Positions 1 through 64,000 of a stretch of 64,000 nucleotides of DNA are shown here, piece after piece (positions within the stretch are counted from its first letter, which is position 1; every line of letters starts with the position of its first letter). The stretch is from a virus. Where the stretch lies: the IMG/VR virus record IMGVR_UViG_3300045988_124082. The stretch is one strand, 5' to 3'. The notes under the pieces were generated by a model. The model worked only from the letters and a program-made list of their open reading frames with translations, was not told where the DNA came from and ran no database searches. Both the position numbers and the translations under genes were made by a program.

Positions 1-807
1 CTTGGCAATTGCATTTCCTTCAGCATCGTATCCTGAAATAAGAGAAGGAGTAGTATCTAAAATTTCCTTACGGATATTTAAGAATCTTTCATAAGAAGAA
101 GTATCTAAGCTGATGTTATTACCATATTCATCCACACCTTTAGATAAGGATTCAAACTCAGTTTTGTTTCCTTTAAGAGTAGAGATATTAGTTTTTGTAT
201 CAGATAATTTGTCCTGATAGTTTGTACGTGTTTTGTCAGCAGCTTCTATTTTATCTTTATCATAGGTAGCAGCTTTTTGAATCTTAGTACCAACCCAAGA
301 AAGTGCCATAGCACCTAATTGCATAAGAGCACTAGCAGCTAAACCAATACCAACATTAGCAGCAAAAGCACCGGCCTTAGCAGCAATACCTGAAGCTTTG
401 ATCTTTTCAAAAGCACCTGCAACTCCACCTGCAGCAGATTGAGCAATGCTACCAGATTTTTCTACAGCTTCATTAAACTTCTCAAGGCCTTTTCCATAAG
501 TATTTTTCTTATCGGTAAGATCATAGTTGTTTTGTTTGGCTTGACCGTAAAGAGTACTAGCTGTATCACGACCTTTTTCAGTCTTCATTTCATTCTGAAG
601 TCGCTTAAACATATCCTCTTTTTCTTTAGCAGACTTGCTACCAAAAATTTCAGGAACCATACTGTTACTAAAGAAGTCCTGCAATCTACTTTGATCGGAC
701 TTCATATTCTCATAATTAGCCTTACGTCTTGTAGGACTAAGTATGTTCAGAAGAGCACTACCAATTGGAAATTCATTTTTACCAGTTTCTTTATTGTACT
801 GTACAAG
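1..807 (-). CDS. tail tape measure protein, 3' exon (partial, runs past window start)
   Basis: Own minus-strand translation is open from ~807 to 1: ..LVQYNKETGKNEFPIGSALLNILSP..GAFAANVGIGLAASALMQLGAMALSW.. It is absent from the ORF track because it has no in-window start or stop. Gly/Ala-rich hydrophobic segment typical of tape measure proteins. Confidence 0.6.
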
Positions 808-1169
808 CAAACTGTTTACTCAAGGGCAGGAAAATACCCTATTTTCACACTGGTAAAATATATATTTGACAATCACTAATGCAATATTCTATACTAATTA
901 TGTAACAAGAAATATGTATTATATCTCAAAGTAATAATACACATGGGGCTCACAATTCAGTGAGCCTTTTGTGTATCTGGATTTAACAGGAGAAGAGAGG
1001 TTCATAAAGATACCTCTTTTTTACAATTAACCTTGCAATATTTGGAAACATAAGTTATAATTAGAAACATCATGGAATAATTGGTTGCCCAATTAATTAT
1101 TTTCATACAAAGGCATTCCTAGGAGGTAGGGATGCCTTTTCTCCATTTATGGAGTAACGATTCGTTACC

Positions 1170-1580
1170 TTATGCATTTTCGTTGCTTTGAGTAGCAATT
1201 TTATTCATTAGATTAGTAATCTGCCCAATTGCTTTAGAGTAGTCATCAACGTATTGGTATGTAAGACAAAGGGCAGACTTCCCTGTGAATTTACTCATCA
1301 AAAGAGTGAACCCTTTTTGATTCATTTTATACATTGGTCTATACTGTCCATTTTTATCTTGATACGAATCTAAGATATAATATGTCCCGCCCAATTGAGG
1401 CAAGTCTTTAATAAAATTGTGAATTTTCTTTAACACATTGCTATGTTTTTTTTCATAGAAGTGTGCAACGTCAATAGAAGTTATATATAAACTTTCTCTT
1501 TTTGAATTAACTCCACAATCTTTTGTAATATCATATCCACTAACAACTTTAGTATCTAATCTATAATTTTTTCTTCCCAT
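1170..1580 (-). CDS. Rha-family phage regulatory protein (inside the intervening sequence)
   Basis: ORF track 1170..1637, start moved to the ATG behind AAGGAG. DVAHFYEKKHSNVLKKIHNFI and YKMNQKGFTLLMSKFTGKSA resemble the Phage_pRha pattern. Confidence 0.55.
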   Translation of the reverse strand: MGRKNYRLDTKVVSGYDITKDCGVNSKRESLYITSIDVAHFYEKKHSNVLKKIHNFIKDLPQLGGTYYILDSYQDKNGQYRPMYKMNQKGFTLLMSKFTGKSALCLTYQYVDDYSKAIGQITNLMNKIATQSNENA

Positions 1581-1669
1581 ATCTCCATAAACTCCTTTTA
1601 ATATAAATTTAATTTTAAAAAGGAGGCGATATTTCACCGCCCCCTTATCAACAACAATCTCACCAAACT

Positions 1670-2428
1670 TTAATCTTCAAGATCCCCAACAACTCTGTAA
1701 ACAAGTTTCTGACCTTTACCAGTTACATAAGTCTGTGGAACAATCACATTGCAAATCACATGTTCGCCAACTTCAAAACATCCGTTCTCAACATATCTCT
1801 GATATGGCATGTTGTCCCGCATCAGGATTCCATTGCTTCTCAAAATTTCGAAAAGGCGATTCCTTCCAATGTCATATCCATCATTCTGCAACAATTTGGC
1901 CATTGTATTCATGTCGATCGTATCAGAAGAAGCAGTAACACATCTTGCAAAATCTATATCTTCTTTGGAAGCTTCAAGTTCCCCTCTAAGCTCTGCGATT
2001 GTAGCTTGCTGAATTTCCAGTGCCTTAAGTACAAACTCTGCTTCAGACAGATTTTTATATGGAATATATCCACCAGTGCGTCTAATCTGTGGAAGAACTT
2101 CAGATGTTACCCATCTACGGAATCTTTTAGCTGAATCTAATTTACTATTGAAAATTAGATCATAAACACCAGATTCATTGATGACAGTCACATTTCGCAT
2201 TTGACCTGCGTACTCGATTTGGGTACGCAGCTTATCCTCAACATCTACGTGCTTTGAGACAGCGTTTCGATAGTTAGAATATCCAAGTGCGATTGCAATA
2301 TCATTTCCAACGAAGTATGGTGTTCCTTCTATCTCAATACATCTGATTGATCCAAATTCATCGTTTACGAAGTTCATAATCTGATTGTTGTTTTCTACTC
2401 CATTTTCTGCTTTTGTTAAAATTGCCAT
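1670..2428 (-). CDS. Bro-N / KilAC (ANT) antirepressor-like protein (inside the intervening sequence)
   Basis: N-terminal FGSIRCIEIEGTPYFVGNDIAIALGYSNYRNAVSKHV is Bro-N-like. C-terminal TIDMNTMAKLLQNDGYDIGRNRLFEILRSNGIL is KilAC/ANT-like. Confidence 0.65.
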   Translation of the reverse strand: MAILTKAENGVENNNQIMNFVNDEFGSIRCIEIEGTPYFVGNDIAIALGYSNYRNAVSKHVDVEDKLRTQIEYAGQMRNVTVINESGVYDLIFNSKLDSAKRFRRWVTSEVLPQIRRTGGYIPYKNLSEAEFVLKALEIQQATIAELRGELEASKEDIDFARCVTASSDTIDMNTMAKLLQNDGYDIGRNRLFEILRSNGILMRDNMPYQRYVENGCFEVGEHVICNVIVPQTYVTGKGQKLVYRVVGDLED

Positions 2429-2496
2429 ATTAAATTCTCCTTTTCTTCAGGAAGGTGCACCAAATGGCATAGAACAGATGGTGCTGATGATTTGCT

Positions 2497-2588
2497 TATC
2501 CTTCTATGCATATATGGCTAATTTACTACCCCTTTAAAACACCAGATTCTACCTAGTGTTTTAAGACTCAATTAATGTGGTAAGTCTG
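2497..2588 (-). promoter_or_regulatory. conserved ~95-nt hairpin element, copy A
   Basis: Aligns with 29364-29466 and 29559-29655. Minus strand reads TTACCACATTAA, then a long hairpin, then GGGGT(A/G)GTAAA(T/A)TAG..TATATG..GAAGGAT. Lies about 70 nt upstream of the Bro-N ORF. Confidence 0.4.
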
Positions 2589-3061
2589 CTAGAGCAATAT
2601 AAAAAGAGTATTAAATTATGTTAATAAGTATTTATAATATATCGTATAAAATTCATTTCCCTATGTGCAAGCATGTTTCCATGCTGATAATTTTCTAGCG
2701 GCACATTCGCATACAGTTCTGATCATCCCTTTCTGATGTCACTCGTAAGGTGAGTTAACCAGATTCCCATTATGATCGATGGACGTTCCTCTAATATAGA
2801 GGCTTCGCTGCGGATTCTGTATAAATATTGATCTTATTACTATATCTTAGGAATTACCCCTTGCCCTTAATACATCACTGTACTAAGTTAGTAATCAATA
2901 TCGTTTAACAGTTCCCGTACATAAATTATCAAAAAGTATTTCAGTTTCGGTTGTTTTCTAAGCAATCTCTTATTCGTATCACCATTTCAATACAAATTCG
3001 TTCTGTGTTACCACTAGATTGCTCTGGGCATTGTACATGAGGACAACTGATAATTTGCCCT

Positions 3062-3685
3062 ACCCAGCTTTCCTTTTGCTCCTGCGACTCCTAAAGCACC
3101 TATAAAGGCTGTTCTAAGAAGTCCTGCTTTAGTTACTAAATTTGTTATTTGAGTTCCAGCATCTACAAGTCCTTTGATAAAATCAGAAGAAATAGAAGTG
3201 TTCCACATTTCTTGGAAACTTGCTGTCAGCTGATCAACTTTACCTTGGATGGAATCAAGTTGAGTTTCGTTTTCACGAAGTGCTGATCCTTCTGAGTTTT
3301 GTGTTTCGTTGTAGACTTTTTCTAACTGCTCAGGATGCATAAGAATTGAACTTACTATGTTAGATCTCTGCTTTCCTGCAATTTTTTCGAGAATAGAAGC
3401 TTGTTTTAAATCACCACCATCAGAACTACCAATCTCATTCCAAATCTTACCTAATCCCAACATAAGCTCATATGGATTCTTGTAAGAACCATCGTCCTTT
3501 AACATATCGAATCCCTTATAGTCATTAGATGCTACTTTTGTCTGGTTTTTAATAAGATCTCGTAACTGTGATTTATTTTGGATATAACCCGTAACGTCCT
3601 CACCAGCTTCTTGGAGGACATTCATGTCGGTACCCCTAATCCTCATTGATACTGTTTTTAGACCGGCCAAACGCTGTGTTACTTT
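3062..3685 (-). CDS. tail tape measure protein, middle exon
   Basis: ORF 3014..3691 trimmed. It begins KVTQRLAGLKTVSMRIRGT (TP901-type TMP core). The last 16 codons of the ORF (RANYQLSSCTMPRAI) look intronic. Confidence 0.6.
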
Positions 3686-4516
3686 CCCCAACAGTAAGAG
3701 GTACGTACCATGTAGAACATGGCGTCTAAGAATTTCTTCTTAGCTCTGCAATTTTATTTTTAGGCTATAGTTGCAGATCGGACTGGATCTTCACCCTCTT
3801 TCTACAAAGTAGAGTAGGGGAGGAGCTGAACCTCTTATGTCACCATAAGAGGTATTACAGTCTCTACGGCTCCCTTATATTTAAGTATTAAAAAAACAGA
3901 GTCTCCTCTGCTATATTATTAAATATTCGGTTGCCTCGGTCTTGTCACGCCTTTATGATTTTAACCGATACGGCTCCTTGCTAAACTGCATATTACTACG
4001 CAGCTTGGGCGCTTGGTCTATTTCCACCCACTGATTCTGGATTCTGAACTACAGAATTCAATTTATTAGTATAGTTCACTACACTATACAATATATAAAT
4101 AGATATAATTATACTAAATCATTTATACATTCTCCACATCTCTGTGAAGTTTAGATCATGTTTTAATCCCTCGACTATACGTTAGGGATCACACCTTTTC
4201 GTTTACTGGTATTTAACCGACACCAATCGTTTGTGTCCTACTCCTATTGACTCAGATATTCAGGATTTCCACCTTTATTCACTGGCCTGAGTCCCGACAT
4301 GGGGATGATCGTTGAAGGTTTACCCTCGACTAACACCATATGATCTATGGAATACGTTAGGGTACTTCCCTGCAAATTAGCCATTGTAACATCTCTAACT
4401 TGTTAATCCTTCATACAGTGATTTCTCCTGTATTGTGGCTTAGAGTTTTAGGCAACCAATGCAATTAAATGTGTTCTTTGGTTGTGCATTTCTGCACATC
4501 CTAGGCAACTGTATTT
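3686..4516 (-). mobile_element. ORF-less group I intron in tape measure gene
   Basis: Splicing GGT|..G|AAAGTA restores ..ALTTVG-KVTQRLAGLKTVSMRIRG. The upstream exon ends in U and the intron ends in G. R-like GTAGAGACTGTAA (rc 3855-3867) pairs with S-like AAGATCCAGTCC (rc 3780-3791). No ORF in the track. Confidence 0.6.
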
Positions 4517-7500
4517 ACCTACCGTAGTAAGAGCGACTGACTGTTCATAATTAGCACCTGCCGCTTTTAAAGCACTAGCAGATCTTTGTAATGAACTAGC
4601 AATTTCATCTGATGAAATAGGTTCCAAGTTACCAATGTTATTCAAAACATCAACAACATTCTCTACATCATCAGCACCCTTATCGAATCCCTGCATGATA
4701 GAAATCAATGCATTAGTAGCATCATCTACCTGCTCAAATTCTGATACATTCATGAGAATACCTGTCCACTTAGACATCTTCTCAGAATCTTGTGTGTTAT
4801 AGCCTAATCTAGCCCAGTCAGCAGTAGATTTGGTTAATTCCACAGCATCTCTACCGATATCTTTACCAGTAGCATACATATCTTTTTCGACAGTAGCATA
4901 AACATCACTCGTATCACTTGTGACTTTCTTTAACTCTGTCATTGCAGCATCCATTTCTTTGATGCTTTCAATTCCTTGTTGGAATCCTTGCCATACGACA
5001 TCAATTCCACCCATTGAGATCAAGTACTTACTTAACTTAGTAACTTCTTGACCCATATCTCCAACGATTTGTCCAAACAAACTCTTATATTCAGAACGAC
5101 TCTTAAGCTGTGATCTAGCAATACCAGTATCCTGATTAAAATTAATAGCATACTTTTCAAGCTTTCCATCATCTCTTGATCTCGCCTTGATATAAGCAGC
5201 CATTCCATTTCTACCCATACTGGTTTCAAGAATATTACTATTCACACCAGAAGCTCTGAACAATTCTTCAGCTTTAGCTTCATTGAAATCATTTAAGGAT
5301 AATCCTTCTCCGATAACAGTTCCCTGATTGTTCTGGAGCTTAAATTGGTTTCTAAGTCTACCATGTTCAGTAAGCTCAGCGTTCAGTCTATTAAGCTCTC
5401 TAATATCTTCCTCAATTTCTTTATTATCAAAGAAAACATCTCCACTATGTTTTTCTTTTAAATCTCTAATTCGGTTAACTGTAGCTTCAACCTTAGTCGC
5501 AAATTCTGTTGTATATTGTTCAAGATCTTGACTAACAATGGTCTTTGATAAAGCTCTGTCAGCAGCATTTTTAACACGATCAGATTTAGGATTAGTATTC
5601 CCTAATGCTGTACCATCGTTTGCTCCACCAACATTTCCACCGGCTAAAACCTTGTTCATGTTCTTCAAGCCAGTAGCAATCTCACCAGTAAGATTAAATT
5701 TCTTATTTAAATTATCAACCAGTCTTGTAACTTCACGAATTGAACTACCAATACCAGCAAAAGCACCTGCGATCTTAGCAGAATAAGCAGTAGACTTGTC
5801 AGCCAGATTAGCAATCTTATTTGTCATGGTCTCAATATCAGAAGCTTTCTTGTCTGTAAAAGACTGTCCTGTATTGAACTTAACTTTTAAATCAAGATTC
5901 TTTTTTAGGTCATTGATAATCTTCTCAACAGTAACCAAATCATCTAATACAGCATCAGTATTAATACCAACTTTAATGGGTTCAGAAGCTTTCTCTCTTA
6001 AAGAAGTAAGCTTGCTTTCGGCTTGTGTTAACTCTTCATCATTAACATTGATGTCAATTTTTGTGTCTCCGCTGTTAGAATCCTCTTTAAATTTTTGAGT
6101 TGAAGTAATAGCTTTCTCGAGATCTTCAACATTGCCTTTAAAATTAACCGCAACGTCAATAGCATCCTTAGAGCGAAGTTCATTTACTTGTTGAAGAATG
6201 TTATCAATATTCTCTGTATTAGCTTTAAAATTAATAGTAATATCTATATTTTCTTTTGATCTTAGTTCATTAATTTCTTGTAAAATTGTATTGAACTCGG
6301 AATCGTTTGCTTTAAGATTAACAATGATATCTTTGCCTTCGTAAGAAGCAATCTTTTCATCAACCTTAGCTAACGCAGATTCTAACTGAGAAGTGTCAGC
6401 AGTAACTTTTACAGAAGATTCTTTGAGATGTTCACCTTCTGTAACACTGTTTGTCTTAGTTTCAGTAACATTTCTGCTTGGAAGTTCACGAATTGCATCT
6501 TTGTTTTTGCTTAACCATTCACGGCTTTCTTGAGACCAAGGAGTTTCAATAGTAGCTCCTTTTTCAGCTTTAATAGATGTGTATGTATCAACAGTTTTAA
6601 CAGCTTCTTGAAGACCTTTAGCTTCCTCGGCATAGATATTTTCTTCATTCTTAATCTTTTCATTGAATTTCTGGATATATTCTCTAGCGCTTTGGAAAGT
6701 ACTGATCAGGTCTTTGTTACTCATGTCTTTCATGTCAGCAGGCATTTCAAAATCTTTATCAACTTCCCTTTGACGGAGTTCTAATTTTTTAACTGCTTCA
6801 GATAAGAATTGTGTAATATTTTTATCAACAGCATGAGTAGTAGAACCTTCTTCTGGCTGATAATTGCTTAGTATTTTACTGTAATACTCGGCTTTTTGTA
6901 GTTCCTCATCGGTAAGAGTTTCACCTTTGGATTGTTTTTCCATCAGGTTCTTACTACCGGCTTTTGCACCGTTGTATTGTTGAGGACTAATTGCTTGTCC
7001 TTCTTGAAATTTATATGGTTTACTAGAGTCGAACCCAGAAATCAAAATACCTTCTTGGGCTAAAATATCACTCCATTGTTTATTGAATTGGTTTTTAAGT
7101 TTATTAGTTACTCCTGTAGTCTTTTTGATATTTCTATCAGTGCTAGTCATAGCCTGAGTAAGAGCCTTATTAACCTGTTTAACAACATCCTCTTCGATCG
7201 GAGATAAAATATTTTTTAAGTCGATTCCCTGGGCTTGGAACAGGCTTTTATAACCTTCTGTACCTGCAAAATCAGTTTGTCCTGTTAGCAATTCTTTTAT
7301 AAACTTTTGTCTAGAAGTAATAGTATTTCTTAACTCACCAGCTCGTTTGAGCATTTCATCGTTCTTACTCCAATCAGAATTTGACATTAAACCATGCAGT
7401 TCTTCAAAAGCTTTTCCAATGTCTTCTTGAGCTAGCATTCCGGCCATTGCATATTCTTTAAAATCATTTAAAGAGATACCATTTTTAGAATTACCATGTA

Positions 7501-7951
7501 ATTTGTTATATTGTGTTTTAGATTCGTTGTAAAAATCTTTATATTTATCTTGCTTATAAGTCTTTTTTTGTACTTCGTTTACCTTAGAAGCAGCTCTTGT
7601 GGCAAGATCACTGTCCTCGTAGCTACGTTTAGAAACCTTGCTTAAATTGTCGTTCTTAATTTTTTCAAGATCATTGTAAGTAGTTTTAAGATTCTTTAAC
7701 TTCTTTTCTGCATCGGCCAGATCTTTAGATTCATATACAAATTGAAAATTTGTTAATCCAGTTTTATCAATATAACTTCTGATGCTTTTAGCAACTTTAT
7801 CCATAGAGGATTTATTGATATTAGCACCAATAGGTACTTGAACTTGTTTAAAACCATTTACTACTTCGCTTTTAGCTTTTTCTAAAGAGGCCTGATCAAC
7901 GTCAACCCCCATAGAGGCAGTAAAAGAAATTACTTGTGTACTTTCTGCCAT
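4517..7951 (-). CDS. tail tape measure protein, 5' exon
   Basis: 1167-aa ORF, long coiled-coil Lys/Glu-rich body, then ..SLQRSASALKAAGANYEQSVALTTVG core. The final 22 codons of the track ORF (KYSCLGCAEMHNQ..) are read-through into the intron. Confidence 0.8.
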
Positions 7952-7954
7952 TTA

Positions 7955-8452
7955 TTATTTCACCCCCTGTGATTTAAAGTCAGCTATCATTGCAGCTTTT
8001 AATTCGTTCATATATTGCCCTTGTACGATCGCCATAGCTTCTTGGGCACAACTAGCTTCCAACTCAGCTCTTCGGCTGTTAACATCGTTCTCTATAGTTT
8101 GCATAGGACTAGGAGAAGAAGTAGGAGTTCCAACATTGTATCCACCATGTTCTCCACCAATAAAGTCCCATTCAAATACTGTTTCAGGACTCTGATTATA
8201 GTGCCCACCTATAGAAGCAGAAGAGATAGTAATTCCACCTTTCGCTGTTCCAGGCCCACTGATAGTTTTAACCAGAGGTTGACTAGCTTCATATAGTCCA
8301 TAGCTTCGTCCATATTGTTTAGGGTCGTAATCACCATAAAAGCTGGCTGCAGCTAATTCACCAATTTCTTTCAATTTTTCTGATGCCAATTGAGCAGCCA
8401 AATTAGCTGCAGCAACATTCATTTTCGTCAACACTTCCTGTGCTTTGCTCAT
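7955..8452 (-). CDS. hypothetical tail-module protein directly upstream of tape measure gene
   Basis: 165-aa ORF ending 3 nt before the TMP start. Function is suggested by position only. Confidence 0.5.
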   Translation of the reverse strand: MSKAQEVLTKMNVAAANLAAQLASEKLKEIGELAAASFYGDYDPKQYGRSYGLYEASQPLVKTISGPGTAKGGITISSASIGGHYNQSPETVFEWDFIGGEHGGYNVGTPTSSPSPMQTIENDVNSRRAELEASCAQEAMAIVQGQYMNELKAAMIADFKSQGVK

Positions 8453-8469
8453 GTAATTCTCCTTCCATT

Positions 8470-8497
8470 AAAAAGAGCCTCACATGAGACTCTTTTT
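8470..8497 (-). terminator. hairpin flanked by A and T runs (bidirectional-type)
   Basis: aaaAGAGCCTCAcaTGAGACTCTtttt between two tail-module ORFs. Confidence 0.45.
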
Positions 8498-8500
8498 AAA

Positions 8501-9037
8501 TTATTCTACTTTTAATTTTTCAATCATTGTTTTCATAACTTCAGTACTATCAATTCCTTTGGCACCTTCTACAATAGCTTCCTGAACGCTTAGATTAATA
8601 AATCTTAATTCCCTTGAAACAATGGCTTCTAAAGAATTATGATTCCTCATATGGTCTTCCCAAGCTAATTTATATAGCTTTTTAAATTCTTCAAAATCCT
8701 TTCCAATTTCCTCTAAGATTCTGTCAATCAATCCAGCTTCAGCAAGAGAATCTAATACCTCGTAAGTACTTTCTCCTTCAAACTCAATATTTGTATAAAG
8801 CTGTAGAGCAGTAGTGATCAATACATGATAAGCACTGATTGAATTTACAGTAACAGTATAGCTTTCGCTTTCTTTTCCTAATGCCTTAATGATTTCTTCA
8901 ATTGCAGTAATTTTTATTGCAATTGGAACATAATGACCAATTTTTAAGCTTGGGATAGCATGTTCTAATGTAGCTCCCTCTACAGAGCTATTGAATTCCT
9001 CAATAATAGTGTCTAAATTTACTGTATTTTCTCCCAT
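8501..9037 (-). CDS. acidic protein, tail assembly chaperone candidate
   Basis: 178-aa, strongly acidic, located shortly upstream of the TMP gene. Positional inference only. Confidence 0.4.
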   Translation of the reverse strand: MGENTVNLDTIIEEFNSSVEGATLEHAIPSLKIGHYVPIAIKITAIEEIIKALGKESESYTVTVNSISAYHVLITTALQLYTNIEFEGESTYEVLDSLAEAGLIDRILEEIGKDFEEFKKLYKLAWEDHMRNHNSLEAIVSRELRFINLSVQEAIVEGAKGIDSTEVMKTMIEKLKVE

Positions 9038-9039
9038 AG

Positions 9040-9504
9040 TTATTTCTCCTTTTCTTTTTTCTGTTTCTCTTTGCGTCTCTTTCTTCTTTGAGACTGAATA
9101 TATTCATAAGTTTTCCATCCACCATCAATCTTTGAGTATGCTACCCAATAAAAGTTGATATGAGGATATTTATATAGAAGTAATTTTCTTTTCATAGGTG
9201 CCACATGATCTGGCATACCTTTTACATCAATGACATCTTCATGTCCGTCTTTATATGTAAGTACAAAATCTGCCACATATTTAATAGGAAGATATTTTTT
9301 ATCTTGATGTTCAAATCCTTCCTGTAATAAATATTCTTTCTGTCGTTCACAATAGGTGATTTCCCCTGAAAGGATGCCCGGAAGAACAGCATCTCTGTAA
9401 AATCTCATCTCAAGAGCAGAGTCGAATACGATCCCATCACACATACGATTATCAGTTCGCTTACTAACATTGTACTTACTGTCTCTTTGTTTCTTTTCGC
9501 TCAT
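9040..9504 (-). CDS. DUF1064-like PD-(D/E)xK nuclease-fold protein
   Basis: ..LPIKYVADFVLTYKDGHEDVIDVKG.. carries a D..(D/E)xK-type motif, followed by a basic KRRKEKQKKEKEK tail. Confidence 0.5.
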   Translation of the reverse strand: MSEKKQRDSKYNVSKRTDNRMCDGIVFDSALEMRFYRDAVLPGILSGEITYCERQKEYLLQEGFEHQDKKYLPIKYVADFVLTYKDGHEDVIDVKGMPDHVAPMKRKLLLYKYPHINFYWVAYSKIDGGWKTYEYIQSQRRKRRKEKQKKEKEK

Positions 9505-9564
9505 AGTCCTCCTTATAAAATCCGTATACTAAAAAACAGCAGAAGTACCTGCTGCTATAATGTT

Positions 9565-9783
9565 CTAAATTAATTCATGCTTACACCAAGCATCATACAG
9601 GTGCTTAGTGTCTTCTCTGTTCCAAACAAATAAAATTTTGTTCTGATCGAATCTATTGTCTGGAATGATATCCAAAAGTTCAGCTCCATAGCTTAAGTAT
9701 TTAAAATTCTGAAGCATATTTGGAATAAATACACATTCATCCGGTTCATAAGTCTTCCCGGTAATTCCACTTGTAGTTTTCAT
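9565..9783 (-). CDS. hypothetical protein
   Basis: 72-aa ORF with an upstream AGGAGG and a downstream terminator hairpin CAGCAGgtacttCTGCTGtttttt. Confidence 0.5.
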   Translation of the reverse strand: MKTTSGITGKTYEPDECVFIPNMLQNFKYLSYGAELLDIIPDNRFDQNKILFVWNREDTKHLYDAWCKHELI

Positions 9784-9803
9784 AGTTCCTCCTGCTTATA
9801 ATT

Positions 9804-9846
9804 AAAAAAAGAGAGACACATAAAACCTAATGGCTATGTGTCTCTC
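9804..9846 (-). terminator. rho-independent terminator
   Basis: Minus strand: GAGAGACACATAgccattaggttTTATGTGTCTCTC followed by TTTTTTT. Confidence 0.6.
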
Positions 9847-9881
9847 AGTGATCATTTCTTTTCACTAAGAGATCCGCAAAC

Positions 9882-10220
9882 CTATCTCCATTTCTTCTTA
9901 CCACGAGAGTAAGAAGAAGGAGAAGAGGAAGGGGATTGAGCCGTTTTGTTGGTCTCAGCGAAAACTTTCTCAATAACGCCTAAAACGTCAGGGAGAAAGT
10001 CAGATTTGTTAGTTAAATCACACTTGTCCAGTTTTTGTCTTGTTTGTTCAGCATTGCATTCGCCTGTAGAATATCTCTGACAAGCATCAAATACTTTTCT
10101 ACAATTGTCTGAATCAAAGATAAAATACCAAGATGGTTTATCTCTATCGACATCACAATGAGGACAGTAGTGATATGCCTTCCCACAACAAAAACAGGTT
10201 CTCTGTTTCGTTTCTCCCAT
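9882..10220 (-). CDS. Cys-rich (zinc-ribbon-like) hypothetical protein
   Basis: CFCCGKAYHYCPHCD motif and a Ser/Pro-rich C-terminus. Confidence 0.5.
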   Translation of the reverse strand: MGETKQRTCFCCGKAYHYCPHCDVDRDKPSWYFIFDSDNCRKVFDACQRYSTGECNAEQTRQKLDKCDLTNKSDFLPDVLGVIEKVFAETNKTAQSPSSSPSSYSRGKKKWR

Positions 10221-10295
10221 GATATTCCTCCATTTCTAAATCGTTTCCAATCAAATAGCTGCCTTATCATCTGACAAGACAGCTTTTAAATTTGA

Positions 10296-11099
10296 TTATT
10301 CTGTAGGCATTTTTGGTACGATGATATCGAAAAGTTTCTTTTCTTTATCACAGTACTGTTGCATACACTGGATTTCAAATGGATGTTTACCATCAGTAGA
10401 GAATGTTAAGTCTACATTAGAGCTTAACTTAGCCTGTGGGAATACAAGATAAGCATTGTACAGTGTACTTACGTTACATACGTCAGCACCTAAAATCTGT
10501 ACAATCAGTTTTCCAGCTTTAGGGAATTTTGTAGCACTGTTAGTTACTTTAACAGCTTCAGCTGTCTCATATTCGTATTCAACGAATAACTGAGAACCTT
10601 TAGATAAGCCAGTTGGTAATGTTACACTATCTGTTCCTTTAGCATGAACAAATTTATCATCACTTGCAGCTGCACCATTAGTATATTTCTTCCCTAATGT
10701 GCTATCACCTTTTAATTCATAGATGTATTTAATCTGCTCTGTAGGTGTGTGTTTTAATGTAACAGCAGTACCAGCTGCAATATCAATTGTTTCGAAAGCT
10801 GTAGCAATTACTTTAGACTCAGCATCAGCAACCTGTTTCTTTGTACCAAACTGAGCAGCAGCTAATCCTAAATCGAATAAAGAGTTAGTTGCAGAGAAAG
10901 TAGCTTTCTTAGCTCTATCGAATTCCATAATAGGAACTTCAAGAGCATCAGTAGCCTGAGTTGTGTCAGACTCGCATTTAATAGATGGCTCTGTAATCTG
11001 ATTAATAGACCATAAGATTTCTCCTGTGTCTGTATCTACCATGATTGCACGTAAGCATCTATCGATGACAAAGTTATTAATGTCGAATGTACTTGCCAT
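10296..11099 (-). CDS. major tail protein candidate
   Basis: 267-aa Thr/Ser/Ala-rich ORF with a strong RBS AAGGAGG, followed by a hairpin. Position lies between the connector genes and the TMP gene. Confidence 0.4.
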   Translation of the reverse strand: MASTFDINNFVIDRCLRAIMVDTDTGEILWSINQITEPSIKCESDTTQATDALEVPIMEFDRAKKATFSATNSLFDLGLAAAQFGTKKQVADAESKVIATAFETIDIAAGTAVTLKHTPTEQIKYIYELKGDSTLGKKYTNGAAASDDKFVHAKGTDSVTLPTGLSKGSQLFVEYEYETAEAVKVTNSATKFPKAGKLIVQILGADVCNVSTLYNAYLVFPQAKLSSNVDLTFSTDGKHPFEIQCMQQYCDKEKKLFDIIVPKMPTE

Positions 11100-11156
11100 G
11101 TTTAATCCTCCTTGAAATATTTAAAAATTTGTATAAAAAAAGCAGCTCCATAAGAG

Positions 11157-11873
11157 CTACTTAATCCAATTAAGGTCTTCGGTTTTAATTTTTGAGGTAT
11201 CTATCATACCTGAATAGCATCCTTGTAAAAGTGCAACAGCTTGTTTCTTTTTCTGAATCTGTTCAACGCTAGACATAAAAGCTGAGATATTTAAATCTTG
11301 AACAGATTGATAATCATACTTGAACTCTTCAGTATTTACCATTGAGATAACAAGAGGAAGAAGTATTGGTTCAAACTCTTTGTTTTGATTCATTTCATAT
11401 TTCATCTTGTCTTCTTCAATAAGGATTTTTTTAGTTTCTTCATTACCAGCGATTTCTACTTTAGGTTTGAGGCCGTGCAAAGATCTAAAATAATCACATA
11501 TTTTGATATAGGCTAGCTTGTCAATCATGATGTCGTCTTCCATATCAACAAGAACAAGGTCTCCATTTACTTGATTTTGAGCCATCTCAAATTTACTGAG
11601 ATCAACTCCCATGAACAATCGTTGAGATATGTCAGTTTCAAGAGTTGGAGCCATAAGCATAAATAAATCAAAGTCTTCAACTTCTTCATAGTCTAATCCC
11701 AATTTAAAAAGCCTGTATTTCATATCACTAGGAATACAGGTTAATGTAAATACAGCTTGAAAGTATTTGTCTTCACCCATCTCTTTTATGTCTCTAAGAG
11801 TAGGCTGATGAATACTTATTGCATCATTGATATAATAATCATCTCCGAAAATGATAGACAGGTCTTTATCCAT
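11157..11873 (-). CDS. hypothetical structural-module protein
   Basis: 238-aa ORF overlapping the upstream gene by 8 nt. Terminator AGCTCttatgGAGCTgcttttttt follows. Confidence 0.5.
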   Translation of the reverse strand: MDKDLSIIFGDDYYINDAISIHQPTLRDIKEMGEDKYFQAVFTLTCIPSDMKYRLFKLGLDYEEVEDFDLFMLMAPTLETDISQRLFMGVDLSKFEMAQNQVNGDLVLVDMEDDIMIDKLAYIKICDYFRSLHGLKPKVEIAGNEETKKILIEEDKMKYEMNQNKEFEPILLPLVISMVNTEEFKYDYQSVQDLNISAFMSSVEQIQKKKQAVALLQGCYSGMIDTSKIKTEDLNWIK

Positions 11874-12429
11874 GATCTACCGTATTGTCAGGAATTTCCT
11901 CATGTGAGACATTGTTATGGGCATTATTTCTGTTGTCCATTCGTCCCTGATAAGGATTACTTGGAGTGATCACTCGGAATTTCAATGTCCTGCAAACATA
12001 TCTGGTATCAGTAGTTCCTGACACATCGTATGTAAGTTTCATTTGAAATCCTAAATTGTTACTCCACTGAAAATTATCTCTGATGCAATATCCTAAAAGA
12101 TCATGTCTTTCAGCCCCATAAGGAGTAGCGAGATTATCTTCGTGGCAAAATACTCTAAAAGTACATACCTGTTCTTTCATCATCCCATTCCGATCATTGA
12201 TATCTACATCATCAATGTCGAAACAAATGAAATTCTGAACTTCAGATTGTACTGGTTCAATATGAATTGCAGGAAAAATATTTATTCCCAGATATTCATC
12301 TGGAGAGTTTGGATCAAGTTTTGGGTTATCCAAAAGTTCGATAATATCAGAATCATTGTAAAGAATTTCTTTAATAATCCTTTTCTTGTAGATAATATCA
12401 TCATCTATGTTCTGAAAATCTCTTATCAT
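11866..12429 (-). CDS. hypothetical structural-module protein
   Basis: 187-aa ORF, translationally coupled on both sides. Confidence 0.5.
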   Translation of the reverse strand: MIRDFQNIDDDIIYKKRIIKEILYNDSDIIELLDNPKLDPNSPDEYLGINIFPAIHIEPVQSEVQNFICFDIDDVDINDRNGMMKEQVCTFRVFCHEDNLATPYGAERHDLLGYCIRDNFQWSNNLGFQMKLTYDVSGTTDTRYVCRTLKFRVITPSNPYQGRMDNRNNAHNNVSHEEIPDNTVDHG

Positions 12430-13049
12430 AATCCAATCACCTCCGTCTGAAATTCAGCTGTTAAATCATCTACAAATGCTTGGATGGTGATCGTCTCACC
12501 AATTAGAGAGTACACTTTATGACATTTGATATTCACTGTTGTGTCATCACAAACAATATCAAAGTCATCTAAGTGACCCTGTGGCACTATAACATTCCAC
12601 TCCACTTTTTCAGGAGAAGAAGTAGTACCATCTCCACGTTTAATAACAGTAGAGAATTTTTTAGCACTACCGCCACATTTAATCTGTGGTTTAGCACCAG
12701 CAAAGTTGATCACCAATTTATCATCTGGAAGATCAGGCAACGTAGGCTTGTCTTCATCAGTTTCAAGAGTTGGTGGAACTTCGGTTTTATAATAGTCGGC
12801 AATCAATTCGTCCACATTGTCTGTGTGACCATTGAAAGCATCTTGTTTTAATGTAATTTTTGTAATCCCAAGAGGAACTGCATCCTCTCGTTTTGTAACC
12901 TTCCATGCCACTGGATGTAATGGGTTACGTGTAATTAAGAATCGTGTATCGTAGTCTATGGTGTTTGTAACATCATTTGTTGGAACCCAGAATGAAATCT
13001 GGTTTTCTATACTCGTGATCAAATAATCTGTCCACACACCAGAATTGTT
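12426..13049 (-). CDS. tail-module protein, 3' exon (Ig-like C-terminal region)
   Basis: The frame is open upstream of the track start (..NNSGVWTDYLITS..). The C-terminal VINFAGAKPQIKCGGSAKKFSTVIK..VNIKCHKVYSLIGETITIQAF looks like a Big_2-type Ig domain. Confidence 0.5.
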   Translation of the reverse strand, partial: NNSGVWTDYLITSIENQISFWVPTNDVTNTIDYDTRFLITRNPLHPVAWKVTKREDAVPLGITKITLKQDAFNGHTDNVDELIADYYKTEVPPTLETDEDKPTLPDLPDDKLVINFAGAKPQIKCGGSAKKFSTVIKRGDGTTSSPEKVEWNVIVPQGHLDDFDIVCDDTTVNIKCHKVYSLIGETITIQAFVDDLTAEFQTEVIGL

Positions 13050-14425
13050 CTTAGTTTTATATTTAAGTCGTTAGCTTAAATAGTTTTAATTTACATATAA
13101 AGAAAGATATTTATCATATTTTCGTTGTAGATATATATTAGCGTCTTTATACATCCAATCAGCGACTATTTTTCCGTTTTCACCATAAAAATCAATTACT
13201 CCAGTAAAGTCGTTTCCCTTTTTTGCTGGTCTTAAATTAGCTTTTATGTCTGGAAAAAATTTAGATATCACTTCATAAAATTTAGAGCAAAACTTTTTAG
13301 TAGATGTGATAGAAATAATGTTTTTTCTTACACAGCCATTTCCATCAAAATATCCCCTAATAAAATGAGAATGTAAATCTTCTCTAAGCCATGTTGGGTA
13401 TTCTAAACAATAGCTTTTTCTTGGAACCATTCCAAGTGACTGTAATTGACGACACATATATGCACTAAAGATTAATAAAGTATATTGATCTTGATATGTA
13501 TATCCAAAATCATGCTTATTAGAATTATCTACAAATCTTAAAGGATGTTCATTGCCAATTTCCTTATTAATTCTTTCAAGGATAGGACGATCACCTTTCT
13601 GTAAAGACATAGATATAGTCTGTTTAGGCATATAATTAGAACCATCTGCATCTAAAAATCCTAAAATATAAGCTTTTTCTGGAGTATCTATTTCATCAAA
13701 ATAATGTTCATTTACTTTATAAGTTCTTTGGCCATTACCAATTCTTTTGATTCCATAAGTGTCCAGAATCCTTCCAACAAATTTATGATTGACACCATAT
13801 TTTTTACCAATTGCTACAGAAGAGACTCCATCTCTATACATTTGAGCCATATCGTCTTTATGCTTTTGTGAAACGTCATTATGAGTAAAACGTCCACCCT
13901 TTAAATCTTTTATAATTTTATGAATTTCAGGATATCCATCTCCTGTAATGTCTACAATTTCTGATAAAGTTTTTCCTTTTTTAAATAAATTTCTATAATA
14001 ATCTGTTTCGTATTTCATTGAATTTCCTCCTAAAAATTTCAATATAAAAAAGACAGTAATTGTTGTGTTAGGAGCACAACAAAAGAGGAGCTACCTCCTG
14101 TCCTGTCTTAATTAACTATTTATGTAAACTAAAATCCTTATGCTTTCACACAAGAGAAGAGCACATCAACACCATATTGTAAGTACAACTTAGGTGGCTC
14201 CCATTTTCAGGCACTTGCCCTACTTTGCTCGTTGAAGGTTTCTCTGTTCGAGACTTCCCGGCTGATTGTCCAATTTATTTTTTTTCAAACATTCACGCTC
14301 GCCCATATTTCATGACCACGTTGTAGTAAAATAACTTTAAGGAGTTTCCAGCAAAAAGAGAGCTTTTTCACTAACAAGTTTCCCTGATAGTGCGCACGAA
14401 TTTACGAATTTCGGCTGCGGATCGC
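13050..14425 (-). mobile_element. group I intron with LAGLIDADG homing endonuclease ORF
   Basis: A 359-nt ORF-free structured 5' part carries P-like GCCGGGAAGTC (rc 14252-14262) and TTCAACGAG (rc 14228-14236). The endonuclease ORF fills the 3' part. Proposed splice is ..YSCLG|..G|NNSGVW.. Boundaries approximate. Confidence 0.6.
13086..14042 (-). CDS. LAGLIDADG homing endonuclease (double-motif) with N-terminal helix-turn-helix-like repeats
   Basis: Two LAGLIDADG motifs: YILGFLDADGS and FIRGYFDGNGC. Confidence 0.8.
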   Translation of the reverse strand: MKFLGGNSMKYETDYYRNLFKKGKTLSEIVDITGDGYPEIHKIIKDLKGGRFTHNDVSQKHKDDMAQMYRDGVSSVAIGKKYGVNHKFVGRILDTYGIKRIGNGQRTYKVNEHYFDEIDTPEKAYILGFLDADGSNYMPKQTISMSLQKGDRPILERINKEIGNEHPLRFVDNSNKHDFGYTYQDQYTLLIFSAYMCRQLQSLGMVPRKSYCLEYPTWLREDLHSHFIRGYFDGNGCVRKNIISITSTKKFCSKFYEVISKFFPDIKANLRPAKKGNDFTGVIDFYGENGKIVADWMYKDANIYLQRKYDKYLSLYVN

Positions 14426-14830
14426 ACCAAGACATGAATACACTTTCCCATTTGCAACCCACTTAAAAGTCCAATTGCAAAGAAGAATATTGTACCGATA
14501 GAAAAGAGGATGATTATCATGATCAACAATTAACCAAGTACTAAATTCCTCATCATCATTGACAGGAATATCTACGTAAGTTCCCAAAGGATACTTAACA
14601 CCCGGTCTAAACTGTAGATGATAATCAATTGCATCTTTACTGATACTGTTTTTTGTATATGCTAAAAACTTTGCGTCAACATCTTCACCTAATATCCTAC
14701 ATTCCCGAAAGGCGGGGTCCTTTGTGAATGTGACATCCATAGCTTTCAGCGAATGGGCTCTGTACTTTTTAGAAGCAGCAGTACTATGAGCACCATTATT
14801 TAACCTATTTCTATAACTCTCTAGACTCAT
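14426..14830 (-). CDS. tail-module protein, 5' exon
   Basis: ORF 14402..14830. The last codons (AIRSRNS*) are probably intronic. Confidence 0.5.
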
Positions 14831-15146
14831 CTACATCATCCTCCTTGATATGGTCAACAAGTGATGTAGCATCGAGAATAGCTTTTCTATAAGCTGCATG
14901 ATCGTAATCTTCTTTTAATGCTTCATCTCTAGCCTGAGCTAAGATAGCAAGAAGATCTAATACGACTGTCTGATTAGAAAAGATTTTATTGTATCCAGAT
15001 AATTTCCATAATAATCCTGCAAAGTATCTATCCAAATTAGGATCTTTTTCTTCACGCATATATAACAGCTTGAAGATGGAATTCTGAATAGTCTTTTTAT
15101 GAGCATGGATCTGCTCCTTTGGAAAATTTCCATATTTGCTATTCAT
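14811..15146 (-). CDS. hypothetical head-tail joining module protein
   Basis: 111-aa ORF overlapping the downstream gene start. Confidence 0.45.
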   Translation of the reverse strand: MNSKYGNFPKEQIHAHKKTIQNSIFKLLYMREEKDPNLDRYFAGLLWKLSGYNKIFSNQTVVLDLLAILAQARDEALKEDYDHAAYRKAILDATSLVDHIKEDDVDESREL

Positions 15147-15155
15147 ACATTTCTC

Positions 15156-15578
15156 CTAACTATTGTTCTGTCTAAATTTTTCTGTTTGATAATCTCTGTA
15201 AGCTTTTTGTTTTTCTACTCTGATCTGATCTCTCAAGGCCATTACCTTATCTAATTGATTTGATTGAGCATAAAATTTTTCTTCAGCTCCACCAAAAATC
15301 TGTTTAGTAAGAAGAGTAGAGTTCACCTGAGGGCGAATCCATTCTTCTACCATAGACAAGGCTAAGATTTCAATTTCAATATCTGAAAGATCATCTTCAA
15401 AGACCCCTTCAGTATCATCTCTCTTGGAAAGATCAGAAGTACATTTGCTAAACTTAGAAATACTTGCAGTTAAATAACCTAACAGCATTTCATTGGCATC
15501 TTTATCAGATAGATCAGCAAAATCATAATCTTCGATCTTTAATAAGAAAACAGAGTAGATGCGTTCATAAGAGGTCAT
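15156..15578 (-). CDS. head-tail connector (gp6-like) candidate
   Basis: 140-aa acidic ORF shortly downstream of the capsid gene. Positional and size inference. Confidence 0.4.
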   Translation of the reverse strand: MTSYERIYSVFLLKIEDYDFADLSDKDANEMLLGYLTASISKFSKCTSDLSKRDDTEGVFEDDLSDIEIEILALSMVEEWIRPQVNSTLLTKQIFGGAEEKFYAQSNQLDKVMALRDQIRVEKQKAYRDYQTEKFRQNNS

Positions 15579-15588
15579 AATACACCTC

Positions 15589-16164
15589 CTAGAGCACTAA
15601 CTTAGCAAACTCAGTTCCCAGTGATTTGTCGATTGTTTTCACAATACGAATACTATCCAGCTGTCCATCTTTAATAAGTTTTGCAGCAGCTGTTCTAGCA
15701 GCATCTTTTACTCCTTCAGGAGCACTATTTAAGAATGACTCTAAAGCATCTGGTGTCTTATCAAAGAAGCTTCTAGGATCATCTAATCCATAGAACTGAT
15801 TTGTAATTTCCTGTAACTGAGGGTTTTCCTTTAAGAAATCTTCATCCATAACAATAAAATAAGGATAAAACAGGTAATCGGATTTTCTGGCTAACATTGC
15901 TTTTAAGTCCTGATACTCAACATCAGTAATTTCTCCATACTGAAGCCACTCATATCGAGTACGAGATTTTGCGAATGTTTCGTGATAAATTAATTCTCCT
16001 GTTGTTACTGACATACAAGGAATTAATTCCTCCTTGTCAAACACACGAGCTTTTGGCTCTGGTTTAGGAGTAGCTTTTTTTGTTCTAGTTCTTTTCGCTG
16101 TGGACTTAGCAGCAGCTTTTTCCTCGACTGCATTTTCTGTGTTAGTTTTATTAGTTTCTGGCAT
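15589..16164 (-). CDS. hypothetical protein with basic Ala/Lys-rich N-terminus
   Basis: 191-aa ORF beginning ..AAAKSTAKRTRTKKATPKPEPK.. Located directly after the capsid gene terminator. Confidence 0.45.
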   Translation of the reverse strand: MPETNKTNTENAVEEKAAAKSTAKRTRTKKATPKPEPKARVFDKEELIPCMSVTTGELIYHETFAKSRTRYEWLQYGEITDVEYQDLKAMLARKSDYLFYPYFIVMDEDFLKENPQLQEITNQFYGLDDPRSFFDKTPDALESFLNSAPEGVKDAARTAAAKLIKDGQLDSIRIVKTIDKSLGTEFAKLVL

Positions 16165-16186
16165 TTTAATATCTCCTTTTTAATAT

Positions 16187-16212
16187 CAAAAGAGCCAGCA
16201 TTTAACTGGCTC
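16187..16212 (-). terminator. rho-independent terminator after capsid gene
   Basis: Minus strand: GAGCCAGttaaatgCTGGCTC followed by TTTTG. Confidence 0.6.
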
Positions 16213-16217
16213 AGATT

Positions 16218-17327
16218 TTATCCTACTGTAAATTTGTAAGTTCCAAATAACTGGTTGATAACAACATTGATACCAAGTTTCTGCATTAACTCGTACTCAT
16301 ATGTCATATCCTGGTTTGTTGCGCCATCATTGACCTGTTTAACAATAGCTTCACCTTCATTAACAAGCTTGATAGGTTTGTTATCAGCATCAATAGGCAT
16401 TAACAGTAATTTCTTATTGTCAAGCTTTTTGTTTCTTGTTCCCTGTTCATTAACCTGAGGGATAGCCATTAATCTGATTCCTTCAAACTGTCCTAGTGTA
16501 CCAGTTGTATGTCTTTCATTTCTCATATCGTCTGAAATCCAAGCAGATGGAGAAAGAGCGATAACCTGAGAAATAGCAGATCTTGTACCACAGATAACAA
16601 CTTCTTTACCTGTATCTGTTTCAAGATTCTGAACAGCTTCAATTAATTTATCAGCTTCTAATTTACCTGTGATCTTTAAGTCTGTAGGTAATTTTTCATC
16701 AGCTCCCATGAAAGATTCATAGATCATGTCATTGATCTTTCTGTCAAAAGCTTCATATACTTTTGTGATCATAGCAGCAAAGTCACGTCTACCTGCCATG
16801 AATAACTCAAACTCTTCATAGATCTTAATTCCATACCAGTCTGTAGTAACAGAGAAGCTTTCTCCGATTCCTAATTTCTGGCGGATTAAGTCGTGATGAT
16901 TACCAGCGAATCTACTAACTGTTAATACAGCTTGCTCTTCAACATAGAATACATTCTGATCTCCGTCAGCTAAGTTTCTCTGATCAACCCATTCCATGAA
17001 GAAAGGATTGTCTCCCCATCCACTTACAAGTAAGTTCTCTAATGTTTCCTCTAACAGTTCGAAAACTTCTGTCTGATGTCTACGGATAGCTTTTCTAAGA
17101 ACTTTACGATTCTTTTCATCTTCAGCAACTCCAAGAACCTGAGCAAATTTCTTTCTGATAACAGTATTAGCAGCACTTTTAGCATCTGCAACACCGTCAA
17201 TTTTCTTCATTTTGTCGTTAGCTGCGTCTAACATTAAAGCAGAGAAGTCCATATATTCCTGCTCGCCTTGTTCAAAAACAGCCTGAACTGTTTCTCCCAG
17301 TTCGCTAAATTTCATAAGTCTTAACAT
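16218..17327 (-). CDS. major capsid protein candidate
   Basis: 369-aa ORF with a strong RBS, followed by a terminator. Order is portal, scaffold-like gene, small protein, then this gene. Confidence 0.6.
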   Translation of the reverse strand: MLRLMKFSELGETVQAVFEQGEQEYMDFSALMLDAANDKMKKIDGVADAKSAANTVIRKKFAQVLGVAEDEKNRKVLRKAIRRHQTEVFELLEETLENLLVSGWGDNPFFMEWVDQRNLADGDQNVFYVEEQAVLTVSRFAGNHHDLIRQKLGIGESFSVTTDWYGIKIYEEFELFMAGRRDFAAMITKVYEAFDRKINDMIYESFMGADEKLPTDLKITGKLEADKLIEAVQNLETDTGKEVVICGTRSAISQVIALSPSAWISDDMRNERHTTGTLGQFEGIRLMAIPQVNEQGTRNKKLDNKKLLLMPIDADNKPIKLVNEGEAIVKQVNDGATNQDMTYEYELMQKLGINVVINQLFGTYKFTVG

Positions 17328-17345
17328 ATATTTCTCCCCTCCTTA

Positions 17346-17882
17346 TTACGCTGTAGCCACTTCTGTGTTTTTCATTACTTCAAGCATGACCATAGTTACA
17401 CCAGATTTGATGTATGTATAACGAATTTTCGCTACAAATCCATAATCTGTAACAGCTGTTGCTTTAGCAATTTCCTGATACTTACGATCTTTTGCAACAA
17501 CTAAGTTACCAACTGTAACTTTTTCTCCAGCAGCTTTTGTGATCAGATAATCAGAAATTCCATACATATCTCTTGGAACAAGAGTATAAGCACGAGCACT
17601 TTTACCTGCTTCGATCACATAGTTGTATTCAGCCTGTCCAACTGTTGTAGACTGATCATAAATTAATGCTGGATTAGCAATTAAAACAACCTGACTACCT
17701 TTTGTAGGTGTAGCTGCTTTATATTCTTCATTTCCACTTGTTTCTACTGGATCACCCAGAGCAACAATCATTCCATTTTCCATAGCAGCAGCATCGTCAA
17801 CTACAGAAAAAATGTGTCCACCACCGAGATAAGTAGCATTGATCTTACTTGTCTCGACAACACCGTATTTTGTATTTGCCAT
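17346..17882 (-). CDS. head decoration or scaffold-associated protein candidate
   Basis: Start moved to MANTKYG behind AAGGAGGAAAATTTA. 178 aa, Ala/Val/Thr-rich. Confidence 0.35.
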   Translation of the reverse strand: MANTKYGVVETSKINATYLGGGHIFSVVDDAAAMENGMIVALGDPVETSGNEEYKAATPTKGSQVVLIANPALIYDQSTTVGQAEYNYVIEAGKSARAYTLVPRDMYGISDYLITKAAGEKVTVGNLVVAKDRKYQEIAKATAVTDYGFVAKIRYTYIKSGVTMVMLEVMKNTEVATA

Positions 17883-17950
17883 TAAATTTTCCTCCTTGTT
17901 TTTAGACATTAAAAAAAGACACCACACAGGTATCCTTCAAAATTCATGTA

Positions 17951-19486
17951 TTATTTTTCAAAATCATCAAATAATGAACCATATGGTTTATTTGCTGTAG
18001 ATTCAGGTGATTTTCCACCAACACTCATACCAAATTTATGTTTAGCAGGATTTTTATAAGCAAATTCACCACTGATAGCAGCTTTTCCAATGATTTTTAA
18101 ACATTCATTTTCTAACTCTCCAACAGAGAATTTTTCGATCTGTTCATATAGAGCAGAATATTCTTCAGAACCTTTTAATTTTTCTTGGAAAGAATCTAAC
18201 ATGGCTGTCTTTTCTTTCTTGTCAGCCTCTTTCTTAAACTCTCTAAGAGTTTCTAATTCAGGTTCCATTGCTTCATAATCAGCAACCTTGGATGTTAATT
18301 CACCAATTTTTGCTGTATATTTTTCTTCAACTGTCTTTTCAGTTGCTTTTTCAGCTTCATATTTAGCTTTATCAATCTCAGGTTGTACAATATCAGCAAG
18401 AGAGAAGTCTTCAGCTGGTTCCTCAGAACCTTCGAAATCTACAATTGTATATTTCTTTCTTTTCTTAGAGTCAAAATCAACTTTAACTTCATCGCCTGCA
18501 ACATCAAAGCTGAATCCAAATAATTTGTATCCATCTTCTCTGTCATAAGCATAAACTTCTCTGCTGTCTACATCATAGTCCACTACAAAATATTTAGAAT
18601 AGCTTCCCCAGTCAGTTTCAACTTTCTGATCAGCAAAAGCTTCACTCATAGCTTCTCCGAGATTACTAGACAGTAAGAATTCTTTTGTCTCTTTCATCTG
18701 TGTTAATTTTTCAGTCAGGGCTTTTTCGTCCATGTCTGCATATTCAAAATCAAGAGACTCTGGATCAAATCCAAAAGATTTGATAAGTTCTTTCTTATTC
18801 AAGTCATGTTCCTCCTTTTTCTTTGTGATTTCTGTGTTTTTTATTTCAAAACAGTACTGTTTAAAGTCTTCAAACATTTCCTCCATTGATTCTTTGAAAG
18901 TATCTGCACTATATGTTTCTAAACATGCTGATTCAAAACATGGTGGAGCACTCTCTAACAATGTGAACGCCTGAAATTCAAAATCAGTAACATGACACAC
19001 ACCATCAACCATTTCATATGAATTAACACCAATCTCCATGGATTGATCTGTAATACCATTTTCTTTGATGTGGTCATAAACTGCCTGACGTTTCCACAGA
19101 AGGACCTCACAACAAAAATAAGTTTTCACACGGCCATCATCTTCAGTAACATTTTCCCAATACCACTGTGGAGATTCAGGAATTACACCTAATGGATCAG
19201 TCAGATTGTATTCTTTTAAAACCCCGTTCTTATCTTTTCTAAATGTCGAGTCGTGAGAACCAATCTTGTCTTCATCGATTGAATAATTTGCTACAAGAGG
19301 TACGTAAGCAAGAGAAGAAGTAGCTTTTTCAAATGATTTTGTACTAATATAGCTACCATTTCGGTTTTTGCCCTCGTAAGCAATGTGTAACATTCCTTTA
19401 TCAAAAGTGCTATTTGCAGACACAATATCCTCAATATAGGCACTGTATTTTAAACTCATTTTTGTTTTTTGTTTGTTTTTAGCCAA
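17951..19486 (-). CDS. scaffold / prohead-maturation protein candidate
   Basis: 511 aa. The C-terminal half is highly acidic and coiled-coil-like (EAEKATEKTVEEKYTAKIGELTSKVADYEAMEPELETLREFKKEADKKEK). Lies between portal and capsid genes. Confidence 0.4.
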   Translation of the reverse strand: MAKNKQKTKMSLKYSAYIEDIVSANSTFDKGMLHIAYEGKNRNGSYISTKSFEKATSSLAYVPLVANYSIDEDKIGSHDSTFRKDKNGVLKEYNLTDPLGVIPESPQWYWENVTEDDGRVKTYFCCEVLLWKRQAVYDHIKENGITDQSMEIGVNSYEMVDGVCHVTDFEFQAFTLLESAPPCFESACLETYSADTFKESMEEMFEDFKQYCFEIKNTEITKKKEEHDLNKKELIKSFGFDPESLDFEYADMDEKALTEKLTQMKETKEFLLSSNLGEAMSEAFADQKVETDWGSYSKYFVVDYDVDSREVYAYDREDGYKLFGFSFDVAGDEVKVDFDSKKRKKYTIVDFEGSEEPAEDFSLADIVQPEIDKAKYEAEKATEKTVEEKYTAKIGELTSKVADYEAMEPELETLREFKKEADKKEKTAMLDSFQEKLKGSEEYSALYEQIEKFSVGELENECLKIIGKAAISGEFAYKNPAKHKFGMSVGGKSPESTANKPYGSLFDDFEK

Positions 19487-19544
19487 ATTTCATCTTCACC
19501 GCCTTTCTTTTTGTTTTTTACAACTAAAAAAAGACCTCAGCGGT

Positions 19545-19742
19545 CTAGAATGTCATTTTATTTGTGAAAACCATCTTCATACGGTCATCTAATGAAAATT
19601 CCATATCTACGGCTTCCAATTTATTTTCAAAAATATAAACCGTATGATCTTTACATTTTTCAACTTTTAACAGCTTACATTTTTGTTCTAATTTTTCTTT
19701 TAGTTGCTCATCTATACAAAAGATGAATGGTTTATTCTCCAT
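19545..19742 (-). CDS. hypothetical small protein
   Basis: 65-aa ORF overlapping the portal gene stop. A small terminator AGACCgctgaGGTCTttttttt follows. Confidence 0.4.
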   Translation of the reverse strand: MENKPFIFCIDEQLKEKLEQKCKLLKVEKCKDHTVYIFENKLEAVDMEFSLDDRMKMVFTNKMTF

Positions 19743-21279
19743 TTTTATTCTCCTCTCTGGTTGCTATACCTTCCTCAGTCATATTATCAAGGTTCTTTTT
19801 TTCAGCACCACCTTTAGAGTCAGTTGTACCTGTATTAGATGTATAAGAAGAATTAAGAGGCTTCCATAATTCATCTAATCCCAGTGCATTTTCCAAACCA
19901 GTATTCTGCATAACTTCATAAGGCGTATAACCCAAAGAAGTAGCAAGTTCCATTTTTACTGGAACACCTAAGGCAGCAGCATCTTTTCTCACGTTGATAT
20001 AATCTTCTTGTGTGAAATATGTATATCTGTGGAACTTAATAATATAATTTTCATCAATATTGTTTTTGATGTACATCTGAGCCCATCTCTCAATCTTAAC
20101 TAAGAAATCTATGGCTACAGTTTCATCAACTTCTATAGAATGTTTCAATCCAACAGATCCACCTTTGTCAGAATTGAATAACATTTCAGATACACCAACT
20201 TTGCTCATTAAATTAGATAAAGAATTAGCAAAAATGTCAGTGTCAGACGTGTCATTTGTTTTAAAAGAAACGACTTCAAGATCACATGGGCTGTAAGCAG
20301 TTGCAGCCAAAGAAGGAGCAGCTTCACTTAAAAGTCCATCCATAGCTTGTACAAGATCTAAATCAACAGCAAAATCATTGATTTCTTTTGTACCAGATAA
20401 TAATGGGATTTTTTGAAGTAATAAGACACTTGCTTCCAACTCTGTCTTAGCTTTGATTAAATTTTCATAGTCTAAAAGATCAATCAAAGACACAAAGAGA
20501 GGAAGTAGATATGGAAGCGGAAGAAGTGGATCGTTTCCAGAAATGATACAAATAGAGGTTTCCATAGGAATTTGAAACCATTTGTAATCCTGACCATTAC
20601 TTTTGTAAGCATTGTAGCCAGTGCTAAATACAGAATCCCACTCTTCAAGATAAATACTATTATTTCCCTGATCAAAGAAGCTTGCATCAAAGTCAAATCC
20701 ATAAACACCATTGTCTACTTGAGTAACTTTGCAATATTTAGCTTCTAACTGGTATAAAAAGCATTCATCATCGCCATTGTCATAAATAAATCCAAAATAA
20801 GCACCATCTCTAAGTGCTGTTGCAATAACACCGGGCATATCGGCTTTAAAATTAATTCGCTGAACACCTTTTACAGCTTCTGTGTAAGAAGTAATGAAAT
20901 CAGCCTGTCCACCATTCGATAAATCTTCTTTGGGGACTAGCTGATAGTTATATAACAACATGGAAGAGTAATATTCGATCAGTTTCCGATATGGCATACT
21001 TACTCTGTATAACCATTCAGAAACAGCTCTGATATTGTTAATGTTTGATTGTGGATTCTGAATATACTGTTGTAGTTTAGCTTTTGTGTAACGAGTATAA
21101 CTACGACTTGTTTCTTTGTTAGCTTTTTGTAAAATTAAACTATTGACCTGACTTTGACTGAAAGTAGAAGCAAAAGGTCTTGAATAATTTCCTGATTGCA
21201 TTTGTGTAACTTTACGTTTTATGGGTTGATTCTTACGCACGGGTTTCCCAGCATTTTGTTTTTTCGCCACATTATCCAA
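19732..21279 (-). CDS. portal protein candidate
   Basis: 515-aa ORF immediately downstream of terL exon 3, with typical size and position. Confidence 0.6.
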   Translation of the reverse strand: MDNVAKKQNAGKPVRKNQPIKRKVTQMQSGNYSRPFASTFSQSQVNSLILQKANKETSRSYTRYTKAKLQQYIQNPQSNINNIRAVSEWLYRVSMPYRKLIEYYSSMLLYNYQLVPKEDLSNGGQADFITSYTEAVKGVQRINFKADMPGVIATALRDGAYFGFIYDNGDDECFLYQLEAKYCKVTQVDNGVYGFDFDASFFDQGNNSIYLEEWDSVFSTGYNAYKSNGQDYKWFQIPMETSICIISGNDPLLPLPYLLPLFVSLIDLLDYENLIKAKTELEASVLLLQKIPLLSGTKEINDFAVDLDLVQAMDGLLSEAAPSLAATAYSPCDLEVVSFKTNDTSDTDIFANSLSNLMSKVGVSEMLFNSDKGGSVGLKHSIEVDETVAIDFLVKIERWAQMYIKNNIDENYIIKFHRYTYFTQEDYINVRKDAAALGVPVKMELATSLGYTPYEVMQNTGLENALGLDELWKPLNSSYTSNTGTTDSKGGAEKKNLDNMTEEGIATREENKNGE

Positions 21280-21292
21280 GTTCTTTCACCTC

Positions 21293-21441
21293 CTAGTATT
21301 GCTTCCAGTTAAATTTGGCCGGACGAATATTAATAAATTGTTGTGTATAATCAGTTTTCTTTGGTTTACGCTTAGTAATATGCTCACGTCTTCTCTGAGC
21401 TAACTCCCAAGCGAGCATGGCGATTACATCGTTCTGTTACT
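21293..21441 (-). CDS. terL: terminase large subunit, exon 3
   Basis: Own translation: NDVIAMLAWELAQRRREHITKRKPKKTDYTQQFINIRPAKFNWKQY*. It completes the nuclease motif HDD..D(V/A)(I/L)AM that exon 2 leaves open. Confidence 0.6.
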
Positions 21442-21686
21442 TTTTGACCTGCTTACAGGCGAATGAGACGTTAATCTCATTTCTCATATTTCTTTTGTTA
21501 TAGTATGAGTCCAGACTATCGCATCTCCATATAATACCGATGGAGTTCTTTCACTTAGTCGTTGCAGCTGCACGGTTTCCCTGCTTGCTGTGGGTTATCC
21601 TCTTCAGGACTTTCCCAAATTGATCAGAAAGAATTAAAAATGCAGTTTATGGATTATGCTGCATTTGCCCTATGCCTTAAGGCTCT
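21442..21686 (-). mobile_element. ORF-less group I intron (terL intron 2)
   Basis: Minus strand, in order: P-like GCAGGGAAAC, Q-like CCGTGCAGC, R CAACGACTAAG (rc 21554-21564), S GCGATAGTCTGG (rc 21511-21522). GACTA/TAGTC gives the P7 pairing. The intron ends in G. Confidence 0.65.
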
Positions 21687-22961
21687 ATCGTCATGCATTT
21701 TATTAGCTTTCTGGGGATCAAGATCAAATCTGTCCTTGCCAGAAGCCTGTTTGAATCGATAAATATTAACCAATTCAGTTTTTGCGTGATCAATTTGTTT
21801 CAAAGCAATCTCTTCATAAGTGGTTAACTTGTGAATTTGAGTATCAACAGTGATTTCTTTCTTGCTTAATATTTTTTCCTCATCCTCAGATGGGAAATAA
21901 TCACGCAGAGTACGATTACCATTTTTATCAATCTCATAAATTAAGTTGATGAATCCCTTTCCGTCATACTCATTCGGAAATTCAATCAGACCTAAATCCA
22001 TCATTTGAATCAAAGATTCAAACATTTCAGACTTATATTTCAATGGGGACATCAATTTTACGATGTCTGGAATAGCATTAGGGAAGTTTCTAGCTTCCTC
22101 AGCTGAATATTCTTTATCAATCAATCCACGATGCATTAATCCGTCTGAATCTTCCCAATCCTCTAAGAAGAAGTCAGTAATAGGCACGCCAGCTCCTCCA
22201 GAACCTGCATCAACTAAAAATCTCTTGATATTTTGGTAATCAGCAACGCCATCACCGTTATAATCTAATAGTAATTGTTTGATTGCTTTAATCTGATTTG
22301 GGGTATTCATAGGAGTTTTATTAGCTTTGAAATAATCTTGAAGACATACAAGATTGACAATTTTCATTTTTAATCCCTGTGTAGGATCTTCATAAAGTTC
22401 TCCTATGGCAAGAGCAGAATTATCATGTGATCTAGCAGGGTCATATGCAAAAACATACTCTCTGCGACCATCTGGATTTTTAAGAACTGGAATTCTGTTG
22501 TAAGAGTTCTTAATGATCCTTGCTCTTTTAATGATCTGACCATCTCCACCTTCATTTGTGAAGATGTTATAATATTCACGCAATGCGGCTTCCTTATCTG
22601 TTCGCATAGCACTGTCTACCGTACTTTGACTTAACAGAGGTTTAGGTAGTCCAATGCCTCTTTTTGTTGCTTTAATAATGACATCACAGTTAATATCAGC
22701 ACAAAAATAGTTTTTATCTCCTGCATCCATTCGTAGGCTACATTCTCTGTACTTTTTATAAAAATACTGGTCAGTACGACCTGCAGAAGAGCAGTAGAGT
22801 AACTGATTTTCGAACATAGGTGGTTTCATAAGCATTTCAGAACCATCTCCATTTGTTCCTAATGCAAAATCAGCGTTCTGAGTTGTAAATGGTTCAGAAG
22901 TATCAAATAATTCATCTGGACTGTTCATTGCTTCATCATATACATTGCAATTGCTACGCTT
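21687..22961 (-). CDS. terL: terminase large subunit, exon 2 (Walker B and nuclease domain)
   Basis: The frame is open upstream of the track start: KRSNCNVYDEAMNSPDELF (Walker B-like VYDEA). It ends ..KMHDD; the LRHRANAA* tail of the ORF is intronic. Confidence 0.7.
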
Positions 22962-23274
22962 CGTTTTTGTTATCCTACAGGCTTTTTATCCCATAGTTCT
23001 TATACTTGTACTTTCGCATAAGATCGGCGTACCTCTTTACCTGCAACTTTACTTGTTAAGGCAGTGAGAACTCTTGCAGGGATTATATTCTACGAAAGTA
23101 GGTTCACCCTGTACGCTCTGCATGTGACCTTACTTTTAAATAAGGCCTTCCATTCGGATTAGCATCTCAGCCTTCCCGTTTTCTTTCTCACTTAAATTAC
23201 ATCCTCTTAGGAAAACCAATCATTTCTGATTGGGGAAGCAAACATAGTAATAGTATATAAACTATATCTAAAAT
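22962..23274 (-). mobile_element. ORF-less group I intron (terL intron 1)
   Basis: P-like ACGGGAAGG (rc 23171-23179), Q-like AATCCG (rc 23155-23160), R-like CAGAGCGTACAGGG (rc 23107-23120), S-like GTACGC (rc 23027-23032). The exon ends AGT| and the intron ends G|AAG. Confidence 0.6.
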
Positions 23275-23844
23275 ACTTCTGTTGTTGTTATATGCACCGT
23301 TCAAAGTAAAAATCTGTGCATCGTTATACAATTGATGATGATATGAAGCAGGATTGTGAACAAATCCATCTTTATTTGCATGAGATTTAATAATTTCACT
23401 TGCATAAACACTTGTAAGTGTTGTAAATGAAGGAACTTCATTCTTTGTGATCTTTTCAAGCTTTGAATACATTTCAATAGACTGTGATCCAACACCGCAT
23501 AGAATATAAGCGGTGAAGTTTGGTACCAACAGAGATTTAGTCATCAAATAGATAGATGCCAATGCACTTTTACCACCATTTCGACTCATAGCCCATACTG
23601 CAACCTTAGAAGTCCAAGTATTCATGAATATATAGGTCTGATAGTCCATTAATTCAACACCAAATATCTCTGATGCGAATCTGGTAGGATTCCTTCGACC
23701 CCACTGAATGAACTCAGCAGTCTCTTTGTATTGCTCATACTGACGATTTGTAATGTCATATAAACTAGGTTTTTTGAAGATTTGATAATTCTTTGGGAGA
23801 TATACACCAGATTCGTGTAATTCGTATTTCTTACTTTCTCTCAA
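23275..23844 (-). CDS. terL: terminase large subunit, exon 1 (ATPase Walker A)
   Basis: TTG start. Walker A-like MSRNGGKSALAS. The conserved sequence stops at ..GAYNNNRS and the remaining track ORF (ILDIVYILLLCLL..) is intron read-through. Confidence 0.7.
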
Positions 23845-24053
23845 TATTCGATCACCTCACCATCTTCAGTCATGAGGCGTTTCTCAATCAGAAAATCTTT
23901 AAGATCTCTGTTTTCTACGAGAAGGATTCTTGCCCTTTCAAGAGCTTCATCACGTTCTCTACTATATTGTTCAACTAACTCAACTTTAATATCTTTGATT
24001 TCTGATGCAATGTTCTCGTCATAGCCACCATTATGTTTAATTAGGACGCTACT
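23841..24053 (-). CDS. small-terminase-like packaging protein, 3' exon
   Basis: Own translation: ..HNGGYDENIASEIKDIKVELVEQYSRERDEALERARILLVENRDLKDFLIEKRLMTEDGEVIEY*. The stop overlaps the terL start. Not in the ORF track. Confidence 0.5.
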   Translation of the reverse strand, partial: SSVLIKHNGGYDENIASEIKDIKVELVEQYSRERDEALERARILLVENRDLKDFLIEKRLMTEDGEVIEY

Positions 24054-24384
24054 CCTAACTGAGTTCGACTCCTCAAGGTTTCCCTATGAGTGCAGACTAT
24101 ATCTTCACCCTTAATAAAAGGGGCTTATTTTTTGGAACCACCAATCGCTTGTGGCCTACTTCCTTACGGAATAGTCGTTGGACTCCATCTTTCGATAAAA
24201 GCTGCTGATTATCCATTAAAAAAGAGCAGGGGATTTAACCTCGCTCTTATACAACCAATTTTTTCAGTTTTCACAACATTCACGCCTATACCATTGCAGG
24301 TATTACGTTGTAGTTTGGTAGTCTTTAGGACTTCCCAGCAATTAAATAAGTATTTTTTCATACAGCTTACACTATACGCAGACT
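24054..24384 (-). mobile_element. ORF-less group I intron in small-terminase-like gene
   Basis: P TTGCTGGGAAGTCC (rc 24328-24341), R TCCAACGACTAT (rc 24171-24182), S GAAGATATAGTCTGC (rc 24092-24106). These closely match the classical R (GUUCAACGACUAGA) and S (AAGAUAUAGUCC) boxes. The 5' boundary is good to about 20 nt. Confidence 0.65.
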
Positions 24385-25386
24385 AATAAGGTTAATCTGT
24401 TTATGACGAGCTTCTTCTGAAATCTCTGCAACCTGGCGCATTCCTTCACAAGTACCAATATCAAAGGTGTTAATTTCTGCCTCTCGGAACCCAATATCTC
24501 GTAAATGCTTTTCTTTCCCGGACAGAGTGAATGCACCTTTGGATTTATTATTGTTATTTGTGATAGAAATACCATTTTCTTTAGCTAATGAGTTAATATT
24601 ATTGACCAGTTTTGAAACTGTTTCAGATAAGTTTTTGACAACAGCATTGTTCTGTACAGCAGTTGTAACATCAATCGTGTACGCATCAATAGCTGCGTTA
24701 AGATTTGTGATCTGAGCTTGTGACTTAACAATTTGGATTGCAGCAATCATCTTCATTGCATCATTCTTAGTTTCTTCATCCAAAAAGTTAACAAGCTGAG
24801 AGTAGAGTAGAGGCATGTCTTTTTCACTTGGGTATTCATCAAATGGATCATACCCAATGATTTTAATGACATCCTTCCTATTTTGTTCATATGCTTCTTT
24901 AAGAGCTTCAGCATCGGTATAAATGGATTCTGTTTTCACCTTCGATACATGAGTCATATCTTTAAAAATATCACTATCACGCCAACGCTTACCATGATAC
25001 TGATTCAAACCAAGACTTGTTAGATAAACACCCCATATAGTTTTATTTTCTTTCTTTTTACCTCTTTCTGGAGGCTTGTTTGCACTGAATACAGCAGTTT
25101 CCCATAAATCTTCATAGAATGGCTTATCTAAATACTCTAAAGCATCTTGAACGCTTTCTCTTGTCTCTCCAAGAAATTCTCCAGCATCAGTTTTTCTACG
25201 AGCAACAGCAGTAGAACAATCTTTACAGATTCTTGTAATACCTGTTAAAACTCTAGGATCTGAACTACTATAGAATTTTGTCTTTGGAAGATCTTTGTTG
25301 CAAAAAGGACAGCGAAATGTTTCTTCTTTTTGCGCTTGTACCTTTTTAGCAGAGGATTGTGTACGGCGCATTGCAGTTTTCGCCAT
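24385..25386 (-). CDS. small-terminase-like packaging protein, 5' exon (zinc-ribbon N-terminus)
   Basis: ORF 24367..25386. CPFCNK..CKDC zinc ribbon. Located directly upstream of terL. Function is positional. Confidence 0.45.
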
Positions 25387-25395
25387 ATCTTACTC

Positions 25396-26598
25396 CTAAC
25401 TTAAATATATTTTTTCAGAAGCGGTTCTACCCTTACCTTCTTCAAAGATCGTAAAGTAGGCAGCAGAATCGCTTGATTGTAAAATTTTCTCAGCGAATGG
25501 ATCAACACCCATTACACTTGGAACATTAATAACTTCAGCATGACGACCAACATCAGAGCTTTCTAGATGATGTATGTGACCTGCAACCAAGTAGTCTAAC
25601 TTTACACCATAGAAGTTCTGAAATTTACCATACGCATCTTTAATGTTCTTTTTATCACCATGAAAAGCCAGAACATTGAAACCACAGATGTTTTCATAGA
25701 TCAATCCAGTGGGATTCTCAATTACCTCAATGTTCGGGTTATTCTCTAATAATATTTTTAACATTGCTCTTACTACGATACCAAGATTTTCATGAGTGAA
25801 AGTACCCTTAGGCTGTCCAAGCATTCTCAATTCACTATGGTTACCATCAGTCATGTGGAATTTGATTCGTGCGTATTGAGACAATTCATTTAACCAATTT
25901 GCAAGAAAATATCCATATCTTACAGAGCTATCAATAACTCCATATCGCAATATGAATAATTGTCCAACTCTCAGAAGACCATCAATAAAGTCTCCAAGAG
26001 AGAAGATGTGTAGCTCTGATAGATTATGTTCATCAATCAGGCCAATTGTGTAGCTTAAAAGTTTATACATTCGATCTTCAAAGATTTCTGGGTTATATGA
26101 ATTGATAATCTCACCTGAAAGGCCTTTAATTTCAAATTCAACACCATAGTGTTCATCTCCGAAGAACAAACAACCAGCTTCTCGATTATGAGTTACCGGC
26201 AATAAATCTGGAATTATAAGAGGCTCAAGATCTTTCATTGCCAATCCAATCTTTTCAAAGATCAGATCATCTCGACCAATCTCACGTTTCCATCTATTTA
26301 ATTCAAGTTTTTCTGTTTGAACCTGTGTCTTCAAAAGCTCTAACTCTCTAGTTTTAGCTTTCACGGCAATAAGTTCACTGCTCTGAGTCATATCAGAAAA
26401 TACATTTTCATAATATTTCTGAGCGTTTTGATATTCTTTACGATACTTAGACTCCCCATAGTTGTAACCAAGTTCTTTATTAAGATGTTTGGCTAATTCT
26501 TCCCAACTATTGCCTATAATACCGTTACTCTTCATGTCACACAGTCTCCATATGTACTGTTTTTCGTTTTCGTTTTCCTGTCTGCTTAAATCTACCAA
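25396..26598 (-). CDS. calcineurin-like metallophosphoesterase
   Basis: Motifs in the canonical order: FFGDEHYG, SLGDFIDG, TDGNHSE, AFHGD, VAGHIHH. Confidence 0.75.
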   Translation of the reverse strand: MVDLSRQENENEKQYIWRLCDMKSNGIIGNSWEELAKHLNKELGYNYGESKYRKEYQNAQKYYENVFSDMTQSSELIAVKAKTRELELLKTQVQTEKLELNRWKREIGRDDLIFEKIGLAMKDLEPLIIPDLLPVTHNREAGCLFFGDEHYGVEFEIKGLSGEIINSYNPEIFEDRMYKLLSYTIGLIDEHNLSELHIFSLGDFIDGLLRVGQLFILRYGVIDSSVRYGYFLANWLNELSQYARIKFHMTDGNHSELRMLGQPKGTFTHENLGIVVRAMLKILLENNPNIEVIENPTGLIYENICGFNVLAFHGDKKNIKDAYGKFQNFYGVKLDYLVAGHIHHLESSDVGRHAEVINVPSVMGVDPFAEKILQSSDSAAYFTIFEEGKGRTASEKIYLS

Positions 26599-26604
26599 TG
26601 TGTC

Positions 26605-27015
26605 TTAACCCTCCCAATCTTCGTTTACCAGTTCCTTAAATCTATCAGTGAATTTACCATATGGTTGTAGTTTTGCAGGAACTGTAATAGGTTCTCTGTT
26701 CCTTGGATCAACCAATTCCTTTTCAGGAATATACCGAGATCCCAGTACAATACCAGAAGCGAGAGAAATCTCAGTGTCTTCAGCATCATTAGTTTCTTTC
26801 ATAATCTTCATAACACAATCAGGAATAGCATCTAACACGATTTTACAATCACCCTTAGTGAAACCTGTTGCATCAGAGACCATTGAAACAAGATCACGTT
26901 GTTTGTGTTTAAAATAATCTCTTTTTTTCTTTTTCAATTTTCCAGCACCATCCTTTTTATCATTTCTCCGAGTTACAGTCCGTGCTTGCTGCTCATAAAG
27001 AGTCAGCGTACACAT
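26605..27015 (-). CDS. HU/IHF-like DNA-binding protein with basic N-terminal extension
   Basis: ..LVSMVSDATGFTKGDCKIVLDAIPDCVMKIM..ISLASGIVLGSRYIPEKELVDPRNREPITVPAKLQPYGKF follows the HU fold pattern (beta arm RNP-like..P). Confidence 0.55.
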   Translation of the reverse strand: MCTLTLYEQQARTVTRRNDKKDGAGKLKKKKRDYFKHKQRDLVSMVSDATGFTKGDCKIVLDAIPDCVMKIMKETNDAEDTEISLASGIVLGSRYIPEKELVDPRNREPITVPAKLQPYGKFTDRFKELVNEDWEG

Positions 27016-27025
27016 TTGGACATAG

Positions 27026-27098
<73 letters not shown>

Positions 27099-27282
27099 AC
27101 AAAAAGAGTACATTGTAACTACCAACAATGTACTCAAATTTAGAAAAGAGGTATAAATTATGATTCCTACAAGAAATCTTAATAGCTTTGTAAATCTTTC
27201 TGAGGTATGAAACAACAATAGAAAAGCGCAATAATCAAAACTTCACAAGAAAGGAGATAATATGATTCCTCAGAAAGATTAA

Positions 27283-27354
27283 CAGGGATAACTGGATTTG
27301 AACCAGTGAATACAGCAGTCAAAGTGCTGTGCCTTACCGCTTGGCGATATCCCT
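27283..27354 (-). tRNA. tRNA-Gln (anticodon TTG)
   Basis: AGGGATA acceptor, CAGCA-CTTTGAC-TGCTG anticodon arm, ACTGG-TTCAAAT-CCAGT T arm. Confidence 0.8.
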
Positions 27355-27967
27355 ATATGTATTTTAATTTTAAAGCAGGTCTTCACCTTACAGTCATTTG
27401 TGGAATAGTTTGTTCTGCAACATAGTAGATAAGTCTGAGCTTTGAGGAGCGACCTCTAACTTCTTACCTAAGTCTAAAAGACCAGTTCTATGACATGATC
27501 AATACATGCAATGTCAACCCGCCATTCAGAATTAAGTTTTATTGTTATATACTCTATTAGCATATATATTCATTTTGAATTTGAACTTACCCTTAACTGA
27601 CTTGAGCGACATACCAGCGACTTTTCTTATACACTGTCTTTTGAACAGCTTCACATCAAACTACATTATTTGGCTTTTCCACCTTTTACGTACCTGCCAG
27701 AGTACGCATTGAAGTGGATTATTCTCCACAGGAGCGTCTATTGTTGTAGCGAAAAGTTCTGTGCGTTAACCAGACCAAAATGCTGCACAATATCCATTTG
27801 CTTGAGAGTTTCTCTCTTGTCCATATCAGATCACTCCGACATAAAAAGAGACACAAAGAACGTATCCGTACAATGTATCTCTCCAATTCGACATATGTGC
27901 CTAGAATATTTCTCGGACTCATGGCATTGAGTTTTATAACCGAGTTGCTTATGTTTTAAAATACAAA

Positions 27968-28039
27968 CACCCTAAGCTGGATTTGAACCAGCACGAACGG
28001 TTTTGGAGACCGTCATTCTACCAACTAAATTATTAGGGC
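27968..28039 (-). tRNA. tRNA-Trp (anticodon CCA)
   Basis: GCCCTAA acceptor (G1-U72 wobble), ACGGT-CTCCAAA-ACCGT anticodon arm, GCTGG-TTCAAAT-CCAGC T arm. Confidence 0.75.
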
Positions 28040-28046
28040 GATATTA

Positions 28047-28120
28047 CTGACATGACAGGACTCGAACCTGCAACACCAACGTCCGTAGCGTTGTGCTCTG
28101 TCCAGTTGAGCTACATGTCA
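28047..28120 (-). tRNA. tRNA-Arg (anticodon ACG)
   Basis: TGACATG acceptor, GCTC/GAGC D stem, CAACG-CTACGGA-CGTTG anticodon arm, TTCGAGT T loop. Confidence 0.75.
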
Positions 28121-28163
28121 TTAAAATTCGACCTCAATCCACATAGGATTTTGAGGTACTTTC

Positions 28164-28249
28164 GTCCCTGTTGAGGGTATCGAACCCACTCGTGACCGAA
28201 GCCATCTGATTTACAGTCAGATCCGCCTCCTTAGCGGGATAAACAGGGA
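28164..28249 (-). tRNA. tRNA-Tyr (anticodon GTA), long variable arm
   Basis: TCTGA-CTGTAAA-TCAGA anticodon arm, GGCTTCGGTC variable arm, TTCGATA T loop. The D arm and T stem are slightly irregular. Confidence 0.6.
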
Positions 28250-28291
28250 TATAAGCCCGTGAGCTCGAAAGACATCACAGGACAACCTAAA

Positions 28292-28377
28292 CGCTGCGAC
28301 AAGGATTCGAACCTTGAGGTCACTAGGACACAATAGTTTTCAAGACTACGCCGTTATAACCATTTCGGTACCGCAGC
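28292..28377 (-). tRNA. tRNA-Ser (anticodon TGA), long variable arm
   Basis: GCTGCGG acceptor, GTAGT-CTTGAAA-ACTAT anticodon arm, CAAGG-TTCGAAT-CCTTG T arm. Confidence 0.75.
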
Positions 28378-28382
28378 AAAAG

Positions 28383-28474
28383 CGTACAGAGTGGGCTACG
28401 ACCCCACGTTACATGTATTCGCATGTAAACCCAATTAGCAGTCGGGCGCCTTAAACCAACTCAGCCATCTGTAC
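28383..28474 (-). tRNA. tRNA-Ser (anticodon GCT), long variable arm
   Basis: GTACAGA/TCTGTAC acceptor, CCCGA-CTGCTAA-TTGGG anticodon arm, 7-bp variable arm TTACATG..CATGTAA. The T loop GTCGTAG is atypical. Confidence 0.65.
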
Positions 28475-28658
28475 ATAATTTTTGTAGACCACTTGAAGTA
28501 AAGATTCACAAATCACATTGAACCAAGTTATCGAAAGCTTCTACATGTCTTCGTCCGTGCGCATCAGACTAATCATTTTACGATGTGTGATTTATTTATA
28601 CTGCCTTAGCAGTTGGTTCACCAAAATCTGTTCGCAAACAGTCTGGATCTCTCGTCAA

Positions 28659-29042
28659 TTACTTGACTAAGTATACTTTTCGGTATTTCTTCCCAAATTT
28701 TCTGACTTGGGAGTGAGAAGAGAAGTACATGTCGATGTGTTTTCCTTTTACGCCGCCTCCGACATCTTCGGCCACCAGTGTCTTACCACCAATTCTCACT
28801 TTGCTACCGAGTTTAATTTTTCTTCGATCGACTGATATGGTTCTACCTTGTTTTGCTCTGCGTCCAGAAGCAGTACGGTTTCCCCATCCACCAGAACAAC
28901 TACGACAACCACAGTAAGCTGTGATTTTATATGTTCCTAAACATTTGACTTTTTTACTCTTTGCTGGAACAGAAGAAGTAAGTCCTCCAACTGTGATCAA
29001 CAAGGCCATTAACAGTGCGATCATTGAAATTTTCTTTTTCAT
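28659..29042 (-). CDS. secreted 3D-domain protein (cell-wall lytic / RlpA-MltA-like domain)
   Basis: Signal peptide MKKKISMIALLMALLITVGGLTSS, then ITAYCGCRSCSGGWGNRTASGRRAKQGRTISVD..VAEDVGGGVKGKHIDMYF, matching the 3D-domain pattern. Confidence 0.65.
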   Translation of the reverse strand: MKKKISMIALLMALLITVGGLTSSVPAKSKKVKCLGTYKITAYCGCRSCSGGWGNRTASGRRAKQGRTISVDRRKIKLGSKVRIGGKTLVAEDVGGGVKGKHIDMYFSSHSQVRKFGKKYRKVYLVK

Positions 29043-29246
29043 GTTTGTCTCCTTTGGTTGCTTTTACAAGTTTCCTCTGGAGGTCTATATATGTTATGGA
29101 CAGTTGCAAGTCTCGGATGTCATCTCTGATTTTTGTTTTTAGCATAGACCTCGGAACCTACGAAGCGAATATTCTTTGTTGAAACAGCGTAGGCGTGAAT
29201 CTTTGATCCACTGGCATTTTGAGATTTTATCTGTCCGAATAACCAA

Positions 29247-29369
29247 TTATTTATTCTTGGAATCTTTTTTGATCTGCTGGCGTTTCTTGAATGGAACTGG
29301 TTTCAATCCCCATGCAGTTCTTAAATCTTCCAGTGAGTTGTAATGTTCAGTTACTGTATTCCTTTTCAT
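29247..29369 (-). CDS. small basic ORF (40 aa) behind hairpin element copy B
   Basis: Own translation MKRNTVTEHYNSLEDLRTAWGLKPVPFKKRQQIKKDSKNK* with RBS AAAGGAAGGA. Below the ORF-track length cutoff. Confidence 0.35.
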   Translation of the reverse strand: MKRNTVTEHYNSLEDLRTAWGLKPVPFKKRQQIKKDSKNK

Positions 29370-29466
29370 TGCTTATATCCTTCCTTTCATATATCACTAT
29401 TTTACCACCCCTTCAAAACACTAGGTTTTACCTGGGTTTCTGAGGGGTATTTAATGTGGTAATTCT
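29364..29466 (-). promoter_or_regulatory. conserved ~95-nt hairpin element, copy B
   Basis: Minus strand: TTACCACATTAAATA-CCCCTCAGAAACCCAGGTaaaACCTAGTGTTTTGAAGGGG-TGGTAAAATAGTGATATATGAAAGGAAGG. TGGTAAAAT resembles an extended -10. Confidence 0.4.
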
Positions 29467-29558
29467 GCTCACCACTCAAAAATTTGCCTTAAAATACACT
29501 TTTTAGTATATATAATTAACTTTTATTTTCTTTTCGAAAATCTGATCTTTTTAGCATT

Positions 29559-29655
29559 TCCTTATCCTTCCTTCCATATATCACTATTTTACCACCCCCT
29601 GAAGAACGTAGGCAGAACCTAGCGTTTTCAGGGTCAATTAATGTGGTAATTCTTT
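29559..29655 (-). promoter_or_regulatory. conserved ~95-nt hairpin element, copy C
   Basis: Same architecture as copies A and B. It is followed by a 13-codon mini-ORF (MLKRSDFRKENKS). Confidence 0.4.
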
Positions 29656-29664
29656 TTGCTAGGC

Positions 29665-30519
29665 TTATTTTTTGTCAGAATTATAGTATTTGGTATATCT
29701 ATTTAACTGCATTTCATTCTTGCAAGAAGTACAATACTGTCTAAGCCGCCCTTTACGATGCTTTTTCTTTTTTGAGATGTCTCTAAAAGGTTCTCCACAA
29801 CAGGAGCATACAGAAATCTCAGGATATCCAATAAAGTGAAGATATCTGTTCCCAAGATTCTTGAAGTCTGTAATCTCAAGAGCAACATCTCCTGAATCGA
29901 CAAGAATATCTACAGAGAAGTTTAAGCTATTAACTTTCTTGCTCATTGTTATACAATCGCTTCTGAACAGCCTGCCGATTATTTGGCATCTACGTTCTCT
30001 TGTACCTACTGTATTACCCAATGAGAATAAATCTTTGTAGTCTGTATTCACCCAATTATTGTTTTGAGGATTCAGAGCATTATAATACTTGGCCAAGCAA
30101 AGAGCAGTGAAGAGAATCTTTTGATCTCTAAGATTCTCTAACCCATTTATGGTTTCCATTTCAGACTCATAGATCGGCAGTGAATCAATTTCCACGAGAG
30201 GATACTTTTTAGCTTTGTGAATGATCTCATCAATGCATGAATACCATTTAGCTTCTCTGTAGCTCTCACAGGACTCTTTTAAGAACTCATTGATAATTTT
30301 ATATACCTGTGCAGGTTCTAAGTCTTTCTCATGGATGTAATACTTTGCAAGCAGGGTAGCAGTATATGGTATACTGCCTTCCAGCTCTTTTGTTTCTAAA
30401 ATTTTTTCTACCAGTGTTTTTTCATTCAGTACGATATTAATAACAATCAGCCTCCTCAAACATAGATGATTCAATTTGTTTAATAGTTTCAATGACGAAA
30501 GAATCTCCGTCATATTCAA
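29665..30519 (-). CDS. hypothetical protein with C-terminal Cys4 zinc finger
   Basis: 284-aa ORF with CSCCGEPF..CTSCKNE. The start overlaps the upstream RNAP-like gene by about 80 nt, and there is no alternative in-frame start nearby. Confidence 0.5.
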   Translation of the reverse strand: MNMTEILSSLKLLNKLNHLCLRRLIVINIVLNEKTLVEKILETKELEGSIPYTATLLAKYYIHEKDLEPAQVYKIINEFLKESCESYREAKWYSCIDEIIHKAKKYPLVEIDSLPIYESEMETINGLENLRDQKILFTALCLAKYYNALNPQNNNWVNTDYKDLFSLGNTVGTRERRCQIIGRLFRSDCITMSKKVNSLNFSVDILVDSGDVALEITDFKNLGNRYLHFIGYPEISVCSCCGEPFRDISKKKKHRKGRLRQYCTSCKNEMQLNRYTKYYNSDKK

Positions 30520-33229
30520 AATCTCCTGATTCAGCTCTTACAGGATAAGAGATCTGGTGATAGTTTCTCTCTAAGAGTCTTTGGACAAGGATGTCTCCAA
30601 ACATGTCCCATACAAACTGCTTACTCTTGCCATTGGTATAGCAGAGGTCAAGAAGAATGTCACAAGCTTTCTCAGGATCAGGAACAGCAGTGGCAACAGC
30701 TTCTCTAAACAACATGACTCGGTTATTGATGATGTCTGTTACATTTAGTCCAAAGCCACTCCGGCCATTGATTAGAGCATTCAGGGTTTTCATTTTCTTT
30801 GAATATTCGCTGTATAACTTCTTAAGAGCATAATAATCATTCTTGTTGTACTCATGATCTCTTTTGAGAATGGAGTAATCAAAATCTGTTTGTGTATTCA
30901 ACTTTTTTAAGTAACCATCAAACTCGTCCTCAAACAGCTTACAGATTCGATTCATTACACAAGGCCCTGTACCTACAGGCAAAAACTTATAGTAGTGATC
31001 TAAGAATTCCGCTTCGTCCTCTGTGATAGGTTCTGTATCAGCTTTCTTGAGTAATTCATCAATTGTGCACCCAAACCAGATAATACATTTGTCATTTGAA
31101 GCTTTCACATAATTTGTATAATCCTTTCTCAGATGAGAGTAGATGTAGATCATGAAGTATGGCTTCTTGTCAGCTACGATTCTCTGATTAAATTTTTTTC
31201 GCTTACGATCCTTTGGTGAGTCTTCAGGATGGATGTTATTTTCCTTGCGATTGTACCAGTAAGATGGCATTGGTTTAGAAACTATCCCTTTAAGTTTATC
31301 AATCGAATTTTGTTGGTATAGCTGGCCACAAATGATTCTGTAATCTAGTTCTTTAAATTCATTGCTATCAGGTGAGTAATGAGATTGAACTTCGAACTGA
31401 GAGGTAATGATGTTAGTAGTAAACCCAATCTCATCTCCAAAAGCATCTTTGTAAGATTTTAACATGTCCTTTCTTTTTGGGATTATCTTATTAGCTTTAC
31501 GCTGTACACAAACAATGGCAGGCAGTGGACGGTTGTTCTCAACAAGGATTTTATTGCTAGTGGTGAAGAAAAGGTCGCCATCGTGATCGGCGCCATTCAA
31601 TGATTCACATGTATTATCCCAATTGTTGATCACACAAATGGATGGGAGATACTGGAACCAGTATGAAAGCTGCTCATTGTTCTTCACTTTAAGATTGACG
31701 ATATTGTAATGGCTTGTCATTGGAGCTCTGAAGCAAGCTACTTCATCAACCTGTCTATCGATCCAATGCTTGTGATACATTTCTCCTGCTTTAAGCAATC
31801 CTGTAACTTCAAGTCCAAACATGGATTGCATGAGAGCATATGGATCACCAGCAACGATTGAATAATTACCTTTCACTTTAATGCGTCCGATCTTAGCATC
31901 TTGGATTCGTTTCTTGATGAGAGAATGAATCTTAGATCGAATGAAAGGATCTTTGATCATCTCAGGTTCCGCTATGAGTGCCTGAATGTATGTAAAAGCA
32001 TCTGACTGTAAGATGTTCTTCTCAGTCATATTCTTACCTCGTAGGAAGAGCAGAGTCTTTCTGTAATCCATTCCAAGAATGTCTTTGATCTCTTTTATGG
32101 TTGGCTCACAAAGCTCTCTTATTTGGTCGTCTGTAAGATAATAGCTTTGTAAGAACTGATAGTTAAGATTCCTTTCAGTATCACATTCTTGTTCGGCTGT
32201 CTTGGCAAGAGCAAAGTGATAATCATACTTCTCAATGTTCTCTAAGTAGTCTTCCATAGACTCATATGCATCCCATAGCTTAAACATAGATGTTGTAAGT
32301 ATCACCTGAGCGTCTCTAACGTCCCTAGGATGGCCCCAAGCATCAATAATGGTATAAGTCTTAGCTACGTCCTCTGCAAAGGCTCTAAAGTCCATACAGT
32401 GAAGCATACCTTTACAGAATGGCCATCCTCTCATGTTGCCAGATGGAAGAGGAGTATCATAATCTCCATTCAGTTCACCGTTCCATTGTCTTGCAAGTTC
32501 TGGAAGAACTAATCCTTCTCCATCAGATCCGTTGTGTACAAACTCTTGATCATCAAGAAGAGTTACTTCTGGCTCATCTGAGTTTGTATCATCCACATAA
32601 AGAGCTTGTCCCTTAAAGATCGTCTCACAGTCTTGTACAACAATCACTCCTGATGGTGTAGTAACAACTGTAGAAGAAGAGCAGAAGAGTGCTTTGTACG
32701 CTCCGAGCTTGTTTGGTATGATCGGAACTTCTTTATTTCTTCCGGCATCTACTTTCTCACAGAGAGCATCGTATACATTGTCACTGACAAAGATCACGAC
32801 ACTATTCTTTAAACCTCCTGTGGTTCCTAAGAAGAGATTGTAGTGAAGATCGTTTACAATGAATCCATGCTTGCTGCAGTAGTCATAATCTTTCTTTGTG
32901 TCGAAGACCACTGTGAGGTAGTCTGTTTGGAATCGACATTTGTACAGATCATTGTAGAGTAGTGAGATAAGTTCTTTGCTTCCTCTGTTGGCTGAAAGCT
33001 CTTTGATCTTCTTTCGGATTCTTTTTGCTCTTATGTCTGAATCATAGTCATGGATCAATGAGTCAATTGTTCTTAATGCTTCAGAACTTGAAAGAGTAAT
33101 AATGTCGTCTCCATTCTCCCTCGCTTCATTGAGTGGTAGAGAAAGTTTCCACTTCGCCTTTCTTAATCGGCTGCTGTGTAGTTTGTAAATATATTTCTGA
33201 CTCGTTTTTTGCTTAGAAATAATGATCAC
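30437..33229 (-). CDS. single-subunit two-barrel RNA polymerase candidate (YonO / RdRP-like, DxDGD motif)
   Basis: 930 aa. NGADHDGDLFFTTSN matches the G(S/A)DxDGDx(Y/F) catalytic signature of YonO and QDE-1-type polymerases. No other polymerase motif was recognised by eye. Confidence 0.5.
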   Translation of the reverse strand: MIIISKQKTSQKYIYKLHSSRLRKAKWKLSLPLNEARENGDDIITLSSSEALRTIDSLIHDYDSDIRAKRIRKKIKELSANRGSKELISLLYNDLYKCRFQTDYLTVVFDTKKDYDYCSKHGFIVNDLHYNLFLGTTGGLKNSVVIFVSDNVYDALCEKVDAGRNKEVPIIPNKLGAYKALFCSSSTVVTTPSGVIVVQDCETIFKGQALYVDDTNSDEPEVTLLDDQEFVHNGSDGEGLVLPELARQWNGELNGDYDTPLPSGNMRGWPFCKGMLHCMDFRAFAEDVAKTYTIIDAWGHPRDVRDAQVILTTSMFKLWDAYESMEDYLENIEKYDYHFALAKTAEQECDTERNLNYQFLQSYYLTDDQIRELCEPTIKEIKDILGMDYRKTLLFLRGKNMTEKNILQSDAFTYIQALIAEPEMIKDPFIRSKIHSLIKKRIQDAKIGRIKVKGNYSIVAGDPYALMQSMFGLEVTGLLKAGEMYHKHWIDRQVDEVACFRAPMTSHYNIVNLKVKNNEQLSYWFQYLPSICVINNWDNTCESLNGADHDGDLFFTTSNKILVENNRPLPAIVCVQRKANKIIPKRKDMLKSYKDAFGDEIGFTTNIITSQFEVQSHYSPDSNEFKELDYRIICGQLYQQNSIDKLKGIVSKPMPSYWYNRKENNIHPEDSPKDRKRKKFNQRIVADKKPYFMIYIYSHLRKDYTNYVKASNDKCIIWFGCTIDELLKKADTEPITEDEAEFLDHYYKFLPVGTGPCVMNRICKLFEDEFDGYLKKLNTQTDFDYSILKRDHEYNKNDYYALKKLYSEYSKKMKTLNALINGRSGFGLNVTDIINNRVMLFREAVATAVPDPEKACDILLDLCYTNGKSKQFVWDMFGDILVQRLLERNYHQISYPVRAESGDFEYDGDSFVIETIKQIESSMFEEADCY

Positions 33230-33335
33230 TCCTTTTTTGATTTTTTATGTGTTGAGTGGAGAGAAGTTTTTGTAATTTTTAGCCTCTCCAAAACTTAATC
33301 TCTTAGTATAAAAATTTCGGCGTCCATAATTTAAG

Positions 33336-33374
33336 TAATATTCTTAATGTTACTACGTAACATTAAAAATATTA
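33336..33374. promoter_or_regulatory. 39-bp imperfect palindrome upstream of RNAP-like gene
   Basis: TAATATTcttAATGTTACtacGTAACATTaaaAATATTA, about 110 nt upstream of the 33229 start. Confidence 0.35.
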
Positions 33375-33472
33375 TTAAATCATTTATTTATTTTATAAAA
33401 CACTATTATTAAATAATATTTAATATTACTGTACCGCCCGATTTCGAAGACGGCATCGTAAGAATAGCGTAT

Positions 33473-34615
33473 TTATGCTGTTTGATACATAACAGAGGGT
33501 CTAAAACCTCTCCCAAAAAGAGGACTGATTTTACCATGTTTTTGAAGAAAAATGATAACTTTTCGAACATCTGTTTTGTACCGAACATGTTTCTTCTCAT
33601 AATACTCATGAATAAAATTCATTGATACATCACTTAACTCTTCTTCAGTCATATTAAGTCCATCGAGAAGTGGTTTACGAACCTTGTTCATATACTTTAT
33701 GGTGTAATTATTTATCAAATCATCTTTTCTACGCTGCGCAACTTTAATATACTTGTCAGTTAAATTATTCTGAACTCTTTTTTGATACATATAAAATTCA
33801 TACTCTCTTAGGTAGCTATGCTCTTGTGGGTAGAGATACTCTAAGTCGTATACAAACTTAAAGTATAAGTCTTGAAATTCAGGATATTTTTTTATCTCGT
33901 GCTTGAACTTAGAGAATACATTTGTATACATATGAGTTGAATATATGTCAACGTCAACATTCGTATGATATACAACACCTAAACAGTGTTTGTAGATTTC
34001 TTCTTCTCGAGGTGTGAATGGTCGCCATTCAGCTCCAGGATGATTTCTACAAATGATTTTCACATGTTTCTTAACTACACCTCTTTCTTGAAGAGATACA
34101 ATTGCATTCCTAAATCTTCCTTGAGCGCAATCTTTAATTGCTTCATATGCCGTATGGAAATATTCGACAGGGTATTTAAAATCGCTTAGGTCATAATCTT
34201 TTTTGTTTCCACAGATAAGTCCAAGTTTATTACACCAGTCATATTGGCTCCAGTTGTCATTAATATGATTGTCCAGAATATAGATGATCATCATTTCTAA
34301 CATGTATCCAGTACTCATGAAAGGACTTTTTAATTCCCATGAGAAGGGATTCTCAACATATTCTCCTCTTGCTTTTGTCACTTTAACTTGTCCATCTTTT
34401 TGTTTTTTTACATTTACGAAATGACTTAAATTAGCTTTATGGACTGCATAGTGACTCTTTCTGCCTTCCTTGTCGATTCCAACTAATTGAAGAATGTCAG
34501 AGTATTTGCTGTACTTGTGTCCTTCTTTCAGATTGGATAAATCGAAAAGATGTTGTCTCTCTTTCATGAACCAGAACTGTTCGTTTAGATATTCGTTTCT
34601 TTCTTGTAATGTCAT
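33473..34615 (-). CDS. hypothetical protein, first gene of the minus-strand arm
   Basis: Start moved to MTLQERNEY behind AAGGAGGTCAAAAAA. 380 aa, with no recognisable motif. Confidence 0.6.
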   Translation of the reverse strand: MTLQERNEYLNEQFWFMKERQHLFDLSNLKEGHKYSKYSDILQLVGIDKEGRKSHYAVHKANLSHFVNVKKQKDGQVKVTKARGEYVENPFSWELKSPFMSTGYMLEMMIIYILDNHINDNWSQYDWCNKLGLICGNKKDYDLSDFKYPVEYFHTAYEAIKDCAQGRFRNAIVSLQERGVVKKHVKIICRNHPGAEWRPFTPREEEIYKHCLGVVYHTNVDVDIYSTHMYTNVFSKFKHEIKKYPEFQDLYFKFVYDLEYLYPQEHSYLREYEFYMYQKRVQNNLTDKYIKVAQRRKDDLINNYTIKYMNKVRKPLLDGLNMTEEELSDVSMNFIHEYYEKKHVRYKTDVRKVIIFLQKHGKISPLFGRGFRPSVMYQTA

Positions 34616-35163
34616 TTTTTTGACCTCCTTTTCGTTGTTTGTTGTTGTTAATTTAATGAAAAAATGCATTTGTCTGAGTAATGACACTTTTCTTTCGATG
34701 AATTCACATTACCACAGATGTATGACAAAATCAATAGTTTTTTGAAGAAAAAAATAAAATTGTGAGAGTAATGACACTTTTTATTTCATTTAAGTACGTT
34801 TAAGGAGGCTTAGACTGGGATTTTTATGTCAAGTGTTTTTTGAAAATTTCTTAAAATGGTGCTTTCTTTGGCTGTTTTACTGGGGTTGTTCTGGATTTTT
34901 CTTTGATTTGTTGTACTTAGATGGGTAGGAATATGGCCGTTTTATGCGATTGTACAAAAATAAAATAAATTAATTTTTTATATGCTAAAGTATTGACTTT
35001 TGAAAAATCAAGTGTTTTTTGAAAGAAATTTAAAAAAATTTTTACCATGTGGAATTCTCAGAGAAGGGGTTTGCATTTATATAAGAAGAGCTTGGTTTTT
35101 GAAAAAATTTCAGAGAGATGGGTTTGCGGCAGAACAGGTGTTCTATATTTTAGAGTGTGCTGA

Positions 35164-35282
35164 GGGGTGTGTTTCTGGGGAAAGTTTTTATGAGGGGGGA
35201 GGAGTGTATGTGGGGTGTTTGGAAAGAAATATGGGGGATGTTTTTAGGGGGTTTTGAGGGGTTAAATGGCGTAGATGTGGGG
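35164..35282 (+). repeat. G-tract island: eight runs of 4-6 G in 119 nt, almost C-free
   Basis: G runs at 35164, 35177, 35194, 35212, 35233, 35247, 35258 and 35279. The surrounding genome is AT-rich. Confidence 0.7.
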
Positions 35283-35759
35283 TGGAGAAACGTCTGGCTG
35301 AACTTGTGGTATAGAATTACCAGCTATACAAATATCAGCAAAACTGCGATTTAAAAATAGTTTTAAGTAGCCCCATAAACACTTGTAAAAGTCCGTAAAT
35401 AACTATTTACTTGCGTTTTTGATCAGAAATAGATAGTCAAAAAAGCACGTATTTATGCGGGTTTGAGACCGTTTGAAAAGATTTTTAAAAATAATTTTTT
35501 TAGGGTATTGCAATATTTTCGTGGGCGTGGTCTTATACAGTTGTTCAAACGAACAGGGAACTTGATAAAGCAACAACCGGCAAGGGTTGTAAAACGTGCT
35601 TGCCAATGATTCAACATAAAAAGGGGGTAGCCCTACCCCTGTATAAAAATCGGGCGTGTACCTTGATAATTTCATAGCCTAAGGACTCTCGTTTTTCGGG
35701 AAGTCCGTTACTGTTCGACAAGTCTCCGAACAGGTTCAAAAAATCAGTTTCTTTGGAAA

Positions 35760-36390
35760 CTGAACGACAGGCTAAAACTCTGCCCTGTTACTCATTCGTG
35801 ACAGGCAGACAAGTAAACCTTTGACTTATTGCCTGTACCCAACGTCACACGAACGTGGTACAGGATTTATAAGAAGTCGTTGCAAGTCCAAAGAAGTGTA
35901 GCAGATTTTTTGAATCGGTTCGCAAAAATACAGGTAGTGACAGCCTGTAGACAAACTACCGAACGGTTGAAAGGTTTCCTAAGCGATATATTTTATATTG
36001 CTTAGTATAGTCGATATGACAGGGTGTCAAACATTGACGGTTGACCCGAAACACGTCCATATACTATAAGTCCCTGTGGGGGTGGGGTCCTGTCTTTCAA
36101 GTGTTTGAAAAGCGTTGTTGTTGACACTATAACAGAGTACCGCCCACGGTAGAAAGTTCTAACAGGCACGACAACGGCTCTCATTCGAGCTGGGTATATT
36201 GTGCATTGAATACTACTACTTATCTAGTTCAACGGTAGGAGACTAGACTCTGTGAAATAATAGGCTATGACAGGTGCAACCCCTGTATAGTATCGAGTGA
36301 GTGCATGAACACTTGCGAGCGGTCAAAAGTCCCTTTAGGGATAATATTAGAACTCTGTGAGTTCATTAGAATACATCTAACAGGTGTGGT
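35760..36390. repeat. cluster of at least six hairpins closed by ACAGG/CCTGT
   Basis: ACAGG 35767 / CCTGT 35784; ACAGGCA 35801 / TGCCTGT 35830; CCTGTACC 35832 / GGTACAGG 35867; 35930/35944; ACAGGG 36019 / CCCTGT 36072; 36270/36282. Loop lengths differ. Confidence 0.6.
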
Positions 36391-36467
36391 CTAATGAGTT
36401 CATAGGAACTCAATGCAACAAATACATATTTTTTAGGGTACGACTGTATCCGGAATAGGAGTTTATC

Positions 36468-37445
36468 ATGAGTAGAAAATCAACAAAAACAACAACAGTA
36501 GCAAACATTACACTACCAGTCCGTAAAATGGACTTCACAGAAGCAACTAAAGAATTCCGTACTCTTTGTCGCAATTTCTATACAGATTTTGAGAAAGTCG
36601 CAGAGAACAGGGAAGCTCTACGAGCAGAGAAAACAGAGTGTGAAGAACACTTTGACACTCGAGTAAACAATGCTTTTGACGTATCCGAACCTGTGGATAC
36701 AGACAAAGAATTACCAACGGAGTATGCAGACCTTAGGAATATTCTAGAAAAATATTCCGTAATACAGGCTACAGGTCTGCTTTCTAAGGAAGATAATGAC
36801 TATCTTTCTGCACTTTGCGATAAGTGGAAAAAAGCTGACGCAAAGATTAGAAACTTAAAAAATCCAGTGCCTGAGAAGTCTCTAGTTGTAGATGCAATCT
36901 ATGACCTATACAAGGGATGCTCTACAGATATGAGTGAAAACCGTGACGGCTACGCTCGTAAAGTCAAGGGGTTCTTTGAATCTAAAGGCATGACACTAAC
37001 TTCTTATGGTTGGGATGTGTTCAATGCTTCCATTGGGTTCAATGTGAATAATGACAAAAACTTCTTAGAGACAGGTAAGTTCTTCAACCCTATTAAAAAG
37101 AGCAAGTTTGTAGAAAGATTCTATATGTTCTTCTGTGAGGGGTTTGTAAGTGCAGATTGCTTCCCTAAGACTAAGAAAGCACGTCATGTAGATGCAGAAG
37201 AACAGGCACCAGTGGCACCTCAGAAAGTTGAAACACCTGAGGAAGTACATGAAAAGTGTGCAGACGCTCGTGCTGAAATCTCAGCTCAGAAACTGGGTAC
37301 AACTGAGTCCAAACCAATGGACAAAATGACAGTGGCAGAGTTACGTACTTTCATTAAGAAACATGATACAACTGCCAAAGTATCTAAGTTGAAAAAAGCT
37401 GACTTAGTAGCTATGGCTACAAAGTTCACAAATGTAGCAGCTTAA
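36468..37445 (+). CDS. hypothetical protein with C-terminal HeH/SAP (Rho-N-like) motif
   Basis: 325 aa. C-terminal MTVAELRTFIKKHDTTAKVSKLKKADLVAMA. First gene of the plus-strand arm. Confidence 0.5.
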   Translation: MSRKSTKTTTVANITLPVRKMDFTEATKEFRTLCRNFYTDFEKVAENREALRAEKTECEEHFDTRVNNAFDVSEPVDTDKELPTEYADLRNILEKYSVIQATGLLSKEDNDYLSALCDKWKKADAKIRNLKNPVPEKSLVVDAIYDLYKGCSTDMSENRDGYARKVKGFFESKGMTLTSYGWDVFNASIGFNVNNDKNFLETGKFFNPIKKSKFVERFYMFFCEGFVSADCFPKTKKARHVDAEEQAPVAPQKVETPEEVHEKCADARAEISAQKLGTTESKPMDKMTVAELRTFIKKHDTTAKVSKLKKADLVAMATKFTNVAA

Positions 37446-37484
37446 TCTTACACAAATAAATACCCATAGTGGGTATTTGTATAA

Positions 37485-37555
37485 GCCTGAGTGGGTACTC
37501 ACTTCCAACACCTCCAGAGTGAGTACGTCACAGGGTTCAACTCCCTGTACAGGCT
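37485..37555 (+). ncRNA. tRNA-like three-arm element (acceptor, canonical T arm, one 8-bp arm; no D arm)
   Basis: GCCTGAG/TACAGGC acceptor (one mismatch), CAGGG-TTCAACT-CCCTG T arm with a canonical T loop, GTACTCAC..GTGAGTAC stem with a 16-nt loop. Not a standard cloverleaf. Confidence 0.3.
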
Positions 37556-37607
37556 ATAACTATCAATTTTTGAATTCCTAGTGACTGCTAGGAGAAAGGG
37601 GTATACC

Positions 37608-37904
37608 ATGATGTATACAAACAATTCAACAAATGACACGATGCACGAAAACTACGTCAACAGCTTACAGGCAGACATTGACAAGCTCAAAGTAACTCTG
37701 TCAACAACAACAGACCCAGATAAGAAATCTTGGTGTGAAGATTATATCAAAGCACTAGAAGAAGAGAAACAGGAATGTAAATACGAAACCTGTGCACTCT
37801 GTGGTGGAATCTGTGACCGTTGTTACTACACAGAAGCCTGTGAACGCTACAACGGAACAGGAACGGAAACACCTGTAGTCCGTAATGGGTTAGTAATTGG
37901 ATAA
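37608..37904 (+). CDS. Cys-rich hypothetical protein
   Basis: Start at ATG behind AGGAGAAAGGGG. Contains CALCGGICDRCYYTEAC. Confidence 0.5.
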   Translation: MMYTNNSTNDTMHENYVNSLQADIDKLKVTLSTTTDPDKKSWCEDYIKALEEEKQECKYETCALCGGICDRCYYTEACERYNGTGTETPVVRNGLVIG

Positions 37905-37916
37905 GGGGGTATAACC

Positions 37917-38234
37917 ATGAGGGATATAACCATGAGTAAGAAAATTAAAGTAGCTGTCTGCAAAGGCAGACACGAAATCCCACAGGCTACAGATGGGGCA
38001 ATCTTTGGAAACACAATAAAGGAAATGGATCCATTTAGCCTGTTATTAGAAGCATCAAAGAGATTGTTCTCTGACTTTGCTTTACGTAGTGGAGATAGAG
38101 TAGACCTGTATGTAACAGGTCTAACAATGGCGACTCTAGCCATAGTAAATGCTTGTCTTTCGACAGGCATAAGGATTGTATGCTATCACTATGATAGAGA
38201 AACAGGGAAATATATCCCACAGCCTATGCTGTAA
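37917..38234 (+). CDS. hypothetical protein
   Basis: 105-aa ORF with RBS GGGGG. Confidence 0.5.
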   Translation: MRDITMSKKIKVAVCKGRHEIPQATDGAIFGNTIKEMDPFSLLLEASKRLFSDFALRSGDRVDLYVTGLTMATLAIVNACLSTGIRIVCYHYDRETGKYIPQPML

Positions 38235-38318
38235 GACAAACTAAAACAGAAACCAAAAAAGCACGGAGAATAAAATAATTCCGTGCTTTTTTCTATGTCT
38301 AAAGAAAGGAAATGAAAC

Positions 38319-38600
38319 ATGAATTTAAAAAGTACAATTTTATTAATTATTGGGGTCGTTATGATGATATGGGGGACGTTGGCAACAATGCAGAATATTA
38401 CTGACGCTCTCAGCACACGCACCACAATAGGCACATACAACAACGGAACCATCACGACCAAAGATGGAAACGTATGGAAAGTGTCTAATCACAACGGAAT
38501 CAGCACAAACAAATCTGTCAAAGTATCTGTCAAGTTTGATACAAAAGGAACTGACAGCGTACTTGATGACGAAATTGTAGAAATCACAGAAGCCAACTAA
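38319..38600 (+). CDS. small membrane-anchored protein
   Basis: N-terminal transmembrane helix STILLIIGVVMMIWGTLATM. Confidence 0.5.
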   Translation: MNLKSTILLIIGVVMMIWGTLATMQNITDALSTRTTIGTYNNGTITTKDGNVWKVSNHNGISTNKSVKVSVKFDTKGTDSVLDDEIVEITEAN

Positions 38601-38617
38601 GAAAGGAAATAGGAATC

Positions 38618-39115
38618 ATGATAAAAATAACTGAAAATCTAGACAAGGCAAAGTTTGAAATGTTAAAAGCACACGTTGTAAATGTACTTTCAGCCCCAGA
38701 AAAATGGGTAGCAACAAAAGACCGGTCTAGAATGGTTACACACTGGGGTCGCAAGTGGGAGTTTGAATGTGAGTCAGATACAGAATGTTTTACAACGGAA
38801 AGTATCTTTGATGCTGTAGATTGGCTGTACGCAGAGCAAGACCCATACAAGGAAGAAAGCAAACCAGAACTAGAAGTGAAATTCTCAGCAGAAGTGAGTG
38901 TACAGGTTACAGATGAGTACATTGAGAAAGCGAAAAGAGGAGCCAAAAGAGAAATCTTGGAACATTTACAGGCTCATTTAGATGTAATGGCACAGCAGTC
39001 TTGGGAGCTTTACATAGACGAAGGTGTAGAACAAGGGAATGATATGCACTTAGGAGAGCAGAGAGCCTTTGCAATGACGCTCGCACAGGTAAACACAATT
39101 CTTAAAAACTTATAG
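38618..39115 (+). CDS. hypothetical protein
   Basis: 165-aa ORF with RBS AAAGGAAATAGGA. Confidence 0.5.
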   Translation: MIKITENLDKAKFEMLKAHVVNVLSAPEKWVATKDRSRMVTHWGRKWEFECESDTECFTTESIFDAVDWLYAEQDPYKEESKPELEVKFSAEVSVQVTDEYIEKAKRGAKREILEHLQAHLDVMAQQSWELYIDEGVEQGNDMHLGEQRAFAMTLAQVNTILKNL

Positions 39116-39132
39116 GAAAGGAAACTAAAACC

Positions 39133-39564
39133 ATGAGAACAAAAAGAGAATTAATGACAGAAATCTTAGAAACAGCTGTAATCGAATCTGTAAAATCAGA
39201 TTGTGAAGTTGTCCATTACGATGTAGAAGTACACGGGGAGATGCACAGATTACAAGTAATTACAGGTCAATTTTTTGTTGAGTTTCATCATCTGGAAGAT
39301 GGAGAATATAACTACAATTGTCCACACTTAGTCTATACTTTCGATCCATGGGAAATCGAAGAAGCGTTGGATACTTTCTTTATGATGGATGGAGAAACAG
39401 GAGAACTTCATGTTGACGAAAGCAAAATCGAACTTGGTATTGACTCTGATTTTACACCAGAAGCGAAACCAGAAATCACACGAGAAAATATTGAGGAAGC
39501 CTATAGTCATGCAACACAGTTAGCTTTCTTGCTTAAGGAAATTTACTTCGGAAACACTAATTAA
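39133..39564 (+). CDS. hypothetical acidic protein
   Basis: 143-aa ORF with RBS AGGAAAGGAAA. Confidence 0.5.
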   Translation: MRTKRELMTEILETAVIESVKSDCEVVHYDVEVHGEMHRLQVITGQFFVEFHHLEDGEYNYNCPHLVYTFDPWEIEEALDTFFMMDGETGELHVDESKIELGIDSDFTPEAKPEITRENIEEAYSHATQLAFLLKEIYFGNTN

Positions 39565-39634
39565 TCAATACATAGAGGGGTAGTGATTTGATATATATCT
39601 AGTACAAATTATATATATTTGTAGCTAGAAAATC

Positions 39635-39675
39635 AGCCTTAGATAGCCAGTAAAGGAAATCTAAGGCTTTTTTTG
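39635..39675 (+). terminator. rho-independent terminator
   Basis: AGCCTTAGATagccagtaaaggaaATCTAAGGCT followed by TTTTTTT. Confidence 0.65.
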
Positions 39676-39726
39676 TATCTATAAATATATTAATTCTTGT
39701 GGATGCACAAGAGAAAGGAAGAGCCT

Positions 39727-39999
39727 ATGGGATTAACAAAAAAAGAAATCTGTGAACGCTCAGAAACCATTGCATATTACAGTGGTTTATGTGGCGTAGA
39801 AGTGAAACAAATTACTTATGGAATTGAAGACTACATGTACTGTGAGTCTGGAGCTTGGGGTGGTGGTAAGAGCTATCACAAACTGAAAATCCAGACAGAC
39901 ATCAAAGGAAATATGTTCGTTAAATTACACGGGTATAGACTATTCTTAGATGAATTCATTCGTACAGGAAAGGAACAGACAAAGCTATGGGAACAATAA
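39727..39999 (+). CDS. hypothetical protein
   Basis: Start moved to MGLTKKEI behind AAGGAAG. Confidence 0.5.
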   Translation: MGLTKKEICERSETIAYYSGLCGVEVKQITYGIEDYMYCESGAWGGGKSYHKLKIQTDIKGNMFVKLHGYRLFLDEFIRTGKEQTKLWEQ

Positions 40000-40274
40000 C
40001 ATCTTTAACATTGTTTGAACAACAATGTATGGAACAAAAGATATTCAAACTGAAAACACTAAAAGATTTTGGTCATGCAACTTACAAAGGATTTACACTT
40101 CGCAATGGTTATAGATACGGAATCACAGAGGAAGACGGAATCCATGTTGCGACTTCAAACTGGCAGCAAGGGAATTTCATTTACATGTACTTCTACAATG
40201 AATTAACAAACCAGTGGGAAGGATTGTGGATTGACTTAGAAGACGTAGAAATTGTGGAAGAGAAAGGAAATTAA
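39987..40274 (+). CDS. hypothetical protein
   Basis: 95-aa ORF overlapping the upstream stop. Confidence 0.5.
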   Translation: MGTITSLTLFEQQCMEQKIFKLKTLKDFGHATYKGFTLRNGYRYGITEEDGIHVATSNWQQGNFIYMYFYNELTNQWEGLWIDLEDVEIVEEKGN

Positions 40275-40275
40275 G

Positions 40276-40728
40276 ATGGAAATTATAATTATTGCAAGTG
40301 CACTTTTTGGGATTATGACCGGATGGGTGTTAGGATACTCAATTAAAGAAGCTGAGGTAAAAGATACAAAGAACTTAGTCGATAATCTGAACAAGTTAAC
40401 CAGCAAAATAACCGAAGTCGAAAAGGAACTGGCAGAAACCAAAAAGGAAAGAGATTACGAAAAAAGCATGAACATTCATTGGTTCAATGAATATGAAAGA
40501 ATACGAGAAAAACATTATAGAGAAATGTCAAAACTCCGCCAGCAAACGGACTTTTTCGCAGCTGATGGAATAGACAAGTTTGTGGAAATGCGAAAACTAA
40601 AAAGCAAATGTTCAGAAGCTGTCAAGTATGCTATGAAAATGTCTCATCCAGACAACAATGGAAACGCCGAAGACTTTATGAAGTTCAGAAAGCTTTATAA
40701 AGAAATAACAGAGCAGAAAGGAAATTAA
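40276..40728 (+). CDS. membrane-anchored coiled-coil protein with J-domain-like HPD segment
   Basis: Transmembrane helix MEIIIIASALFGIMTGWVLGY. C-terminal AVKYAMKMSHPDNNGNAEDFMKFRKLYKEI resembles J-domain helices II-III with an HPD loop. Confidence 0.4.
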   Translation: MEIIIIASALFGIMTGWVLGYSIKEAEVKDTKNLVDNLNKLTSKITEVEKELAETKKERDYEKSMNIHWFNEYERIREKHYREMSKLRQQTDFFAADGIDKFVEMRKLKSKCSEAVKYAMKMSHPDNNGNAEDFMKFRKLYKEITEQKGN

Positions 40729-40729
40729 G

Positions 40730-41026
40730 ATGTGGGAAATTGGAGATAGAGTGGTTGTTACTAAAGCCCCAGGTAGAACAATTGTAGCTAAGCTAGGCTA
40801 CAAGGGAACAGTTATTGATGTAGTAGATACAAGCGTACTTGTTGAATTTGATAAATACATTGGTGGACATAGTGGAAGTTGGAGTTCTCGTAACGGAAAG
40901 TTCGGACATTGTTATTGGCTACATCAGCTTGACGATGCAGACACAATTGGGGCTTATGTAGACTTTGCTTTAAGAGAAGAAGACTGTGTGTGTAAGAAAC
41001 TTAAAAAGAAAAACAACTTCTACTAA
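40730..41026 (+). CDS. C-tail-tagged small protein 1 (family A, GDRV..GTV..VEFD..GGH..GHCYW)
   Basis: Ends ..KKKNNFY*. MWEIGDRVVV N-terminus. Confidence 0.7.
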   Translation: MWEIGDRVVVTKAPGRTIVAKLGYKGTVIDVVDTSVLVEFDKYIGGHSGSWSSRNGKFGHCYWLHQLDDADTIGAYVDFALREEDCVCKKLKKKNNFY

Positions 41027-41044
41027 AAGAAAGGCAGGGCAAAC

Positions 41045-41344
41045 ATGAGAGAACTTAAACTTGAAGATTGTAAAGTTGGGATGACTCTTAAGCTAAAGGA
41101 AGATTGTCCTTTTAGAAAGTATTGGGAAATAGATCCTAAGGAACCGGTAAAGTGCATTGTCCTAGAGGTGACCGAGAGTCAAATAGATAGCATTTTTGTA
41201 GATATCTACTATAAAAATGGGCGAAAATGTGTCCCGAGGAATTGGTATTTCTATACAGAAGATTCAATAATAGAGGCTAACGGTTATGAACTAATCTCAA
41301 AGAACTTAGAGTATCCGAACAAGCGAAAGAACAATTATTACTAA
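41045..41344 (+). CDS. C-tail-tagged small protein 2 (family B, ..EDC.VG..)
   Basis: Ends ..KRKNNYY*. The next SD starts right after the stop. Confidence 0.7.
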   Translation: MRELKLEDCKVGMTLKLKEDCPFRKYWEIDPKEPVKCIVLEVTESQIDSIFVDIYYKNGRKCVPRNWYFYTEDSIIEANGYELISKNLEYPNKRKNNYY

Positions 41345-41354
41345 GAGGTGTAAT

Positions 41355-41681
41355 ATGCAGAAAGAAAGAGAAATTCAATTTGAAGATTGTCATATTGGCG
41401 ATGTTTTTAAGTTAGATAGACGCTCGCCATGGGTTGTGGAATGGATAATGGAATCAAATGGATACATCCCTAGAGAAGAAATCACAGCAGAGATTGTACA
41501 TATGATAAATAATGGTGACGTCAAAGAAGTTGGAATAAATGTTTATATAGGTAAAGCTTCATATGATCATTATGATACTTCTTATCTCCGAGAGGGAAGT
41601 AGGTATAAGGAAGACAATCTTGAAATGAATCTTAAAATGAAAAATCGTATCAAAGCAGGAAGAAAGAACAATTATTATTAG
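41355..41681 (+). CDS. C-tail-tagged small protein 3 (family B)
   Basis: REIQFEDCHIGDVF. Ends ..GRKNNYY*. Confidence 0.7.
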   Translation: MQKEREIQFEDCHIGDVFKLDRRSPWVVEWIMESNGYIPREEITAEIVHMINNGDVKEVGINVYIGKASYDHYDTSYLREGSRYKEDNLEMNLKMKNRIKAGRKNNYY

Positions 41682-41691
41682 GAGTGGTTAT

Positions 41692-42000
41692 ATGAAGACA
41701 AAAGAAAGGGAAATTCGATTCGAAGATTGCCATGTTGGAGATGTACTTAGGTTAAAAACAAGATGTCCTTTTGTGGAATTTTACCTTACATCTGAAGAAA
41801 TTCCTGTAGCAAAAGAAGATAAGGTCACCGCAACAGTAGTTCACAAAGAAAAAGATATTCTTGATGTAATAGTACATATAAATGGAAAAAGATGTGAACT
41901 ATATTGGGATTGTTGGCTTACAAGTTCTACGGCTTATCGTGAACATAGTTTTCACATTAATGTCGATTCAAAGATTAATCGAAAGAACAACTATTATTAG
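41692..42000 (+). CDS. C-tail-tagged small protein 4 (family B)
   Basis: REIRFEDCHVGDVL. Ends ..NRKNNYY*. Confidence 0.7.
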   Translation: MKTKEREIRFEDCHVGDVLRLKTRCPFVEFYLTSEEIPVAKEDKVTATVVHKEKDILDVIVHINGKRCELYWDCWLTSSTAYREHSFHINVDSKINRKNNYY

Positions 42001-42025
42001 ATATAAGAGAAAGGAAAATAAGACT

Positions 42026-42319
42026 ATGGGATATTTTAAAGTAGGAGATAGAGTAGAAGTTATTAAAAGCCATACCGAGGATTCATGTATTGATCACTAT
42101 GCTCCTGTAGGGCTTAAAGGAACTGTAGTTTATACAGAACCGAGACGTTTGACAAGGCAAATAGCTGTTGAGTTTGATAAGTCTTTTAAAGAAGGACACG
42201 GTTGTGATGGAAAAGTAAGAGGTAAGCGAGGGCAGTGGTATGAATATGATCCACATTCCAATATATATTGGAAAAATTGCTTAAAAATCTTATCCAAAAA
42301 GAAAAACAACTATTACTAA
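42026..42319 (+). CDS. C-tail-tagged small protein 5 (family A)
   Basis: Start moved to MGYFKVGDRVEV behind AAAGGAAAA; the track start 41882 overlaps gene 4. Ends ..KKKNNYY*. Confidence 0.7.
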   Translation: MGYFKVGDRVEVIKSHTEDSCIDHYAPVGLKGTVVYTEPRRLTRQIAVEFDKSFKEGHGCDGKVRGKRGQWYEYDPHSNIYWKNCLKILSKKKNNYY

Positions 42320-42366
42320 AGGTATTTCAAAATCAGTGGAGTGATTTTTGTTAATACATGAAGAAA

Positions 42367-42391
42367 GGCGGGATTTATTCCCGTCTTTTTT
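42367..42391 (+). terminator. rho-independent terminator
   Basis: GGCGGGAtttatTCCCGTC followed by TTTTTT. Confidence 0.65.
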
Positions 42392-42412
42392 CAAAATAGA
42401 AAGGAAATTAAG

Positions 42413-42808
42413 ATGAGCAAATTTAGATATTTAAATGAAGAAGAAACAAAAGTGTTATTACAGGTAACAGAATGGTTAGATAATCATTTCTTTAGTCCAG
42501 AAAATAAATTCGATGAAGAATATTTTGAGAAATACATGAGAGCAATCATTGACAACACAAGAGAAATGTACGAAGCGGTATACATTTGTGTGAACACAAA
42601 ACCTGTAACTGTAATGATTTATGACTATGTGCTTGACATTATTATTACCGATGCACAAGTTGACAAAGAAGATAGAGAGATTGTAGAGATTGCCTTTACA
42701 ACTTGGTTAATAAACATGACAGATAAACCATTTGAAAAGATTTTTGAATGGATGATTGAAGAAAGTTACAGGGGAAGAAAAGGAAGAGAGGATGAAGATA
42801 ATGAATAG
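42413..42808 (+). CDS. hypothetical protein (untagged)
   Basis: 131-aa ORF with RBS GAAAGGAAA. Ends ..REDEDNE. Confidence 0.5.
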   Translation: MSKFRYLNEEETKVLLQVTEWLDNHFFSPENKFDEEYFEKYMRAIIDNTREMYEAVYICVNTKPVTVMIYDYVLDIIITDAQVDKEDREIVEIAFTTWLINMTDKPFEKIFEWMIEESYRGRKGREDEDNE

Positions 42809-42944
42809 ATTTGAAACAGTAATGAAGTTAATTTGTTGGATTGCAGCAGTGACATTGGCATGGATGCACGTTTCAATTGTTGCAGTGATTGCACTTGCAT
42901 TGGTTGGAACTTTTGGAAGCGAGGTTGATTTGAGTGCAAAGTAG
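42801..42944 (+). CDS. small membrane protein (47 aa)
   Basis: MNRFETVMKLICWIAAVTLAWMHVSIVAVIALALVGTF, with two hydrophobic segments. Confidence 0.4.
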   Translation: MNRFETVMKLICWIAAVTLAWMHVSIVAVIALALVGTFGSEVDLSAK

Positions 42945-43266
42945 AGAAACGAGAAGAAAAGTACACTTTGGAGATTGTCATGTAGGCGATGTTTTTGGAA
43001 TAGATAAAGATAGTCCTTATGTACGTAGAAAAAACAGCTTATATGATCTTGAACCATCAGATGTATTAAAGGCAAAAGTTATATATGTAGACAAAGAAGA
43101 TTCCTCCATTCGCATAAAGGCTTATGTAAATAATGAAGAGACTCCAAGATTTTCAGGTTGGCTTTACTCTTTGGTAAACAATTCAGGAATATTACTACAT
43201 AGGTCAGATTTGTTTATTGAGGACAATCTCAGATTCTTGTCAAAGAGAAAGAATAACTACTGGTAA
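42934..43266 (+). CDS. C-tail-tagged small protein 6 (family B)
   Basis: GTG start. KVHFGDCHVGDVF. Ends ..KRKNNYW*. Confidence 0.65.
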   Translation: MQSRETRRKVHFGDCHVGDVFGIDKDSPYVRRKNSLYDLEPSDVLKAKVIYVDKEDSSIRIKAYVNNEETPRFSGWLYSLVNNSGILLHRSDLFIEDNLRFLSKRKNNYW

Positions 43267-43280
43267 AGAGAGGTGTAAGG

Positions 43281-43598
43281 ATGGAAGAGAAAAGAAAAGT
43301 ATGCTTCGATGATTGCGAAGTTGGCATGTTTTTTAGGATCGATAAAGACTGTCCATGGATGTATGACAATGAGTGGATGGATGGTTTTGATACATTGACA
43401 AACGCAGATGAGTTAAAAGTTAAAATTATCGATAAAGATGCTGATGATAGCAGTGTTGAGATAGAACTTTGGGCAGATGGTCAAAAGACACATATAACAG
43501 ATTGGCTCTATCAGTTTGAAGACGATCCAGAAGACAGAATTGGAAATAACCTTGAGTTTATATTAAAGAGGAAAAATAGAAAAAATAACTATTGGTGA
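43281..43598 (+). CDS. C-tail-tagged small protein 7 (family B)
   Basis: KVCFDDCEVGMFF. Ends ..NRKNNYW*. Confidence 0.7.
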   Translation: MEEKRKVCFDDCEVGMFFRIDKDCPWMYDNEWMDGFDTLTNADELKVKIIDKDADDSSVEIELWADGQKTHITDWLYQFEDDPEDRIGNNLEFILKRKNRKNNYW

Positions 43599-43608
43599 GG
43601 TGGTGTAA

Positions 43609-43869
43609 ATGGATAATGAATTAAAAATTGGAATGAAGTTCTTAGAAGTAAAAACCGGAATTGTCTGGAAGCTTACAGATATGAATTTTATACAAGAAGG
43701 GTTTTATATAATAGACAAATCATTGTGTTTTCAAGCTGTACGTATAAATACAGACGAGGATGATGTATGGAGAAGTACATCGTCAATGATACCTAAGACA
43801 ATGCTCGAAAGAAGATTGAAAAAAGGCGAATGGAAACAAATAAACAATAGAAAAAACAATTACTATTGA
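43609..43869 (+). CDS. C-tail-tagged small protein 8 (family D)
   Basis: LKIGMKFLEVKTGIVWKLT. Ends ..NRKNNYY*. Confidence 0.7.
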   Translation: MDNELKIGMKFLEVKTGIVWKLTDMNFIQEGFYIIDKSLCFQAVRINTDEDDVWRSTSSMIPKTMLERRLKKGEWKQINNRKNNYY

Positions 43870-43891
43870 TTGATAGTAGAAAGGACATATT

Positions 43892-45025
43892 ATGGAGGAT
43901 TTAAGATTAGTAACAACAGAAGAATTTAATGGGGTTGATTGCAACTTTTACAAGGCAGATAGTAACATGTGGATGACAAGAGGACAGATTGGTAAAGCTT
44001 TAGGGTATCACAATCCAAGGATTGCAATCGGGAAAATACATACTGCACATAGAGATAGACTTGATCCACTTTCAGTTGATACCAATTTAGTGTCTACTGA
44101 TGGAAAAGAATATTCTACTTATATATATAATGAAAGAGGCATCTTTGAAATCTGTAGATGGTCAAGACAACCAAAAGCAAATGAATTTATGGATTGGGTA
44201 TGGGACATTATAGAAGCATATAGACGTGGAGAATTCCAGAGAAAGCCTAGGGAAACAGCCATTACACCTGTTGAGAAATTCTTAGATGGAATGCAGAATA
44301 TGTTCTTAGAAATGAGAGAAGAGAACAAAATATTCAAAGATACTGTGTTGAAGATTTTAGAATCTCAGCAAGGACAGGAAGTACAAAAACCTGTTGAAAA
44401 ACTTGAAGCTCAAGAGAAAACTGTTAATCAAGTAAAAACAAAACCAGCTGTTAAGTCAGTTGTTAAGATTGAAAACCCTAGATTAGACACTTGGAAGTTC
44501 GAAATTGGTGCTAAAGCAGCCTATATTGTTTTTAATGGAAATGAATATAAAACAAAAGGAAAAGTATTCTCAGCATGTTATTCAAAAATGAAGAATGTGT
44601 ATGGAATTTGTTGGTCACAGGAAAATAAAGAATACAGGAGAGCTTTCGGATTAGAATCTCAGAGAGGTAGATTAAGTACTTTAGATGTTGTATTCAATGA
44701 TGAAAATTTGAAAGACCTGTTTGACAGTATTCTTGATGGAATATATGAAAACACAAAAAGAAAAGCTATAAAGAGAAATACGGGAACCAATCCAGAAAAA
44801 GATTGGCAATATTATAAAGAAAAGATTCAAAAACTTTGTGAGCAAACAGGCAACAAAAGTTTAGGCGGAAGCTCTATTTACTCAGGAATCATTAGAAAGA
44901 TGGATGTAGATTGGAGCAAGTATGAAACAAACAAAAAGAAAACTGAATTAGTTAAAAAATATCCAGAGTTGTTTGCAGAGTTCTCTAAGACAGCGGATAA
45001 ATATTTAGAGGAGAAGTTAAAATGA
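43892..45025 (+). CDS. Bro-N domain protein
   Basis: N-terminal EEFNGVDCNFYKADSNMWMTRGQIGKALGYHNPRIAIGKIHTAHRDRL follows the Bro-N pattern. The C-terminal 250 aa are unassigned. Confidence 0.6.
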   Translation: MEDLRLVTTEEFNGVDCNFYKADSNMWMTRGQIGKALGYHNPRIAIGKIHTAHRDRLDPLSVDTNLVSTDGKEYSTYIYNERGIFEICRWSRQPKANEFMDWVWDIIEAYRRGEFQRKPRETAITPVEKFLDGMQNMFLEMREENKIFKDTVLKILESQQGQEVQKPVEKLEAQEKTVNQVKTKPAVKSVVKIENPRLDTWKFEIGAKAAYIVFNGNEYKTKGKVFSACYSKMKNVYGICWSQENKEYRRAFGLESQRGRLSTLDVVFNDENLKDLFDSILDGIYENTKRKAIKRNTGTNPEKDWQYYKEKIQKLCEQTGNKSLGGSSIYSGIIRKMDVDWSKYETNKKKTELVKKYPELFAEFSKTADKYLEEKLK

Positions 45026-45141
45026 GTATTAAAATTTTAGGACTTCGTCAAGATTGCTACAAAGTAATCATTGATGGAGTCCTTTTTAAATTCCCAACAG
45101 AACAAGAGTTTTTGGAATTCTTAGAGGAGATTGAGATATGA
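45022..45141 (+). CDS. small ORF (39 aa), translationally coupled on both sides
   Basis: Own translation MSIKILGLRQDCYKVIIDGVLFKFPTEQEFLEFLEEIEI*. ATGA overlaps at both ends. Confidence 0.4.
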   Translation: MSIKILGLRQDCYKVIIDGVLFKFPTEQEFLEFLEEIEI

Positions 45142-45416
45142 GTTTTAGATTTGAAGTAGGTCAAGAGCTGGAATTACACAATAACTTGACGGATATGAAA
45201 GTTTACATGAGATCGGGAACGGTTGTTCGTATCTTAAGTAGAAAAACAAGAATGGATCATACACAAGGGGTTGAGAGAAATCGTTACAAGATTGCATATG
45301 AATTTCATACAAGCTTTTTGGAGATTGGAGATGGTTGTTACCACTGTGGAAAAGACTTTATCTGGGAAGAAGATTTAATTAGAGCTGTCGGTCAACGGAA
45401 GAATAATTATTATTAA
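45138..45416 (+). CDS. C-tail-tagged small protein 9 (singleton family E)
   Basis: Ends ..QRKNNYY*. The body is unlike families A-D. Confidence 0.65.
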   Translation: MSFRFEVGQELELHNNLTDMKVYMRSGTVVRILSRKTRMDHTQGVERNRYKIAYEFHTSFLEIGDGCYHCGKDFIWEEDLIRAVGQRKNNYY

Positions 45417-45428
45417 GAGGTGATTAAA

Positions 45429-45698
45429 ATGTGGAAAGTCGGAGATAGAGTCGTAATTATTCAAGATGCTAGAAGAAATTTAGAATCCTTTGTAGGTTTC
45501 AAGGGAACGGTTAACTTTGCAAGTAGAGATGAGATAAGTGTAGTTTTTGACAAATATGTAAACGGTCATGACTTACTAGGGGATTGTAAAAAAGGTTATG
45601 GATGGTTTTTGTCCTCAGACGGAGAGAACGAAAACGAAGCCGAAGCAAATGGAATGAGAGTCAAGAAAATTAACAACAGAAAAAATAATTATTGGTAG
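45429..45698 (+). CDS. C-tail-tagged small protein 10 (family A)
   Basis: MWKVGDRVVI behind GAGGTG. Ends ..NRKNNYW*. Confidence 0.7.
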   Translation: MWKVGDRVVIIQDARRNLESFVGFKGTVNFASRDEISVVFDKYVNGHDLLGDCKKGYGWFLSSDGENENEAEANGMRVKKINNRKNNYW

Positions 45699-45707
45699 GT
45701 GATAGGA

Positions 45708-45980
45708 ATGTGGGAAAAAGGTACAAGAGTTAGAATTATAAAATCAAACAGACTTATGACGCAAGTTGGTATCATGGGCACTGTGGTTTACATACATAAG
45801 GATGGAAATGATCGTTTTATAGTAGAGTTTGACGAACCTATGGATGGGAATTATATGACTACTTTTTGTGATTGCAAACCGAAGTGTTGGTGGTGGTTTG
45901 ATAATGTTCCGGGGAGAGTTGTTGAAACAGATGGTATAACAATTGAAAAAATAGGAAAAAGAAAAAACAATTATTACTAA
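45708..45980 (+). CDS. C-tail-tagged small protein 11 (family A)
   Basis: MWEKGTRVRII. Ends ..KRKNNYY*. Confidence 0.7.
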   Translation: MWEKGTRVRIIKSNRLMTQVGIMGTVVYIHKDGNDRFIVEFDEPMDGNYMTTFCDCKPKCWWWFDNVPGRVVETDGITIEKIGKRKNNYY

Positions 45981-45992
45981 GGCGGTGAGAAC

Positions 45993-46340
45993 ATGTGGGA
46001 AATTGGAGATAGAGTGGCTGTTACAGACTTAGGCAAAGTCTCTCAAGAGAATTATGGAATTGAAATAAAGATTGGATACAAGGGAACTATTATCAACTTT
46101 TTAAAGATTGATGTCCCATGGAATTCTGATGAGATAATTAAATTCTTAGTAGAGTTTGACGAACCCATGGATGGACATGATGGAAATGATTTCGGTAAAA
46201 TAAGTGGGAAATCGGGACACTGTTGGTGGATGCGTGGAAACCAAGATAGTAATTTAATCAAATGGCGAGATAGCCGGGATTGTGAAGCACCATTAATATG
46301 TAAGAAAATCATGAAGAAAAGGAAAAACAATTTTTACTAA
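45993..46340 (+). CDS. C-tail-tagged small protein 12 (family A)
   Basis: MWEIGDRVAV..VEFDEPMDGHDG..GHCWW. Ends ..KRKNNFY*. Confidence 0.7.
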   Translation: MWEIGDRVAVTDLGKVSQENYGIEIKIGYKGTIINFLKIDVPWNSDEIIKFLVEFDEPMDGHDGNDFGKISGKSGHCWWMRGNQDSNLIKWRDSRDCEAPLICKKIMKKRKNNFY

Positions 46341-46355
46341 AAGGAGAATAAAGAA

Positions 46356-46946
46356 ATGTTTAAAGTTGGAGATAGTATTAAGATAACAAAAACAAAGATG
46401 GTTAATGATGGAATATTGGTAATAAATGATCGTTATATTCGGTTATGGTCTGTTTATGGAAAAGTAAAAAATCAACAGGAAGACGAAAAAGGTACTAAAA
46501 GCTTTATTGTAACTTTTGATAGTTGGAAAGAATTATTGGATAATGGGGATGGGGTATATAAAGAAGCGACAAATGAATGTGGATTAAATATAGTTATGTC
46601 AGAGAAAGGTGAAATATTTGATTCGGATGGAAAAGTTGTTGTTTGGTGTGAAAAACACTTACCATGGAAAGAGATAGAGGAAGGGGAAACCTATAAAATA
46701 AAACCAAATTCACGCTTATGTAAAGAAGTATTAGAATGGGTTGAATATAAATCAAAAGCTGAATTAAAAATAGACCCGAATGAACTGACTGCTATGGTTA
46801 AACACACAAATATTGCCCAGGGGCTTCTCTTAGCAGTTGTTGTTCCTCTTGTCAATGGTAAGAGAGTTACTGAACGTGGTTGGGAATTGTTTGAAAACAA
46901 TTATTCAGATCAACTTAACATAGATGACAGCATTGAAGAGTTATAA
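46356..46946 (+). CDS. hypothetical protein with family-A-like N-terminus, untagged
   Basis: MFKVGDSIKITK.., 196 aa, ends ..DDSIEEL. Confidence 0.5.
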   Translation: MFKVGDSIKITKTKMVNDGILVINDRYIRLWSVYGKVKNQQEDEKGTKSFIVTFDSWKELLDNGDGVYKEATNECGLNIVMSEKGEIFDSDGKVVVWCEKHLPWKEIEEGETYKIKPNSRLCKEVLEWVEYKSKAELKIDPNELTAMVKHTNIAQGLLLAVVVPLVNGKRVTERGWELFENNYSDQLNIDDSIEEL

Positions 46947-46958
46947 ATGATTTTTATT

Positions 46959-46986
46959 AAAAGCACAGGTTTTACTTGTGCTTTTT
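46959..46986 (+). terminator. rho-independent terminator
   Basis: AAAAGCACAggttttactTGTGCTTTTT. Confidence 0.65.
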
Positions 46987-47147
46987 ACATTGTATAGGAT
47001 GACCAAACATTGGTTGTCTTATAGAGTGTAAAAGCTCTAAATTACATATCTAAAATACATAACACTGCAAATTAATGGCTAGGGCAGGATCGTGTGTAAG
47101 AGATACATAGCTACAATAATATTTTATAAAAGAAAAGGAGAAACAAA

Positions 47148-47513
47148 ATGAAAGTAGTAATCGCAGAAAACAGATTAGAGGTAGTAACAGGAATCAAAAA
47201 GGCAGACTTCGACAAACAGGTAACAGACATGACTGTTAAAGATGACAAAGGAAATGTGACATTTAAGTTAAAAGTTGGAGAACAGCCTAACATTTCAGTA
47301 CTTGGTTTAACTTGCAACACAACTGTTGACAAAGAGTTAGCGGTAACAATGATTCTTCCAATGGAAACAGATGTTGAAGAAATCAAAATCAAGTATGGTA
47401 AGGCTTTAGTAGCAGCTGAAAAGAATCTGAAAGTAATTGCTGACAGAATCGTAGCAGATACAGAAGCAGTTGATGGAATCTTTGCAGACACAGAAGAAGC
47501 AACAGAAGCCTAG
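47148..47513 (+). CDS. hypothetical protein, paralogue 1 of 48018..48362
   Basis: 121 aa with strong RBS AAAAGGAGAAAC. About 55% identical by eye to the 114-aa paralogue. Confidence 0.6.
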   Translation: MKVVIAENRLEVVTGIKKADFDKQVTDMTVKDDKGNVTFKLKVGEQPNISVLGLTCNTTVDKELAVTMILPMETDVEEIKIKYGKALVAAEKNLKVIADRIVADTEAVDGIFADTEEATEA

Positions 47514-47569
47514 GAACAGCCTTGAGTAAAGGTAAAACAATATAATCTAATATTAATTCATTCACTTAT

Positions 47570-47596
47570 AGGACGTCTCCCAAGGGCGTCCTTTTT
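47570..47596 (+). terminator. rho-independent terminator
   Basis: AGGACGtctcccaagggCGTCCT followed by TTTT. Confidence 0.65.
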
Positions 47597-47641
47597 AGTT
47601 ACACATTTACATATTCAGGAGATTAAAAGGAGAACAAAATT

Positions 47642-47881
47642 ATGATGATCAATGTAACATTAGCAACAACAGCAGGTAAAAGTCTTGTAACAGTAGAAGG
47701 AAACCAGACTCCATCACAAGTACTTGAAGAGAACAGCGTAGCAACAACAGGAGCTACTGTATCACTCAATATGAGACCACTTGCAGATAATGAAAAAGGT
47801 AAAACTTTTGAAGAATTAGGATGCACAGATGGTGATTCCGTAATGTTATCAGCAGTTGTAAAAGCAGACTCAGCAATGTAG
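47642..47881 (+). CDS. 79-aa ThiS/MoaD/ubiquitin-like (beta-grasp) candidate, copy 1
   Basis: The size and the C-terminal pattern ..LGCTDGDSVMLSAVVKADSAM parallel ThiS ..VQDGDQILLFQVIAGG. No terminal GG. Confidence 0.4.
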   Translation: MMINVTLATTAGKSLVTVEGNQTPSQVLEENSVATTGATVSLNMRPLADNEKGKTFEELGCTDGDSVMLSAVVKADSAM

Positions 47882-48017
47882 TAGTAAATCAAATTAGATA
47901 GTAAATATTGAAAATCATAACGCCATGGGAAGTAATAAATTAGATGGGACAGGATGATTTGAGATTTTACATATAAAGAAACTTAAAAAAATCAATGAAT
48001 TAAAAAGGAGAACAAAC

Positions 48018-48362
48018 ATGAAAGTATCATTAAAAGAAAACGCATTAGAAATCAACACAGAAATCAAAAAAGCTGACTTTGACAAGAAAGTAAGCAACAT
48101 GACAGTAACAAACAAAGATGGTGTACCAACATTTGTTTTACGCTGTGGAAGAGAGGGAGAAATTTCTCAGTTAGGACTTACATGTAACTCTACAATTGAC
48201 AAGAACTTAGCTGTAACAATTGTGTTGCCTCCAGAAACAAAAATGGAAGACATCAAAGTTGAATATGGTAAAGCCCTTGTAAATGCAGAAAAGGGATTAA
48301 AAGTCCTTGCTGGGAGAATTGAAGCCGATACGAAAGCTATTGATGCGATTTTTGCGGAATAG
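48018..48362 (+). CDS. hypothetical protein, paralogue 2 of 47148..47513
   Basis: 114 aa with RBS AAAAGGAGAAC. Confidence 0.6.
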   Translation: MKVSLKENALEINTEIKKADFDKKVSNMTVTNKDGVPTFVLRCGREGEISQLGLTCNSTIDKNLAVTIVLPPETKMEDIKVEYGKALVNAEKGLKVLAGRIEADTKAIDAIFAE

Positions 48363-48466
48363 AAAGTAAAATAATATCTAATGTAATTTCACAACAAACA
48401 GGGACAGTCAACCCAATAAGTCCTACGAGTAACTGTTAACCAAGCAAAATATTTTCTCTTTCGACT

Positions 48467-48510
48467 CAAAAGCTTTGCAGGTAGGGGTTGGACAGCAAAG
48501 CTTTTGTTTT
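48467..48510 (+). terminator. rho-independent terminator
   Basis: CAAAAGCTTTGCaggtaggggttggacaGCAAAGCTTTTG followed by TTTT. Confidence 0.7.
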
Positions 48511-48559
48511 AGTAACTATAGAACACAAGTATTAAAAGGATATAAAGGAGAACAAAATT

Positions 48560-48799
48560 ATGATGATCAATGTAACATTAGCAACAACAGCAGGTAAAAG
48601 TCTTGTAACAGTAGAAGGAAACCAGACTCCAAGTGAAGTGTTAGCTGAAAATAATGTAGCAACAACAGGAGCTACAATCTCTATGAATATGAGACCATTA
48701 AGTGTAGCTGAATTAACTGATACATTTGAAGAGCTTGGATGTAATGATGGTGATTCTATCATGTTATCAGCTGTAGTTAAAGCCGATTCTGCTTTCTAG
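48560..48799 (+). CDS. 79-aa ThiS/MoaD/ubiquitin-like (beta-grasp) candidate, copy 2
   Basis: The first 24 codons and the RBS are identical to copy 1, and the rest has diverged. Ends ..GDSIMLSAVVKADSAF. Confidence 0.4.
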   Translation: MMINVTLATTAGKSLVTVEGNQTPSEVLAENNVATTGATISMNMRPLSVAELTDTFEELGCNDGDSIMLSAVVKADSAF

Positions 48800-48901
48800 T
48801 TCTAGCAGGTAAAGAGAGAAGAACATGAAGAGCGTAGGTGTCATAGCCTACGTTCTTATTTTTTACTTATTAATTATATTCATAAGAAAGGAAAATACAT
48901 T

Positions 48902-50626
48902 ATGGAAGAAAGAAAATTTAAAACAAATGACTACGTGGTAGTAAAGAATTGGGATGAATTGGTTGAAGAATATGGATTGGTTGATCCCGAATCTGTTAGA
49001 GAACAGATGAGGAATGATGAGGATTGTTATTGGTCAGAAGAAGAGATTAATGAATACAATCCAGAAATCATTAATGTTCCATGGGGAGCAAGAAAAGCAA
49101 TGATTGATGAACTTGTAACTATGGGATTGATGAAGGTCAAAGAATATGGAGAAGATGGAAGTGTCCAGCTGGAAAGCGATACTTACATTGACAGTATTAT
49201 CCCAGAAGAGATTTTACAGCCTGTAAGCGAAGATGAGGTTAAGAATTATATCTTTTGGCTTAATAAAAAAGATGATGATTTTGTAATGCAGGACTACGAT
49301 TTTGCTCAAGCAAATGGATTATTAACTTATGTAGGATTGGTCAATGGAAGTATTGATTTTATCGGAGGAAACAAAGGTAATGAATTAATTGCTTATTTCT
49401 ATGCAGCATCAATTTTAAGATCAATTGATTTTAATGAGGGAGTTACAGAATATCTAAGCCATTGTCATGAAGTTAGTGTTCATACATTTGACCATTTTTA
49501 CACTGACAGAAAATCACATTTGCAGATTGTAGCGATAAAAGATGTTTCTGAGGATGGAGAAGAAGAACTTGTTAATATGTGGACAGAAAGAGGCTGGGAA
49601 GAAGTTGAATTCCACAACGATAAAGTTTTTAAGGTGTTTACTCATCCTGAGCAGAAAGGAACCACAATTTTCTTAAATGGAGAAAAAGAAGATTATAAAA
49701 AAGACTTTGAAGCTTATGAACTGATCATGCAGATTGTTAGCCATGTTTATGGAGATACAATGCAGGATGTTTTAGAAGTTGTTAGCAATAGAGATAGATC
49801 AGAAGCTATGAATATGATCCGTGATATTTTCTCAGAAGCGGATAAGCAGTATGTGAAAATCAAAAACAAAATTAATATTGAAAACTTCCTAAAGGTTGCA
49901 TCTAAAGGTCAGCAGAAACATTTAGAACGAGAAGTTCAGAATAATCAGGACAGAGTTAATAGCTATAAAGATAATCTCAGACACTCTCTTAAAACATTAA
50001 GAGAGTCACAAGAAAGACTCTTCGGATATTTACATATGAAAGATGATTCCCAGTTCAATGAAGTAAGAGAAATGTTAAACATGATGGGTGATGATTTAAG
50101 TGATTTTAGGTGTAATCCTAGCGGTGATTGGTTTAGCTTTGCAATCGTTCAGCCATTGTTATATTGGGATGATGATATTTACGAAAGAAACTTTGATGAT
50201 GAATACTTTGAAGAAGAGGCTGAATATGAAAAGACGAAAAAAGTATTCGACAAAATCTTTAAGACAAGAGAATACACTTTGTATCTACAGCAAGCAATAA
50301 TGATTGACTTGGTCAATAATAAACCAGTTGCAATGAGAGATTATAATTATACAAATGATATGTATATTCCTAATCCACATTTCCATGAGTTTAACTGTTG
50401 GGGAGCAAATGAAGCAAATTTAATTGAAGCGATTTCAAACAGAGATTATATGTCAATTTTCAATCTTGTTAGATCAGCTGTCGCTGGAATTTCTTTATAT
50501 GATACTTCTGTAGTAGGAGCTTTCTTTAATTATTGTGAAGACAGATTTACAAATAAAAAATGTCTTAAAGTTCCAGGAAGAGAAGAATTTATTTCATTCA
50601 AAGAAGCAAGAGCATTGGAGGATTAA
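48902..50626 (+). CDS. 574-aa hypothetical protein, first gene of the JAB/E1-like operon
   Basis: The stop lies 3 nt before the JAB gene. Near the C-terminus, IPNPHFHEFNCWGANE loosely resembles an E2 HPN..C active-site region (weak). Confidence 0.5.
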   Translation: MEERKFKTNDYVVVKNWDELVEEYGLVDPESVREQMRNDEDCYWSEEEINEYNPEIINVPWGARKAMIDELVTMGLMKVKEYGEDGSVQLESDTYIDSIIPEEILQPVSEDEVKNYIFWLNKKDDDFVMQDYDFAQANGLLTYVGLVNGSIDFIGGNKGNELIAYFYAASILRSIDFNEGVTEYLSHCHEVSVHTFDHFYTDRKSHLQIVAIKDVSEDGEEELVNMWTERGWEEVEFHNDKVFKVFTHPEQKGTTIFLNGEKEDYKKDFEAYELIMQIVSHVYGDTMQDVLEVVSNRDRSEAMNMIRDIFSEADKQYVKIKNKINIENFLKVASKGQQKHLEREVQNNQDRVNSYKDNLRHSLKTLRESQERLFGYLHMKDDSQFNEVREMLNMMGDDLSDFRCNPSGDWFSFAIVQPLLYWDDDIYERNFDDEYFEEEAEYEKTKKVFDKIFKTREYTLYLQQAIMIDLVNNKPVAMRDYNYTNDMYIPNPHFHEFNCWGANEANLIEAISNRDYMSIFNLVRSAVAGISLYDTSVVGAFFNYCEDRFTNKKCLKVPGREEFISFKEARALED

Positions 50627-50629
50627 AAA

Positions 50630-51595
50630 ATGAGAAAAATTAGAATTGAAGAATTAGATGCACAGAGATTAGTACAAGAAGTGATAGCGAAAGCTATCAC
50701 TTCTATTGGTTTAACCCCAGAAAAATTACAGATGGAAATTAATCCTAATGTAAAACTTAAAGAAGAAGAGAAAATTGAGATTGCTTTTTCAGAAATGGCA
50801 GAAAAGAAAATGTATTATCTCATTCACGAATGTGAAAAAGAAATTGGTTGGCATGGACTTGTCAGTCGAAGCGAAAATGGATTCTATGTAGAAGACATTA
50901 TTGTATTCCCACAGGAAGTTACAGGAGCTACTGTAACATCAGATGATGAGCTATATCCAACTTGGATGCTTAGTCAGCCAGATGAGATTTACAATAAGAT
51001 TAGATTTCATGGACATTCACATGTAAATATGGCAACAAGTCCAAGTGGTGTAGATGATACGTATCAGGAGCAGATTATTCAACAGTTTATGTCTAGTCCA
51101 CTTGATGAAAATAATTTTTACATATTCGGCATTTTCAACAAAAAGGGAAGCTATTGGTTAAATATTTATGACATTTATAACAATAAATTTTATGAGACAG
51201 ATGATATTAGTTATGTTTTTTATCAGTCAGATGAACAGGCATGGGCTAAAGAACAGATTAAAGAGAATGTAAAAGAAGAAGTAGCTGTAAAAACAAGTGG
51301 ATATTATTCTAATGGATATGGTTATAGAGGCGGTGGATACGGAACAGAAGAGCTGTATGATACTTGGAAAAAGAACTATGATAAAAACAAAGGCAAAGAG
51401 AAGCCAAAAAAAGATGAAGCAGAGTTGCGAAAAGAATTAAGTGGAGCAATTATTGCAGATTTAACACCTCCAAAATGGCATAGTAAATGGAGTAAATGTT
51501 TACAGAGGATGATTAGCTGTGATGAAAGTCTTGATGATTTAATTGAAGAGTATTGTATTACTTATCCAGATTATAGTGGAACAAAAAAGAAATAG
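50630..51595 (+). CDS. JAB/MPN+ (JAMM) metallopeptidase with long C-terminal extension
   Basis: Complete JAMM signature: upstream Glu (IHECEKEIGWHG), then HSH-VNMATSP-S-GV-D, which is HxHx7Sx2D. Confidence 0.7.
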   Translation: MRKIRIEELDAQRLVQEVIAKAITSIGLTPEKLQMEINPNVKLKEEEKIEIAFSEMAEKKMYYLIHECEKEIGWHGLVSRSENGFYVEDIIVFPQEVTGATVTSDDELYPTWMLSQPDEIYNKIRFHGHSHVNMATSPSGVDDTYQEQIIQQFMSSPLDENNFYIFGIFNKKGSYWLNIYDIYNNKFYETDDISYVFYQSDEQAWAKEQIKENVKEEVAVKTSGYYSNGYGYRGGGYGTEELYDTWKKNYDKNKGKEKPKKDEAELRKELSGAIIADLTPPKWHSKWSKCLQRMISCDESLDDLIEEYCITYPDYSGTKKK

Positions 51596-51607
51596 AGGAG
51601 GATGATT

Positions 51608-52285
51608 ATGAATACAAGTAAAGTTTTAGAATTTTTTGATGCACAGACATTAGTTAAAAAACCAGTTCATGTAATTGGATGTGGAGCAATTGGCTCAAAT
51701 GTCGCAGAACAGCTTACAAGATTAGGAGTCTCAGTGATTCATCTCTGGGATTACGATCATGTTGAGCCTAAAAATGTAACTAATCAGATGTTCTTTGATG
51801 GGGATATCGGAAAAGCTAAGGTAGATGCAATTGAAAATTTGTGTAAGTCAATTAATCCACAGATTAAAATAATCAAACATGAAAGAGGGATTGATGATCC
51901 ATATATTCTTACAGGATATGTATTCTTATGTGTAGATAATATTGAGCTTAGAAAGAAAATCGTAGAGGCCAATAAGTTAAATCCAAACTGTATTGCGTTC
52001 TTTGATTTTAGAATGAGACTTACAGATGCACAGCATTATTTTGCTGATTGTTCAGTTAAAGAACAGGTTGAAAACTTAATTGGAACCATGAATTTTACCC
52101 ATGAAGAAGCGGCTGCAGCAACTCCTACAAGTGCTTGTGGAGTGGAATTAAGTGTATGCTATACAGTTAAGAATATTGTTTGTTATGGAATTGCAAATTT
52201 TGTTAACTTTTGCCTAGGGAATGAACCAAAACAGATGATTATTACAGATATGAAGACAATGGATGTGACAGTATTCCCTATGTAA
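51608..52285 (+). CDS. ThiF/MoeB/E1-like adenylyltransferase (minimal, about 225 aa)
   Basis: VHVIGCGAIGSNVAEQLTRLGV (GxGxxG Rossmann) followed by LWDYDHVEPKNVTNQMF (DxDxVxxxNxxRQ-like). Confidence 0.7.
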   Translation: MNTSKVLEFFDAQTLVKKPVHVIGCGAIGSNVAEQLTRLGVSVIHLWDYDHVEPKNVTNQMFFDGDIGKAKVDAIENLCKSINPQIKIIKHERGIDDPYILTGYVFLCVDNIELRKKIVEANKLNPNCIAFFDFRMRLTDAQHYFADCSVKEQVENLIGTMNFTHEEAAAATPTSACGVELSVCYTVKNIVCYGIANFVNFCLGNEPKQMIITDMKTMDVTVFPM

Positions 52286-52288
52286 GAG

Positions 52289-52567
52289 GTGATGATCTTG
52301 ATAGAAGAAAAATATAAAGCGGTACCTAAAAATTATAAGGGGATTGTAAGACTTAAGCCAACAATAGCACGTTTCCGCCCTTATTACCATGCGTATGTTA
52401 AGTTGGAGGAGGGCTATCACTATACGGGTAATCCAGATCACACAGTATACGTTGAGTTGTACAAGACTTATCAAGATTTAACAAACAATGGTAGGTGTAT
52501 AAGGGAAGGCCTTATAGAAGAAAGAAGCTTATATGTTCCAAGAGAACGTAAGAATAATTATTGGTAG
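52289..52567 (+). CDS. C-tail-tagged small protein 13 (family C, VPKGYKG..GNPDH)
   Basis: Starts 3 nt after the E1-like stop (GTG; TTG 52298 is also possible). Ends ..ERKNNYW*. Confidence 0.65.
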   Translation: MMILIEEKYKAVPKNYKGIVRLKPTIARFRPYYHAYVKLEEGYHYTGNPDHTVYVELYKTYQDLTNNGRCIREGLIEERSLYVPRERKNNYW

Positions 52568-52575
52568 GTGAGAAT

Positions 52576-52848
52576 ATGTGGGAAAAAGGTACAAGAGTTA
52601 AGATAATAGGGGGAGCAAAAATCGGCTTAATGGGGACAGTGGTTGTTAAGTGCACAGAAACCCCTGTCAATGACATTAGAGATCGCTTCTTAGTAGAGTT
52701 TGACGAATCCATGGGTGGACATAGTGGAAATGGAGCTTATGAAGGAAAGCGGGGACATTGTTGGTGGTTTGATTATTGTTTAGAAAAGGTTACTATCACA
52801 GATGGCATAAGCATTGAGCAAGTCAAAAGGAAAAATAATTTTTACTAG
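52576..52848 (+). CDS. C-tail-tagged small protein 14 (family A)
   Basis: MWEKGTRVKII..VEFDESMGGHSG..GHCWW. Ends ..KRKNNFY*. Confidence 0.7.
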   Translation: MWEKGTRVKIIGGAKIGLMGTVVVKCTETPVNDIRDRFLVEFDESMGGHSGNGAYEGKRGHCWWFDYCLEKVTITDGISIEQVKRKNNFY

Positions 52849-52861
52849 GGGGGGTGATTAG

Positions 52862-53077
52862 ATGTGGGAAGTTGGTGACAGAGTAGTAGTTAGTAGTGCA
52901 TTTAGGCCTAAAGTGAAAGGGACAGTCATTGCTATAGATGCGGAATCTACAATGCCTGTATTGGTTAAAATAGGTGGAATAGGAACAGGTATGTGGTTCT
53001 ATGAAAATGGTGATGATTTAGTTTGGAGTGACATTACTTGCACACGAGTGAAAAAGAGGAAAAACAATTATTATTGA
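52862..53077 (+). CDS. C-tail-tagged small protein 15 (family A, short)
   Basis: MWEVGDRVVV, 71 aa. Ends ..KRKNNYY*. Confidence 0.7.
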   Translation: MWEVGDRVVVSSAFRPKVKGTVIAIDAESTMPVLVKIGGIGTGMWFYENGDDLVWSDITCTRVKKRKNNYY

Positions 53078-53093
53078 GAAAGGATGATGACAG

Positions 53094-53381
53094 GTGTTTA
53101 AGGTTGGAGATAGGATCGTACTAACAGAAGAAAGCCGTCAAAGCTGCAATATATTTCATGAACATCCGGGAGATACTGCAACGGTTATTGGAGTTTCGAA
53201 AGTATCAAGTAGGTCTGATTATGAATGTGTTTTAGAATTTGATAGACATATTGGTGGACATGATGGGTTAACCGATGCCACAGGCAAGAACGGTCATTGT
53301 GTTATCTATTATTTTGATTCAACACAGTGGGATAAGTATTTTAGGAAAATCCAAAGTAAACGTAAGAATAATTATTATTAA
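53094..53381 (+). CDS. C-tail-tagged small protein 16 (family A)
   Basis: GTG start. MFKVGDRIVL..EFDRHIGGHDG..GHCVIY. Ends ..KRKNNYY*. Confidence 0.65.
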   Translation: MFKVGDRIVLTEESRQSCNIFHEHPGDTATVIGVSKVSSRSDYECVLEFDRHIGGHDGLTDATGKNGHCVIYYFDSTQWDKYFRKIQSKRKNNYY

Positions 53382-53396
53382 GAAAGAGGTGATCGT

Positions 53397-53713
53397 ATGC
53401 CAGAGGATGTAAAGTACCGTCCAGTTCCTAAAGGGTATACAGGTGTTTTTAGGCTAAGAGAAGATACGACGTCCTTAGCCAATGAGTTTTATGGAGCATG
53501 GGGCATTATAGACGACAAATTTTTAATCGATGAAGATTATTATAATGAAGAAAATGAATTTAAGGGAGATCCCGATCATGTAATTCGAGTAAGTTTTTAT
53601 CCTAGCCTTTTAGATCTGCAAAGAGGTGAAATCTTATTAGAGAAGTAGGAAGAGTGTCTGGGACAGAAAAGTATTGTTATATTCCTTTCAAAAGAAAAAA
53701 TAATTACTATTAA
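53397..53713 (+). pseudogene. C-tail-tagged family C member 17, frame-disrupted (or frameshift-dependent)
   Basis: Frame 0 stops at 53648 (..RGEILLEK*). The family-like continuation ..LIREVGRVSGTEKYCYIPFKRKNNYY* is open in the -1 frame from about 53630 to 53713. Confidence 0.55.
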
Positions 53714-53728
53714 GAAAGAGGTAATCAA

Positions 53729-54043
53729 ATGGAAAATAATGGTATATATCCTCCAGTACCTAAGGGATACAAGGGTGTTTTTAGAGTTAGACCTGATATG
53801 ATAGGATCAGATAATATGTTCTATGAAGCATATGGTATTACAGGAAAAGGTATTATAGAAGACATTGATTATTTAGAAGGCCAAGGAGAATTTACAGGAA
53901 ATCCACATCATATAATTAAAGCCATTTTTTATCAAACCTATGAAGACTTAAAGAACAGAGAATGTATGATACAAGGAAGGCCTGTTAAAATAAAAGAACA
54001 CTTACTTTACCCCGTGTCAAACAAGAAGAACAATTACTGGTAG
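53729..54043 (+). CDS. C-tail-tagged small protein 18 (family C)
   Basis: YPPVPKGYKGVFRV..GNPHH. Ends ..NKKNNYW*. Confidence 0.7.
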   Translation: MENNGIYPPVPKGYKGVFRVRPDMIGSDNMFYEAYGITGKGIIEDIDYLEGQGEFTGNPHHIIKAIFYQTYEDLKNRECMIQGRPVKIKEHLLYPVSNKKNNYW

Positions 54044-54053
54044 GTGATTTAAG

Positions 54054-54323
54054 ATGATAGACGCAAAAGATATTAAAGAGGGTATGAAAATTAAGTATAA
54101 TGGTTGGGAATGGACTATAACAAAAGTGTTTGCAAAATATAATAATGTCTTGGATCTTCGGAATGATTGTATTAAAAAAATCATTGATCAAGATAGTTCA
54201 TTGATTTGGATTGAAGCATCGAAGAGACGCTTTGTGCCTGAATCTATGACTATGGAGTGGTTCTTTAAAGAACTGAAATATGGAACAATAAAGATTTTAA
54301 ATCGTAAAAATAATTATTATTGA
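54054..54323 (+). CDS. C-tail-tagged small protein 19 (family D)
   Basis: DIKEGMKIKYNGWEWTITK. Ends ..NRKNNYY*. Confidence 0.7.
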   Translation: MIDAKDIKEGMKIKYNGWEWTITKVFAKYNNVLDLRNDCIKKIIDQDSSLIWIEASKRRFVPESMTMEWFFKELKYGTIKILNRKNNYY

Positions 54324-54329
54324 GGTGAT

Positions 54330-54623
54330 GTGATGTATTTAGAAGACATTAAAGTTGGTCAGAAAGTGAACTATCGAGGTCATTCCTACATAATAACTAA
54401 AAATGTTGTAAAGTATCGGGGAATAATTAGACCTTATTATTCTACATATTCGTATATCAAGGAAAGTACAAATTGTCATAGATCACGAATGTATTTTCGA
54501 AGAGTAGAAAATAAAAATGAACCGATTGATGGATTTTGGTTATTATATGACGAGATTGAAGAAAAAATGGATCGAGGGCTTATTAAATTTTTGAACATGT
54601 CAAAGAAAAATAATTATTATTAA
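54330..54623 (+). CDS. C-tail-tagged small protein 20 (family D)
   Basis: DIKVGQKVNYRGHSYIITK. Ends ..SKKNNYY*. Its stop is 15 nt before the RT start. Confidence 0.7.
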   Translation: MMYLEDIKVGQKVNYRGHSYIITKNVVKYRGIIRPYYSTYSYIKESTNCHRSRMYFRRVENKNEPIDGFWLLYDEIEEKMDRGLIKFLNMSKKNNYY

Positions 54624-54638
54624 AGGGGGTGCCACAAA

Positions 54639-55940
54639 GTGAATGGAATCAATAAAAGGAAATTAGAACTGTTTATGGATGATCAGCTATGGAGACAAAA
54701 TATTACACATCAGCAAAGCAAAGGTGTACATAGAGATGTATTAAGAATTGTGTGTGATCCAGAATACAAAGCACGGCTTTTAGGAATGATCTGGGATGGT
54801 AATTACAAAATTGCACCTCCGTATGTAGTAGAAATTCCTAAAGACAATGGAAAAGTAAGAGAAGTGTATGTTAATCAGCCAATTGACAGATTTGTTATGA
54901 CACAAATCAATTATGTTTATATGCAATTATATGGTCATATGATTCATCCAAGATGTGTGTCTTATCAGAAAGGAATTGGAGTTAAAAATATCGTAGATGA
55001 TATTTGTATGGAGCTTAAGAAACATCAAGGAGCTGTCGGGTATAAGGTAGACATTAGTAAGTATTTTGACAGTGTAAGCCGTGAGGTCCTTAATGAAATG
55101 ATTGATAAAATTGATACAGGAAGTCCTATTGATCAGATCGTAAGAGATTATTATATGGATGATTGTATCATTGATCAGAAAGGAAATGTTATTGAGAAAT
55201 ACAAAAGTATGACTCAGGGTTGTGCAGTGTCTACATTCTTTGCCAATTGTGTTTTAAAAGATGTTGATGAAGAGTTAAGCAAGATGGATATTATTTATTA
55301 CAGATATTCAGATGATATCTTGATGGTTGGTAAGGATGCAGATAAGGCTTTGAAGATGTTGGGAGAAATGTTAGAAACGAAAGGACTTACATTAAATCCT
55401 AAAAAGGTAGAAACAGTCAGTACAGATCAATGGTTTACATTCTTAGGAGTGCGAATTAATGGACAGAAAAGAAGTTTTTCTGAGAAGAGCTTAAAGGAAT
55501 TTCAGAAACATATTAGAGAATATGTAAATAAGAAAGCAGGAATTGGTAGCGTAAAAGTTGCAATCAGACAAATTAATAAATATCTGTATTTGAATTTCTT
55601 AAGGAATCCTAATGAGTTTGGTTGGGCTGAGTATTTCTTTAGTATTGTGAATGTCGAAGATGATATTAAGACATTAGATATGTGGATTAAAGATACACTC
55701 AGAGGTTTGTATACTGGTAAGAGAGGAAAAGAACAGATAGGTGGACTAGGTGTAAATAAAGTAACTAATGAATGTGGAGTATTAAGAGGGAAGGGCAACA
55801 AAGTAAGTTCAAATTTACGTAAAACAAGAAGTGATAAAGACATTTTAGAAGAAGCAGGATATATCAGTATGAATGAAATGTATCATCAGTTTAGATATAG
55901 CAAAGAATTGTACAGGGCTTCATTGACGGCTTTATCTTAA
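54639..55940 (+). CDS. reverse transcriptase (stand-alone, no endonuclease or maturase domain recognised)
   Basis: RT motifs in order: IPKDNGKVREV, YKVDISKYFDSV, QGCAVSTFFANCVL, YYRYSDDILMVG (YxDD), LTLNPKKVE, FTFLGVRI. GTG start behind GGGGGTG. Confidence 0.85.
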   Translation: MNGINKRKLELFMDDQLWRQNITHQQSKGVHRDVLRIVCDPEYKARLLGMIWDGNYKIAPPYVVEIPKDNGKVREVYVNQPIDRFVMTQINYVYMQLYGHMIHPRCVSYQKGIGVKNIVDDICMELKKHQGAVGYKVDISKYFDSVSREVLNEMIDKIDTGSPIDQIVRDYYMDDCIIDQKGNVIEKYKSMTQGCAVSTFFANCVLKDVDEELSKMDIIYYRYSDDILMVGKDADKALKMLGEMLETKGLTLNPKKVETVSTDQWFTFLGVRINGQKRSFSEKSLKEFQKHIREYVNKKAGIGSVKVAIRQINKYLYLNFLRNPNEFGWAEYFFSIVNVEDDIKTLDMWIKDTLRGLYTGKRGKEQIGGLGVNKVTNECGVLRGKGNKVSSNLRKTRSDKDILEEAGYISMNEMYHQFRYSKELYRASLTALS

Positions 55941-56459
55941 GTGTAACCTAACACGAGGTACTTATGTGAAATGTTATAAGTCAAATCAGATCCCTAGGAT
56001 ACACGGGTGATTCCATGCATGGTTGATAACCAGCATTCCATCAACCCGTTCCTCCCTGGATCTTATCATCATAAAGGAAATTTAGAAACGTGTTATTAAC
56101 ATGAACATAAGAAAGTTACTATGGACGTTGTATGTGAGACAATGGAATTACATATAAGGCGCGTTGAAGCTGCAGGATGACTGGCAATACATTGACCAAG
56201 TCATCCCTGCAGCTCAACCGCTTTATAATCATAAAAGAATAAAGGAACATAGCATGATTGTGAGCATACAAACAAGCTAACATGGGCTAAACATACGAGA
56301 CGTTGAATCATACATAATAAGGGCACAGCTGCCTTATGCAGCGGGAAATTAGTCTCCTCGACAATAATTTCACCGCTGCCACAGGCGTGCGTGCCCTTAT
56401 TAATCATAAACCAATAGAGAAAACATGTCGCCAATGTAGAGTATGTAGAAAGGAAAATC
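55941..56459 (+). ncRNA. hairpin array 1: three long variable hairpins, each followed by conserved ATCATAAA
   Basis: Hairpins at 55988-56063, 56153-56227 and 56317-56400 (75-84 nt, imperfect, unrelated sequences). ATCATAAA at 56068, 56228 and 56403. RNA status and strand are inferred, not shown. Confidence 0.45.
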
Positions 56460-56996
56460 ATGAAAAGTTTATTTAAAGTATTGTATGAGCTGTCACAAGG
56501 AAACACCTTAATGATTAATAGTTGCATGTCTTTTAGAATGACAACTGATCTATACAAAAGACAAGTGAGATTTAAGAAGTATAAGGTTGTTGATCAAGGA
56601 AGCGTAGTAAGTGATGTGACATTGTGTAGTGGAGAGGTTATTGAGTATGATGACTTAATAAAGGAAGGAGATTTAGATTTTATATTACCAATTGAATTAA
56701 ACGAAAAAGAAAATCCATATGAGGTTATTGAATACCTGTATGGATTATTTTATTGTTCAGTTCCTGATAGATCTGCTGTTCAAAAGAAACAGAATTTTAT
56801 AGCAAAAGGATTAAATGATTTTGGGGCAAATGATTTTACAGGAATGAGAAGAAGTGAAATTCAGCCATTGTTAGAACTCTATGTGTTACTCGCTGGAATG
56901 AAAGGATGGATCACTTGGAAAGATGATAAGTTGTTCTTTTGGAAAGGTGAGCATAAGAGTTTGTATATATATAGAAAATGGATTTTAGGTTATTAG
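56460..56996 (+). CDS. hypothetical protein
   Basis: 178-aa ORF with RBS AGAAAGGAAAA. No motif recognised. Confidence 0.55.
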   Translation: MKSLFKVLYELSQGNTLMINSCMSFRMTTDLYKRQVRFKKYKVVDQGSVVSDVTLCSGEVIEYDDLIKEGDLDFILPIELNEKENPYEVIEYLYGLFYCSVPDRSAVQKKQNFIAKGLNDFGANDFTGMRRSEIQPLLELYVLLAGMKGWITWKDDKLFFWKGEHKSLYIYRKWILGY

Positions 56997-57013
56997 GAAA
57001 GGAAGAACGTAAA

Positions 57014-57775
57014 ATGAATGTAGAAAAGAGTTTGGAAAAAGCAGGAGTAGACACAAAGAAATATCCTTCATTAGCTATGCAGAATATTTTAGGATATCAA
57101 GGGAAAGCGTTTGCAGAAAATTCATACCTGTATAGAAAGATCATGGGAGATGGGCATGTGTTTAATCCTTATATACACAGAAGATGGCTTCCATATCAGT
57201 TTATGAATGCTGTCCATTGGACAAGACAGTATTATGCAGAGACTATTGGTTATGTAAAGATGCTTGAAAAAGAATTGATGCGTGGCAATAATGTAGATAA
57301 TTGGAAATATATGTACGATAAATTTGGAAAAGAGCTTAATGCTTTATATACACTCTCAAAAAGAGATAAAAAAGCGTATAAAGAAAGATGGGCTGCTTTT
57401 GGAAGATTAGAAATTTTGAAATATTTCTCTCAAGGGTTTGATTGTGTAGGGATAAATCAAAATACATTTTTGGAAATGAAAAATTTATTAGCGGATGAAA
57501 GATTTGAAGCTGAACGATATTGGCGATATCCTAATTGTTTATTGTATAAACGGCCACAATTTAGAAAAGATTTGGTAACAACAACTTTCCATTCAGGAAT
57601 TTATTTTACATTAAAACATATTATGATGTTTGATTATGAAAAATTACATATGTCTTCATCCCAAAAAGAAAGCCTAAAACGGATTAGAGAAGATTTAATT
57701 AACGGAGATTTCAATTATGAGCAGGCTTTTACAATTATTGAAGATTACGTAGCAAGATATTACAATCCAAGATAG
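57014..57775 (+). CDS. hypothetical protein
   Basis: Start moved to MNVEKSLEK behind AGGAAAGGAAG. 253 aa, Trp/Tyr-rich. Confidence 0.55.
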   Translation: MNVEKSLEKAGVDTKKYPSLAMQNILGYQGKAFAENSYLYRKIMGDGHVFNPYIHRRWLPYQFMNAVHWTRQYYAETIGYVKMLEKELMRGNNVDNWKYMYDKFGKELNALYTLSKRDKKAYKERWAAFGRLEILKYFSQGFDCVGINQNTFLEMKNLLADERFEAERYWRYPNCLLYKRPQFRKDLVTTTFHSGIYFTLKHIMMFDYEKLHMSSSQKESLKRIREDLINGDFNYEQAFTIIEDYVARYYNPR

Positions 57776-57788
57776 AGAGGGGAATTAT

Positions 57789-58286
57789 ATGCCAGAAGAA
57801 GTAAAAGAATTAACTATTAAAGAAGCAGATGAGTTTATTAAAAAGAAAGTAATCGGAGTTCTCATAAAAGCAGATGTAACAATCATAGTAAATGAATTAG
57901 AAGCTATTTATGGAGATTCGTTAGCAAATGGAACGGTTGGAGATTCGTTTTATATTTATAACTGTCCAGAAAATTATGATGAATCAGATTATGAAGAGCT
58001 TGAGTATATTGATTATGATGATATGTATGAAGATGATATTCGTGAAGAGAGAGCTGAAGCAGGAGATTTTAATCTTAAAGTATATAAGTGGTTCATTGTT
58101 GATCCAAGATTTACAGAATTATTAAAAGATTTGGGCGAGATAGTTGCTCCAGATATTAACCTTTGGGGATGTTGTGAAGACATTGAAGACGCAAGCGAAG
58201 CAACTGTAATTGAAGAATTTTTTGAAAGAATGCAGATTCTGTATGGACAAAAGAATGCAATTATTACAGAAAAGCTGAGTGCTTAA
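57789..58286 (+). CDS. highly acidic protein (DNA-mimic / anti-restriction candidate)
   Basis: 165 aa with ..NYDESDYEELEYIDYDDMYEDDIREERAEAGDF.. Composition only. Confidence 0.35.
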   Translation: MPEEVKELTIKEADEFIKKKVIGVLIKADVTIIVNELEAIYGDSLANGTVGDSFYIYNCPENYDESDYEELEYIDYDDMYEDDIREERAEAGDFNLKVYKWFIVDPRFTELLKDLGEIVAPDINLWGCCEDIEDASEATVIEEFFERMQILYGQKNAIITEKLSA

Positions 58287-58742
58287 ACCAACAAAAGGGA
58301 GATGTACCCTTTGTAGAAATACTTATCATAAACCATCGAAGAAGGAGGATCTTCAGAACCCTCCGCATTGATTACGTTAAACATCACTTCGTAATGATTT
58401 AACAGCATCAACTGCGAGAGGAGTTCATGAAGATCCTCCTTCTTGAATCATAAATACATAGAGGAATACATCAAAGATAAGTTGTTCTACATTTTTTGCA
58501 AGAGATATACTTGCTGATTTAATGAATTGTGTTTGAATCACTCACATAATCGGGAGAAAGGAGGCATAATCTCATCTCCTCCACTGGCAAGCCAGGGAGG
58601 ACTTGATGAGATTACATTCCGCTGCGGCGTCATTGTGCCTCCATTCTCCTGATCATGTTTGATCATAAACCAATAGAGAAATATATCACCTCACAATGAG
58701 TTAAATCTGTAACTATTAATTTACATAGAAAAGGAGAAACAG
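58287..58742 (+). ncRNA. hairpin array 2: one short and two very long hairpins, each followed within ~12 nt by ATCATAAA
   Basis: Hairpins at 58294-58312, 58336-58446 (111 nt) and 58549-58653 (105 nt). ATCATAAA at 58325, 58447 and 58662. The last motif, GATCATAAACCAATAGAGAAA, nearly repeats 56402-56422. Confidence 0.45.
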
Positions 58743-59312
58743 ATGAAAGCGATTTTTAAAGGAGAAAAAGTTGTAAGAACTAAATTAACATTAGACACTG
58801 GACTTGAAAGACTGGAAGGATCGGATGTTAGCTATTTTGTGAGACGACCTAAGCTGACACATGAAGTAAGTGAAGAAAAGGGTGGAATCATTTTAGAAAA
58901 GGATCTTTCTTTTAATAAAATCTTACTCTTAAAAGATGCTAATGAAGTGACAGTTGATGAATTTACATTTGTATTATCAGGCATTATTGATTACAACTTA
59001 GATGAAGAATGTGTAGTTTTTTACACAGACGCTTGTTGTTCAATTGAAGATACAGATGGGCAGAACAAAATCGAAGCCTATCATAAACTTTTGGATGCAT
59101 ATGAAAAGCAGGTAGGAACGAAAGAAAGTCAAGAGGAAGAATGCGATTGTGCTTACTGTAATGGAGATTACGTTTGTGCTTTTTGTAGAGATGATGATGA
59201 ATCAGAATTAGATGATGAAGAGGACATCGGAAAGAAAGCAATGGATAATCTAGAAGATCTAAATAAAATTCTTGCAGAGTTCTTCGGGGATATTCCGGGA
59301 TTCAAGTGTTAG
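58743..59312 (+). CDS. hypothetical protein with Cys cluster and acidic tail
   Basis: 189 aa with CDCAYCNGDYVCAFCRDDDESELDDEED. Confidence 0.5.
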   Translation: MKAIFKGEKVVRTKLTLDTGLERLEGSDVSYFVRRPKLTHEVSEEKGGIILEKDLSFNKILLLKDANEVTVDEFTFVLSGIIDYNLDEECVVFYTDACCSIEDTDGQNKIEAYHKLLDAYEKQVGTKESQEEECDCAYCNGDYVCAFCRDDDESELDDEEDIGKKAMDNLEDLNKILAEFFGDIPGFKC

Positions 59313-59397
59313 TTAAAGATTGATATTGAGAGAGACACTTCGTATGAGGTGTCTCTTTTAGTATATAGATTTTTTAGAAAGGAGATGAAAAAGGAAA

Positions 59398-60192
59398 ATG
59401 GCAACAGAGTTTGACAAACGAATGAAAGCTTATGAATGTGTCTCAAGACAGTACTTAACAAGAAGAGTACCAGTTGCAATTAGGGTAGATGGAAAGGCAT
59501 TTCATACATTCACTAGAGGGTTTCAGAAACCATTTGATGAAGTGCTTAGCAACACAATGCAAGCCACAATGATGAAAATGTGTAGACAGATTCAGGGTTG
59601 TGTGTTTGCTTACACACAGAGTGATGAAATTACATTTATTCTTATCGATTATCAGAAGCTAAATTCTGATGGCTGGTTTAACTACCGTACTGATAAGATG
59701 TGTAGCATTGCAGCGAGTATGGCTACTATGGAGTTCAATAAGGCTTTTAGTGCTTTTGTTTATGGATTTAAGGTAAACAAGGGAGAAGACATATCAAGCG
59801 AAGATATGGAAGTGCTTAAGGCCTATGAGAAATCTAAGGAACGTGGAGCTATGTTTGATGCTAGAGCGTTCTCAATTCCAAAAGAAGAAGTCACAAACTT
59901 AATCTATTGGAGACAACAGGATGCTATGAGAAATGCAGTTCAGATGGTTGGACAAGCATTTTATTCTCACAAAGAACTTCAGGGTGTTAATTGTGAAATG
60001 CTTAAAGAAATGTTACTGGCTGATAAGGGAATTGAATGGGATAAGATTCCTGTGAAATACCAGAGAGGCAGTTGTTGTGTCAAGGTTGATGGTGAATGGA
60101 CTATTGACAATAACATTTCTATCTTCAGAGGTAGTGACAGAGAGCAAATTGATAAGCTTGTGTTTGTTGAGAGTGAAGAGGATCAGGAGTGA
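59398..60192 (+). CDS. Thg1-like protein (tRNA-His guanylyltransferase family, 3'-5' nucleotidyl polymerase)
   Basis: N-terminal VPVAIRVDGKAFHTFTRGFQKPFDEVLSNTM..CVFAYTQSDEITFIL matches the Thg1 family core (R.DG+.F..FT..F.KP.D...YxQSDEIS). Confidence 0.75.
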   Translation: MATEFDKRMKAYECVSRQYLTRRVPVAIRVDGKAFHTFTRGFQKPFDEVLSNTMQATMMKMCRQIQGCVFAYTQSDEITFILIDYQKLNSDGWFNYRTDKMCSIAASMATMEFNKAFSAFVYGFKVNKGEDISSEDMEVLKAYEKSKERGAMFDARAFSIPKEEVTNLIYWRQQDAMRNAVQMVGQAFYSHKELQGVNCEMLKEMLLADKGIEWDKIPVKYQRGSCCVKVDGEWTIDNNISIFRGSDREQIDKLVFVESEEDQE

Positions 60193-60214
60193 TCAGGAAG
60201 GAGAAATATGATTA

Positions 60215-60448
60215 GTGATTTATAAACATGAGAAAAGAACTGTAACGATAGAGGAAATTGAAATTAAATCATGCCCTTTTTGTGGTTCAGATGAAGTAAA
60301 ACCGATTTACTACAAAGAGCAATGGGGATGGTCAAATGCCGAAAACTTTGTTAAATGTTGCAGATGCGGAGCAAAAGGCCCTTTGATTTCAAGAGTTGAA
60401 GGTGACCATACCATTGAATCAATAAAAGCTTGGAATAGAAGAAACTAA
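60215..60448 (+). CDS. Lar-family restriction-alleviation-like zinc-ribbon protein
   Basis: CPFCGSDEV..VKCCRCGAKGP..IKAWNRRN matches the Lar family pattern. Confidence 0.6.
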   Translation: MIYKHEKRTVTIEEIEIKSCPFCGSDEVKPIYYKEQWGWSNAENFVKCCRCGAKGPLISRVEGDHTIESIKAWNRRN

Positions 60449-60464
60449 TCAGGAAGGAGGATAA

Positions 60465-61217
60465 ATGGGAGTAGAGACAAAAGAAATCCCATTCTATGAT
60501 GACACTTTGTTAGGTGTTAAAGATGAGGATGGTAAAGTTTGGTTGGCTGTTAGAAAAGCTTGTTTGGATATTGGGTTGTCAAATGAACAGGCTAAAAGAC
60601 AAATTAGAAATATTAGGAATTCCGAACTCTTTAAATCCAAGTGGGGCAAATTCGCCCCAGTTCAAAATGAGGGCGGAAGACAGGTGACTAGAGAAGTAAT
60701 TTGCATCCAAGAAAAATTTGTACCAATGTGGTTAGCTCAAATTACTCTTACGCCTAAGATGAAAAAAGAAAACCCAGAAGCGGTAAGCAAGTTACTCAGG
60801 TATCAGCTTGAAGCTGCTGATGTATTACATACGGCCTTCTATAAAACAGATAGACAGAAAGAGCTGTTACATGAGTCTTTAGGACTGGAAGGCAAAATTC
60901 TTAAAATGGAAGAGCAGATCGTAGCTTTTACAGAAACCATTAAAGAGCAAGCAGAAAGACTTGATAAAGTCATGGACAATATGACTATTGATACTAAAAA
61001 GCAGAGTCGTATTCAGAAAGCAGCAAAGGAAAGAGTAAGTGAATTACTTGGTGGAGCTCATTCAGGGCTTTATAAAGCTAAAGGTGCTTTGTATTTTGCA
61101 AATCTGTGGCATCAGTTTAGAGAACAGTTTGAATGTGGAACTTATAAAGATCTTAGTCCAAACGATTTTGAAGATGCAATTGATTTCATTGAGAGTTGGA
61201 CATATGTAGAAAGGTAG
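60465..61217 (+). CDS. phage antirepressor-like protein (P22 AR N-terminal type, ORF6C-like C-terminus)
   Basis: IPFYDDTLLGVKDEDGKVWLAVRKACLDIGLS..EKFVPMWLAQI, with a coiled-coil C-terminal half. Confidence 0.6.
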   Translation: MGVETKEIPFYDDTLLGVKDEDGKVWLAVRKACLDIGLSNEQAKRQIRNIRNSELFKSKWGKFAPVQNEGGRQVTREVICIQEKFVPMWLAQITLTPKMKKENPEAVSKLLRYQLEAADVLHTAFYKTDRQKELLHESLGLEGKILKMEEQIVAFTETIKEQAERLDKVMDNMTIDTKKQSRIQKAAKERVSELLGGAHSGLYKAKGALYFANLWHQFREQFECGTYKDLSPNDFEDAIDFIESWTYVER

Positions 61218-61229
61218 AGGAAGTTTAAA

Positions 61230-62108
61230 ATGTTAATGTTTTTATTTAGAGTATTGTTGATTATTGCAACTATAGTGTTAATTGTTGTTGGGTGTTTTGA
61301 TTTCGATATACAGGAACCAAAGAAATCCAAGAAAGGTGCTTTATGGGCATTAGTTCCTATTGTGATTTTTGTACTTACATTGTGTGTTGTATATGTACCA
61401 TCTAATAATGTAGGAATCCGTTGGTCAGCGTTCAGTGGAACTAGCAGCAAGACATTAAATGAAGGAATTACATTCAAGAGTCCAATTGATAAGGTATTCC
61501 TTATTCCAACTACTGTAGAAGAGAGAACAATCAAAAACGTAAATGTGCAAACGAAAGATGCACAGTTTGTCAGAGCTGAAGTGAATGTTAAGTTCCGTGT
61601 TAATCAGAAAGACGCCTTTAAGGTATACAAGAGATACACAACACTTGACAACTTAAAGCAGAATATCATTAGCAACTATGCTCAGAAGAGTATTGAAACA
61701 GTTGTTACTCAGTACAATGTGATTGATACTCTTGGTGCTAAGAAAAATGAGATTTATGCTTTAGCTACAAAAGATTTACAGAATATGCTTAAAGATGAGG
61801 GTGTTGAGCTTGTGCAGCTGACTATCAAAGACATGAACGCAGGTAGTGAGATTGAAAAAGCGATCGCTGATGAGGCAGTTGCCAAGAAACGTGTAGAAAC
61901 AGCAGAGCAGAATCGTCTTAAGGCTAAGAAAGATGCTGAGACTAAGGTAGTTAATGCTAAAGCAGAAGCAGATGCAAACAAAATCTTAGAGAAACAGTTG
62001 ACAAATAAAATCTTAATTCAGCAGTGGATTGAGAAATGGAACGGAGAGGTTCCTAAAGTATCTGGTGATAGTAAATCTATGATCAATATTCAGGATCTCT
62101 TGAATTAG
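61230..62108 (+). CDS. SPFH/band-7 (prohibitin-like) membrane protein
   Basis: N-terminal transmembrane helix, then VPSNNVGIRWSAFSGT..FKSPIDKVFLIPTTVEE..VQTKDAQFVRAEVNVKFRV, and an Ala/Lys/Glu-rich coiled coil. Confidence 0.7.
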   Translation: MLMFLFRVLLIIATIVLIVVGCFDFDIQEPKKSKKGALWALVPIVIFVLTLCVVYVPSNNVGIRWSAFSGTSSKTLNEGITFKSPIDKVFLIPTTVEERTIKNVNVQTKDAQFVRAEVNVKFRVNQKDAFKVYKRYTTLDNLKQNIISNYAQKSIETVVTQYNVIDTLGAKKNEIYALATKDLQNMLKDEGVELVQLTIKDMNAGSEIEKAIADEAVAKKRVETAEQNRLKAKKDAETKVVNAKAEADANKILEKQLTNKILIQQWIEKWNGEVPKVSGDSKSMINIQDLLN

Positions 62109-62112
62109 TATT

Positions 62113-62139
62113 GAGCCGGCTCGTAAGAGCTGGCATTTT
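62113..62139 (+). terminator. rho-independent terminator
   Basis: GCCGGCTCgtaaGAGCTGGC followed by ATTTT. Confidence 0.6.
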
Positions 62140-62289
62140 GGGGACATAGCTTAATAGGTAAAGCAAAACTACATTCTTCCATAAAGAACTTAAAACTAAA
62201 ATTTTCATATTAAATATAAACATTTTGTACCTCCCTATTGTAATAAAATAACACTTATATTTATGTGGGTTCGAATCCCACTGTCCCCA
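62140..62289 (+). ncRNA. interrupted tRNA-like gene (canonical acceptor, D and T arms; about 75-nt AT-rich insert in place of the anticodon region)
   Basis: GGGGACA..TGTCCCC-A acceptor, GCTT-AATAGGTA-AAGC D arm, GTGGG-TTCGAAT-CCCAC T arm. The only anticodon-like hairpin is TTCT-TCCATAA-AGAA (CAT, with C33) at 62174-62188. Confidence 0.4.
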
Positions 62290-62331
62290 TTGTAGTTTTT
62301 AAATAAGTAAGTAAAGAAAGGAAGTAGAAGT

Positions 62332-62571
62332 ATGTTAATTGTAAGTCAGGAGAAATCTGAAGTCTATAATATACAGATGATGAAATGCTTGTATGTATCT
62401 CATTCTGGAGATTGGTTTTTTATCTCTATGGATCTCTTAGGAGATGGAAATGTAACCTTAGGAGATTTTGAATCATATGAAAGAGCGAATGAGGTATTAC
62501 TTAAAATTATAGAAGAATATAAGAACCGTATTCCAGATCAGAATACGGTTTTTTACATGCCACAGGAATAG
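62332..62571 (+). CDS. hypothetical protein
   Basis: 79-aa ORF with RBS AAAGGAAG. Confidence 0.5.
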   Translation: MLIVSQEKSEVYNIQMMKCLYVSHSGDWFFISMDLLGDGNVTLGDFESYERANEVLLKIIEEYKNRIPDQNTVFYMPQE

Positions 62572-62581
62572 AGGTGAGATT

Positions 62582-63076
62582 ATGGGAATTCGATATAAGT
62601 GTTTTTATCATTCAATTTATAAAAAAGACAACGGAGAATTAGACATAAGAACAAGAGATATATGTATAGGAGCTTTAGCTAGAGGTTATAAAAATTTAGA
62701 AGACTGTAAAACGAAATGTAGATCAAAAGGTATCTGTATTCCTATTATTCTCATTGAGAATATACTAATGGAATTTAAAGAACAGAAATTTACTTGGAAA
62801 GACATGGTTGAAATAGATGGGAAACATTATGAAGAAGAATTTCCCATTTCTGGATTAATGGATGATGAAAACACTTATCAAATTGATGAGTTTATAAATG
62901 CAGTTGCACTGAAACATAATGTATATCCAGAAAATATTAAAACGTATATAATGGATGGATTTAAACTATGTGGAAAAGATTTTGGATTCATTGACAGTGA
63001 TGATATAGATTATGCTCCACATAGAGCAGAATATGGATGTTATATCAATGGAACTCCAGAAGAGTGTTATGACTAG
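62582..63076 (+). CDS. hypothetical protein
   Basis: 164-aa ORF with RBS GAGGTGAG. Confidence 0.5.
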   Translation: MGIRYKCFYHSIYKKDNGELDIRTRDICIGALARGYKNLEDCKTKCRSKGICIPIILIENILMEFKEQKFTWKDMVEIDGKHYEEEFPISGLMDDENTYQIDEFINAVALKHNVYPENIKTYIMDGFKLCGKDFGFIDSDDIDYAPHRAEYGCYINGTPEECYD

Positions 63077-63159
63077 AGAGGTGAGAGCAGTGGAAATGAT
63101 CGAAGTAGAAATTAGACCAGAAGTACGTGAACAGTGTAATAACTGAGAGAGGAGAATTT

Positions 63160-63459
63160 ATGAGAGTAAGAGAGCTTTTAGATAAAGTAATTGAGTTAAA
63201 TGGAGAATTTTTAGAGAAACAGATAAAAGGGGAAATTGATCATAGTTTTAGAGATCCTGATACTATTTTAGCAGATCTTATGGATGATCAGGATTTTGAA
63301 ACAAGTGCGACAGCAATTGAATTATTTTCAATTTACAGAGATCAAGAGAATGGGCATGAGACTTTTAATGACATGTTCAGATTCTTTACAGGAAAGGAAT
63401 TCGATGATTATCTGAAAGAATGTAAAGAAGTTTTAGAGCATGAGATCGATAGAAGTTAG
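63160..63459 (+). CDS. hypothetical acidic protein
   Basis: Start moved to MRVRELLDK behind GAGAGGAG. Confidence 0.5.
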   Translation: MRVRELLDKVIELNGEFLEKQIKGEIDHSFRDPDTILADLMDDQDFETSATAIELFSIYRDQENGHETFNDMFRFFTGKEFDDYLKECKEVLEHEIDRS

Positions 63460-63472
63460 GAGAGTGACCAAA

Positions 63473-63709
63473 GTGAGTAAGTTACATGAACGTGCCTATT
63501 GTCAAGAATGTGGAAAGCTTGTTGACTATAGTATTCGTGATGAAGTGGTGGAAGAGAATTTCCATGGAACTATAGTTCATTTCCCTTTTAAAGTTGGTCG
63601 TTACAAAGAATGTGGAACAGAGGTTGCAACAGATAATGGGTATAATTTTAGAAGAGGAGATGCAGTGTGGGAAGCTTATAAGAAACTGAAAGGAGAATTC
63701 ATAAGATGA
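63473..63709 (+). CDS. zinc-ribbon protein (YgiT/MqsA-N-like)
   Basis: GTG start behind AGGAG. CQECGK..(33 aa)..YKECGTEV. Confidence 0.4.
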   Translation: MSKLHERAYCQECGKLVDYSIRDEVVEENFHGTIVHFPFKVGRYKECGTEVATDNGYNFRRGDAVWEAYKKLKGEFIR

Positions 63710-63737
63710 GGTATCAGATGCGTACCTCATCTTTTTT
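63705..63737 (+). terminator. rho-independent terminator
   Basis: GATGAGGTAtcagatgcgTACCTCATC followed by TTTTTT. The stem includes the stop codon. Confidence 0.75.
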
Positions 63738-63786
63738 CTAACGTCGCAATTTGCGACTTTAGGCTATCAGAAAGGAAAATTTACAT

Positions 63787-64000
63787 ATGAGTAGAGTAAA
63801 AGAAATCAAAAAGCAGACAGATAACAAGTTTTTGAATCTGTATGACTATACTGTGGTCGATAAGAATGGAAATGAGCATCCATATTATGTAGCTAGCAGA
63901 CATAATGAAGAAGAGTTGGTAGCTAAAGTAGGAGAGCCTAAAGCAGACGCAGTGCTAATGTATGCTTATTATGGTGAGGAAAGAGATAAGCTGGTATTGA
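63787..64000 (+). CDS. NUDIX (ADP-ribose pyrophosphatase-like) hydrolase candidate, partial
   Basis: Own translation MSRVKEIKKQTDNKFLNLYDYTVVDKNGNEHPYYVASRHNEEELVAKVGEPKADAVLMYAYYGEERDKLVL.. resembles a NudF-type N-terminus. The NUDIX box would lie beyond the window. Confidence 0.35.
   Translation, partial: MSRVKEIKKQTDNKFLNLYDYTVVDKNGNEHPYYVASRHNEEELVAKVGEPKADAVLMYAYYGEERDKLVL

What the first reader, a model, noticed from the sequence alone, without database searches (positions are those of the whole stretch)
55941..56459. Three tandem long hairpin units, each followed by ATCATAAA, immediately downstream of the RT stop
The hairpins at 55988-56063, 56153-56227 and 56317-56400 are 75-84 nt, imperfect (bulges and internal loops) and unrelated in sequence. 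Each is preceded by an ..ACATA(A/T)AAGG-like lead and followed by (T)ATCATAAA, then an A/G-rich stretch (GGAAAT, AGAATAAAGGAAC, CCAATAGAGAAAAC). Conserved flanks with variable self-complementary cores is not how terminators, CRISPR arrays or simple REP elements look. It is closer to arrays of small structured RNA genes, or to msd-like templates. The ATCATAAA element includes -10-like hexamers (TATAAT, TATCAT, TAATCA). One reading is therefore three short transcription units, each ending in the next hairpin.
Basis: seen in the sequence. Interest (0 to 1): 0.8.

Follow-up and report, generated by a model that had tools for sequence, protein, structure and literature searches.

The report
Phage reverse-transcriptase hairpin RNA array
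The three hairpins are real and are the structured non-coding RNA already predicted to accompany the phage reverse transcriptase family UG27; they are repeated modules, each apparently an RNA scaffold holding a hairpin template that the enzyme probably copies into hairpin DNA of unknown use.

Summary
Three long imperfect hairpins lie at 55988-56063, 56153-56227 and 56315-56402, each followed by ATCATAAA, directly after an RT gene. The RT is a UG27-group enzyme (PADLOC E 1e-164). The next two genes are its known partners, RTas346 and RTas337. Mestre et al. 2022 (PMC9226505) already predicted, in this intergenic region of UG27 phages, "a putative conserved ncRNA with three long stem-loops". The element is therefore already known as a prediction.

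- Two more units lie at 58312-58707.
- Every unit has one architecture: an outer two-part helix P1, a variable hairpin P2, and a 3' junction AUCRUAAA-N3-AURAAG.
- Unit number runs from 1 to about 10 in relatives, including the cultured Bacteroides phage BS-TP1.
- P1 pairs specifically within its own unit (p=2e-10) and is more stable in the + sense.
- P2 is more stable in the minus sense, and its mismatches are biased to A.C on the + strand (33 vs 10).

This fits a + sense RNA scaffold and a minus-sense cDNA hairpin product, as in retrons.

The reading as three promoter-to-terminator transcription units is not supported. The biological role is unknown.

The parts
54639..55940 (+). Reverse transcriptase gene (433 aa), UG27 group of UG/Abi RTs
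   Evidence: PADLOC RT_UG27 E 1.3e-164, full-length match. Pfam RVT_1 E 5.6e-21. 1124 homologues at E<=1e-20.
55946..55959 (+). Small leader stem-loop, ACCU-AACACG-AGGU, right after the RT stop
   Evidence: The same loop (RRCRCR) sits on different stems in relatives: UACCU/AGGUG, GGUU/GACC, GCUC/GAGU. 15 such stem-loops occur in the arrays against 2.2 in shuffles.
55961..56111 (+). Unit 1. P1 5' strand 55961-55976 (CUUAUG-UGAAA-UGUUA); P2 hairpin 55988-56063; 3' junction starting AUCAUAAA at 56068; P1 3' strand 56097-56111 (UAACA-UGAA-CAUAAG)
   Evidence: The MFE of the whole unit gives this architecture. P2 z = -4.3. Coordinates.
56130..56269 (+). Unit 2. P1 5' strand 56130-56143 (GUAUG-UGAGA-CAAU); P2 56153-56227; AUCAUAAA 56228-56235; P1 3' strand 56257-56269 (AUUG-UGAG-CAUAC)
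   Evidence: (z = -9.1). The base of the stem is replaced with compensation in L004.
56291..56446 (+). Unit 3. P1 5' strand 56291-56305 (ACAUAC-GAGA-CGUUG); P2 56315-56402; AUCAUAAA 56403-56410; P1 3' strand 56432-56446 (CAAUG-UAGA-GUAUGU)
   Evidence: (z = -8.9). A G-C to A-U double change occurs in relatives.
56460..56996 (+). Accessory gene, 178 aa, cluster 346 (RTas346)
   Evidence: PADLOC RTas346 E 6.3e-14. No Pfam, PHROG or PDB match. The AF2 model is unusable, pLDDT 39.
56978..57775 (+). Accessory gene, 265 aa, cluster 337 (RTas337)
   Evidence: PADLOC RTas337 E 2.4e-10. Invariant motif DG.VFNPY.HRRWLP.Q. All-helical AF2 model, pLDDT 76, with no Foldseek PDB match at E<1.
57789..58286 (+). 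Third small ORF (165 aa) between the accessory genes and the second array; unknown
   Evidence: Syntenic ORFs of 149-167 aa in L080, L081 and L083. No family or PDB match.
58312..58491 (+). Unit 4 (second array). P1 5' strand 58312-58327; P2 58339-58444; AUCAUAAA 58447-58454; P1 3' strand 58476-58491
   Evidence: P2 dG -56.2, z = -10.7. Architecture, coordinates.
58516..58707 (+). Unit 5 (second array). P1 5' strand 58516-58531 (GAUUUAA-UGA-AUUGUG); P2 58544-58658; AUCAUAAA 58662-58669; P1 3' strand 58692-58707 (CACAAU-GAG-UUAAAUC)
   Evidence: z = -8.7. The 3' tail ATCATAAACCAATAGAGAAA is identical to that of unit 3.

Best explanation
This is the non-coding RNA component of a phage UG27 reverse-transcriptase system: RT, then array A, then RTas346, RTas337 and a small ORF, then array B.

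The arrays are transcribed in the + sense as part of the operon.

Each 140-190-nt unit folds into four parts:
- an outer two-part helix P1 with a GA-rich internal loop;
- a short 5' junction;
- a long, fast-evolving hairpin P2;
- a conserved 29-33-nt 3' junction beginning AUCRUAAA-N3-AURAAG.

P1 and the junction are the RNA scaffold that the RT recognises. P2 is the template, which the RT copies into a minus-sense single-stranded DNA hairpin. The logic is that of a retron (a1/a2 helix plus msd hairpin), but the units are multiplied in tandem and carried by a phage.

Shown here: the identity of the system, the unit architecture, its conservation, and the opposite strand preferences of P1 and P2.
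Inferred: transcription in the + sense, cDNA synthesis from P2, and the roles of P1 and the junction.
Unknown: the primer, and what the DNA hairpins do for the phage. Counter-defence is the leading guess.
For: Identity.
- RT_UG27 E 1e-164, with RTas346 and RTas337 next to it.
- The literature predicted an ncRNA with three long stem-loops in exactly this spacer.

Structure.
- All five P2 hairpins have z from -4.3 to -10.7.
- All five units give the same P1-P2 MFE architecture.
- The 5' and 3' flanks of a unit pair with each other at -17.8 kcal/mol, against -10.7 for non-cognate flanks of the same locus. Wilcoxon p=2e-10, and 26 of 36 cognate pairs beat every non-cognate pair.

Conservation.
- The same units occur with unrelated P2 sequences in relatives of 36-84% RT identity.
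- Copy number varies: 3+2, 2+2, 2+1, 1+1, 4, 8, about 10, and 8 in the cultured phage BS-TP1.
- The linker length is constant at about 85-95 nt.
- The junction consensus is ATCRTAAA-NNN-AT-R-AAG.
- Among close relatives, nucleotide diversity is 0.069 in P2 columns, 0.023 in the linkers and 0.042 in the RT gene. Changes in P2 are compensated.

Strand.
- P1 is 2.7 kcal/mol more stable in the + sense (p=1.3e-4).
- P2 is 3.6 kcal/mol more stable in the minus sense (p=3.7e-5).
- In a strand-symmetric count over 98 dereplicated hairpins from 31 loci, single mismatches are A.C 33 against G.U 10 on the + strand (p=6e-4). The wobble-tolerant molecule is therefore the complement, which is what a cDNA would be.

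Context and literature.
- All neighbouring genes are on the + strand.
- A 2026 preprint that I could not open mentions UG27 74 times, and uses 'UG27 ncRNA', 'cDNA hairpin' and 'DNA hairpin'. The last phrase I infer to be in its abstract, from term counts.
Against: - There are no expression, 5'-end or cDNA data here.
- The strand asymmetry of P2 could come from a strand-specific mutation bias or from an antisense RNA rather than from a cDNA.
- The P1 asymmetry rests on duplex energies from flexible windows.
- One large UG27 clade (L035 type, RT_UG27 E 3e-208) has no array within 3 kb on either side of the RT. Adjacency is therefore not universal.
- No primer (branching G, protein or 3'-OH) could be identified.
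- Covariation among the closest relatives alone is weak: 3 pairs with double changes.
- The content of the preprint is inferred from word counts only.
Confidence: 0.6

Rival explanations
1. The units are functional RNAs only. They would be scaffolds, regulators or decoys bound by the RT and its partners, or long double-stranded RNA substrates. The RT would make something else (for example untemplated or short-templated DNA, as in AbiK or DRT9), and P2 would not be copied.
For: P1 and the conserved junction behave as + sense RNA features. By HMM score the RT's nearest groups include Drt9/UG28 and UG17, and relatives of that kind do not copy a long template (my own knowledge). No priming site was found.
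Against: P2 mismatches favour the minus-sense molecule, which an RNA-only function in the + sense does not explain. P2 evolves fast while keeping only its pairing, as retron msd templates do. The unread preprint uses 'cDNA hairpin' in a paper centred on UG27.
Confidence: 0.2
2. Each unit is an antisense transcription unit. The reverse complement of ATCATA (TATGAT) would be a -10 box with a -35-like hexamer 16-17 nt upstream, driving a minus-strand hairpin RNA.
For: Sigma-70-like matches on the minus strand, with -10 = TATGAT, occur for 4 of the 5 window units. P2 is more stable in the minus sense.
Against: Promoter-like hits are not enriched in the region (25 found, 26.9 expected). In GC-rich relatives the supposed -35 is poor and the spacing is 15 nt (read from the sequences). 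The most conserved positions after ATCRTAAA (AT-R-AAG) would fall in the promoter spacer. Transcription would start inside the P2 stem. P1 prefers the + sense. The unit sits in a + strand operon.
Confidence: 0.07
3. These are ordinary mRNA elements of the operon (RNase III processing sites, stabilisers or terminators) and are unrelated to the RT.
For: Long imperfect intergenic hairpins serve as RNase III sites in phage T7 early mRNA (my own knowledge). The arrays lie between genes.
Against: Such hairpins occur only at the RT locus in 64 kb. They follow UG27 RTs in phages of 34-56% G+C. Up to 10 units stand in tandem with no gene between them. There are no T-runs. The outer helix and junction motif are conserved.
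Confidence: 0.05
4. These are DNA-level elements: recombination sites of the integron attC kind, iterons of a replication origin, or a CRISPR-like array.
For: Conserved flanks with a variable, imperfectly palindromic core resemble attC sites. Copy number varies between relatives.
Against: No integrase or cas gene is nearby. No cassette ORFs lie between units: the gaps are 18-24 nt. Units are 140-190 nt with a nested outer helix. P1 and P2 show opposite single-strand preferences, which double-stranded DNA sites would not show. P2 has no matches elsewhere in the window.
Confidence: 0.03

Closest known systems
UG27 system ncRNA (Mestre et al. 2022, Nucleic Acids Res 50:6084, PMC9226505)
   Same: The same RT group, the same partner genes (clusters 346 and 337), the same gut-phage setting and the same place (spacer between the RT and the next gene). 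It is described as 'a putative conserved ncRNA with three long stem-loops' and is not validated experimentally.
   Different: Nothing essential; this locus is an instance of it. The main text that I could read describes a three-stem-loop ncRNA. It does not mention a repeated P1-P2 module, variable copy number (1 to about 10), a second array after the accessory genes, the AUCRUAAA-N3-AURAAG junction, or the strand asymmetry. Its supplementary figure and a 2026 preprint that treats UG27 at length could not be read.
Retron msr-msd ncRNA
   Same: An RT is paired with a structured ncRNA. A closing helix (a1/a2, here P1) encloses a long hairpin of conserved shape but free sequence (msd, here P2), which is copied into single-stranded hairpin DNA. 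The scaffold works as RNA and the product as DNA. The retron facts come from my own knowledge; the P1/P2 results come.
   Different: The RT is not a retron RT: the best retron model scores E 9e-17 against 1e-164 for UG27. The ncRNA lies downstream of the RT, not upstream. Several units stand in tandem and in two arrays. The long conserved single-stranded junction is on the 3' side of the hairpin. No branching G or 2'-5' linkage is shown. The system is phage-borne, not a host defence.
DRT2 (UG2) and DRT9 (UG28) RT-ncRNA defence systems
   Same: They are Class 2 UG/Abi RTs without extra domains that depend on a dedicated structured ncRNA as template (for the class and the ncRNAs; the mechanisms are my own knowledge).
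   Different: DRT2 makes concatemeric cDNA by rolling-circle copying, which creates an ORF. Here, unit lengths are a multiple of three in only 6 of 21 cases, and flanking ATCA repeats occur in only 21 of 37. DRT9 makes poly-dA. Both have one ncRNA upstream of the RT and are bacterial defences. UG27 shows no defence-island enrichment.
Integron attC arrays and CRISPR arrays
   Same: Tandem modules with conserved borders, variable cores and variable copy number.
   Different: There is no integrase or cas gene, no cassettes, and no short identical repeats. The units are folded single-strand modules tied to an RT.

Membership tests
UG27 RT system (UG/Abi Class 2) | RT matching the UG27 profile | tested here: met
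   PADLOC RT_UG27 E 1.3e-164, residues 5-431 on profile positions 2-419 of 420. The next best is UG26 at 9e-52.
UG27 RT system (UG/Abi Class 2) | Associated genes of clusters 346 and 337 downstream | tested here: met
   RTas346 E 6.3e-14 (56460-56996) and RTas337 E 2.4e-10 (56978-57775).
UG27 RT system (UG/Abi Class 2) | Structured non-coding spacer with long stem-loops between the RT and cluster 346 | tested here: met
   519-nt spacer, z = -7.7, with three P2 hairpins. The same is seen in relatives and in BS-TP1.
UG27 RT system (UG/Abi Class 2) | Encoded in a tailed phage genome | tested here: met
   The closest contigs are IMG/VR viral genomes of 70-134 kb. A tRNA cluster, a ROOL RNA and a group I intron lie in the window. 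A cultured relative is Bacteroides phage BS-TP1.
Retron | RT of the retron clade | tested here: not met
   The best retron profile (RT_Ec107-like) scores E 8.7e-17, far below UG27. PDB retron RTs score E 8e-5 or worse, except two chains named 'Retron-type RT' at about 1e-17.
Retron | ncRNA with a closing inverted repeat (a1/a2) around a long msd hairpin | tested here: met
   An analogous outer helix P1 encloses P2 in all five units. Cognate against non-cognate flanks: p=2e-10.
Retron | Branched msDNA primed from the 2'-OH of a conserved G | not testable with these tools
   This needs biochemistry. A G follows the P1a 5' strand in U1-U3, which is only suggestive.
Diversity-generating retroelement (DGR) | Template repeat with a near-identical variable repeat in a target gene, differing at adenines | tested here: not met
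   No hairpin matches any other part of the window beyond 10-13 nt. Stem mismatches are not restricted to adenines of one arm.
DRT2-type rolling-circle template | Template flanked by short direct repeats, whose concatemer is an open reading frame | tested here: not met
   Flanking ATCA in 21 of 37 units. Unit length is a multiple of three in 6 of 21. Open concatemer frames are only sporadic.
Intrinsic terminators | Short G+C-rich stem followed by a T-run | tested here: not met
   The stems have 28-45 bp and are followed by ATCATAAA. The scan finds no terminator at any unit.
CRISPR array | Short near-identical direct repeats separated by unstructured spacers, with cas genes | tested here: not met
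   The conserved part is an approximately 87-nt linker of low identity (A3, mean column identity 37%). The variable parts are hairpins. There are no cas genes.

The most novel reading that the evidence does not exclude
UG27 phages carry expandable arrays (1 to about 10 units, in two blocks) of retron-like modules. In each module a conserved RNA scaffold presents a different, rapidly diversifying hairpin template. Infection would then produce a repertoire of single-stranded DNA hairpins that work against host immunity, as decoys or inhibitors. New units would arise by duplication and turnover in an arms race. The modular reading, the second array and the opposite strand preferences of scaffold and template may not yet be in print.
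Probability: 0.3. Interest if true: 0.8.

Novelty: already known. Interest (0 to 1): 0.45.

Why it matters
UG27 is the one large UG/Abi RT group that lives in phages rather than in bacterial defence islands. It is found in more than a thousand human-gut phage genomes, and its function has been open since 2022.

If the arrays are multi-copy templates for hairpin DNA, this would be a phage use of retron-like chemistry. It would also be a natural system that makes several defined single-stranded DNAs from one operon, which is of interest for counter-defence biology and for in-cell ssDNA production.

Two results here make the question directly testable:
- the unit model, with P1 plus junction as scaffold and P2 as exchangeable cargo;
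- a cultured phage-host pair that carries a canonical system: BS-TP1 on Bacteroides salyersiae BG8, whose RT is annotated as 'tail protein' and is followed by a 1349-nt unannotated gap.

Tried and rejected
- **Rfam.** At gathering thresholds there is nothing in the region. At E-value thresholds there are only spurious miRNA and snoRNA hits.
- **tRNA scan.** No tRNA in the region.
- **DNA similarity to deposited phages.** No blastn match for 54600-56500.
- **DRT2-like concatemer ORF.** Rejected.
- **DGR-like template and target pair, or any target of the hairpins within the window.** None found.
- **Restriction-site decoy idea.** GATC is 2.4-fold enriched in the hairpins, but GATC is not avoided in the genome, and the ranking of palindromes mirrors the genome. 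Not supported.
- **Consensus fold of the linkers by MAFFT and RNAalifold.** Zero pairs, because the alignment was poor. I replaced it with the cognate against non-cognate duplex test.
- **Function of the accessory proteins.**
  - No Pfam, PHROG or PDB sequence match.
  - Only 4 and 12 homologues were found.
  - The AF2 model of 346 is unusable (pLDDT 39).
  - The AF2 model of 337 (pLDDT 76, all-helical) has no Foldseek PDB hit.
- **The 2026 preprint that treats UG27 at length.** It could not be opened under either DOI form. Only term counts were obtained.
- **Supplementary files of Mestre et al.** Not held.
- **Small stem-loop strand test.** Too few cases to decide: 13 with Watson-Crick pairs only, 17 when G.U is allowed on the + strand, 12 when it is allowed on the minus strand.
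Full report
**1. The observation**

The window between the stop of ORF 54639-55940 and the start of ORF 56460-56996 is 519 nt of non-coding sequence. It folds far better than shuffled sequence: -164.6 kcal/mol, z = -7.7.

Three long imperfect hairpins account for this. They lie at 55988-56063, 56153-56227 and 56315-56402.
- Energies are -30.4, -44.5 and -50.7 kcal/mol.
- z-scores are -4.3, -9.1 and -8.9, and no shuffle folded as well.
- Each is followed within 0-4 nt by ATCATAAA, at 56068, 56228 and 56403.
- Their cores share no similarity with each other.

Two details need changing.
- The 'ACATA(A/T)AAGG lead' is seen only at units 2 and 3, and it is the junction plus the base of the stem.
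- The third hairpin is slightly longer than stated.

**2. What the neighbouring genes are**

The ORF before the hairpins is a reverse transcriptase of the UG27 group.
- PADLOC RT_UG27 scores E 1.3e-164 over the full length, and the next group, UG26, scores 9e-52.
- Pfam RVT_1 scores E 5.6e-21.

The two ORFs after the hairpins match RTas346 (E 6e-14) and RTas337 (E 2e-10), the profiles of the two gene clusters known to accompany UG27 RTs.

The setting is a phage genome.
- The window holds seven tRNA genes, a ROOL RNA and a group I intron.
- Its closest relatives are IMG/VR viral contigs of 70-134 kb.

**3. What is already published**

Mestre et al. 2022 (PMC9226505) defined the UG27 system as RT plus clusters 346 and 337.
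- They found it in 1447 dereplicated, mostly human-gut, phage genomes.
- They found no defence-island enrichment.

The finding is this element.

A bioRxiv preprint of 24 Sep 2026 ('Coevolutionary mining of prokaryotic non-coding elements with a genome language model') could not be opened. Term counts show the following:
- UG27 is mentioned 74 times, 'UG27 ncRNA' 11 times, 'cDNA' 24 times and 'hairpin' 33 times.
- 'cDNA hairpin' appears twice.
- 'DNA hairpin' appears once, and by inference from the counts that is in the abstract.

I take this only as a hint that cDNA hairpins from UG27 ncRNA have been proposed or shown there.

**4. The element is larger and more regular than described**

A scan of the whole window finds dense long hairpins only at the RT locus. 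It also reveals a fourth and a fifth.
- They lie in the next long intergenic gap, 58287-58742, after the third small ORF: 58339-58444 and 58544-58658.
- Each is followed by ATCATAAA.
- Their z-scores are -10.7 and -8.7.

Of the 19 ATCRTAAA matches in 64 kb, only these five have an adjacent dense hairpin.

Folding each complete unit gives the same architecture five times (coordinates):
- an outer helix in two parts, P1a and P1b, separated by a small GA-rich internal loop (UGARA on one side; UGAR, UAGA or GAG on the other);
- a 9-12-nt 5' junction;
- the long hairpin P2;
- a 29-33-nt 3' junction that begins AUCAUAAA-N3-AUARAG;
- the returning strands of P1.

The units span 55961-56111, 56130-56269, 56291-56446, 58312-58491 and 58516-58707. 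The gaps between them are 18-24 nt.

**5. Relatives**

I collected 79 UG27 loci from IMG/VR, five contigs of intermediate relatives with 84, 69 and 63% RT identity, and one cultured phage.

The units recur, but the P2 sequences are almost all unrelated, even at 84% RT identity. Copy number also differs:

| Locus | Units |
|---|---|
| Window | 3+2 |
| L080 | 2+2 |
| L081 | 2+1 |
| L083 | 1+1, plus one further unit |
| L012 | 4 |
| L014 | 8, plus at least 1 |
| L018 | about 10 |

Other regularities:
- The distance from the junction motif to the next P2 is constant at about 85-95 nt across clades of 34-56% G+C.
- The junction consensus over 36 units is ATCRTAAA-NNN-AT-R-AAG.
- Other clades carry variants, such as ATATGTAAA or TAAAGCCATG, with the same period of about 155-185 nt.

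Bacteroides phage BS-TP1 (PQ571274.1; host B. salyersiae BG8) carries a canonical system.
- gp79 is RT_UG27 (E 4e-228), although it is annotated as 'tail protein'.
- gp80 is RTas346 and gp82 is RTas337.
- A 1349-nt unannotated gap holds eight tandem structures of 120-160 nt with the same layout and a junction AUCGA-N5-6-UAAAG.

A small stem-loop with the loop RRCRCR on varying stems marks the leader or the inter-unit spacers. It occurs 15 times against 2.2 in shuffles.

One clade (L035 type) has a bona fide UG27 RT but no array within 3 kb.

**6. Evidence that the structure is selected**

- Among eleven close relatives, nucleotide diversity is 0.069 in P2 columns, 0.023 in the rest of the spacer and 0.042 in the RT gene. 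The linkers are more constrained than the protein-coding sequence, and the hairpins are less constrained.
- 97.4% of pair cells stay paired, and some changes are compensated, but this set is too similar for strong covariation: 3 pairs with double changes, score 0.031 against 0.023, reached by 2 of 500 shuffles.
- The stronger test is P1. The 5' and 3' flanks of a unit form a duplex of -17.8 kcal/mol on average. Flanks of different units of the same locus give -10.7. Wilcoxon p=2e-10, and 26 of 36 cognate pairs beat every non-cognate pair.
- P1 sequences differ from unit to unit while their geometry is fixed: the 5' strand ends about 8 nt before P2, and the 3' strand starts about 29 nt after it.

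**7. Which strand is the folded molecule?**

Watson-Crick stacks are the same on both strands, so any difference comes from wobble pairs and mismatches.

P2 favours the minus sense.
- The reverse complement is more stable by 3.55 kcal/mol on average (37 units, p=3.7e-5). It holds 53 G.U pairs against 30.
- I also made a strand-symmetric count: a fold with Watson-Crick pairs only, scoring single mismatches, over 98 dereplicated hairpins from 31 loci. It gives 33 A.C against 10 G.U on the + strand (p=6e-4).
- The molecule in which these positions can wobble is therefore the minus-sense one.

P1 shows the opposite. The + sense duplex is more stable by 2.66 kcal/mol (p=1.3e-4), with 61 G.U pairs against 47.

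All genes around the arrays are on the + strand.

The simplest reading is a + sense RNA whose scaffold (P1) works as RNA, and whose cargo (P2) matters as its complement, the product an RT would make. As minus-sense DNA, the five P2 sequences still fold with z from -4.6 to -9.8.

**8. Mechanism proposed**

Shown:
- a UG27 system;
- modular P1-P2 units;
- a conserved 3' junction;
- fast P2 turnover;
- opposite strand preferences.

Inferred:
- The operon transcript carries the arrays.
- The RT, perhaps with 346 and 337, recognises P1 plus the AUCRUAAA-N3-AURAAG junction.
- It starts DNA synthesis 3' of P2 and copies P2 into a minus-sense single-stranded DNA hairpin, one per unit.

Unknown:
- the primer;
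- the ends of the product;
- whether units are first cut apart;
- what the hairpin DNAs do.

Because the system is phage-borne and absent from defence islands, counter-defence is the leading guess. Nothing here tests it.

**9. Rivals**

- **RNA-only function.** This remains possible, because P1 and the junction behave as RNA and no priming site was found. It does not explain the P2 asymmetry.
- **Antisense promoters.**
  - In favour: TATGAT with a -35-like hexamer 16-17 nt upstream occurs at four of five units.
  - Against: such hits are not enriched (25 against 26.9 expected). The spacing and the -35 fail in GC-rich relatives. The best-conserved positions would fall in the promoter spacer. 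P1 prefers the + sense.
- **Terminators or RNase III sites unrelated to the RT.** These are contradicted by the exclusive association with UG27 loci, by tandem runs of up to ten units with no genes between them, and by the absence of T-runs.
- **DNA-level sites (attC-like, iterons, CRISPR-like).** There is no integrase or cas gene and no cassettes, and double-stranded sites would show no single-strand preferences.
- **A DRT2-like rolling-circle gene or a DGR-like template and target pair.** Both were tested and not found.

**10. Comparison and verdict**

It works like a retron: a closing helix around a free-sequence hairpin template, with an RNA scaffold and a DNA product. It is not a retron by RT phylogeny. 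It also differs in gene order, in having tandem and dual arrays, and in its host.

It is a member of the UG27 system by all four features tested.

As a finding it is already known as a computational prediction. The modular unit model, the second array, the copy-number variation, the junction consensus and the scaffold-versus-cargo strand asymmetry go beyond the main text of the 2022 paper that I could read. I could not check them against its supplement or against the 2026 preprint.

The function of the accessory proteins stayed opaque.

Noticed in passing
window 27357-27968 (-), with tRNA genes at 27025-28474 (-): A full-length ROOL RNA (Rfam RF03087, 305 bits) sits inside a cluster of seven tRNA genes: Thr, Gln, Trp, Arg, Tyr and two Ser.
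   Followed up: no
window 24072-24404 (-): Group I catalytic intron (RF00028, 62.5 bits against a gathering score of 50). The interrupted gene was not identified.
   Followed up: no
window 62140-62289 (+): An Rfam tRNA match (43.7 bits) covers the whole 71-position model but spans 150 nt. ARAGORN did not call it. It may be a tRNA gene with a long insertion or intron.
   Followed up: no
window 59398-60192 (+): A Thg1-like gene (3'-5' nucleotidyltransferase; Pfam Thg1 E 9e-32) lies two genes after the second hairpin array. It is also present in L080 but absent at that place in L081 and L083, so it is not a core part of the system.
   Followed up: partly
window 51602-52285 (+): A ThiF-family (E1-like) gene (E 1e-21) lies upstream of the RT, separated from it by a run of small ORFs. 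It is syntenic in L080-L084.
   Followed up: no
whole window; the single site is at about 56160-56163: CGCG is avoided to an extreme degree: 1 observed against 62 expected. GCGC (0.23), CTAG (0.42), CCGG (0.44) and ACGT (0.45) are also depleted. The only CGCG of the 64 kb lies in the 5' arm of hairpin unit 2.
   Followed up: partly
L085 (PQ571274.1, 79351-80613 and 80614-81962): In the cultured Bacteroides phage BS-TP1, the UG27 RT (gp79) is annotated as 'tail protein'. The 1349-nt array of eight structured units after it is unannotated.
   Followed up: yes
L035-L049 and similar loci (IMG/VR): A large clade of genuine UG27 RTs (RT_UG27 E 3e-208) has a 120-aa ORF starting 2 nt after the RT stop, and no dense hairpins within 3 kb on either side. 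Where its ncRNA lies, if it has one, is unknown.
   Followed up: partly
window 54301-54308 (+): An ATCGTAAA match lies just upstream of the RT start, inside the end of ORF 54054-54323, and is conserved in close relatives. It has no adjacent dense hairpin (dG/nt -0.22) and is probably chance.
   Followed up: partly
window 56978-57775 (+), protein residues about 58-75: The cluster 337 proteins share an invariant motif, DG.VFNPY.HRRWLP.Q, within a poorly predicted N-terminal part. The rest is a confident all-helical fold with no PDB neighbour.
   Followed up: partly

Follow-up and report, generated by a model that had tools for sequence, protein, structure and literature searches.

The stretch studied here, positions 58,287-58,742, is the spacer between two plus-strand genes on a viral DNA of 64,000 nt (IMG/VR record IMGVR_UViG_3300045988_124082), which was analysed over its whole length and is called the window below. 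The spacer lies downstream of a reverse transcriptase (RT) gene and of a block of three further genes, and the genes of this region are:

54639-55940, plus strand: UG27-class reverse transcriptase, 433 aa (Pfam RVT_1, 5.6e-21; PADLOC RT_UG27, 1.3e-164)
56460-56996, plus strand: accessory gene g346 (RTas346, cluster 346), 178 aa (PADLOC RTas346, 6.3e-14)
56978-57775, plus strand: accessory gene g337 (RTas337, cluster 337), 265 aa (PADLOC RTas337, 2.4e-10)
57789-58286, plus strand: third gene, g3, 165 aa, without a family match, found only in relatives whose RT is at least 63% identical
58743-59312, plus strand: next gene, g4, 189 aa, without a family match, differing between clades

The RT matches the RT_UG27 profile of PADLOC over its full length (residues 5-431 against positions 2-419 of 420), and both the Y-S-D-D catalytic motif and a C-terminal G407-Y408 pair are invariant in 28 aligned UG27 RT homologues. 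A C-terminal Tyr or Ser serves as the primer of DNA synthesis in DRT9 and DRT10; by analogy, the invariant Y408 in the C-terminal extension is a candidate priming residue. g346 adjoins the RT in 73 of the 86 sequences searched, and the gene order RT, g346, g337 recurs in relatives. An AF2 model of g337 was all-helical (pLDDT 76) and had no match among PDB folds at E<0.001 (Foldseek), nor did the g337 sequence have a PDB relative; the structure model of g346 was unusable (pLDDT 40). The three-gene block is made up of the UG27 accessory genes RTas346 and RTas337 and the lineage-specific g3, and the order of the UG27 system is RT (54639-55940), array 1, RTas346, RTas337, g3 and array 2, the arrays being the two spacers described below; g4 is probably outside the system. 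The sequence-only reading had left the RT unrecognised and had looked to the product of 30437-33229 as a phage polymerase. This 930-aa product has no Pfam match, resembles only PHROGs of unknown function and has no PDB relative, and the relevant polymerase is the reverse transcriptase at 54639-55940.

Array 2, the spacer 58287-58742, consists of one mini-hairpin and two long, very stable hairpins, and its fold reaches -162 kcal/mol (z = -10.6 against dinucleotide shuffles). All three hairpins had been seen in the sequence-only reading; motif-anchored folding moved the borders of the long ones by a few nucleotides, from 58336-58446 and 58549-58653 to 58339-58444 and 58544-58658. The octamer ATCATAAA was found again by sequence scan at the three positions given for it, 58325, 58447 and 58662, all on the plus strand. 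The long hairpins end 2 and 3 nt 5' of ATCATAAA, and each is followed by this octamer and then by a conserved single-stranded tail. The copy at 58325 calls for a correction of the earlier description, as it differs in kind from the two tails: it lies 12 nt past the mini-hairpin and immediately before the first long one, it is not matched by the tail HMM described below, and its position reads ATCATCAA in 7 of 10 close relatives. Array 2 and array 1 (55941-56459, between the RT and g346) contain the following elements:

55946-55959, plus strand: leader mini-hairpin of array 1 (ACCT-aacacg-AGGT), just 3' of the RT stop codon, then a degenerate tail-like stretch
55988-56095, plus strand: unit 1a, with hairpin 55988-56063 and a weaker tail from ATCATAAA at 56068, under the threshold of the tail HMM
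56153-56262, plus strand: unit 1b, with hairpin 56153-56227 and tail 56228-56262
56315-56442, plus strand: unit 1c, with hairpin 56315-56402 and tail 56403-56442
58294-58312, plus strand: leader mini-hairpin of array 2, directly 3' of the g3 stop codon, with a GAGATGTA-like loop
58325-58338, plus strand: ATCATAAACCATCG, the 5' flank of unit 2a, in place of the AATCA-like 5' box; the octamer in it is not conserved
58339-58481, plus strand: unit 2a, with hairpin 58339-58444 (106 nt) and tail 58447-58481 (ATCATAAATACATAGAGGAATACATC...)
58533-58700, plus strand: unit 2b, with 5' box TTGAATCA at 58533-58540, hairpin 58544-58658 (115 nt) and tail 58662-58700 (ATCATAAACCAATAGAGAAATATATCACC...TGAGT)

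The mini-hairpin that opens each array right after the RT or g3 stop codon resembles a leader unit; its position and loop are kept in relatives (L080, L082 and L084), and a degenerate tail-like stretch lies 3' of it.

Array 1 also folds far better than shuffled sequence (z = -7.7), and array 2 is made of the same unit: tail-HMM matches with abutting hairpins occur in both, and the two have in common an exact 20-mer, ATCATAAACCAATAGAGAAA (0.02 expected by chance). The 23-mer 58661-58683, noted earlier as an almost exact repeat of 56402-56424, is indeed identical to it at 20 of 23 positions. Within IMG/VR the 20-mer is confined to the 10 contigs of this phage lineage, with two copies ~2.26 kb apart in each fetched stretch that covers both sites. 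From the last tail to the next start codon we measured 57 nt in array 1 (56403 to 56460) and 81 nt in array 2 (58662 to 58743), close to the 60-80 nt estimated before. Over the whole 64-kb window ATCATAAA occurs 12 times against 8.0 expected, and the octamer alone is thus not enriched; six of the 12 copies, all on the plus strand, fall inside two spacers (55941-56459 and 58287-58742) that account for 1.5% of the window. The signal therefore lies in clustering and context. The tail HMM matched the window at just four places (56226, 56401, 58446 and 58660), all in the two spacers, and the motif is accordingly not a common feature of AT-rich intergenic DNA, which the sequence-only reading had named as an outcome that would refute it.

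We compared these units across 85 UG27 loci drawn from IMG/VR and other assemblies, with RT identities from 99% down to 36%. In every clade inspected, the spacer downstream of the RT carries an array of long hairpins, and directly after each comes the clade's own version of one common tail. The parts of a unit are in order a short 5' box, a hairpin, a gap of 0-8 nt (measured on 61 units from 13 loci) and a single-stranded conserved tail. The 5' box is AATCA-like in this phage and TTCAAT or TTTAAT elsewhere; the hairpins measure 45-149 nt and are built almost entirely of Watson-Crick pairs; the tail spans about 30-40 nt. Alignment of 61 non-redundant tails gave the consensus TTCATCGTAAACCAATAAAGAAATGTGCCAGAAATATTGAGT, with a box A of the form AT[C/A]nT[A/G]AA (ATCATAAA in this phage; ATCGTAAA, ATCTAAA or ATATGAAA elsewhere), a box B of the form nTAnAG followed by AAAT (ATAGAG, TATAG or TAAAG, then AAAT) a GYRCC-like block and, in many cases, TGAGTA. 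No conserved secondary structure was found inside the tail, including no conserved 3' stem. The tail is conserved across loci that differ widely in GC content and gene content. The hairpin sequences are unrelated among homologues at 84%, 69% and 63% RT identity, and the hairpin always abuts the tail. Units number from 1 to about 10 per site: the first site has three in this lineage, two in each of L080 and L082, a single one in L084 and as many as 9-10 in L015 and L019.

Searched on both strands of about 1.2 Mb (the 85 loci), the tail HMM gave 253 matches, every one of them on the RT strand, and a strong hairpin lies immediately 5' of 232 of these. To score the second site, we asked for a tail match with an abutting hairpin no more than 600 nt after g337 or g3. 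Such a unit was present in at least 34 of 45 distinct loci, compared with 2 of 135 control regions taken from stretches upstream of the RT; manual inspection adds L054 and L072. The second site occurs in the close lineage and in L080, L082, L084, L014, L015, L020, L021, L022, L023, L028 and others, reaching relatives of about 37% RT identity; it was not found in L011, L012, L013, L016 and L019. The two arrays had been taken to bracket 56460-58286, and they do so with the same unit on both sides, also in distant relatives, where units again flank the accessory genes. The other refuting outcome named beforehand, relatives having the three genes with unrelated spacers and no flanking arrays, was thus not seen either. 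Four loci show a permuted order, g346, g337, unit, RT, units; no unit lies 5' of g346 there, and units stand 3' of each coding block, an arrangement that speaks for units as 3' elements of the transcripts from the RT and accessory genes and against promoters of g346. An extra unit precedes a Band-7 gene in L084.

The hairpins of array 2 were also compared among 8 distinct close relatives, in which 99.9% of cells in the long hairpins are paired. Seven pairs changed on both sides, a number reached by none of 500 shuffles, and controls in which the partner was slid gave 0-1. Hairpin sequence turns over completely and pairing is retained through compensatory changes. Altogether, these results show that the units are specific to UG27, locked to the strand of the RT gene, selected for pairing, variable in number and placed at two conserved sites.

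The two strands of the hairpins are not equivalent. For 50 of the 61 units the minus-sense copy, the reverse complement, comes out more stable than the sense hairpin (sign test, 5e-7); the G-U count is 80 against 42 in about 2000 pairs. With DNA parameters the unit hairpins fold strongly as well, on both strands. The bias would fit a need for the minus-sense copy (cDNA) to fold, and is not predicted by a purely sense-RNA function; it could also stem from antisense RNA or from mutation bias. The stems of the 61 unit hairpins are also rich in purine tracts, with GGAGG/CCTCC in 26 of 61, and the palindrome GATC occurs in 23 of 61 (about 9 expected). Read as a Shine-Dalgarno/anti-Shine-Dalgarno and GATC signal, this proved not to be specific, as other purine-tract and palindromic words are similarly enriched.

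UG27 is a Class 2 UG/Abi RT group (Mestre et al. 2022, NAR, PMC9226505). The same paper counts it, along with clusters 346 and 337, in 1447 dereplicated gut-phage genomes, and describes a putative ncRNA with "three long stem-loops" from the spacer that separates the RT and cluster 346. As far as the available text of that paper goes, its system and ours agree in the RT family, both accessory families, the three stem-loops of the RT-346 spacer and a phage context with tRNAs and no defence-island context, and its ncRNA is our array 1. The 2022 analysis, within the same available text, deals with the RT-cluster 346 spacer only, whereas array 2 is a second site after the accessory genes; this second site, the unit anatomy (5' box, hairpin and tail) and the minus-sense folding bias do not appear in that text. 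A bioRxiv preprint of September 2026 (10.64898/2026.09.22.753630) is represented here by its indexed terms, among them UG27 (74 times), "UG27 ncRNA" (11), "ncRNA array" (10) and "cDNA product" (12). To judge by search ranking, the preprint apparently lacks "second array", "two arrays", "msDNA" and "anti-defense", and of "template region", "ssDNA", "tandem repeat" and "stem-loop" it has no more than a single one. The arrays are not a new kind of element, and belong to a system that was described in 2022 and apparently revisited in 2026. What may be new, on a comparison with the 2026 preprint by terms only, is the conserved presence of a unit behind the accessory genes, in three quarters of loci or more, together with the defined unit anatomy with its consensus tail and the minus-sense folding bias of the hairpins.

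The closest characterised systems are the Class 2 UG defence RTs. The RT is matched by the PADLOC models for UG26, UG17 and Drt9 (1e-52 to 1e-28) and by the DRT9 structure 9ioa (4.5e-21), and the cis-encoded structured ncRNAs of DRT2, DRT3, DRT9 and DRT10 (UG17) also have a single-stranded segment abutting a stem-loop. Each of those RTs, however, has a single ncRNA, as a rule upstream, with A-B-A' microhomology in the template and a role in bacterial defence; UG27 has arrays of 1 to about 10 units, both downstream of the RT and behind the accessory genes, is carried by phages, lacks a clear A-B-A' signal and has no recognisable SLATT or nitrilase effector. Retron msr-msd elements are similar in combining an RT with a long non-coding hairpin whose sequence is free and whose pairing is kept, and which folds both as DNA and as RNA, but the UG27 elements lie downstream of the RT, not upstream, with many units per locus, and neither a1/a2 inverted repeats nor a conserved priming G were noticed in them. 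The resemblance to CRISPR is one of organisation only, a short conserved element alternating with variable segments in varying copy number; here the variable segments are self-complementary hairpins for which the rest of the window has no match, the conserved part is single-stranded and there are no cas genes.

Several known element types were tried and set aside. A retron assignment failed on the score with the St85 model (71.6 bits, the cut-off being 235), on the position of the elements downstream of the RT and on the lack of an Rfam retron match. For a group II intron, TIGR04416 scored 124 bits against a cut-off of 300 and no intron RNA matched even at E<=5. A diversity-generating retroelement would carry a template/variable repeat pair of about 100 bp, and direct repeats in 55900-58800 reach no more than 28 nt. 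No Rfam family matched at gathering thresholds, with only far-sub-threshold miRNA-like hairpin matches at E<=5. As guides or antisense sequences directed at the rest of the window, the hairpins gave only chance-level matches (<=13 nt).

We consider it likely that array 2 is a second set of ncRNA modules of the phage UG27 RT system, with a putative RT-bound role. The modules would be transcribed together with the operon and bound by the RT, the base of the hairpin serving as an anchor or template boundary for the enzyme and the tail as a recognition segment, a template segment for cDNA synthesis, or both. These RT-binding and template roles are proposed because the Class 2 UG RTs DRT2, DRT3, DRT9 and DRT10 work in this way; in such enzymes stem-loops, held by the RT at the base, border a short single-stranded template (bioRxiv 10.64898/2026.06.29.735271). 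The hairpin itself may also be copied, into a minus-sense DNA able to fold, a suggestion made in view of the more stable fold of the reverse complement. The fit to the Class 2 rule is imperfect in two respects. A-B-A' microhomology in the tail was not robust (of 16 tests, one gave a marginal A-A' word recurrence, 13 observed versus 6.6 expected, and the other tests showed none), and sequence conservation in UG27 lies in the tail, not in the stem-loop.

A related possibility, to which we give a small but real chance, is that the units are cis-acting 3' initiation sites for the RT, at which synthesis would start in the tail and copy the hairpin into minus-sense DNA. On this view each coding block, the RT gene as well as the accessory genes, ends in at least one unit, and the upstream mRNA would perhaps be copied too. 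If this were the case, the Watson-Crick stems and the minus-strand folding would reflect selection on a hairpin-shaped single-stranded DNA product, and the phage would make a retron-like set of msDNAs, possibly decoys against host nucleases or defence sensors.

Three rival explanations were weighed. In the first, which takes up the sequence-only reading, the units would punctuate expression of the operon: as promoters, terminators or elements for processing and stabilising RNA, they would determine where the transcripts of the following genes begin and how abundant they are. Hairpins with long double-stranded stems are classic targets of RNase III, as in the early mRNAs of T7 and SP82; the last tail of each array stands 57 and 81 nt before the next start codon, and a stem with a T-run comes after the unit 2a tail, at about 58457-58497. 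Against this, the long hairpins lack a U-tract, and a terminator scan found two sites in 6.5 kb, neither at a long hairpin; T-runs of at least 6 follow just 7 of 61 units, and sigma-70-like sites show no enrichment (27 against 29.3 expected). The units also occur only beside UG27 RTs and are absent from the other spacers of the 64-kb window, the permuted loci have no unit before g346 and place the units after coding blocks, and the tail is conserved despite the very different base composition of the loci. Intrinsic termination in particular was rejected, no long hairpin being called as a terminator and a conserved A-rich tail standing in place of the U-tract, and terminators between units were inconsistent in either orientation. 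The T7-like promoter reading of the 23-mer was likewise dropped, for want of an evident RNA polymerase and because the motif goes with the RT. We thus regard punctuation as unlikely, and the earlier idea of promoter modules as weakened by the permuted loci and by tail conservation across differing GC and gene content.

Slightly more doubtful, in our view, is that each unit is an antisense gene, in which the reverse complement of the tail would act as a host-type promoter directed into the hairpin and the functional RNA would be minus-sense. Four of the five tails in the window, read as reverse complement, do fit a sigma-70 promoter (GTGATA, TTGATG, GCGACA or ATAACA, then 16-17 nt and TATGAT), the reverse complement of box B is TATAAT in the L014, L020 and L036 clades, and the greater stability of the minus-sense hairpin in 50 of 61 units points the same way. 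The promoter-like register, however, varies by clade, falling on box A in one and on box B in another; a -10 box is easily mimicked by AT-rich motifs, the minus strand has no terminator after the hairpin, and the RT and all neighbouring genes are on the plus strand. Least probable of all, and very improbable in itself, is that the arrays form the borders of a mobile or recombining cassette carrying the three genes, as attC-like or IS200-like hairpin sites. Units in the same orientation do flank the accessory block, and the permuted loci, with accessory genes upstream of the RT, still have the 3' unit. Nevertheless, the cargo is always the same accessory genes and always beside the RT, the module contains no integrase, recombinase or Y1 transposase, the hairpin sequences differ between the borders and between relatives, unlike recombinase sites, and the number of units varies from 1 to about 10. 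The mobile cassette suggested by the sequence-only reading is therefore not borne out, as the block has no integrase or recombinase beside it and is a constant, RT-linked cargo; its co-regulated cassette survives loosely, in that the RT, the arrays and the accessory genes are one known system, and not otherwise.

The wider window is phage-like, with a ROOL RNA, seven or eight tRNA genes, a group I intron and a Thg1-like gene. The ROOL RNA (27357-27968, minus strand) is full-length at 305 bits and lies within a cluster of seven tRNA genes (27025-28474, minus strand: Thr, Gln, Trp, Arg, Tyr, Ser and Ser). The group I intron (24072-24404, minus strand) scored 62.5 bits against a gathering score of 50, and is on the late-gene strand, overlapping ORFs there. 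A tRNA model match of 150 nt at 62140-62289 on the plus strand, with a 93-nt insert against 15 model positions in the anticodon arm and not called by ARAGORN, may be a tRNA gene with an intron. A Thg1-like tRNA-His guanylyltransferase (59398-60192, plus strand) is encoded two genes past the RT module, and this gene, with relatives in Fusobacterium and Bacillus phages, was the only part of the region with a DNA-level homologue in INPHARED. In relatives, genes for an ArdA anti-restriction protein and a Y1 (IS200-like) transposase are found a few kb downstream of the RT module (L082 13954-14484; the end of the L080 locus). Other very stable local structures in the window (-41 to -55 kcal/mol) are at 35748-35896, 35960-36107, 37387-37542 and 46937-47038, two of the four in the divergent intergenic region between both gene blocks. 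The last of these is followed by ATCTAAA, and a sixth unit was considered there, at 46937-47055; for want of tail-HMM support it was rejected as a UG27 unit.

Among the large groups of UG/Abi RTs, UG27 is the one that is carried mainly by phages, not by their hosts. Recognition of the hairpin-plus-tail modules as discrete, countable units sharpens the boundaries of this system; it also supplies a consensus tail for annotating units and a concrete, testable idea of the point at which the RT would engage its RNA. Finally, the difference in folding between the two hairpin strands is a cheap computational clue as to whether the hairpins are copied into DNA.
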